32,000 bases of DNA from assembly GCF_000012925.1 (NCBI RefSeq), contig NC_007517.1, forward strand, positions 3,180,001 through 3,212,000, given 5' to 3'. Origin of the DNA: Geobacter metallireducens GS-15 (GTDB taxonomy: Bacteria; Desulfobacterota; Desulfuromonadia; Geobacterales; Geobacteraceae). Within the stretch, counting starts at the first letter, position 1; each line of letters opens with the position of its first letter. Position numbers and translations under genes: made by a program. Below the pieces are notes generated by a model. That model did no database searches and was not told the origin of the DNA. It was given only the letters and a program-made list of their open reading frames with translations. Shown here piece by piece: positions 1 through 32,000 of the stretch.

Positions 1-239
1 CGGATCCGGCTGCCGGCATCGTCATCTCCCACCACACCCGCGAAGCGGCAGGGTATCCCGAGCCGCGCCAAGGCCACCAGCGCCGTGGCCGTGGGCCCGC
101 CAGCCTGTTCCGCCCAGACCGCGGCTTCGGCCTTGCTGTCGGGGGACGGATAGGAATCGACCACCGCAAGGGTATCCCAGCAGCACTGTCCCAAGCCTGT
201 CGCTACAATCGCACGCCCCCCGTTACGGCCAGTTCCCAT
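1..239 (-). CDS. PfkB-family carbohydrate/ribokinase-like kinase, N-terminal part only (continues past the window start)
   Basis: Manual reverse translation from the ATG at 239 gives MGTGRNGGRAIVATGLGQCCWDTLAVVDSYPSPDSKAEAAVWAEQAGGPTATALVALARLGIPCRFAGVVGDDDAGSRI. This has the typical PfkB N-terminus (GxG..D, GG..N/T.A..LARLG). It is not in the ORF track because it runs off the edge. Confidence 0.7.
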   Translation of the reverse strand, partial: MGTGRNGGRAIVATGLGQCCWDTLAVVDSYPSPDSKAEAAVWAEQAGGPTATALVALARLGIPCRFAGVVGDDDAGSRI

Positions 240-291
240 GGTTTTCCATTATCCCCATTACATCAATTGGCGTCCGTTAGTAAAACATCAT

Positions 292-320
292 TTGCATGGC
301 GGCACCCTTGGCTTTACTAT
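292..320 (+). promoter_or_regulatory. Candidate sigma-70 promoter (TTGCAT-N17-TACTAT) for the 375..749 gene
   Basis: Hexamers TTGCAT (292-297) and TACTAT (315-320) have a 17-nt spacer and lie about 55 nt upstream of the start codon. This is a motif match only. Confidence 0.3.
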
Positions 321-333
321 TAAACGAATGCAA

Positions 334-350
334 CCGGCACGGAGTGCCGG
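334..350. promoter_or_regulatory. Perfect 7-3-7 palindrome CCGGCAC-gga-GTGCCGG between the candidate promoter and the RBS (operator or 5'-UTR hairpin)
   Basis: The arms at 334-340 and 344-350 are exact reverse complements. The AAAGGAG RBS follows at about 362. Confidence 0.3.
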
Positions 351-374
351 AATCCCGGAGCAAAGGAGTGCACC

Positions 375-749
375 ATGAGACCGTTTATTGTGGCAACCGC
401 AGCCCTTTTGGCCCTTTCCATCCTTCATCCCCCCACGGTACCAGCCAGCGAAGAACAACCCGCACAGCAGGAAAAGAACGGCGGCGACACGGAGCGAAAG
501 GCCTCGGAAATCGGCCGAAAGATCGACGAGCTGGACGCAAAGATGAAGCAGGCTACGGAGGAGACCAAAGCAGCCTTCGCCCGGGAGATGGCCGATCTGC
601 GCAAGCAGCAGGACGCCCTCCGCGAAAAGATGGAGGAGATGAAGGGGGCCAGCGGCAAAGCATGGAAAGAGATGAAAGCCGGAACGGAAAAGGCCCTCCA
701 TGAATTGCAGAAGTCATACGACCGGGCACGGGAGCGGTTCAGGGAGTAA
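375..749 (+). CDS. Small secreted/periplasmic charged coiled-coil protein (hypothetical), 124 aa
   Basis: ATG is preceded by AAAGGAG. The N-terminal signal peptide is MRPFIVATAALLALSILHPPTVPA / SEEQ. The remainder is K/E/A-rich with heptad-like helices. I recognise no family. Confidence 0.65.
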   Translation: MRPFIVATAALLALSILHPPTVPASEEQPAQQEKNGGDTERKASEIGRKIDELDAKMKQATEETKAAFAREMADLRKQQDALREKMEEMKGASGKAWKEMKAGTEKALHELQKSYDRARERFRE

Positions 750-755
750 CTCCTT

Positions 756-1382
756 TCATGTTCCGAGCAGCTCGGCCAGTTCATCGAGGCTCTCCACGGC
801 GATATCGGTCAGTTCCGGCCAACGGAAGTTCCCGCTGCGGTCCACGTGGACGGTGGCGGCGCCGGATGCCCGGCCGCTCTGGAGATCGAAGAGGTAGTCC
901 CCAACCATCACCATGGACCTCCCCGTGGCCCCCCACCGGGTAGAGAGGATTGCGAGGCCGTGGGGATCAGGCTTCGGCTGGGCATCGTGGCGCCCCAGGA
1001 CATCGTCCGGCGCGAAACGCCCCCCGACGCCGATGGTTTCCAGCACCCGCAGGGCAATCTCCCGGGTGTTGCGGGTCACGATCCCGAGACTCTTCCCCCG
1101 GCGGTGGAGCGTCTCCACGAGGCGCACCGCCCCTGCCGCCGGCTCGGCACGGGCCGCCAGACATTCCTCGATCTCGTCGAGCCGCTGGTGAAGGCGCCGC
1201 GCCTCCTCCTCGGGAAGCGACTCGATATGCCCCAGGATATCGGTCCCATCCGGGATGCCGAGGTCGGCCCGGATGGCCGCGAAGTCATGGACCGGCACGG
1301 TCAGGGTGCCATCGAGGTCAAATACCCAGTGGGGCCGTGCCATGATCTCGGCAATACTGGCCATGGACGTGCGGTGCTCCAT
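756..1382 (-). CDS. HAD-superfamily hydrolase (phosphoglycolate-phosphatase-like), 208 aa
   Basis: Motif I is FDLDGTLT, motif II is IVTRN, and motif III is K..DPHGL plus VGDYLFD. I prefer the start at ATG 1382 (MEHRTSM..) because AAAGGAGAG lies 4 nt upstream. The track ORF extends to 1436. Confidence 0.85.
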   Translation of the reverse strand: MEHRTSMASIAEIMARPHWVFDLDGTLTVPVHDFAAIRADLGIPDGTDILGHIESLPEEEARRLHQRLDEIEECLAARAEPAAGAVRLVETLHRRGKSLGIVTRNTREIALRVLETIGVGGRFAPDDVLGRHDAQPKPDPHGLAILSTRWGATGRSMVMVGDYLFDLQSGRASGAATVHVDRSGNFRWPELTDIAVESLDELAELLGT

Positions 1383-1465
1383 CGTCTCTCCTTTTTGCGC
1401 CGCCGTGCGCTCTATCGATCCATAGTACCAAACCACGGCGCAAAAAAAGAAGTTAAACGCACATA

Positions 1466-1493
1466 ATTATAATAGTTATAATTTTAAGCACAA
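1466..1493 (-). promoter_or_regulatory. Candidate sigma-70 promoter (TTGTGC-N16-TATAAT) for the HAD gene, inside a short AT-rich island
   Basis: The minus strand reads TTGTGC (1493-1488), a 16-nt spacer, then a perfect TATAAT (1471-1466). TTATAAT occurs twice, 10 bp apart. Confidence 0.4.
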
Positions 1494-1620
1494 TCCGTGC
1501 CGTCCAGGAGCCATGCCGCTCACGGGAAAGGTCGCCGGCGCCGGCGCAGTTTCGCGATGGACAGGGGATGAGCCGGAAGTTGGTTCCTACACGGGCCTGA
1601 GAGCATTTTCCCCACAGATT

Positions 1621-2796
1621 TTACTCCGTTGCTCCGTTGCCCCGTGTTTCAAATGTTTTTGGCAATTCAACGATCTTGCCGCCGGGAAGAAGCCGGAACA
1701 GGTTTCCCCGCCAGCGGACGCGGTTTCCCGCGAAGGAGAGGGCCCAGGTGGCGAAGGCGAGGAAGTCCCGCAGGGGAAGGAGCCAGAGCCAGCGGGGAAA
1801 AATGCCGTCCTTCACGTAACAGCGGCTGAAGGCCATGGCCACGGCGGCGCGGACTAGGTAGAGGAGGAGGACGGCCCCCCAGCCGGCGCCGGAAAATCCG
1901 GAAAGGGCCAGCGCCAGACAGGCCATGGGAAATGACTGGGTGATGCCGGAGCCGAGGTAGCCGCCGGGGCGCGAGACCCGCATGGTGCGCGACCAGCGGA
2001 GCTGGCGGGAGAGGACCGTGGCCAGATCCTCCCGGTGCATGACGCTCTCCACGAAGCAGTCGGAGAGTTCCAGCCGCCACCCCACCTTGTGGACCTTGTT
2101 GCCGAGCTGGTAGTCGTCGGCCAGGTAATCGGCCAGGGCGGCAAAGCCGCCGATTGCCTCCAGAGCCTCCCGGCGCACCGCCATGGAGGCCCCCAGGGCA
2201 AAGGAGAGCCCCTCCAGCTTCATGGCCACCATGACGTTGGGAATCATCTCCACCGTGAATCCCATGGCCTCCACGGCCGTGGCGGCGCCCGCCACGCCGG
2301 GGCTGCGGTAGAGGGAGGTGACGAGCCCCACCTGTTGGTCGGCGAAGGGGGCCGCCACCTCCCGGAGGTAGTCGGGGGAGACCCGGATGTCGCTGTCGCA
2401 GACGATGAGGAGATCGTGCTTTGCCTTGGGGCAGGCGTTGATCAGGTTCGAGACCTTGTGGTTCGGGCCGTGGATGGTGGCGTCCACCACCAGCTCCATG
2501 TCGATGGCGGGAAACTCCCCCATGAGCCGCCCGATGACGGGAATCACCGGGTCGGCGGGGTCAGCGACGGCAAAGACGATCTGCCACGGGGCAGGATACT
2601 CCTGGCGACAGAAGGAGGCGAAGTTGTCAAAGCTCCCGGCGTCCATCCCCTTTACCGGCTTGAGGATCGAAATGGGGGGCGTGTGCCCCGGCGCGGGGCG
2701 CCGGCGGCCAAAGTAGGACCGGGCGCAACCGAGGGCGATAACGCCGTAGGCAAGGGGAGGGAGGATGCAGAGAAACGGGAGCACCGTGGTGAGCAT
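1621..2796 (-). CDS. GT2/GT21 ceramide-glucosyltransferase-like glycosyltransferase, HpnI-like (hopanoid-associated glycosyltransferase family), 391 aa
   Basis: N-terminal TM helix, ILKPVKG, the DSD catalytic motif (IVCDSDIRV), the QLRWSRT (Q/RxxRW) motif and C-terminal TM helices match the Glyco_transf_21/HpnI architecture. No hpnJ/hpnK lies adjacent, so the HpnI assignment is tentative. Confidence 0.8.
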   Translation of the reverse strand: MLTTVLPFLCILPPLAYGVIALGCARSYFGRRRPAPGHTPPISILKPVKGMDAGSFDNFASFCRQEYPAPWQIVFAVADPADPVIPVIGRLMGEFPAIDMELVVDATIHGPNHKVSNLINACPKAKHDLLIVCDSDIRVSPDYLREVAAPFADQQVGLVTSLYRSPGVAGAATAVEAMGFTVEMIPNVMVAMKLEGLSFALGASMAVRREALEAIGGFAALADYLADDYQLGNKVHKVGWRLELSDCFVESVMHREDLATVLSRQLRWSRTMRVSRPGGYLGSGITQSFPMACLALALSGFSGAGWGAVLLLYLVRAAVAMAFSRCYVKDGIFPRWLWLLPLRDFLAFATWALSFAGNRVRWRGNLFRLLPGGKIVELPKTFETRGNGATE

Positions 2797-2954
2797 AATG
2801 CCGAAAACCTCGCGGGATTGTTCTTGCGCCTATTTACCCCTGTTCGCGGAGCCATTGCAACGCAAAACTCGTCCAGACCGGGGTTTGCCTCTTGCGAAGA
2901 CGGCTCGCCGTGAACTACTATCGGCCTGACCGTTCACAAACAGGAAACAGCCCG

Positions 2955-5117
2955 ATGACACTCCCCCATGCCGACATCGACATAGAGATGCTCTCGACAC
3001 TGGTCATCGAGATGAACATCCTCCGCCGCCACGTGACCGCCTACCCGGCGGGCCACCCGGTCACCCGGGACGCGGCCGTGAAGGTGGCCAGCCTCCTGAA
3101 TCGGCTCCTGGACAGGGCCGAGAGTGTTACCCTCGGCATTGCCAGGGACACGATCCTGTTCGGCGACCACCCCCTCGACCGCAGAAACCCCGTCTACCGC
3201 GATTTCGCCCGGGCACTCTCCGACCGGGGGGTCGTTGCCCTCACCTGCCACCGTCACCTGGACGCCGACGAACTTATCCGGTTCGGGGCACTTCTCTCGC
3301 GAAGCCGCGATGAGATCGGCGCCGGCGGCGGGATCGAAGCGGTCGCCCGGGCGGAAGGGCTGACACGCCTGGAGGTGCGGGGGGTCAACTATGACCTCTT
3401 CAGGGTCACCGAGGAAGAGGAGCTCACGGGCCAGCCGGAAGGGGGGAGCGGTTCGGCGTCCCTCTGGGAGCAGTTCGTCAGGGGGCTTCTGGACGGGACC
3501 ATCGATCCCCTGGGCGATGCGACGGCGAAGCGCCCTCCCCTCGACCCCCTCCTTCTGGCCCAGGTGCTGAACGGCCACGCCTTCGGCAACCAGGGAGGTC
3601 CGGACACAGCCTATGACGCGGTGATCGCGTCCTTCATGCGCCGCATGGACCGGGATTCCGACGGAGAGCAGACGGCCCGGGAGTGCGCCGAACGGTTCGG
3701 GACCCTCGTGGAGTCCCTCACCCCGGAGCGGCGCCATCAATTCCTCGGCAAAGCCTTCACCTCCCTGGCCGAACGCCCGGACGCGGCCCGCCGGCTCGTG
3801 GCATCCGTGGATGACGGCATCATCCTCGACACCATCGCGGACCTGAACGACCGCAACGTCACCATTCCCCCGATCATCCTGAACCTCTGCCGGAAACTCG
3901 GCGCATCCCAAAACGACAGTGCCCCCCCCCTCTCCCGGACAGAGGCCCTGCGGGTGGGGCACAGGCTCGGCACCGTGCTCCGGGAGGGAAATTTCGATCA
4001 GTACATCCCCGACGCCTACCAGGGGAATCTCGAGCAGATCGTTGCCGCCGGAAAGATCGCCTCGGGGCTTGCCGAGTCAGGGGACCTGAAGGCACTGCTC
4101 CAGGGGGAAAACCATGAGGCAAAGGTGGGGGCCATCATCCTCGAAGTCCTGGAATCAGACCCCGAGGGAGAAACCTTCGGCATGGAGGAAAGCCTCGGCG
4201 AACTCTGCGCGTACTATCTGGACGCGGGCGATTTCACAGCCCTCAGGGCCGTCTGCGACCATCTCCCCTCCCCGGGAGAAGCGCCGTCAACACCACTTCA
4301 ACAGCGGCTTCTGACATCAATCGCGACACCATCCTTCACGACCCCGCTGATGGCAACCCCGGTCGTGTGGGGAAAAGAGCGTTATGACGACATCCGCGCC
4401 GTCATCACCCGCATCGGCTTTCCCTGCGTGGCGCCTCTCCTTGACCGGCTGGCCGAAGAGGAAAGCATGTCGCTTCGGCGCTACTACGTGGCGTGCCTCC
4501 TGTCGCTGGGACAAGCAGCCTATGGGGAAGTCGTGGCGCGTCTGGACGACGGGCGCTGGTACTATGTCCGCAATCTCGTGGCGATTCTGCGGGGACTCAA
4601 CGACCCCGCCGCTATCCACCCCCTGCACCGCCTCCTGAACCACCCGCACCCCCGGGTGCGCCAGGAGACCCTCCGGACCCTGGTCCATTTCCGGGATCCC
4701 GAGGGGGAACGGATGCTCCTGCGGGAACTGAGAAGCGGAAACCGTGAAACGCTCCTGACCGCCATCCAGCTCGCGGACCGCAGCCGCAGCCCCCGAGTAC
4801 GGGAGCGACTGCTGGGGCTCCTGCACAAGGGGGGGATTACCGGCCCCGATTTCGACGTTCGCTGCGCCGTGGTCAGGGCACTGGCCGAAACGGGGGACCC
4901 GGCGGTGCTCCCCGACCTGGCACGCATCCTCCGCTCCCGGAGCATCCTCCGCACCGCCTCCGTGACGCGCCTCAAGGTCGAGATTGCCCGATCCCTCGCC
5001 CGGTATCCCGCCACGGACGCGCTTTCCCTTGCCCGGGAAGCGGCCGCTTCGGGGGTACCCGAGCTGGAGCAGGCCGCCCGGCAAACCCTGCGGACCATGA
5101 CAGGGAGGCGCCCATGA
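2955..5117 (+). CDS. HEAT/PBS-lyase-repeat protein with an N-terminal module shared with the downstream HD-GYP protein, 720 aa
   Basis: The C-terminal third contains repeated HEAT-like units (..DPAAIHPLHRLLNHPHPRVRQETLRTL.., ..SPRVRERLLGLL.., ..DVRCAVVRALAETGDPAVLPDLARIL..). I prefer ATG 2955 (AGGAAA 8 nt upstream) over the TTG at 2892. The stop overlaps the next start as ATGA. Confidence 0.8.
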   Translation: MTLPHADIDIEMLSTLVIEMNILRRHVTAYPAGHPVTRDAAVKVASLLNRLLDRAESVTLGIARDTILFGDHPLDRRNPVYRDFARALSDRGVVALTCHRHLDADELIRFGALLSRSRDEIGAGGGIEAVARAEGLTRLEVRGVNYDLFRVTEEEELTGQPEGGSGSASLWEQFVRGLLDGTIDPLGDATAKRPPLDPLLLAQVLNGHAFGNQGGPDTAYDAVIASFMRRMDRDSDGEQTARECAERFGTLVESLTPERRHQFLGKAFTSLAERPDAARRLVASVDDGIILDTIADLNDRNVTIPPIILNLCRKLGASQNDSAPPLSRTEALRVGHRLGTVLREGNFDQYIPDAYQGNLEQIVAAGKIASGLAESGDLKALLQGENHEAKVGAIILEVLESDPEGETFGMEESLGELCAYYLDAGDFTALRAVCDHLPSPGEAPSTPLQQRLLTSIATPSFTTPLMATPVVWGKERYDDIRAVITRIGFPCVAPLLDRLAEEESMSLRRYYVACLLSLGQAAYGEVVARLDDGRWYYVRNLVAILRGLNDPAAIHPLHRLLNHPHPRVRQETLRTLVHFRDPEGERMLLRELRSGNRETLLTAIQLADRSRSPRVRERLLGLLHKGGITGPDFDVRCAVVRALAETGDPAVLPDLARILRSRSILRTASVTRLKVEIARSLARYPATDALSLAREAAASGVPELEQAARQTLRTMTGRRP

Positions 5118-6232
5118 ACCGGAGTGCCCTGGAACCGCTGCGCAACGCCGTGCGGCACCTGGTAACCGCCGTCTCCAGCGCGGCCCTCTACTCCTTTGAC
5201 CACCAGCAGGTGACGCGGCTGCGGGCCGTAACCCTTGACAACCTGACGACCACTCTGCAGGAGGAGCCCGACATCTCCCTCGTCATCATCGGCGACGAAC
5301 TTCTTGCAGGGGGAGTCTCCCTCGATACGGGCCTCTACGTGGGGAGGTTCGTGGAAATGCTGCGGGCGCGGGGGATAGGACACATCCGGTTTCTCCAGGG
5401 GATCACCGGGGAGGAGCTGTCATCCCTGGCCGCCTCCCTCGGAGGAGGGCAAAAGGGGGGAGAGATCCGGTCAACGGAGCATATCCGTCTCGGCAGGGTG
5501 GAGGTGCGCTTCAACCGGTCCGGAGAGGGAGACGAGAAGGATCCCCTCGCCGATTTCACGACCGAGGAGGTCACCCGCATAACCGAGCTCTACGAGGATG
5601 TCGCCCGGAACCGGAAACTGCAGGCCGCCGGCATCGCCGACGTGGTCGGGGGGATCATCACGGCCCTGCGGGAGCAGGCCCGCCCCCTCATGGCCCTGGC
5701 CCCCCTGCGCGACTTGGACGAATACACCTTCGCCCACTCGGTCAACGTCTGCATTCTCAACCTTGCCCAGGCCATGTCATTGGGAATCGACGGGCCGCTC
5801 CTGCAGGAGATCGGCATTGCCGGCCTCCTCCACGACATCGGCAAGATGTTCGTCCCGCGGGAGATCCTCACCAAGCCGGCGCAGCTCACCGAGGACGAAT
5901 GGCGCATCATGCGCCGCCACCCCCACCAGGGGGCCCGCTGCCTCATCGAAACGCCCGGAGTGCCCCATCTGGCAGCGGTGGCGGCCTTCGAGCACCACAT
6001 GAAGCATGACTTCTCCGGCTATCCGGAAGTGCCCCCCGGCTGGAGCCAGAGCCTCGTCAGTGAGATGACCTCCATCTCCGACTTTTTCGACGCGCTTCGT
6101 ACCCGCCGGGCCTACAGCGACTCCGTGGAACTGCGCCAGATCGCCGGCATGCTCCTTGACCGGCGGGGGCGGGAGTTCCATCCTCTCCTCACCCGCAACT
6201 TTCTCCTGATCCTGAGCCGGATGATGGCGTGA
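5114..6232 (+). CDS. HD-GYP domain phosphohydrolase (putative c-di-GMP phosphodiesterase), 372 aa
   Basis: HD motif LLHDIGKMFVP, then HHMKHDFSGYP (the GYP signature). GGGAGG RBS lies 6 nt upstream. ATGA overlap with the upstream gene at 5114-5117. Confidence 0.9.
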   Translation: MNRSALEPLRNAVRHLVTAVSSAALYSFDHQQVTRLRAVTLDNLTTTLQEEPDISLVIIGDELLAGGVSLDTGLYVGRFVEMLRARGIGHIRFLQGITGEELSSLAASLGGGQKGGEIRSTEHIRLGRVEVRFNRSGEGDEKDPLADFTTEEVTRITELYEDVARNRKLQAAGIADVVGGIITALREQARPLMALAPLRDLDEYTFAHSVNVCILNLAQAMSLGIDGPLLQEIGIAGLLHDIGKMFVPREILTKPAQLTEDEWRIMRRHPHQGARCLIETPGVPHLAAVAAFEHHMKHDFSGYPEVPPGWSQSLVSEMTSISDFFDALRTRRAYSDSVELRQIAGMLLDRRGREFHPLLTRNFLLILSRMMA

Positions 6233-8138
6233 TTTTCACCGCCACCGTGCAGATGTCGTCCGCAGGGGGCCTGCCGCCGGTGAATGCGGCCAGTTCCGAC
6301 AGCACGGCCTCGATGACCGCCTCGGGCTCCTCGCCGTGGAGCGACGCCAGGAGGGCACTGAGGCGGCCGACCCCGAAAAGCTCTCCGCTGCCGTTATCGG
6401 ACTCGGTGATCCCGTCGGTGTAGAGGAGCAGGATATCTCCCGGCGCCAGCCGCACCTCCCGCTCCTCGAACGTCACCTGGGGTTTTACCCCGAGGATGAG
6501 CCCATCCGCGTCCAGTTCCAGACACCTCCCCTCGGCCCGCCGGTAGAGGAGCGGCGGGTTGTGCCCCGCGCTGGCGTAGGTGAGGATGCCCGATGTCGGC
6601 CGGTAGGAGGCGTAGAACATGGTGGTGAAGAGCTCCGCCCGGGTGAGGTCTTCGTAGAGGTTCTCATTGAGGGATCTGACGATGGCGGCAGGGGAACCGC
6701 CGGAGCGGGCCTGGGTGCGGATAACGCTGCGGGCCTCGGTCATGATGAGGGCCGCGCCGACACTATGGCCCGAGACGTCGGCGATAACCGTGTCGAAGGA
6801 ACCGTCGTCCCGGGGGAAGAAGTCATAGTAGTCTCCCCCCACATGGGCCGCGGGAACCCACCGCCCGGCGCAACGGACTCCCGCGACGACCGGAGGGGCC
6901 GACGGCAGGAGCGCCCCCTGGATCTGCCGCGCCAGCTCCATGTCGCAGGACATGCGGGCATTCTCCAGGAGTGCCTCCTGGGCACGCTTGCGCTCGGTCA
7001 CGTCCTCCTTGATGGCGACATAGTGGCGAACCACTCCCGCCTCATCCACCACGGGGGTAATGGTCTGGGCCTCGGGGTAGAGGGAACCGTCCTTGCGGCG
7101 GTTGATCATCTCGCCGCGCCAGACCTTTCCGGCCCGGATCGTCTCCCAGAGATCCCGGTAAAACTCCTCGCCGTGGACCCCCGACTTGAGGATGCCGAGA
7201 CCGCGGCCGGCGATTTCCTCCAGGGTGTAGCCGGTAAGATTCGTGAAGGCGGGATTGACCCAGATGACCCGCCCGCCGGGATCGCTGATGACAATGGCGT
7301 TCGCCGCGGCATTCAGCGCGGCGCTCCGGAGGCCCAACTCGATTTCGGCGGTCTTGCGGGCGGTGATGTCCGCGATGAGGCCGTCGTAGGCCGCGAGTCC
7401 CCCTAACTCGTCATAGCGGGGAACGATGGTGTTCCGAACCCAGCGGATGGAGCCGTCCTTGTGGATGATCCGGTGTTCCATGGAGGGGATGTCTTCACCC
7501 TCCAGAAGCTGCTGCGTCTGCTCCGTCACCCGCTGCTTGTCCTCTTCGTGGATCATCCGGTACCAGAGGAACGGATCCCCCTCGAACTCTTCGGGGCCAT
7601 AGCCGGTGACCGCCGCGCAGCCGGGACCGTGGTATGTTGCCACAACGTCCCCCCCACGGACCTCCACCGTATAGATGTAGTCGGTAACAGCCGCCACGAG
7701 CCGGCGATAGCGGAGTTCGCTGGTCAGGAGCGCCTCCTCCGCCTCCCGTTTCTTCCGGCGCAGCTCCGCCTCCTTCAACTCCCGCTGGATGGCGGGGACG
7801 AGCCGCGAAATGTTCCCCTTAATGAAATAGTCGTTAGCCCCCGCCCTCATGGCCCCCACCGCCGTATCTTCGCCGATCTTCCCCGAAACGATGATGAAGG
7901 GGGCATCAAAACCGCTCTGGCGCCAGATATTGAGGGCATCAATCCCGCTGAAGCGGGGGAGCACGTAGTCGGAAAGGGCGATGTCCCACTGCCGGCCGGC
8001 AATGGCCTCCATCATGGCCTCAGGGGTCTCGACCCGCACGTACTCGGGCTCGTACCCCCCTTTCCTGAGTTCGAGGAGAATCAGAAGGGCATCGTCTTCG
8101 GAATCTTCGATGATCAGGACGCGGAGCGGAGTTGCCAT
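6189..8138 (-). CDS. Response-regulator receiver - PAS - PAS - PP2C/SpoIIE serine phosphatase fusion, 649 aa
   Basis: REC is shown by RVLIIEDSEDD ... DIALSDYVLP ... KGN. Two PAS/PAC modules follow (..IHKDGSIRWV.., ..RRKDGSLYPE..). The SpoIIE/PP2C part has GGDYYDF, IADVSGHSVGAAL and LLLYTDGITE. Start chosen at ATG 8138 (MATPLRVLII) with GAGGAA upstream. Confidence 0.9.
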   Translation of the reverse strand: MATPLRVLIIEDSEDDALLILLELRKGGYEPEYVRVETPEAMMEAIAGRQWDIALSDYVLPRFSGIDALNIWRQSGFDAPFIIVSGKIGEDTAVGAMRAGANDYFIKGNISRLVPAIQRELKEAELRRKKREAEEALLTSELRYRRLVAAVTDYIYTVEVRGGDVVATYHGPGCAAVTGYGPEEFEGDPFLWYRMIHEEDKQRVTEQTQQLLEGEDIPSMEHRIIHKDGSIRWVRNTIVPRYDELGGLAAYDGLIADITARKTAEIELGLRSAALNAAANAIVISDPGGRVIWVNPAFTNLTGYTLEEIAGRGLGILKSGVHGEEFYRDLWETIRAGKVWRGEMINRRKDGSLYPEAQTITPVVDEAGVVRHYVAIKEDVTERKRAQEALLENARMSCDMELARQIQGALLPSAPPVVAGVRCAGRWVPAAHVGGDYYDFFPRDDGSFDTVIADVSGHSVGAALIMTEARSVIRTQARSGGSPAAIVRSLNENLYEDLTRAELFTTMFYASYRPTSGILTYASAGHNPPLLYRRAEGRCLELDADGLILGVKPQVTFEEREVRLAPGDILLLYTDGITESDNGSGELFGVGRLSALLASLHGEEPEAVIEAVLSELAAFTGGRPPADDICTVAVKITPSSGSGSGESCG

Positions 8139-8169
8139 AGGGTTCCTCGATGGGAAAAATGTCATGTTC

Positions 8170-8197
8170 ATTGTACTACGGGAGGAGCCGCGGACAA
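8170..8197 (-). promoter_or_regulatory. Candidate sigma-70 promoter (TTGTCC-N16-TACAAT) for the REC-PAS-PP2C gene
   Basis: Hexamer match on the minus strand, 32-59 nt upstream of ATG 8138. Motif only. Confidence 0.3.
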
Positions 8198-8219
8198 GCG
8201 TCAACGGGAAAGGACGGGC

Positions 8220-11200
8220 CTACGCGGGAACCCGCTCGGCGATCAGGAGATAGGGAGCCGCTCCGGACCGGTTCCCCTGGCGGCAGTGCCAGACGTTGAA
8301 CCGGCCGGGGGGAAGGGCCGCTGCCCAATCCTCGACGGCGGCCCCCTCGTCGGCGCCACCGGGATGCCCCGTGTAGACCGCGACGGTTACGAGCCCCCCG
8401 GGGAGGAGGAGCGCCGCAGCCTGCTCCAGGCCGGCAATGGTGGTCTCGGGGGTGGTGACGGTCTCCCGGGGGGCACCGGGGAGAAATCCCAGATTGAAGA
8501 CCACGGCCCGGACCGGACCGGTGACCACCTCGGCAAGGCGCTCGTGACCGCCGTGAACGAGCGCGACCCGATCACGGCAACCAGCCTCGGCGAGACGCTC
8601 TTCCGTGGCGGCCAGGGCCTTTGCCTGGACGTCGAAGGCCCACACCCGCCCTTGCGGCCCCACCAACTGCGCCAGGAAGAGGGTATCGTGGCCGTTGCCG
8701 CAGGTGGCGTCCACGGCCCGGTCACCCGGCCTCAGGCGTTCCTGGAGAAAGAAATGCGCCAACTGCACGGCGCCGGAAAGTCCCCGGGACCGGGGACCAG
8801 GGACCGGGGACCGGGCAAAGGCATCAACCCTGAAACCTTCGTCTCTTCCTGAATTATTTCCGTTCATCGTCGCCTCTGCAATCGGTTGGCTTCTAAACCT
8901 GGTCCCCGGTCCCCGGTCCCGGCCCTTGACCAGCGTCAAAACCGCCGGAAGCACCAGCACGAAGGCCGCCTGGCAGGCCACCATCCCGAGGCTCATGACC
9001 GCGCCGATGGAGAATACTCCCTGGTGGTGGGCCACCATGAGGGCGCCAAAGCTCGCCATGATGGTAAGGGTGTTGTAGACGACCCCCAGGCCGGTGCTGC
9101 CCGTGATGACCGAGGCGGCGTCGCCGTCCTCGCGGCGGAAACGGTTGATGATGTAGATGCCGGAGTCCACGGCGATGCCGAGGATGAGGGGCATGACGAT
9201 GATGTTGGCGGAGTTGAAGCTGATCCCGAAAAGCCACATCCCCCCCACCATGAGAAGGATCCCCACCACGAGGGGAACGAGCCCCACGAGGGTGTAGGTG
9301 ACGCTCCGGAAGGTGACGAAGAGGATCACCACGATGGCGGCAAAGGCGTAGACAAAGGCCCGCAGGTAAGCGTCGCGCATGATGGTCATGGACTCGTAGA
9401 CCATGACCGGTTCGCCGTTGGCCCGGGGTGCCACGCTCCGCACCTGGTCCAGGAAGCGTTTCAGGGGCTCCCGCTCGAAAATCTCCTCCTTGGGGGCCAC
9501 CTGGAGGAGGTATTTCCCGCTTTTCCCCACAAACAGTTTCCGAAGCTGGGGCGGGATATCCGCCTCGGTCACCGGGGTGACGGCGAGGCTGTCGGCAAAC
9601 ATCCCGATCTTCTCCGGGAAGGAAGCGAGCATTCCCCCCTGGAAGTCCCGCAGCATCCCGAGGGCGTTTTTGTCCTTCTCCTTTTCAAGGGTCGCAAAGA
9701 AACGGTCGAGGGTGGCCAGGAAGGCGCCGACCCGCTTTGCTTCGGGTTTCTGTTCCTTTTCCAGGTAAAGCTTCAACCGCTCCACGGAGTTTCTGAAGTT
9801 CTCGAAGACCGTGGGGAGCTCCATGACCCGCAGGTCCTCCTCGTAGGGGGCGGGCTTCACGTCGGCCAGCTCGCGCCGCAGGGCAGCCAGCTCTGCAATC
9901 TTCGCCTCCTGGTCATCGGGGACAAAGGTGGCGAGGCTTACCACATGGTCAACGGCGGGGAGCGCTTCGAGGCGCCGGGTCAGCTCACGGGCCTCCGGGG
10001 CGGACGAGGCCACGACCTCGGCGAAGTAGCCCGAATTCTCCTTGCTCCGCATCAGCTTGTAGGCATACTCCACCGGCTCCAGCCCCTTGGCCTGGAGGTT
10101 CATGAGGTTGTAGTCGAACCGTGTCTGGACCAGGGGATAGATGGACGCGGCGCAAAGGATGAGGGTAATCCCGATGACCGTCTTCGGGTGGCCGAAGAGG
10201 AACCGCTCCAGGGCCTTCATCCGGGAAGAGCGGGCAAGAATGGTTGCGGCCCGGGCCTCCCGCTCCTCCTCCTTGCGCTTGCGGTACGGCGCCAGAAGTA
10301 CCAGGACCGCCGGCAGGACCGTAAAGGTGGCCAGGACGCAGACGCAGACCCCCAGCGCTGCGATGATACCCAGCTCTGAGATTCCCTTGAAATCAGTGAA
10401 GACGAAGGTGAAAAAGGCCGCGGCAATGGTGGAGGCGGCCATGACGATGGCCCAAATGTTGCGGTTGAGCCCCGTACTGATGGCCTCCAATTCGCCTTCC
10501 CCGAGCCCCAGTTCCTCCTGGTAGCGGAGCACCACCTGGATGCCGTACTCGATGCCGATGCCGATCAGCATGATGGCAAAGACCATGGAGAGGATGTTCA
10601 GGTGCCCCACCACCAGGGTCGCCAGGCCGAATGAGACACAGAGCGCCACGATGAGGGTCACCATGGCCGCCATGACGTTCAGGAACCCACGGAATGCCAG
10701 GAGGAGAAGCACCACCGTGAGGGCCAGGGAGAGGACGGTGGCGATGGTGATGTCCCGCTCGCTGGTGGCCATCTCCTCGTATTCGAGGACCGGGGTCCCG
10801 GTGAGCCCCACGGTCACCCCGGCAAACTCGGGGAGCGCCCTGAGGGCTTTGACCTCCTTGCGCACCGCGCCGATGGCCTCCACGGCCGGGACAAAGCTCC
10901 CGGGGTCCTTCACCGGCCGAACCGTCAGGATCTGCATCCGGCCGGCCCGGGCCAGGGCCGAATCCCCCCCGAGGAATACCTCCTCCAGGGAGAATGAGCC
11001 CTTCTTTCCCCCGCCGAAGGCGTCAATGCCGGTGCCGAGCTTGTCGAGCATGAAGGTGATGCCGGCCAGCTCAGCCTCCCCCCCCTTCCCGCCACCGGCC
11101 ACGTAGGCATCCATCCGGCCGGTCAGGTGGGTAAAGAGGGTCTGGACGGTGGGCGATGTTGCCAGCTCCTTGAGAACCGGCTTTGCCATGGTAAAGTTCT

Positions 11201-11618
11201 TCCGGAGGTTTCGGATATCCTCCAGAGGCATGAGGAGGAGGCCGTGCTCCTTGAAAAACGGCATCCCCCCGGGGAAAAAGACCTCACGGAACCGGGTCCG
11301 GTCCGCGGCCAGCTTCTCCTGGAGCCGTTCGCCGAAACGGGAGGCCGCGGCTGCGTCAGCGCTCTCGATGACGACCGCGATCTCTTCCCGGTCGCCGAAC
11401 TCGGCCCGAATGGCTCGATAGTCCTGCTGAAAGGGGGCGTTCTTCGGCATCAGGTCGTCCCGGCCCGTGAGGAACTCCATCCGCTCCTTCGTGTAGATCA
11501 CCGAGAGGACTGAAAGGAGGAGAGCAACCGCGAGAATCAGCCGCGGGTGGCGGGCAACGAACCCGAAAAGCCCGGTAAAGCGTTTCGTACCACTGTTCTT
11601 TTCCATATCGAATCGCAT
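8220..11618 (-). CDS. hpnN: HpnN-like RND (MMPL/hopanoid) transporter read in frame into a YtqB/MnmM-type class I SAM methyltransferase; single 1132-aa ORF as sequenced
   Basis: Residues 1 to about 895 have the 12-TM RND layout with two large periplasmic loops, and the gene is divergent from shc. Residues from about 950 to 1132 carry PGDRAVDATCGNGHDTLFLAQLVG...VFNLGFLPG...VYTGHPGG, typical of about 190-aa YtqB/MnmM methyltransferases. No stop separates the two parts. In-frame internal starts exist at ATG 8867 (GAGG upstream) and GTG 8768. The hpnN start could be ATG 11618 or ATG 11606. Confidence 0.75.
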   Translation of the reverse strand: MRFDMEKNSGTKRFTGLFGFVARHPRLILAVALLLSVLSVIYTKERMEFLTGRDDLMPKNAPFQQDYRAIRAEFGDREEIAVVIESADAAAASRFGERLQEKLAADRTRFREVFFPGGMPFFKEHGLLLMPLEDIRNLRKNFTMAKPVLKELATSPTVQTLFTHLTGRMDAYVAGGGKGGEAELAGITFMLDKLGTGIDAFGGGKKGSFSLEEVFLGGDSALARAGRMQILTVRPVKDPGSFVPAVEAIGAVRKEVKALRALPEFAGVTVGLTGTPVLEYEEMATSERDITIATVLSLALTVVLLLLAFRGFLNVMAAMVTLIVALCVSFGLATLVVGHLNILSMVFAIMLIGIGIEYGIQVVLRYQEELGLGEGELEAISTGLNRNIWAIVMAASTIAAAFFTFVFTDFKGISELGIIAALGVCVCVLATFTVLPAVLVLLAPYRKRKEEEREARAATILARSSRMKALERFLFGHPKTVIGITLILCAASIYPLVQTRFDYNLMNLQAKGLEPVEYAYKLMRSKENSGYFAEVVASSAPEARELTRRLEALPAVDHVVSLATFVPDDQEAKIAELAALRRELADVKPAPYEEDLRVMELPTVFENFRNSVERLKLYLEKEQKPEAKRVGAFLATLDRFFATLEKEKDKNALGMLRDFQGGMLASFPEKIGMFADSLAVTPVTEADIPPQLRKLFVGKSGKYLLQVAPKEEIFEREPLKRFLDQVRSVAPRANGEPVMVYESMTIMRDAYLRAFVYAFAAIVVILFVTFRSVTYTLVGLVPLVVGILLMVGGMWLFGISFNSANIIVMPLILGIAVDSGIYIINRFRREDGDAASVITGSTGLGVVYNTLTIMASFGALMVAHHQGVFSIGAVMSLGMVACQAAFVLVLPAVLTLVKGRDRGPGTRFRSQPIAEATMNGNNSGRDEGFRVDAFARSPVPGPRSRGLSGAVQLAHFFLQERLRPGDRAVDATCGNGHDTLFLAQLVGPQGRVWAFDVQAKALAATEERLAEAGCRDRVALVHGGHERLAEVVTGPVRAVVFNLGFLPGAPRETVTTPETTIAGLEQAAALLLPGGLVTVAVYTGHPGGADEGAAVEDWAAALPPGRFNVWHCRQGNRSGAAPYLLIAERVPA
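8784..8922. repeat. Inverted tracts of the heptamer GGGGACC (4 units at 8786-8815, 3 inverted units at 8898-8922) flanking the methyltransferase ATG
   Basis: Plus strand 8786-8815 is GGGACCGGGGACCAGGGACCGGGGACCGGG. 8898-8922 is CCTGGTCCCCGGTCCCCGGTCCCGG. Up to 16 consecutive Watson-Crick pairs are possible in at least two registers, with a loop of about 85-95 nt. Confidence 0.9.
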
Positions 11619-11838
11619 CCTTCATCTGTCGGTATCGGGCAAAACTCGCGAAGCGTACCATACCCCACCGGCAAAGACAATCTCCCCGCCCGAGCCGTCC
11701 CTTGTGCCCCATCGGCACGGGCAACACGGGAAAACTATGTTTTTTTTGTTAATTCTGTGCTAGAAGTACATGCTTATTTTTTCTCACTCATCCCGGCATC
11801 GGGAGAGAGTGTTCTGAGAATCAAGGAGCAGCATTTCG
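11619..11838. promoter_or_regulatory. Divergent hpnN / shc control region with an AT-rich patch and T-runs (about 11735-11800)
   Basis: This 220-bp spacer separates divergent starts, so promoters for both units must lie here. I could not find convincing -35/-10 or -24/-12 hexamers. AAGGAG lies 11 nt upstream of the shc ATG. Confidence 0.35.
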
Positions 11839-13878
11839 ATGAAGATTTCCAAGCATCCCATTTCACACGCACTCACCTCCTTCAACGAAACAGCGAAAGA
11901 GACAAAAGAGGAGCCGCAGAAGAAACGGGGGGGCAAGGTCCACCACCTCCCCGCCTCCATCTGGAAAAAGCGGGACGTGGAAACCACGAGCCCCCTCGAC
12001 CAGGCCATCAAACGGAGCCAGGAGTTCTTTTTGCGGGAGCAACTCCCCGCCGGGTACTGGTGGGCGGAGCTGGAGTCCAACGTCACCATCACCGCCGAGT
12101 ACGTCATCCTCTTCCACTTCATGGGGCTGGTGAACCGGGACAAAGATCGGAAGATGGCTACCTATCTCCTCTCCAAGCAGACCGAGGAGGGGTGCTGGTG
12201 CATCTGGCACGGAGGGCCGGGCGACCTCTCCACCACCATCGAAGCATACTTCGCCCTGAAGCTGGCCGGCTACCCCGCCGACCATCCGGCCATGCAGAAG
12301 GCCCGCACGTTCATTCTCGGGAAAGGGGGCATCCTCAAGGCACGGGTCTTCACCAAGATCTTCCTGGCCCTCTTCGGCGAATTCTCCTGGCTGGGGGTCC
12401 CCTCCATGCCCATCGAGATGATGCTCCTTCCCAACGGCTTCACCTTCAACCTCTATGAGTTCTCCAGCTGGTCCCGGGCGACCATTATTCCGCTCTCCAT
12501 CGTCATGGCCGAGCGGCCGGTGCGCAAGCTCCCCCCCTGGGCGAGGGTGCAGGAACTCTACGTGCGGCCGCCGCGCCCCATGGACTACACCTTCACCAAG
12601 GAAGACGGGATCCTTACCTGGAAGAACATCTTCATCGGCATCGACCATATCCTCAAGGTCTATGAGGCGAGCCCCATCCGCCCCGGCATGAAGAAGGCCA
12701 TGGCCATTGCCGAACAGTGGGTGCTGGACCACCAGGAGCCCACCGGCGACTGGGGCGGCATCCAGCCGGCCATGCTCAACTCGGTTCTGGCCCTCCATTG
12801 CCTCGGCTACGCTAACGACCACCCGGCCGTTGCCAAGGGGCTTCAGGCCCTGGCCAACTTCTGCATCGAGAGCGACGACGAGATCGTCCTCCAATCCTGC
12901 ATCTCGCCGGTATGGGACACGGCCCTGGCCCTCATGGCCATGGTCGACTCCGAAGTTCCCACCGATCACCCGGCCCTGGTGAAAGCCGCCCAGTGGCTCC
13001 TGGACCGGGAAGTCCGCAAGGTTGGCGACTGGAAAATCAAGGCCCCCAACCTGGAGCCGGGGGGATGGGCCTTCGAGTTCCAGAACGACTGGTACCCGGA
13101 CGTGGACGACTCGGGGATCGTCATGATGGCCATCAAGGATGTGAAGGTGAAGGACTCGAAGGCCAAGGCGGAGGCGATCCAGCGCGGCATTGCCTGGTGC
13201 ATCGGCATGCAGAGCAAGAACGGCGGCTGGGGAGCCTTCGACAAGGACAACACCAAGCATATCCTCAACAAGATTCCCTTCGCCGACCTGGAGGCCCTCA
13301 TCGACCCCCCCACGGCGGATCTTACCGGCCGGATGCTGGAGTTGATGGGAACCTTCGGCTACCCCAAGGACCACCCGGCCGCGGTGCGGGCGCTCCAGTT
13401 CGTCAAGGAGAACCAGGAACCGGACGGCCCCTGGTGGGGACGCTGGGGGGTCAACTACATCTACGGCACCTGGTCGGTGCTCTGCGGCCTCAAGGCCTAT
13501 GGCGAAGACATGGGACAGCCTTACGTCCGCAAGGCCGTTGAATGGCTCGCCGCCCACCAGAACCCCGACGGCGGCTGGGGTGAGTGCTGCGAATCCTACT
13601 GCGATCAGAAGCTGGCCGGCACCGGCCCAAGCACCGCCTCCCAGACGGGATGGGCACTCCTCTCCATGCTCGCCGCAGGCGACGTGGACCACCCGGCCGT
13701 GGCCCGGGGGATCCGGTACCTGATCGAGACCCAGCAACCCGATGGGACCTGGGACGAGGACCAGTTCACCGGAACCGGCTTCCCAAAATACTTCATGATC
13801 AAGTATCATATCTACCGGAACTGCTTTCCGCTCATGGCCATGGGACGCTACCGGGCGCTGAAGGGCCACAAGGGATAA
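11839..13878 (+). CDS. shc: Squalene-hopene cyclase, 679 aa
   Basis: Repeated QW motifs (e.g. QNPDGGWG, QEPDGPWWGRWG, QQPDGTWDE), the catalytic Asp-rich motif DVDDSG and GGWGAF are present. The length and the hpnA/hpnH neighbours are typical. Confidence 0.95.
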   Translation: MKISKHPISHALTSFNETAKETKEEPQKKRGGKVHHLPASIWKKRDVETTSPLDQAIKRSQEFFLREQLPAGYWWAELESNVTITAEYVILFHFMGLVNRDKDRKMATYLLSKQTEEGCWCIWHGGPGDLSTTIEAYFALKLAGYPADHPAMQKARTFILGKGGILKARVFTKIFLALFGEFSWLGVPSMPIEMMLLPNGFTFNLYEFSSWSRATIIPLSIVMAERPVRKLPPWARVQELYVRPPRPMDYTFTKEDGILTWKNIFIGIDHILKVYEASPIRPGMKKAMAIAEQWVLDHQEPTGDWGGIQPAMLNSVLALHCLGYANDHPAVAKGLQALANFCIESDDEIVLQSCISPVWDTALALMAMVDSEVPTDHPALVKAAQWLLDREVRKVGDWKIKAPNLEPGGWAFEFQNDWYPDVDDSGIVMMAIKDVKVKDSKAKAEAIQRGIAWCIGMQSKNGGWGAFDKDNTKHILNKIPFADLEALIDPPTADLTGRMLELMGTFGYPKDHPAAVRALQFVKENQEPDGPWWGRWGVNYIYGTWSVLCGLKAYGEDMGQPYVRKAVEWLAAHQNPDGGWGECCESYCDQKLAGTGPSTASQTGWALLSMLAAGDVDHPAVARGIRYLIETQQPDGTWDEDQFTGTGFPKYFMIKYHIYRNCFPLMAMGRYRALKGHKG

Positions 13879-13906
13879 CCAGCCAGTCGCAGAAACGGGC
13901 ACCTGC

Positions 13907-13934
13907 GTAGGGGCGGTTCAAGAACCGCCCCTAC
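13907..13934 (+). terminator. Strong GC hairpin GTAGGGGCGGTTC-aa-GAACCGCCCCTAC followed by ..TTTT (attenuator or partial terminator between shc and hpnA)
   Basis: The 13-nt arms are exact reverse complements. The T-run is only 4 nt and is displaced by 5 nt, so read-through is likely. Confidence 0.4.
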
Positions 13935-13956
13935 ATCAGTTTTGATAGAAGGAACC

Positions 13957-14943
13957 ATGAAGGTTTTCGTTACCGGCGCAACCGGCTTCATAGGCGCTAG
14001 CATAGCAAGGGAACTGCTGAAGGACGGCTGCCATGTCAGGGTTCTGGCCCGGCCCGGCTCCGACAGGCGCAATCTCGATGGCCTCGATGTGGAAGTGTGC
14101 GAGGGGGACCTCTGTTCCCCGGAATCCCTGGACCGGGGGGTCAAGGGGTGCGAGGTCCTCTACCACGCCGCGGCCGACTACCGCCTCTGGACCCGCAACC
14201 CCGCCGCCATGTACGCCGCCAACGTGGAGGGAACCCGCCACGTCCTGGACGCGGCCCTGCGGCACGGGGTATCCCGGGTCGTCTACACGAGCAGCGTCGG
14301 GACCCTGGGAAATCCCGGCGACGGCACCCCCGGCACGGAAGCCACCCCCGTCACCTTCGCCGACATGGTGGGGGACTACAAGAAAAGCAAATTTCTGGCG
14401 GAACGGGAGGCTGAGACGTTCCTGGCCCGGGGACTCCCCCTGGTCATCGTGAATCCCTCGACCCCGGTGGGCCCCCACGACGTGAAACCGACTCCCACCG
14501 GAAAGATCATCGTCGATTTCCTCAACCGCGCCATGCCCGCCTACCTGGACACGGGGCTCAACATCATCGACGTTGAGGACTGCGCCCAGGGACACATCCT
14601 GGCGGCTCAGCACGGCAGAATCGGCGAGAAGTACATCCTCGGCCACGAGAATCTGACGTTGCGGCAGATATTCTCTCTCCTCGAAACGGTTACGGGACTC
14701 GCAGCGCCGAAGGTGCGCCTCCCCTACTTACCTATCCTCGCAGCCGCCTACGCAAACGAGGCCCTGTCGCGGATCACCGGCAGGGAGCCCCTCATCCCGC
14801 TGGCAGGGGTGCAGATGGCCAGAAAATTCATGTATTTCGATTCGTCCAAGGCGGTGAAGGAACTGGGGCTTCCCCAGCGCCCGGCCGTCGAAGCCCTGGG
14901 GCGTGCGGTGGAATGGTTCCGCGCCAACGGATATGTACGGTAA
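13957..14943 (+). CDS. hpnA: Hopanoid-associated NAD-dependent sugar epimerase/dehydratase (SDR), 328 aa
   Basis: Rossmann motif MKVFVTGATGFIG, then RVLARPGSDRRNLDGLDVEVCEGDL, AADYRLW and YKKSK (YxxxK). Located between shc and dxs. ATG 13957 has GAAGGAA upstream. Confidence 0.85.
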   Translation: MKVFVTGATGFIGASIARELLKDGCHVRVLARPGSDRRNLDGLDVEVCEGDLCSPESLDRGVKGCEVLYHAAADYRLWTRNPAAMYAANVEGTRHVLDAALRHGVSRVVYTSSVGTLGNPGDGTPGTEATPVTFADMVGDYKKSKFLAEREAETFLARGLPLVIVNPSTPVGPHDVKPTPTGKIIVDFLNRAMPAYLDTGLNIIDVEDCAQGHILAAQHGRIGEKYILGHENLTLRQIFSLLETVTGLAAPKVRLPYLPILAAAYANEALSRITGREPLIPLAGVQMARKFMYFDSSKAVKELGLPQRPAVEALGRAVEWFRANGYVR

Positions 14944-14972
14944 ATATGGAGGGGCGCAATTCATTGCTCCCC

Positions 14973-14992
14973 GGGCGTGGTGAATCACGCCC
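14973..14992 (+). other. GC hairpin GGGCGTG-gtgaat-CACGCCC, preceded by a second imperfect hairpin at 14951-14972, in the hpnA-dxs spacer
   Basis: 7-bp exact arms. The 3' flank CGCCCCTAC is shared with the 13907-13934 hairpin. Confidence 0.4.
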
Positions 14993-15018
14993 CTACGCAA
15001 CCGATGAAGGAGAGCGTC

Positions 15019-16926
15019 ATGTACAAGCTGCTCGACACCATAACCGGCCCGGCCGATCTCAAGAATATTCCCCGGGAGGAGCTCCCGGGGCTGGCAGATG
15101 AAATCCGCCGGTTTCTCATCGAGACAGTGTCGCAAACGGGCGGCCATCTGGCCTCGAACCTGGGGGCAGTGGAGCTCTCCGTCGCCCTCCACTACTGCTT
15201 CGACTCCCCGGCCGACAAGCTCATCTGGGACGTGGGGCACCAGGCCTACACCCACAAGATCCTCACGGGTCGGCGCGAAAGCTTCCACACCCAGCGCCAG
15301 TACAAGGGGATCAGCGGCTTCCCCAAGCGGAGCGAGTCACCCCACGACGCCTTCGGGGCCGGCCACTCCTCCACCTCCATCTCGGCGGGGCTCGGCATGG
15401 CCGCGGCACAGGATCTGAAGGGGAGCGGCAGCCGGGCCATCGCGGTGATCGGCGACGGCTCCCTCACCGGCGGCATGGCCTATGAGGCCCTCAACCAGGC
15501 GGGGCACCTGAAGAAAAACCTGATCGTGGTCCTGAACGACAACGAGATGTCCATCTCCCAAAACGTGGGGGCCTTCTCCTCGTTCGTCTCCCGCAAGATG
15601 ACCGGCAGCGACTTCCGCAAGCTGAAGAAGGAGATGCAGGGCCTTCTGGAGAACATCCCGGCCATCGGGAAGGACATCCTCCACTTCGCCCGCCGGGCCG
15701 AAAACTCCCTCAAGGGGTTCCTCACCCCGGGGATGCTCTTCGAGGCCCTGGGCTTCGACTACATCGGCCCGATTCCTGGACACGACCTGCCGCAGCTCCT
15801 GGAGGTCTTCGAGAACGTGAAGGGGCTCGAAGGGCCGGTGCTCGTCCACGTCATGACCACCAAGGGGAAGGGGTACCAGCCGGCCGAGGAGAACCCGGCC
15901 GCCTTCCACGGGGTCGGCCCCTTCGACGTGGCCACGGGCAAGACCACCGGCGGCAAGCCGGGGGCGGCATCCTACACCGGGGTCTTCGGCGCGACCCTCG
16001 TGAAGCTGGCCGAGGAGGACGAGAAGATCATCGCCATCACTGCGGCCATGCCCGACGGCACCGGCCTCACCCCCTTCGCGAAACGGTTCCCGGAACGCTT
16101 CTTCGACGTGGGAATTGCCGAGCAGCACGCCCTCACCTTTGCGGCGGGCCTCGCCGCCGACGGGTTTCGGCCCGTGACGGCCATCTACTCCACCTTCCTC
16201 CAGCGGGCCTACGACCAGGTATTCCATGATGTCTGCCTCCAGAAACTGCCGGTGACCATGGCCCTGGACCGGGGGGGGCTCGTGGGTGACGACGGCCCCA
16301 CCCACCACGGCACCTTCGACCTCTCGTACCTGCGGCACCTGCCGGAGATGACCCTCATGGCCCCCAAGGACGAGAACGAGCTCCAGCACATGCTGAAGAC
16401 CGCCATCTACGCCGGCCGCCCCGTGGCGCTCCGCTACCCCCGTGGTGCCGGGTATGGACTTCCCCTTGACCAGACTATCCAGTCCCTGGAGATCGGCCGG
16501 GGCGAGCTTCTGACTGAAGGGGACGATGTCGCCATCGTGGCCATCGGTTCCACGGTCTATCCGGCCCAGGAGGCAGCGAAGCTCCTGGAAGCTAGGGGGA
16601 TCCGGGCAACGGTGGTCAACGCCCGCTTCGTGAAACCCCTTGACCGGGAGCTCATCCTCGGCGCGGCACGGCGGACCGGGTGCATCGTCACCGTGGAGGA
16701 GAACGCCCTCCAGGGAGGCTTCGGGAGCGCCGTCCTGGAGTTGCTGGCGGACGAAGGGATGACCGATGTGCGGGCCAAGCGGATCGGTATCCCCGACCGC
16801 TTCATCGAGCAGGGGCCCCAACCCCAGCTTCGCAAGGATCTGGGCCTGGACGGCGCCGGCATCGCCGCCACCGTCGAGGCATTTCTGACTGCAAAAGGAC
16901 AAGCGGCGCTGTCGCTGGTGAAATAA
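15019..16926 (+). CDS. dxs: 1-deoxy-D-xylulose-5-phosphate synthase, 635 aa
   Basis: N-terminus [15 protein letters not shown], then [28 protein letters not shown], the ThDP motif [15 protein letters not shown]...NDN and the transketolase C-terminal domain. GAAGGAGA lies 6 nt upstream of ATG 15019. Confidence 0.95.
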
Positions 16927-16935
16927 CCATTCGAA

Positions 16936-16953
16936 GGGGCGGACACGCGCCCC
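16936..16953 (+). other. Short GC hairpin GGGGCG-gacacg-CGCCCC in the dxs-hpnH spacer
   Basis: 6-bp arms. The flank CGCCCCCAC resembles the two hairpins upstream. Confidence 0.3.
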
Positions 16954-16986
16954 CACACAAGCATCAATGAAAGGAAGTACCGTTTA

Positions 16987-17985
16987 ATGCGTTTTCCCCT
17001 GAAATTGAACGCTGACCTCACGAAGTACATCATTTCCAACAAGGTGAAGAAGATCGAGAAGTTCCCCCTGGTCCTCATGCTCGAACCGACCCACCTCTGC
17101 AACCTGGCCTGCTCCGGCTGCGGCCGCATCCGGGAATACGCCGACACCATCCAGCAGATGATGAGCCTGGAGGAGTGCCTCCGCTCGGTGGACGAATGCC
17201 CGGCGCCGGTAGTCACCATCACCGGCGGCGAGCCGTTCCTCTACAGCCACATCTACGAGCTGATCCCGGCAGTCCTCAACCGCGGCAAGCACGTCTACCT
17301 CTGCACCAACGGCCTGCTGCTGGAAAAGGCCCTGGAGAACATCAAGGTTCACCCCAACTTCTATCTCAACGTCCACATGGACGGCCTCGAAGAGACCCAC
17401 GACCGGATCCTTGAACGGAAGGGAACCTTCAAGATCGCCATCGAGGGGATCAAAAAGGCCAAGGCCATGGGGTTCCGGGTCTGCACCAACACCACCATCT
17501 TCAAGGACACGGACCTGGTGGAGATCGAGATGCTCTTCTCCCTTCTGACCGACCTGGGGGTGGACGGCATCCTGGTGGCGCCGGGGTTCGATTACGAAGC
17601 TGTGGGGGAGAACCTCTTCCTGCAGCGGCGGGAAATCGAGAAAAAATTCGAGGAAGTCTACCGGATGAGCAAGCGGTTCCGCTTCTGGTCAACCCCCATG
17701 TATCTCCGCTTCCTCAAGGGGGAAAAGAAGCTCGACTGCACCCCGTGGGGAAACCCGACCCGCAACCCCCTCGGCTGGAAGGCCCCCTGTTACCTCATCA
17801 CCGACACCCACTACCCCACCTTCCGGGAGATGATGGAGAAGACCGATTGGGACAAGTACGGCGTGGGGAAAGACCCCCGCTGCGCCCAGTGCATGATGCA
17901 CTGCGGCTTCGAACCCACGGTGGTTTCCGAGATCGGGAAGAGCTGGAAGGATATTCTTGAGATGGCCATCTGGAACATGAGTTGA
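16987..17985 (+). CDS. hpnH: Radical-SAM adenosyl-hopene transferase, 332 aa
   Basis: LVLMLEPTHLCNLACSGCGRIREY (CxxxCxxC cluster), ECPAPVVTITGGEPFL, a C-terminal Cys-rich region, and hopanoid-locus context. Confidence 0.9.
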   Translation: MRFPLKLNADLTKYIISNKVKKIEKFPLVLMLEPTHLCNLACSGCGRIREYADTIQQMMSLEECLRSVDECPAPVVTITGGEPFLYSHIYELIPAVLNRGKHVYLCTNGLLLEKALENIKVHPNFYLNVHMDGLEETHDRILERKGTFKIAIEGIKKAKAMGFRVCTNTTIFKDTDLVEIEMLFSLLTDLGVDGILVAPGFDYEAVGENLFLQRREIEKKFEEVYRMSKRFRFWSTPMYLRFLKGEKKLDCTPWGNPTRNPLGWKAPCYLITDTHYPTFREMMEKTDWDKYGVGKDPRCAQCMMHCGFEPTVVSEIGKSWKDILEMAIWNMS

Positions 17986-18005
17986 CCGTCTCTGCGCCGG
18001 CAATG

Positions 18006-18042
18006 AAAAAAACCCGCTTACCATTGAGGTCAGCGGGTTTTT
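18006..18042. terminator. Bidirectional rho-independent terminator shared by hpnH (+) and the hybrid kinase gene (-)
   Basis: AAAAAAACCCGCT - 13-nt loop - AGCGGGTTTTT gives a 7-bp GC stem flanked by an A7 run and a T5 run, so a U-tract follows the stem on either strand. Confidence 0.8.
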
Positions 18043-18089
18043 CATTTGGTGCATGGGCAACCATTAAATCTGCAAAATGGTTGTAACAA

Positions 18090-21000
18090 TCATGTCCCCC
18101 CTGCCCGCCCGAACGTCACATCCGCCCTACCTGCACCCGTGTTGAGCGCCTGGCTGACCTTCCGCAACAGCTGCTCGCTGGTGAAAGGCTTCGGAAGGAA
18201 ATTGCCCCCTTCTTCCAGCCTGCAGTTGTGGATTTTTACCTCGTTGGTGTAGCCGGAAATAAAGACCACGGGCAGATCGAGCCGAAGCTCCTGCAGCCGC
18301 TCAAAAAGCTCAGGGCCGTTCATCCCCGGCATTATGACATCGGATAGCATCAGATCGAAGGCGTAGGGTGCAGCCTGCGCAATCTCGTATGCCTCGTCGG
18401 GATTCGGGGCAGCCAGCACTCCGTAGCCCGCGTATTTCAGCATCTGAACGATCATCTCCCTGACCATCCTGTTGTCCTCAACCACAAGAACGGTGCTGCT
18501 GTTTCCTGAATGTTCCGGCTGGCTGCCAGTGCTCTTTGACTCCGGGGCACTGGTTGATGCCGTATGGGCCTTTGCCGGCAGGTAGATGGTAAACGTGGTC
18601 CCTTTCCCCACGCGGCTTTCCACGGCAACATATCCATCATGCTGTTTCACGGTGCCGAAGACCGTTGCCAGCCCCAGTCCCGTTCCGTGGCCAACCTGTT
18701 TGGTGGTGAAAAACGGCTCAAAGATGTGGGACAGGGTTTCGTCATCCATGCCATGACCGTTGTCGGTAAAGGCGAGCAGGATGTGGGGCCCTGGCTGCAT
18801 GCCGGGATGGAGCCTGGCGTATTCGTCGTCCAGGAGAACGTGACCGGTGTTGATGGTGATGGTGCCGTTCCCTTTGATGGCGTCCTGGGCGTTCACCGCC
18901 AGATTGAGAAGCATCTGCTCGATCTGCCCCCGGTCGGCCATGACAGGGGCAGTGCCTGGGGCCAGATTCATGCGGATGGTGATGTTCTCCCGAATCGTGC
19001 ACCGCAGGATGTCATGGAAGGATTGGATTGCCTCGTTCAGGTCGAGGGGCTGCATGTTGAGTCTCTGCCGGCGACCAAAGGAGAGCAGTTTCTGGGTCAG
19101 GCCCTTGGCCTTGTGGGCGGTCTTGAGAATGCTTTCCGCCATTTGAGCCTCTGGCGTTTCTTGCGGAAGCCCCCTTTTGATCATGTCCGCATAGCAGAAA
19201 ATAGGGGTCAGCAGATTGTTGAAGTCGTGGGCGATTCCGCCCGCAAGCTGGCCAATGGCTTCGATCCTCTGAATGTGGCGAAGCTGTCCCTCCAGGTGTT
19301 CGCGCTGTTCCTCCTGGCGGATCCGGCCGATGGCAATGCTTGCCAGGTGCGCAGCCGACTCCAGCAGGGCACGTTCTCTATCATCCGGAGAGTGTTGCTC
19401 CCGGTGATAGACCGCGAAGGCCCCGAGCAGTTCGCCATCCGAGGAAAGAACCGGTTGGGACCAGCATGCCCTCAGCCCCGCTTCCCGTGCAGGCTGGAAC
19501 CCCTTCCAGTAGGGGTGGCACGTGATGTCATCGACGATTACCGGTTGCCTCAGGTGGGCCGCCGTGCCCGACGATCCCATCCCCCGCGCGATGCGCAGCC
19601 CGTGCACTGCCTGGTTGTACTCTTCCGGCAGACTGGGGGCGGCACCATGGAGAAGGCGCTTGCCGGCCTCATCGGCAAGGAGCAGGGATCCGATGGCACC
19701 GGGAATCTGCTGTTCCACAAAGTAGACGATCTGGTCGAGCAGTGTCGCGAGGGGAGCCCCGGTCGCCAGTTTCTCCAGTATCATCAGGCGGGCCTGTTCA
19801 CGCATTTCGGACCGTTTCCGTTCCCGTACATCCCGCGCAATACAGAGGATGAACGCTCCCCCGTCGCTCTCCATCGGGTGAGCGTGGACCTCGATGGGTA
19901 CCGAGGAACCATCCTTGGCCAGGAGCGCTGCATCGAACATGGCTTCGCCATCCCTCATGGCCAGCATCAGGTTGGTTTTCGTATGGTCAACGCTCTCCGG
20001 AGGCTCCAGGTCATGGAGCATCATATCCGTCAACTCGTCATGACTGAATCCGCTCATGCGGCAGAGTGCCTGATTGAAGTGCACCAGGCGCCCTTCATGA
20101 TCGATCTGCAGGATGGCGTCATTGGCGGCGTCAATCTGGGCCGCCTTGATCCGCAATCTCTCCTGGTGGCTGCGCAGGCCGGTCTGTGCGATATTCAGCC
20201 GGTCAAGGTGGAGGAACATGAGGCGTGTCAGGCTGACGATGACCAGGCAGAGACCGAGCGTTACAGCCCCCTGAAGGAGTGCCTTTCGGGTCCAGGGCTC
20301 AAGGACGTCGTCGCGATCGAGAGACACCACCGCCACTGCGGGAAAACGGGAAAGACATTTGTAGGAAATTATTCGCGGAGTTTTGTCGACGATACTGGAC
20401 CTGGCGTGAAACGTACCAGAAGGCGACGCGGGCAGCCAGATGCGGAACAGTTCCGAGTTCCGCATATTCGATCCGTAGATATTGTGCACATAGGGTTCAA
20501 ATACCAGCGGGGTGCCGTCGGTGCGGAATACGGCAATCCTTCCATGGGGGCCGAGACTTGAGGCGGTGAAGAATTTCTTGAAATAGTCGACCTCAAAGGC
20601 GACCGCCAGAAGTCCGTCGAATGCCGTACCGGGGGGGGTGAGGGGCCGTATGAGGTTGAAGCGCCATCGTTTTACCAACCGGCTCATGACCGGTTTGCTC
20701 AGGTACAGATCCGCTCCGGGATTTTCGAGGTAATGGCGGAAGTACTCACGGTCGGAAACGTCGATCTGCCGGGGTGGATACCCCTGGGAGTTGTTGAACA
20801 TAATGCCGTTCTTGCCGGTGATGAACAGGGCACCGATCTGCGGCGAATCCCCTCCCTGCCGCCGCAGAAGCTCGTAGAGTTCCGCCTGCGGAATCCGCTC
20901 GGCCCCCCCCGCCATTCTGATATCATGAATCAGATCATTGATTACCCGGTCGGTCTCGGCAAAGGCGCTTTCCGTATGCTCGCTGAGGGCCTGCGCGTAT

Positions 21001-21146
21001 CCGGACGCAGTCTTTTCCGCCTCACTGAGGATGTCCCGATATTCAGTCGTGCTGCTCCACACTGAAAAGGAGATAACGGCAGCCAGCACAATGCCGACAA
21101 AGATGCTGAGCCGCCGTTTGAATTCCTCAATGTTAAGCTCCGGCAT
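18090..21146 (-). CDS. Hybrid sensor histidine kinase: TM - periplasmic Cache-like domain - TM - PAS - GAF - HisKA - HATPase_c - receiver, 1018 aa
   Basis: Two TM helices bracket a domain of about 260 aa. PAS (..LAKDGSSVPIEVHA..), GAF, H-box IAHDFNNLLTPI, the G-boxes DNGHGMD and GTGLGLATV, and REC (VLVVEDN...LMLSDVIMPGMNG...FLPKPF) are present. Confidence 0.9.
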   Translation of the reverse strand: MPELNIEEFKRRLSIFVGIVLAAVISFSVWSSTTEYRDILSEAEKTASGYAQALSEHTESAFAETDRVINDLIHDIRMAGGAERIPQAELYELLRRQGGDSPQIGALFITGKNGIMFNNSQGYPPRQIDVSDREYFRHYLENPGADLYLSKPVMSRLVKRWRFNLIRPLTPPGTAFDGLLAVAFEVDYFKKFFTASSLGPHGRIAVFRTDGTPLVFEPYVHNIYGSNMRNSELFRIWLPASPSGTFHARSSIVDKTPRIISYKCLSRFPAVAVVSLDRDDVLEPWTRKALLQGAVTLGLCLVIVSLTRLMFLHLDRLNIAQTGLRSHQERLRIKAAQIDAANDAILQIDHEGRLVHFNQALCRMSGFSHDELTDMMLHDLEPPESVDHTKTNLMLAMRDGEAMFDAALLAKDGSSVPIEVHAHPMESDGGAFILCIARDVRERKRSEMREQARLMILEKLATGAPLATLLDQIVYFVEQQIPGAIGSLLLADEAGKRLLHGAAPSLPEEYNQAVHGLRIARGMGSSGTAAHLRQPVIVDDITCHPYWKGFQPAREAGLRACWSQPVLSSDGELLGAFAVYHREQHSPDDRERALLESAAHLASIAIGRIRQEEQREHLEGQLRHIQRIEAIGQLAGGIAHDFNNLLTPIFCYADMIKRGLPQETPEAQMAESILKTAHKAKGLTQKLLSFGRRQRLNMQPLDLNEAIQSFHDILRCTIRENITIRMNLAPGTAPVMADRGQIEQMLLNLAVNAQDAIKGNGTITINTGHVLLDDEYARLHPGMQPGPHILLAFTDNGHGMDDETLSHIFEPFFTTKQVGHGTGLGLATVFGTVKQHDGYVAVESRVGKGTTFTIYLPAKAHTASTSAPESKSTGSQPEHSGNSSTVLVVEDNRMVREMIVQMLKYAGYGVLAAPNPDEAYEIAQAAPYAFDLMLSDVIMPGMNGPELFERLQELRLDLPVVFISGYTNEVKIHNCRLEEGGNFLPKPFTSEQLLRKVSQALNTGAGRADVTFGRAGGT

Positions 21147-21196
21147 ACAGTGCTGTGCCCCCGAGTGGTTCCGTCAAGACATCCATCCGGAGCCGG

Positions 21197-22909
21197 TTAC
21201 ATCCTGAACTGGGCCACGATCCGCTTCAGCTCGTCTGCCATGCCGGCCAGCTGGCTTGCGGCATTGGCCGTATTCTGTGAGCTGCCCGAGGCATCGGATA
21301 TCACTGCGGTTATCTCGTACATGCTCTTGCTGATCTCATTGGTGGTGGCGCTCTGCTGCTCGGCGGCAGTTGCTATCTGGTTGATCTGGCTCGTGAGCTC
21401 CGCCACCTGGGCCAGAATTTCCTCGAGGGCCTCTCCTGACCGGCCCGCTTCCGCAGTCCCCTTTTCCACCTCTTGCACCCCTTCCTCCATGGCGGCCACG
21501 GCGAATTTGGTCTCCTGCTGGATGCTCTTGATCATCTCGCAGATTTCGCGGGTGGCCTTGGTGGTGCGCTCCGCAAGGGCCCTCACCTCATCGGCCACCA
21601 CGGCGAAGCCGCGCCCCTGTTCACCGGCCCGTGCCGCCTCGATGGCCGCATTCAGGGCCAGGAGGTTGGTCTGGTCGGCGATGTCCTCGATGGTCCCCAC
21701 GATATTGCCGATCTGTTCGGACCTGACACCCAGGGATTCGACGGTTTTTGCCGACTCCTGGACCTTGTGGGCAATGCGCTGGATGCTGCTGACCGCGTGG
21801 CTCACCACCAGGGATCCGTCCTGGGCTGTCTGGGTTGCACGGTTGGCTATCTCGACGGTCCGGATGCAGTTGTGGGCTATCTCGGAAGAGGTGGCTGCCA
21901 TCTCCTCGCACGATATAGCCACCGATGTGGACTGGGTCGAAGCACGCTCCGTCCCGCTGGCGATATGACCCGCGGTCTCGTTGAGGTGGTCCGCCGATGA
22001 GGCCACATCCACGGCGTTCTGATTGATCCGCTGGACGATCTCCTTCATGTTGTCGAGGAAACGGTTGAAAGAGCGGGCCAGCGAGCCGGTTTCATCTTCC
22101 CGCTCCACGGCGAGGCGCCGGGTGAGGTCTCCGCCACCCTTGGACATATCATCCAGGTTCGTGTCGACGTAGCCGAGGGTCCGGGTGACCCCTCGGCTCA
22201 CAAAATAGGCGAGGAGGAGGCTTATGAGGGCCATGAGGCCATTCAGGGCCAGGAACATCCACCGGACCTTGCTGATGTCCTTTTCCACGTCGTCGATGTA
22301 AATGCCACTTCCGACCACCCATCCCCACGGCTCGAACTTCTTGACATAGGACAGTTTGGGGTAGAGTTCGGAGGTTGTGCCCCCACCCTCCTTGGGCTTG
22401 TTCCATTCGTAGTTTACGAAGCCGTGCCCCGCCTTCTGAACCACCTCCGCAAAGGCAACAAAGAGGTTCTTGCCGTCGAGGGGTATCTCCTTCCCGTCCG
22501 TTCCCTCGATCATGCCGGTCGCCTTGTTGAACTTGGGGTCATTCAGCACCTTGCCATCGAGTGCCGAGAGGGTTGGATGCATGATCATTTTGGGGGGATT
22601 TCCCAGGTCATTGATCCAGAGGTATTCCTTTTTCTCATAGCGCATCTTCGAGAGGATATTCGCAGCCTTGAGCTGGGCCTCTGCGAGGGGCTCCTTGCCG
22701 CTCTTGACCAGCTCGTTCTCCACTTCGAGGACTGCCATGGCCGTTTCCACCACATGCCGCGTTGCGTCCCGCTTCTCTGTGGTGATCTTCGTCTCGAGTT
22801 TCGGCAGGAGAAAGGAGAAGAGCCCTCCCAGCATCAGTATGACGCTGAGGACTGTTATGAACATGATTTTGTTCCGGATCTTCCAATTCTTGTACCTGGT
22901 TACTCTCAT
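21197..22909 (-). CDS. Methyl-accepting chemotaxis protein with a single-Cache periplasmic sensor, 570 aa
   Basis: TM, Cache-like region (YLWINDL..MIMHP...[10 protein letters not shown]), TM, HAMP, and the highly conserved MCP hairpin tip [38 protein letters not shown]. Confidence 0.9.
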
Positions 22910-22944
22910 GTGCCTTTCCCCCTTTGGGATGCGGTTGGATGGAT

Positions 22945-23508
22945 TTATTTAAAGAGCTCGGCAAGTTTGTCGGCAATTCGTTCGGCGGAAAGGACAAAGT
23001 CGATCATCCCCGTGGCCTCGGCAGCCTTGGGCATGCCATAGATGACGCTCGTCGCCCTGTCCTGGGCAATGGTCACTGCTCCGCATCGTTTCATGTGGGC
23101 GATGCCGTCGGCACCGTCATGGCCCATCCCGGTCAGGATGACGCCGGCCATCCGGGCGCCGGGTTTCGGAATGACGCTCTCCATGGTGACGTCAATGGAC
23201 GGGCAGACGGAGTTGACCTTCTCGCCGGCTGCAAGGCGTATGGTCTGATTGGCGACAAGGTGCAGGTGAAGCGCTCCCGGCGCCAGGTAGACGGTGCCAT
23301 GGCGTATGGCATCGCCATCCCGTGCCAGCGCAACGGGCATGGCGGAGACCCTCTGCAGGGAAGTGACAAAGGACCGGTCGACGAGCGGGACGATGTGCTG
23401 AACGATCACGACACCGGCATTGAGGACCGGAAGATGGGGAAACAGCGACTCAAACACCTTGAGTCCTCCCGTCGATGCCCCTATGACCGCCAGGTTGGGC
23501 AATGGCAT
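22945..23508 (-). CDS. cheB: Stand-alone CheB-type protein-glutamate methylesterase catalytic domain (no receiver), 187 aa
   Basis: AVIGASTGG (Ser), VVIVQHI (His) and LTGMGHDG (Asp) match the CheB triad context. The protein starts directly at the catalytic domain, 3 nt after the stop of the REC gene. Confidence 0.85.
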
Positions 23509-23511
23509 GGC

Positions 23512-23922
23512 TCAGTTCCCGCCTCGCATCTGCTCCAGGCAACCAAGGTACGTGCGTACCGTTGCAACCATCTCGGAAGGGTCGAAAGGCTTCGTGATGT
23601 AGTCGAACACCAGTTCCTGCAACCCTTCCATCTGTTCATCGGGCTCGTCGACCGAGGTCAGCATGGAGATGATATTGCCGGCCACAAGGGATTCGTCCGC
23701 CATGGCGCGGATGGTTTGCCAGCCGTTTCTGCGGGGCATCATGACGTCCATGAGAATGATTCCCCTGAACCCTTTCCGCAAAAGGTCCAGGCATTCGTCC
23801 CCGTTCTCCGCGGCTACCGCGGCGATTCCCTCACACGCGAGGAGTTTAACCACCGCATCCCGGATGAAAGGTTCGTCGTCCACGATCACGACCTGTGCCG
23901 TATCCTGAGGGTCTGTTGCCAC
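23512..23922 (-). CDS. Single-domain response regulator (CheY-like receiver), 136 aa, GTG start
   Basis: VVIVDDEPFIRD, ILMDVMMP (phospho-acceptor Asp) and YITKPF. GTG at 23922 has GGAGG 5 nt upstream. Confidence 0.85.
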   Translation of the reverse strand: MATDPQDTAQVVIVDDEPFIRDAVVKLLACEGIAAVAAENGDECLDLLRKGFRGIILMDVMMPRRNGWQTIRAMADESLVAGNIISMLTSVDEPDEQMEGLQELVFDYITKPFDPSEMVATVRTYLGCLEQMRGGN

Positions 23923-24091
23923 ATATGCCTCCTGCCTGAAGCGTGAACCGGTACCTGCGTGAACCCTCTTCGCCGCTTTCGGAAAGCCTGGTCAGCGGCC
24001 AGTTCCCGTGACCGGCGAAACGCGTGATCGAGGCGATCGGCGTTCATCCTGGAACTCAGTTTGCTTTACGATGAAACGCCGTTTTCTTGCT

Positions 24092-24118
24092 TATCGTCAG
24101 GAGCGGGAGAAACTTTAG
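24092..24118 (-). promoter_or_regulatory. Sigma-28 (FliA)-type promoter TAAAGTTT-N11-GACGATAA for the REC/cheB/MCP/kinase unit
   Basis: The minus strand reads TAAAGTTT (24118-24111), an 11-nt spacer, then GACGATAA (24099-24092). That is 15 of 16 matches to the enterobacterial consensus TAAAGTTT-N11-GCCGATAA with exact spacing. Confidence 0.6.
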
Positions 24119-24227
24119 CGGAATTGTCAAGAGAGGCTGGCGGGGCACCGAAACCCAACATCTCCTGCAATGGTTTGTGAAGGGGATACTTTGAAGGAAG
24201 GGTTGACTTCCTTGTGCGGTGAATATG

Positions 24228-24258
24228 AAAAAAGGGCGACCGTATCAGCGGTCGCCCC
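24228..24258 (-). terminator. Rho-independent terminator of the 24285..25937 MCP gene
   Basis: The minus strand has GGGCGACCG-ctgata-CGGTCGCCC (9-bp stem) followed by TTTTTT, 27 nt after the stop codon. Confidence 0.85.
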
Positions 24259-24284
24259 TCCTTTGTTTCGTGTCCGAACGACTG

Positions 24285-25937
24285 TTACGCCACCTTGAAC
24301 CGCCCCACCAGATTATTGAGCTCGTCAGCCAACTCGGCAACCCGCGACGCAGCCTGGGCTGATTCCTGGATACCCTTGGCGGTTTCCTGGACCACCTCGG
24401 AGACCTGCTGGACGTTGCCGCTGATCTCGCCGGTGGTGGCGGTCTGCTGCTCGGCGGCGGTGGCTATCTGGCTCACCTGCATGGCCAGCTCGTTGATCTG
24501 GTTCATGATCTCCTGAAGGGCCGCGCCGGACTGTTGGGCATCGGCAGTCCCAGCCTCCACCTCATGGACCCCCTCCTCCATGGCGGCAACCGCCCCCCGC
24601 GTCTCCTGCTGAATCGCCTTGATCATCTCGCCGATCTCCCGGGTCGCTTTCGTGGTCCGCTCGGCCAGGGCCCGGACCTCATCGGCCACCACGGCAAAGC
24701 CGCGCCCCTGCTCGCCGGCCCGGGCCGCCTCGATGGCGGCGTTCAGGGCCAGGAGGTTCGTCTGGTCGGCAATATCCTGAATGGTGCCGATGATTTCACC
24801 GATCTGCTCGGAGCGGGACCCGAGACTCTCGACAGTCTTGGCGGAACTCCGCACCCGGTCGGCGATCCGCGCCATGCCGTTCACGGTCCGCTGGACCACC
24901 GTGGCTCCGCCGGTGGCCGACTCCGTGGCCCGTTGGGCAGCTTCGGCAGCCATCTGGCAGTTCTGGGCGATCTCCGCGGCGGTGGCCGCCATCTCCTCGC
25001 CGGCAGTGGCGACGGTTCCGGTCTGGGCCGCCACCTCCTCGACGCCGGTGGCCATCTGCTCGGCGCTGCTGTGGACCTGGGTTGCGGCCGTTGCCACCTG
25101 TTCCGCGTTCCCCCGGATGCCGGCGATGACCCGGGCAAAGGAATCGGCGGTCTCGTTGAACGAACCTCCGATGGCCCCCAGTTCGTCGTTGGAGAGCCCG
25201 GTAGCGCGCCGGCTCAGGTCTCCCGCGGAGACCGCAGCGGCAACGGATGCCAGCTCATCGGAACTGCGGCGCAGGGAACGGATGATGAAGAGGCTCAATA
25301 CCACCCCAATGGCGATAGATGCAACAAGCCCGACAATCATGATAAGCCGGTCGGTGCGATAGGTCTTGTCATCCCGCTCGAAGTCCTCCTTTGCCGCGGC
25401 AAATTCCGACTTGATCATTTTTTCCAGCGCTTCATTGGCCGGCTTGAAGAGGGGGTTCACTTTCTTGAGAGTCAGTTCCACGGCGTCTTTGTATTTCCCG
25501 GTCAGCACCGCCTCGCGCACGGGGATGAGCCCCTCCTGCACAAAGGCCTCCCTCGCCGTCTCGAACTCCGCGGCGAGTTTCTTGTCTTCTTCGGTTTTGG
25601 GGAGTTTCTCATACTCCGCCAGGAGTGCCGTGATCTCCTCGATATTCTTGCCGACGATGTCGGTGTGCATGGTGAGCGGATGGTCGTGGAGGGCGCTGAA
25701 TTCACTCTTGGAATCATGCTGGAGGGAGAGAAGGAGCTGGATGCGGTTGTCGCGCATGAGAGCCGCGATCCTGCTGAGGACCTGCACGCTCTTCATGTTC
25801 TCGCCATGGAGCGCGTGGCTGGTTTCATTGGCAGCCTTCATCCCCGACAGCCCCAGCATGCCGAAGACGATAAGCATGGCCGAAAAAAACGCGACGATGA
25901 AAACGATTCGGGCCTTGATGGTAAGTTTGAACGACAT
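24285..25937 (-). CDS. Methyl-accepting chemotaxis protein with a four-helix-bundle (4HB/TarH-like) sensor, 550 aa
   Basis: TM, helical periplasmic domain (..[14 protein letters not shown]..), TM, HAMP, and the same conserved signalling tip as the other MCP. GGAGGA RBS. Confidence 0.9.
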
Positions 25938-26005
25938 ATTCTTTTCCTCCCCTGAATTCGGGTCCCCGCTCCGTCACACACGACGCGCAGAGGTCCTTAC
26001 ATCTC

Positions 26006-26032
26006 GTTTCGGAGAATTCCCGAATAACTTGA
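26006..26032 (-). promoter_or_regulatory. Weaker sigma-28-like promoter TCAAGTTA-N11-TCCGAAAC upstream of the 4HB MCP
   Basis: 11 of 16 matches to the consensus with exact N11 spacing. It shares AATTCCGCT immediately 5' of the -35 element with the 24092-24118 promoter. It lies 69-95 nt upstream of ATG 25937. Confidence 0.4.
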
Positions 26033-26052
26033 GCGGAATTTATCACATCTCT

Positions 26053-26084
26053 AAAAAAATCAGTGCATTAGCCATCCCTCACTG
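26053..26084 (-). terminator. Weak terminator-like hairpin (CAGTG-14 nt-CACTG) plus a T7 run at the end of the DUF748 gene
   Basis: The stem is only 5 bp and overlaps the stop codon, but the U-tract is long. Confidence 0.3.
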
Positions 26085-29000
26085 CACCGCCGCCCCGAAC
26101 TCCACCCGCGAGCCCGGCCCCTTGTCTGCGGGAGCTTTGTGGATATCGTCGGCCCGGAGGAAGAGGCGGGCCGGATCCACCTTGCCCGGCCCCGCCAGAA
26201 GAGCCTTCACCGCCCCGGCCCGCTCGGCTGCCAGCGCCTTCAGCTCCCCTTCCCCCACCCGGGTGTTGGCGAGGATCAGCTTGCGCATCTCGGCGTCGGG
26301 GAGATCCTTCTCTAGGCCGAGGATGTTGCGGGGCTTGGGAAACTTTTCCTTCCTGTAGACCGCCTTGAGATAGCGGGATGCCTCATCGGGGGCAATGGCC
26401 ATGGTTTCCGCCGAATCTCCCGGCTGGTTCCGCTTTTCCTTCACCAGCACCAGGAATTTTTCGGCCTTCATCTTCCGGGTCAGCAGTTCGACGCGGTACC
26501 CCTCGGGGTCCCGCTCCTTATCCACGTATCCCTTGATGTCCACCTTGAGGGAAGGCCGGTCGTTGAGGGCCTGGGCAATCTTTGCCAGCTTGGCCTGCTC
26601 GGTCTCGGCCAGATGGGCCGATCCGGCCGCGAAGGGAATGACGCTGAAGTCCTCCTTGCCGCCGAAGGCCGACTGGAGAAGGGAGAAGGGAGAGGTCGCC
26701 GCCTTGACGAGGAGGTTTTTGATGATCTGCCAGACCACGCGCCAGACGCTGAACTGGGGATCGTCGGTACGGCCGGTAACCGGTATGTCCAGGTGGATCT
26801 CCCCCTTGCGGTCCTTGAGGAGCGCCACCGCCAGCCGCACCGGGAGAGTGGTGGCCTTGTTGCTCTCGATCCTGTCGCCAAAGGTGAGCTGGTCGATGAA
26901 GACCTTGTTCTCGGAGTTGAGCTGCTTGTTCTCGATGGTGTATTTCAGGTCGAAGGAGACCTTGCCTCGGTCGATGCCGTATCCCACGTAGGTTCCCGAA
27001 TAGGGGGTGAGGGGGGTCAGGTCGATGTCGGCAAAGCGGACCGTGATGTCGGCGTAGAGGTCGTCGCGCAGCGGGTTCAGCTTGCCGGTGATCTGGAGGG
27101 GCGAGAGGTTCTGCAGGTTCCCCCGCAGGTCCACGTCGGCAAACCGGCTCGCCTCGGAGGAGAGCCCGCTGATCCTCCCGCCAAGGTTGTAGAAGGTGGT
27201 GTCGTACTCCCGGCTCATGTGATGGTCGGAGAAGGCGAGGGTCCCCTCCTGGAGGATCACGGTATCAATGGCGATCTGACGTTGGGGCTTAGCCGGCTGA
27301 ACCGACTGCATCGCTTGCGGTGGTGCCGGTTGCCCCCCTTTGGTAACAGAGGCCCGTTGTCCCCCCTGTTGCTCCCCTTCGTTCCCCTTCCCCCCTTCCG
27401 GCGAGTAGAGTTTCTGGAGGTTGAGGCGCCCATCCTTGCCAATGACGATCTTGGAGAAGAACTTGGCAAGGGAAACCTCGCCGATCTTCAGGGAGAAGGG
27501 ATCGAGGCTACCCGACACCTTGTCGAGTTGAAGACTGTCCCACGTGAGGAGGTCATCGGCGTCGGCGTCGAGACAGTGGAAAGAGCGAACGCCAAGGTTG
27601 CCGGCAAAGGTGCCGCCGACCCCCTCTCCCCGTTTTGCCACGGCATAGGTAAGCCGGGTGTCGAGGGCGCCGTCCGCCAGGATGATGTTGAGCCCCTCGG
27701 GGAGGTAGGCGTCGAAATCAGTGAGGGGAATCCGCCGCAGGGTGATCTCCCCCTTCGCCGCAAGGGGGACGGGGGTGACGCGTCCCGAGGCGGCGAGCGC
27801 CCCCCCTTTCCCGTAGCCCGCCGAAAAGCGGTAGGGAATGGTCTCCATCCTGGGACCGGTGATGTTGCTGGCATTGAAGCCGATGCGGCGCAGGTCGAAG
27901 CGGGGATTGCCGACCGCCTTCCGGTCGGTGAAGGTGAGGCCGAGGCCGCTGGCGGCCACCGAGGCGATACGGTACCGGAAGGGTTGCCCCGCCGTGGGCC
28001 GGGCCTCCCGTGCCGCCGGTCTCCTGCCGGTCTCGGGCTTTTTCAGGAGCGCGAGGGGAGAAAGATTCCCCGCGGCATCCCGGGAGAGGCGGACCCCCCC
28101 CCCCGCCAGGGTCACCTGGGCTATGTCCAGACGGTTTTCCTTCTGACTGAACCGCCCCCCGGTGGCATCCAACCGGGCAAGGCGCGCCCCCTCCTTGGGG
28201 CCGAAGGGAGCGGCAAGGTTGGTGAGCCGCACCGCGATCTTGTCGGCCGACAGACCGGCGGCGGCATCGTAGGCCACCTCCCCCGAGAGGTCGAGCTTCC
28301 CCGTGACCGGGGCGGTGAGAGCGCCGGCCAGGTAGGGGTGAAAGGCGTCAAGCACGATCCCCTTCAGGTCGGCCGTGGCGGTGGCAGCCAGAGGCTCGGG
28401 GGAGAAGCCCCCCGTGATGCGCGCGGTTTCCCCCCTGCCCGTGGCAAAGGAGAGGGTGTAGTCAGCCTTTTTACCCGGCCGGGTGGAAAAGCCCCGCACG
28501 GTGCAGGCGATCTCCCGGGCCTCGGCCTTGAAGCCCCTCGGCGGCATTGCATCGGCCACGGTCACGGTGCCGTTGCGAAGCGTGAACTCCCCCACATCGA
28601 CGACCGGTTTCCCTTTCGGTTTCTCCTTGGGGGCGGCCTTGGGTTTTGCAGGGGGAGGAGCCGGCTTCTCTCCCCCGGAGAGCCGGGCCACGTTCCACAC
28701 CCCTTTTCCGTCCCGCGCCAAATGGAACACGGGGCCATCCAGGGTAACGGAGGTGAGGGAGATGGCAGGGGCGAGAAGCTCGCTTTTGCCGATCATCACG
28801 CCGAGCCGGTCGAGGGCAGCCAGAGGCGCGCCGTCCGCCCCGGCTGCCTTCAGGTTGGCCAGGGAAAGCTCCCCGGTCATGACGAGTTCAGGATTCTTGT
28901 TGGCGTCGATGCGGTAGGTCAAGGCGAGCTTCGTTGCGGCCGTCCCCCGCTCCACCCGGACCGGAAGCTTCGCCGGCACATAGGCCAGGTAGTAGGGGAT

Positions 29001-29681
29001 GTCCAGGTCCTTCAGGTTCACGTCGAGGGAATATTCGGCGGCAGAGGTGAAGGGACGAAGCTTGCCGTCCAGGACCAGGGGAGAGCCGTTCACCACCGCC
29101 CGGAACCGGGGGGCTATGTAGATATCCGCATAGTGGGGAATGGTGCTGACAAAGGGGACCCCCAGTTCCAGCCCGCTGACCCGGTGACGCTTCTCAACGG
29201 CCAGCCCCTGGTCGATGAAGTCAATGGAGCCGTTGGTGACGGCAATATTGGAGACGGAAAAGCGTGCCCGCTCCTTCTTGGGTTGAGGGTTCTCCGGCCC
29301 CTTCTTTTCGAGGATATCCGAGAAATTGTAGGCGTTCGCCCCGGTCCGCACCAGATGGACGTAGGGGGAGCGGAGCCGGGCCTCGGAAACAATGGGAGCC
29401 CCCCGGAAGATGGAGGCAGGGCTCACGGCAACCCGGGCGCTGGAGAAGGAAGCGAAGGTCGTGGTCCCGTCCCGCTCGGTAAGGCGCATTCCACGCACCT
29501 CGGCGTTCCAGGTGAAGGGGTTGATGCTGACTGCGCCGATGGAGAGCTTTCGGCCGGTGGCCTCCTCCACCGCCCGGATGGCTCGCCCCTTCACCATTCC
29601 CGGCAGGACGAAGGCGGTGAACGCCGCCAGGATCAGGAGAAAAATGCCGCAACCGATGAGGATTTTGTGCCAGGTTTTCAT
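26079..29681 (-). CDS. DUF748 / AsmA-like large envelope protein, N-terminally anchored, 1200 aa
   Basis: Single N-terminal TM helix (ILIGCGIFLLILAAFTAFVL), then long beta-rich repeats typical of DUF748/AsmA-like proteins. Two P/K/Q/G-rich linkers are present. The C-terminus has OmpA-like remnants (FAAGSAHL...VDIKGYVD...ERAGAVKALL). GGAGGG RBS. Confidence 0.75.
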   Translation of the reverse strand: MKTWHKILIGCGIFLLILAAFTAFVLPGMVKGRAIRAVEEATGRKLSIGAVSINPFTWNAEVRGMRLTERDGTTTFASFSSARVAVSPASIFRGAPIVSEARLRSPYVHLVRTGANAYNFSDILEKKGPENPQPKKERARFSVSNIAVTNGSIDFIDQGLAVEKRHRVSGLELGVPFVSTIPHYADIYIAPRFRAVVNGSPLVLDGKLRPFTSAAEYSLDVNLKDLDIPYYLAYVPAKLPVRVERGTAATKLALTYRIDANKNPELVMTGELSLANLKAAGADGAPLAALDRLGVMIGKSELLAPAISLTSVTLDGPVFHLARDGKGVWNVARLSGGEKPAPPPAKPKAAPKEKPKGKPVVDVGEFTLRNGTVTVADAMPPRGFKAEAREIACTVRGFSTRPGKKADYTLSFATGRGETARITGGFSPEPLAATATADLKGIVLDAFHPYLAGALTAPVTGKLDLSGEVAYDAAAGLSADKIAVRLTNLAAPFGPKEGARLARLDATGGRFSQKENRLDIAQVTLAGGGVRLSRDAAGNLSPLALLKKPETGRRPAAREARPTAGQPFRYRIASVAASGLGLTFTDRKAVGNPRFDLRRIGFNASNITGPRMETIPYRFSAGYGKGGALAASGRVTPVPLAAKGEITLRRIPLTDFDAYLPEGLNIILADGALDTRLTYAVAKRGEGVGGTFAGNLGVRSFHCLDADADDLLTWDSLQLDKVSGSLDPFSLKIGEVSLAKFFSKIVIGKDGRLNLQKLYSPEGGKGNEGEQQGGQRASVTKGGQPAPPQAMQSVQPAKPQRQIAIDTVILQEGTLAFSDHHMSREYDTTFYNLGGRISGLSSEASRFADVDLRGNLQNLSPLQITGKLNPLRDDLYADITVRFADIDLTPLTPYSGTYVGYGIDRGKVSFDLKYTIENKQLNSENKVFIDQLTFGDRIESNKATTLPVRLAVALLKDRKGEIHLDIPVTGRTDDPQFSVWRVVWQIIKNLLVKAATSPFSLLQSAFGGKEDFSVIPFAAGSAHLAETEQAKLAKIAQALNDRPSLKVDIKGYVDKERDPEGYRVELLTRKMKAEKFLVLVKEKRNQPGDSAETMAIAPDEASRYLKAVYRKEKFPKPRNILGLEKDLPDAEMRKLILANTRVGEGELKALAAERAGAVKALLAGPGKVDPARLFLRADDIHKAPADKGPGSRVEFGAAVQ

Positions 29682-29756
29682 GCTCGCCCTCCAGCCCCTC
29701 AGCCTCTGCCAGGCGGGGGCGCTTCTCTCTTAAATGTGCCAGAAACAGGCATCGTG

Positions 29757-29783
29757 TCAAAGAAAAAGGCCGCTTGAGCGGCC
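29757..29783 (-). terminator. Rho-independent terminator after the TehB-like methyltransferase gene
   Basis: The minus strand has GGCCGC-tcaa-GCGGCC followed by TTTTTCTTT, 22 nt after the stop. Confidence 0.7.
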
Positions 29784-29804
29784 TGACGTCATGGTTTCAG
29801 GGGG

Positions 29805-30377
29805 TTACTTACTGTGTCGGTAGATGAGCTTGGCCGTTGGGGTCGCACTGTCTGGGTACTCGCCGCAGAAGAGGATGGTGCCGGGGTATGGCGCGAAAAA
29901 CCGCGCCAACTCGCCGGGTTGGAGGAGAAACTCCTTCCGGTGGGGGACCGGCGCAGTGGGGGATTCGAGGATGGTATCGAAGATGACGACGCCCCCCGGG
30001 GTGAGGGCCGCCACCTCCTGGGGGATCAGGTCCCGAAGGAGGAAATTGAAGTTGATGATGAGGTCGAACCGCTCGTCGAAGGCGTACGTCTCCAGGTCGG
30101 CGAGGCGGAAGTCGCAGGCGAGCCCTTCCCGCCCGGCCCAACGGCGGGCCTTCTCCACGGCCACGGGAGAGATGTCGAGACCGGTGACGCTGTACCCATG
30201 ACGGGCAAGAAAGATGCTGTTCCGTCCCTCGCCGCAGGCGATGTCCAGGGCCTTTCTGCCGGGACAGAGGCATTTCACCTCCTCGATCCGCTCGGCGAGA
30301 AACCGCGACGGTTTTTCCCCCAGGAGAAACTCCTCACTCCGGTACCGCTCGTCCCACCGTTCGCTGTCGTCGTTCAT
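29805..30377 (-). CDS. Class I SAM-dependent methyltransferase (TehB/Methyltransf_25-like), 190 aa
   Basis: RWDERY, motif I ALDIACGEGRNSIFLARHG, post-I GLDISP, and DLIINFNFL. Confidence 0.85.
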   Translation of the reverse strand: MNDDSERWDERYRSEEFLLGEKPSRFLAERIEEVKCLCPGRKALDIACGEGRNSIFLARHGYSVTGLDISPVAVEKARRWAGREGLACDFRLADLETYAFDERFDLIINFNFLLRDLIPQEVAALTPGGVVIFDTILESPTAPVPHRKEFLLQPGELARFFAPYPGTILFCGEYPDSATPTAKLIYRHSK

Positions 30378-30694
30378 GGCGTTCCCTCTCTCACCTAACT
30401 CTAGCAGGAGAATCCCGGCCCGTCACGGGCAAACCCTCAGCACTTTCCCGCCGTCGTCCGGCCTGCAACCAGCTACCTCTTGTCGCAGCAGCCGGAGCGA
30501 GGCCGTAGCGGGCGCCGGCCATGAGATTCAACACCTACCAGCGCAGGTGGTACTTCTCGGCCAGCTGCGGATACCGCGATCCGCGCGTCGTCCACCCTCA
30601 CGAGGACCAAGCCGCCGTTGTTCAGAATCTTTCTCTTTACGCTTTACCTTGAATCCGTGACGGTGCGGCATCTTGTCGCGGGTTCGCGTTTCTG

Positions 30695-32000
30695 TCAGAA
30701 GGTCACCTGCACCTGCAGGTAACCGTAGTTGATATCCTTGCCGCTCCCGGTGGCGTCCTTGAAGAAGTTCCCGGTGAAGAAACGGTTGGCACCGGCAAGA
30801 AAGCTGATCTTGTCGGTGAGCTTGTAGGTGAAGATCAGATTGCTCTCGAAACCGACATCCGTGCTGACCCCGGCTGCGGTCTTCGTTGCCCAGAAGTAGT
30901 GGCCGTCAAGGGAGACGTTGAGCTTCTCGGTCACGTCGACCCCGCCCCCGACGGTGATGACGTGAAGGCCGCTGGCATGCACCGCGTTGCCTCCCGGGCC
31001 GATGGCGGTGACCCCCGAGAGGTCGCCGACGACGCTCATGTCGCCGATGAGGGGGGTGTCGTTGTTGGGGTTGTGGAACTCCCGGAACTTCCCGTTCCCG
31101 CCTCCGTCGCCGGAACCGAAGGCGTAGCTGACGAACCCCTTGGACGGATAGCGGCCGAGAGCCGGGTCGATGGACAGGTCGGCGTGGCCGCCGAAGGCGC
31201 TGATGTTCCGGTGGGCAGTCTCCTCGATATGCCGGCCGAACTGGTAGACCGGTTCCACCTCGAAAGCGACCAGCTTCCCCACCTTCCCGGCGAGACGCGC
31301 CCCCACCGACCAGGTCCGCTCGTCCTTGCCGTCATGGGTCATCCCCGCGCCGCCGGTGTCGAGGAGGCCGTAGATATCCACGGAAAAGGCGTCATTGGCG
31401 GTGTAGGTGCCGTAGACTCCGTAGAGCTCCCCCGTGATCCCGCCGGAGTTGTCCTTCAGGTACTTTCCTGCGAAAAAGTCCACCGCCAGGGGCTCCATCG
31501 GCTTCACCATCAGCTTCACCGCGTCGTAGCTCAGGCCGTCGAAGAAGGTGTCGGCGCCGAGCATGAAGGAGCTCCCGTAGACCAGCTCCTGGCGCCCCGC
31601 CTTGAGGGTGGCCTTCCTGCCGGGGAGGCTCCCTTCCAGGTACCCCTGGTAGAGGCGGAAGGTGTTGAACTTCACATCGTTGTAAGAGGCATACCACTGC
31701 CCCTCCACCCGGGCGGTAAGGTAGTCGGTGGGGGTGACAGTCAGCGAGGGGCGGACCCGCACGAGGAGCCGGCTGTCCCGGTGCCCCGGCGTATGGGTAA
31801 CGTCATTTAAATTGAAATTGTTGACGGACTCGCCCCGAATCATGGCATCCAGCCCCGCCTTGAGGGGGCCGAACTGCAGCGGATCCTTCGCCTCCCCCTC
31901 CCTTGCTCCTCCCTGCACGTACTGTTGCTGGATCACGGGGATAACGGGAGCCTCCCCCTCCGCTGCCGCCACGCCCCTCCCTGCCGTTGCCAGCACAATC
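30695..32000 (-). CDS. Outer-membrane beta-barrel porin, alginate-export (AlgE)-like family; N-terminus probably just outside the window
   Basis: Alternating beta-strand pattern, GRQELVYGSSFMLG...FDG motif, and C-terminal YGYLQVQVTF ending in Phe (OMP signature). The GTG at 31996 is only a track start, and no signal peptide is visible. Confidence 0.7.
   Translation of the reverse strand, partial: IVLATAGRGVAAAEGEAPVIPVIQQQYVQGGAREGEAKDPLQFGPLKAGLDAMIRGESVNNFNLNDVTHTPGHRDSRLLVRVRPSLTVTPTDYLTARVEGQWYASYNDVKFNTFRLYQGYLEGSLPGRKATLKAGRQELVYGSSFMLGADTFFDGLSYDAVKLMVKPMEPLAVDFFAGKYLKDNSGGITGELYGVYGTYTANDAFSVDIYGLLDTGGAGMTHDGKDERTWSVGARLAGKVGKLVAFEVEPVYQFGRHIEETAHRNISAFGGHADLSIDPALGRYPSKGFVSYAFGSGDGGGNGKFREFHNPNNDTPLIGDMSVVGDLSGVTAIGPGGNAVHASGLHVITVGGGVDVTEKLNVSLDGHYFWATKTAAGVSTDVGFESNLIFTYKLTDKISFLAGANRFFTGNFFKDATGSGKDINYGYLQVQVTF

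Follow-up and report, generated by a model that had tools for sequence, protein, structure and literature searches.

Loss of one repeat unit at the junction of the fused hpnN and mnmM genes of Geobacter metallireducens GS-15

Introduction

In Geobacter metallireducens GS-15, the gene for a hopanoid transporter, hpnN, runs without a stop codon into the gene for a tRNA-modification enzyme, mnmM, and a short tract of heptanucleotide repeats lies where the two join. Is this fusion genuine, how did it arise, and does the tract still switch between fused and separate products? A first-pass annotation of the locus saw in it either a slipped-strand contingency switch or a collapse or expansion error in the sequence.

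Phase-variable tracts of tetra-, penta- and heptanucleotides constitute the simple-sequence contingency loci of Haemophilus, Neisseria and Campylobacter. The Rickettsia palindromic elements (RPE) and other REP- and MITE-like repeats exemplify palindromic repeats whose insertion into genes keeps the reading frame.

The heptamer of GS-15 belongs to a family that has been described. The Gmet_H4## family of G. metallireducens comprises 49 copies with four tandem GGGACCG repeats, which occur intergenically and within genes (many intragenic copies are given in Table S4) and were termed predicted regulatory RNA elements (Aklujkar et al. 2009, PMC2700814). One copy, H403, was reported to form the linker in a Ddl-FtsQ fusion protein, and two others, Gmet_H434 (+, 3188778-3188822) and Gmet_H435 (-, 3188884-3188928), are listed in Fig. 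S2 of that paper, which places the pair 5' of Gmet_2819 and does not tie the missing unit to the fusion (PMC2700814). Herein, we describe the hpnN-mnmM junction in a 32,000-nt stretch of the GS-15 chromosome, referred to as the window (chromosome coordinate = window coordinate + 3,180,000).

Results

On the minus strand of the window, positions 8220-11618 form one uninterrupted reading frame of 1132 codons (1132 aa from the first ATG). The first-pass annotation had this frame open through the tract into the methyltransferase, and all coordinates were verified. The public record of the fusion (ABB33037.1, WP_004513985.1, Q39RT7) starts at 11606 and has 1128 aa and 122.4 kDa. This product and a 215-aa product were both found by look-up in the protein collection, in which neither of two alternative MnmM starts (182 aa and 180 aa) was present; the contig index held no exact match to the 1132-aa, 1128-aa or 215-aa product. 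With the fused protein public and both tracts catalogued before, the fusion itself is already known, and the hpnN-mnmM junction of GS-15 is a genuine, stable, previously annotated fusion.

The HpnN and MnmM domains are both intact in the fusion, according to profile searches and PDB matches. Residues 1-899 (8922-11618, minus strand) correspond to a hopanoid-associated RND/MMPL transporter. The TIGR03480 (HpnN) model scored 1060.1 bits against a cutoff of 751.85, aligning residues 14-900 with profile positions 2-859 of 862, and the stricter HpnN equivalog model NF052374 gave 466 bits, under its cutoff of 1100. The HpnN structures 5khn and 6wu0 align with residues 17-899, and the hydropathy profile has the final hydrophobic segment stopping near residue 899, with KGRDR next. 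Residues 950-1132 (8220-8771, minus strand, stop codon included) correspond to a class I SAM methyltransferase of the MnmM type. NF053511 (MnmM, tRNA mnm5s2U34 methyltransferase; cutoff 135) matched at full length (profile positions 3-182 of 183), scoring 200.6 bits for the fused protein and 205.4 bits for the 215-aa form; PF06962 scored 146.8 bits against this domain, and the PDB matches were YtqB/3eey and the YtqB structures 8h0s and 8h1a. Both scores being above the curated cutoffs, the N-terminal part is predicted to be the HpnN transporter (TIGR03480) and the C-terminal domain an MnmM-type methyltransferase.

The linker between the two domains has 50 residues and is rich in Arg, Gly, Pro and Ser. 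The tryptic peptide across the junction, SQPIAEATMNGNNSGR (residues 906-921 of the 1128-aa protein), is diagnostic of the fusion alone because it begins upstream of the internal ATG. None of the representatives that two protein searches returned was a fused homologue. In the PDB, related MmpL transporters exist as C-terminal GFP and lysozyme chimeras, and the fold therefore tolerates a C-terminal passenger.

The junction consists of two repeat arms and a loop. Arm 1, which is Gmet_H435 (8898-8922, minus strand), encodes the linker start GRDRGPGTR and has three units, of which the first two are identical (GGGACCG) and the third deviates (GGGACCA), followed by GG; TRF reported it at 8901-8920 with period 7, 2.9 copies and 100% matches. 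Arm 2, which is Gmet_H434 (8784-8815, minus strand) and escaped the first-pass annotation, has four inverted heptamers (CGGTCCC on the coding strand) and encodes SPVPGPRSR; TRF reported it at 8786-8815 with 4.3 copies of GGGACCG on the plus strand. The two arms form an inverted repeat of 25 nt with 92% complementarity, 89 nt apart, and their pairing yields a hairpin of 22-27 bp that encloses an internal Shine-Dalgarno (SD) sequence and ATG. RNA folding of 8760-8945 (minus strand) gave -97.1 kcal/mol over 186 nt (z = -5.5). The 82-nt loop between the arms (8816-8897, minus strand) contains a TAG, an SD-like GAGG (8876-8873), a 5-nt spacer and an ATG, and is read in GS-15 as linker ...FRSQPIAEATMNGNNSGRDEGFRVDAFA. 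The TAG (8893-8895, minus strand), which ends HpnN in four-unit relatives, is out of frame in GS-15; the ATG (8865-8867, minus strand) is the annotated MnmM start in relatives (215/220 aa), and a G. metallireducens record, WP_238379037.1, has MnmM starting at this codon (215 aa, 22.6 kDa).

Exact copies of GGGACCGGGGACC in the 32-kb window are confined to the two junction tracts, and a perfect 20-nt run of period 7 is very unlikely to arise by chance in 32 kb. Given this perfect run, its uniqueness in the window and its match to a 49-copy family, the tract is no chance feature. The heptamer contains no stop codon in any of the six frames. An Rfam search of 8600-9100 returned no family, just two sub-threshold chance matches to miRNA-precursor hairpins, and no promoter-like site was found at the junction. 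An intrinsic terminator was considered here and discarded, the terminator-like matches being only a small hairpin in the conserved mnmM 5' coding sequence and the big stem lacking a T-run.

The Fig. S2 rows of H434 and H435 correspond to window positions 8778-8822 and 8884-8928 in both sequence and position (offset 3,180,000). In the family list, some rows of which lose or gain one letter in PDF-to-text conversion, four recognisable units are present in 45 of the 47 rows that were legible, and H435 is the sole one of these 47 with three units followed by non-repeat sequence. Arm 2, with its 4.3 copies, has the four repeats of the family; arm 1 is a truncated member, still listed as Gmet_H435.

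Unit number fixes the reading frame. When arm 1 was given 2, 3, 4, 5 or 6 units by simulation, the outcome was stop, fusion, stop, stop and fusion, respectively. Two units led to a stop at codon 916 after the tail ...GPGLEANRLQRRR, with the TGA overlapping the ATG as ATGA; four units led to a stop at codon 911 after the tail ...GPGTGDQV, at GTT TAG; five units gave the same frame as two, and six units gave the fusion again. The simulated edits reproduced the earlier claims that loss of one unit creates the ATGA overlap and that gain of one unit brings in GTT TAG at 8895-8893, and they agreed that the fused frame is the only one of the three in which HpnN does not stop here.

Eight independent Logan assemblies over arm 1, from different SRA runs, were identical to the window across the tract and had three units. 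One of these contigs, L087, was seen in at least 20 samples, and in contig L086 the frame is open through to 8784. The Sanger reference of 2005 has three units as well, as does a second GenBank protein record. Every Logan contig terminates inside the repeat region and no short-read contig covers both arms; the longest contigs break at the four-unit arm 2, and the shorter arm 1 (25 nt) is read unambiguously by the contigs covering it. The P0003 contig (L132), which begins right past arm 1, was left out of the unit counts. Length variants of arm 1 were absent from every assembly consensus, a level at which low-frequency variants could escape. GS-15 HpnN with the tail of one unit more or fewer was absent among about 15 billion proteins, a weak result given that a four-unit arm would probably break short-read contigs. 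The GS-15 junction is a genuine, fixed 4-to-3 unit deletion, not an assembly error.

Geobacter grbiciae DSM 13689 (L085) is 98.7% identical to the window over 14,040 nt, and the sole indel in these aligned bases is 7 nt inside arm 1: at 8911/8912 (minus strand), the G. grbiciae sequence is longer by the 7 bases GACCAGG (coding strand). Its genes are separate, with an HpnN of 906 aa ending in TAG and an MnmM of 220 aa. Four units and an HpnN ending at GTT TAG are likewise found in two uncultured Geobacter lineages (L081-L083 and L084), which share ~84% identity with the window; the count of four is held in the four-unit orthologues despite base substitutions within the units. The state that the first-pass annotation had only deduced for a gain of 7 nt, in which HpnN stops at GTT TAG and the loop ATG starts a separate methyltransferase, is the actual state of G. 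grbiciae and the two uncultured lineages. Because this state exists in relatives, the aligned sequences indicate that a heptamer indel here has, at least once in evolution, carried the locus from one state (fused or separate) to the other. A stable fusion, with the same repeat number and an uninterrupted reading frame everywhere, had also been envisaged; it holds within GS-15-type DNA and fails among close relatives, which differ by one unit. The comparison demonstrates the deletion, shows it to be fixed in GS-15-type DNA and establishes that the relatives have four units and separate genes; the direction, from four units to three, rests on parsimony and the family consensus.

Among 55 Geobacteraceae loci with both genes, none is fused, the HpnN stop lies 3-21 codons past the conserved C-terminal block (LVK in the window), and the stop and start codons overlap in 16. 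The element is absent from G. hydrogenophilus, L009, L011 and L052. Between GS-15 and G. grbiciae, the element region is 84% identical, compared with 97-99% for most flanking segments and 94.4% for the adjoining 180 nt downstream; the loops of G. grbiciae and L084 share 95% identity. The element region and its flanks differ in history, and G. grbiciae may therefore have acquired its junction by import and not by inheritance. A metagenome scan with GGGACCNGGTTTAGARGC for more orthologous junctions was set aside, its 37 matches being 36 chance matches and one contig known before.

Discussion

We consider it quite probable that a module replaced the ancestral junction and that the loss of one heptamer then fused hpnN to mnmM. 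The ancestral hpnN-mnmM junction would have comprised a stop codon, an SD and a GTG start in about 30 nt. In the G. metallireducens group, a module of ~140 nt, composed of two inverted H4 copies around the 82-nt loop, would have taken the place of this short junction. In the resulting four-unit state, which is the normal one, arm 1 encodes the final dozen residues of HpnN and leads directly into TAG, the loop provides the SD and ATG of MnmM, and arm 2 accounts for some of the 30 residues by which MnmM is extended at its N-terminus. Arm 1 of GS-15 would subsequently have lost one heptamer (from four to three), the simplest mechanism being slippage between identical units during replication. This loss puts the TAG out of frame; since the heptamer is stop-free in all six frames and no stop interrupts the MnmM frame in the loop, HpnN now continues through the 50-residue linker into the complete MnmM domain. 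We infer that GS-15 produces the 122-kDa fusion, in which the cytoplasmic C-terminus of the transporter would carry the tethered methyltransferase. Translation from the retained SD and ATG probably continues to yield free 22.6-kDa MnmM. The fusion change appears to be neutral or mildly deleterious, not regulatory.

The inverted pair could instead be mainly regulatory, with an mRNA hairpin hiding the mnmM SD and ATG until hpnN-finishing ribosomes melt arm 1, in which case unit number would act via stem length and not via the frame. This is possible, if doubtful. The stem is very stable (-97 kcal/mol), the outer stem is retained in all four element-bearing lineages, TAG directly follows arm 1 in the four-unit state, and the family was classed in the genome paper as predicted regulatory RNA elements (PMC2700814). 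However, no Rfam family matched, and the covariation term (+0.25 from four sequences) is uninformative, the arms being the family consensus; moreover, a regulatory hairpin is compatible with a fusion by slippage, not an alternative to it, and leaves the fusion unexplained. It is very unlikely that the polarity is reversed, that is, that the three-unit fusion is the older state in the clade and a selected, functional bifunctional protein, and that the four units of G. grbiciae, L081 and L084 arose in each case by gain of a unit or by import of the junction. Simple parsimony is unsafe here because the junction region is recombinant; the tight linkage and frequent translational coupling of hpnN and mnmM across Geobacteraceae hint at a functional tie, and another H4 element is the linker in an accepted fusion protein. 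Nevertheless, the fusion is seen only in GS-15-type DNA, the family norm is four units, every element-free relative has separate genes, and the two protein searches gave no fused representative.

The switch proposed in the first-pass annotation, in which heptamers are gained and lost at a useful rate to toggle fused HpnN-MnmM and separate proteins, found no support, and we judge it most improbable. Like the contingency loci, the GS-15 repeat has a unit that is not a multiple of 3 and lies where unit number decides the frame, two of the three frames ending HpnN at the junction; two of its units are perfect copies, and GS-15 and G. grbiciae differ by one unit, so slippage has occurred at least once. 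Unlike the long perfect tracts of those loci, it is very short and partly imperfect (2.9 copies, 20 nt; three units, two of them identical), and no length variation was seen within the strain, either at consensus level (eight assemblies from separate runs, the reference and the second GenBank record) or, as weaker evidence, among called proteins. It also differs in joining housekeeping genes rather than surface or restriction-modification genes, and in belonging to a dispersed family stereotyped at four units, a number that the four-unit orthologues hold although substitutions make their tracts imperfect. The other proposal, according to which one of four genuine units was collapsed in the reference, is scarcely credible. 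A GC-rich repeat within a strong hairpin is a typical trouble spot, and the short-read contigs all break nearby, but the agreement of the Sanger reference, the second GenBank record and the eight Logan assemblies on three units, in an arm short enough to be read unambiguously, refutes it.

Compared with its own family, the H434/H435 pair is arranged as a (+) copy followed by a (-) copy, as in ten other pairs readable in the list, and like H403 it is located in the linker of a fusion protein; the three units of H435 depart from the norm of four. H4 elements resemble RPE in being short, multicopy, present between and inside genes, and translated as an extra peptide; they can form hairpins and are stop-free, so reading frames survive their insertion. 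They differ from RPE in that their arms are tandem heptamers, not a unique palindrome, and that they are not known to move, to be linked to a transposase or to carry a target-site duplication. Either transposition or recombination would fit the empty site of G. hydrogenophilus and the element's separate history. Apparent movement of the element at hpnN-mnmM can be explained by ordinary homologous recombination, and independent transposition of the 140-nt module as the cause of the patchy distribution was not retained, homologous recombination fitting the data equally well. As in stop-loss fusion of coupled neighbours, adjacent, co-oriented and often overlapping genes have become one reading frame via a small indel. 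Here, by contrast, the indel corresponds to a single repeat unit, in an element that had earlier replaced the ancestral junction, and the internal SD and ATG survive, so that fused and free products are both possible.

A broader proposal, which we consider unlikely, is that H4 tracts act as evolutionary fusion and fission toggles, single-unit slippage or exchange of the inverted-pair cassette repeatedly joining or separating neighbours (HpnN-MnmM, and Ddl-FtsQ at H403) in the G. metallireducens group, and that slippage may continue in the GS-15 tract, at a rate that is low yet of biological relevance. Within this proposal, H4 tracts are seen as lying mostly at junctions of co-oriented genes.

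The type strain GS-15, much used in electromicrobiology, has a hopanoid transporter fused to a tRNA-modification enzyme, and its closest sequenced relative does not. The cause, a one-unit loss, is relevant to comparisons of Geobacter strains for hopanoid export or tRNA mnm5s2U modification, and the choice of annotation at this locus (fusion, pseudogene or two genes) should consider a genuine one-unit loss in a repeat element. The locus is, more broadly, a clean example of how a stop-free repeat at an operon junction lets a 7-base slip create a two-domain protein.

The HpnN-MnmM fusion and its linker

The first-pass annotation had read hpnN, which encodes a hopanoid RND transporter, as continuing without a stop through a heptamer tract into a methyltransferase gene. 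This reading was borne out, as the minus-strand hpnN::mnmM ORF at 8220..11618 is stop-free over 1132 codons. Residues 14-900 of the fusion match HpnN (TIGR03480, 1060 bits, cutoff 751.85), and the solved HpnN structures 5khn and 6wu0 align to residues 17-899; the second domain, residues 950-1129, scores as a tRNA methyltransferase of the MnmM/YtqB family (NF053511, 200.6 bits, cutoff 135; also PF06962) and matches YtqB structures too. The heptamer-tract region encodes the 50 residues between the two domains. The 1128-aa product starting at 11606 is present in the protein collection as ABB33037.1, EHP85285.1, WP_004513985.1 and UniRef100_Q39RT7, and the 215-aa product from an internal start is on record as WP_238379037.1. 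In the representative library, an MnmM-like C-terminal domain follows an unidentified N-terminal part of about 350 aa in P0189, P0210, P0216, P0229, P0240, P0255, P0276 and P0282 (537-570 aa); these are other natural fusions of an MnmM-like methyltransferase, unrelated to HpnN.

Close by, two ORFs of 679 aa each overlap almost fully on opposite strands (11839-13878, plus; 11863-13902, minus). The plus-strand ORF encodes squalene-hopene cyclase; the identical protein on L085, the contig of G. grbiciae DSM 13689, has PF13249 and PF13243 domains. The antisense ORF presumably arises spuriously from the high G+C content.

The heptamer arms and their repeat family

On the minus strand, arm 1 reads GGGACCG-GGGACCG-GGGACCA-GG (8898-8922), that is, three units, and is followed by a TAG (8895-8893) that is out of frame in GS-15. 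The two alternative frames described in the first-pass annotation were reproduced by in-silico editing: with two units HpnN stops at codon 916, its TGA overlapping the internal ATG (8867-8865, minus), and with four units it stops at codon 911 (GTT TAG). Five units gave the same outcome as two, and six the same as three. Arm 2, which had been overlooked, consists of four units in inverted orientation at 8784-8815. Together the arms form a 25-nt inverted repeat of 92% complementarity, 89 nt apart, and the RNA fold of 8760-8945 (minus) reached -97.1 kcal/mol (z = -5.5 against shuffles). The outer stem has about 22 pairs, and the TAG, an SD-like GAGG (8876-8873, minus) and the ATG lie in the loop that it encloses. 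This inverted pair with its loop, about 140 nt, exactly fills the gap left between the HpnN and MnmM profile matches. The heptamer GGGACCG has zero stop codons over six frames, encoding G/P/T/D/R on one strand and R/S/P/V/G on the other, and the MnmM frame is open across the loop. A terminator-like hairpin (GCGCC...GGCGC followed by ATTTCTTTCT) was also seen at 8756-8773 (minus), inside the 5' coding region of mnmM, which is conserved; this match is probably fortuitous, with 2 hits versus 0.6 expected.

The G. metallireducens genome paper describes a GC-rich element of four tandem GGGACCG repeats at 49 intergenic and intragenic sites, tagged Gmet_H4## (PMC2700814). Row Gmet_H434 of its Figure S2 (plus, 3188778-3188822) carries window sequence 8778-8822, and row Gmet_H435 (minus, 3188884-3188928) carries 8884-8928. 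These rows place the window at 3,180,001-3,212,000 of the GS-15 chromosome; the protein search hits were from Geobacter. Four recognisable units are present in 45 of the 47 legible rows; in H445 the first unit is degenerate, and H435 is the sole row with three units followed by unrelated sequence. H4 copies lie mostly between co-oriented genes, and the plus copy precedes the minus copy in all 11 legible pairs, so that the G-rich arm comes first on either strand (Figure S2, Table S4, PMC2700814). This uniform orientation suggests that H4 pairs arise as units. The spacing between the 45-nt windows of a pair varies from overlap (H405/406) up to about 390 nt. Table S4 lists H403 as a linker between fused proteins, in a Ddl-FtsQ fusion (PMC2700814).

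The junction in related genomes

The adjacent, co-oriented hpnN-mnmM pair is conserved in Geobacteraceae, with 55 loci among contigs L001-L066 having both genes close together. HpnN stops 3-21 codons past its conserved C-terminal block (LVK in the window) in 55/55 of these loci, none has a fused gene, and stop and start codons overlap in 16 (ATGA, GTGA, TAATG, TAGTG). The pairing of a hopanoid transporter with a tRNA mnm5s2U methyltransferase is unexpected, there being no obvious functional link.

The heptamer element is absent from G. hydrogenophilus DSM 13691 (94-96% nucleotide identity to the window) and from contigs L009, L011 and L052. Their junction is short, ...GGGAAGAGG TGA GGGGGGAGGC GTG AGG AGC AGG GGA CTT..., comprising stop, SD and GTG start. 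At this empty site (L004:4290-4330 in G. hydrogenophilus) the whole 140-nt module is missing and the ancestral stop-SD-GTG junction is kept. Besides GS-15, four lineages carry the element: G. grbiciae, L133 and two uncultured ones (L081-L083 and L084) whose identity to the window is about 84%. Since the module is missing at 94-96% identity yet present at 84%, its presence does not track flanking-gene similarity.

The frame predicted for a gain of one unit occurs in nature. Arm 1 of G. grbiciae, L081 and L084 contains four units and is directly followed by the GTT TAG that ends HpnN; a separate MnmM begins either at the loop ATG or 15 nt before it (215 or 220 aa). The more distant L133 (280-440) has a decayed module with degenerate heptamers on both sides, and its HpnN TGA overlaps the MnmM GTG as GTGA; HpnN ends thus differ among lineages within one module.

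Uniformity of the three-unit state

An exact copy of the neighbouring squalene-hopene cyclase protein (11839-13878, plus) was found on 23 contigs. Nine Logan short-read contigs (L086-L094), all from different SRA runs, were collected; one recurs in at least 20 samples. All nine contain the 30-nt window anchor just upstream of the tract and agree with the window as far as they run; L086, the one contig compared from end to end, shows 100% identity across 6,770 nt and keeps the fused frame open down to 8784. Three units are present in all eight contigs covering arm 1, with no sign of switching at the consensus level. Every contig ends inside the heptamer/hairpin region, at varying points (8784-8916), which we infer to result from k-mers shared across the H4 family and poor coverage; in G. 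metallireducens data, assemblies appear to break systematically at H4 elements. The first-pass annotation had also considered a 7-nt collapse or expansion error. Because the independent assemblies all have three units, assembly error is excluded, and the probability of a sequencing or assembly artefact is negligible.

Divergence from G. grbiciae

The alignment of G. grbiciae with the window spans 14,040 nt at 98.7% identity. It contains a single indel, of 7 nt, which falls within arm 1 after window position 8911. The flanking segments are mostly 97-99% identical, with 94.4% over the 180 nt immediately downstream; the element (window 8780-8929) reaches only 84% and its loop 79%. In the loop, G. 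grbiciae and L084 share 95% identity, though the L084 flanks are only about 84% identical, and G. grbiciae resembles the element-free L011 in the 40 nt that follow arm 2. The element has a history separate from that of its flanks, and these comparisons point to cassette exchange at this junction or to recombination acting locally.

Over a stretch of about 7.5 kb in the hopanoid cluster (11000-18499; shc, HpnA-like epimerase, dxs and a radical-SAM/DUF3463 gene), GS-15 and G. grbiciae have zero mismatches, and the 500-nt bins beside this stretch have 1-37. Such a mosaic suggests that the two lineages recombined recently.

Origin and consequences of the fusion

Relative to its nearest relative, GS-15 has lost one heptamer, which puts the TAG out of the HpnN frame. 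We consider it likely that the fusion is a fixed, non-switching strain mutation. Slippage involving the first units, which are identical, may account for the loss of the heptamer. The predicted product is an HpnN-linker-MnmM protein of 122.4 kDa, in which the methyltransferase would hang off the cytoplasmic C-terminus of the transporter. RND proteins have a cytoplasmic C-terminus, and the KGRDR after the last hydrophobic segment agrees with the positive-inside rule. The PDB contains MmpL transporters with GFP or lysozyme fused at the C-terminus, which shows that passengers at this end are tolerated. Free MnmM could still be produced from the retained GAGG-N5-ATG.

The slipped-strand contingency switch raised in the first-pass annotation, which the frame logic would allow, is very improbable given the length of the tract, the stereotypy of the H4 family, the four units kept in orthologues despite substitutions, and the uniform GS-15 data. 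No GS-15 HpnN protein carrying an extra unit or lacking one was among about 15 billion catalogued proteins, which is weak evidence. We think it unlikely that H4 tracts repeatedly toggle genes at operon junctions between fusion and fission, or that some low rate of slippage persists in the tract. Parsimony is less safe because the junction history is recombinant, which lends something to a reversed polarity in which the fusion was selected; however, the fusion is seen in GS-15-type DNA only and no fused representative appeared among the protein search matches, and we hold this order of events to be improbable. A regulatory hairpin, compatible with a fixed unit loss, is an attractive but unsupported proposal: in the four-unit state it may couple mnmM translation to hpnN termination. 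Neither informative covariation nor an Rfam family was found for it.

The fused ORF (ABB33037.1/Q39RT7) and its repeat copies (H434/H435) are already public and catalogued. Little is added beyond this: compared with G. grbiciae and two further lineages, GS-15 lacks one unit, which explains the fusion, and the predicted state with one more unit is found in nature.
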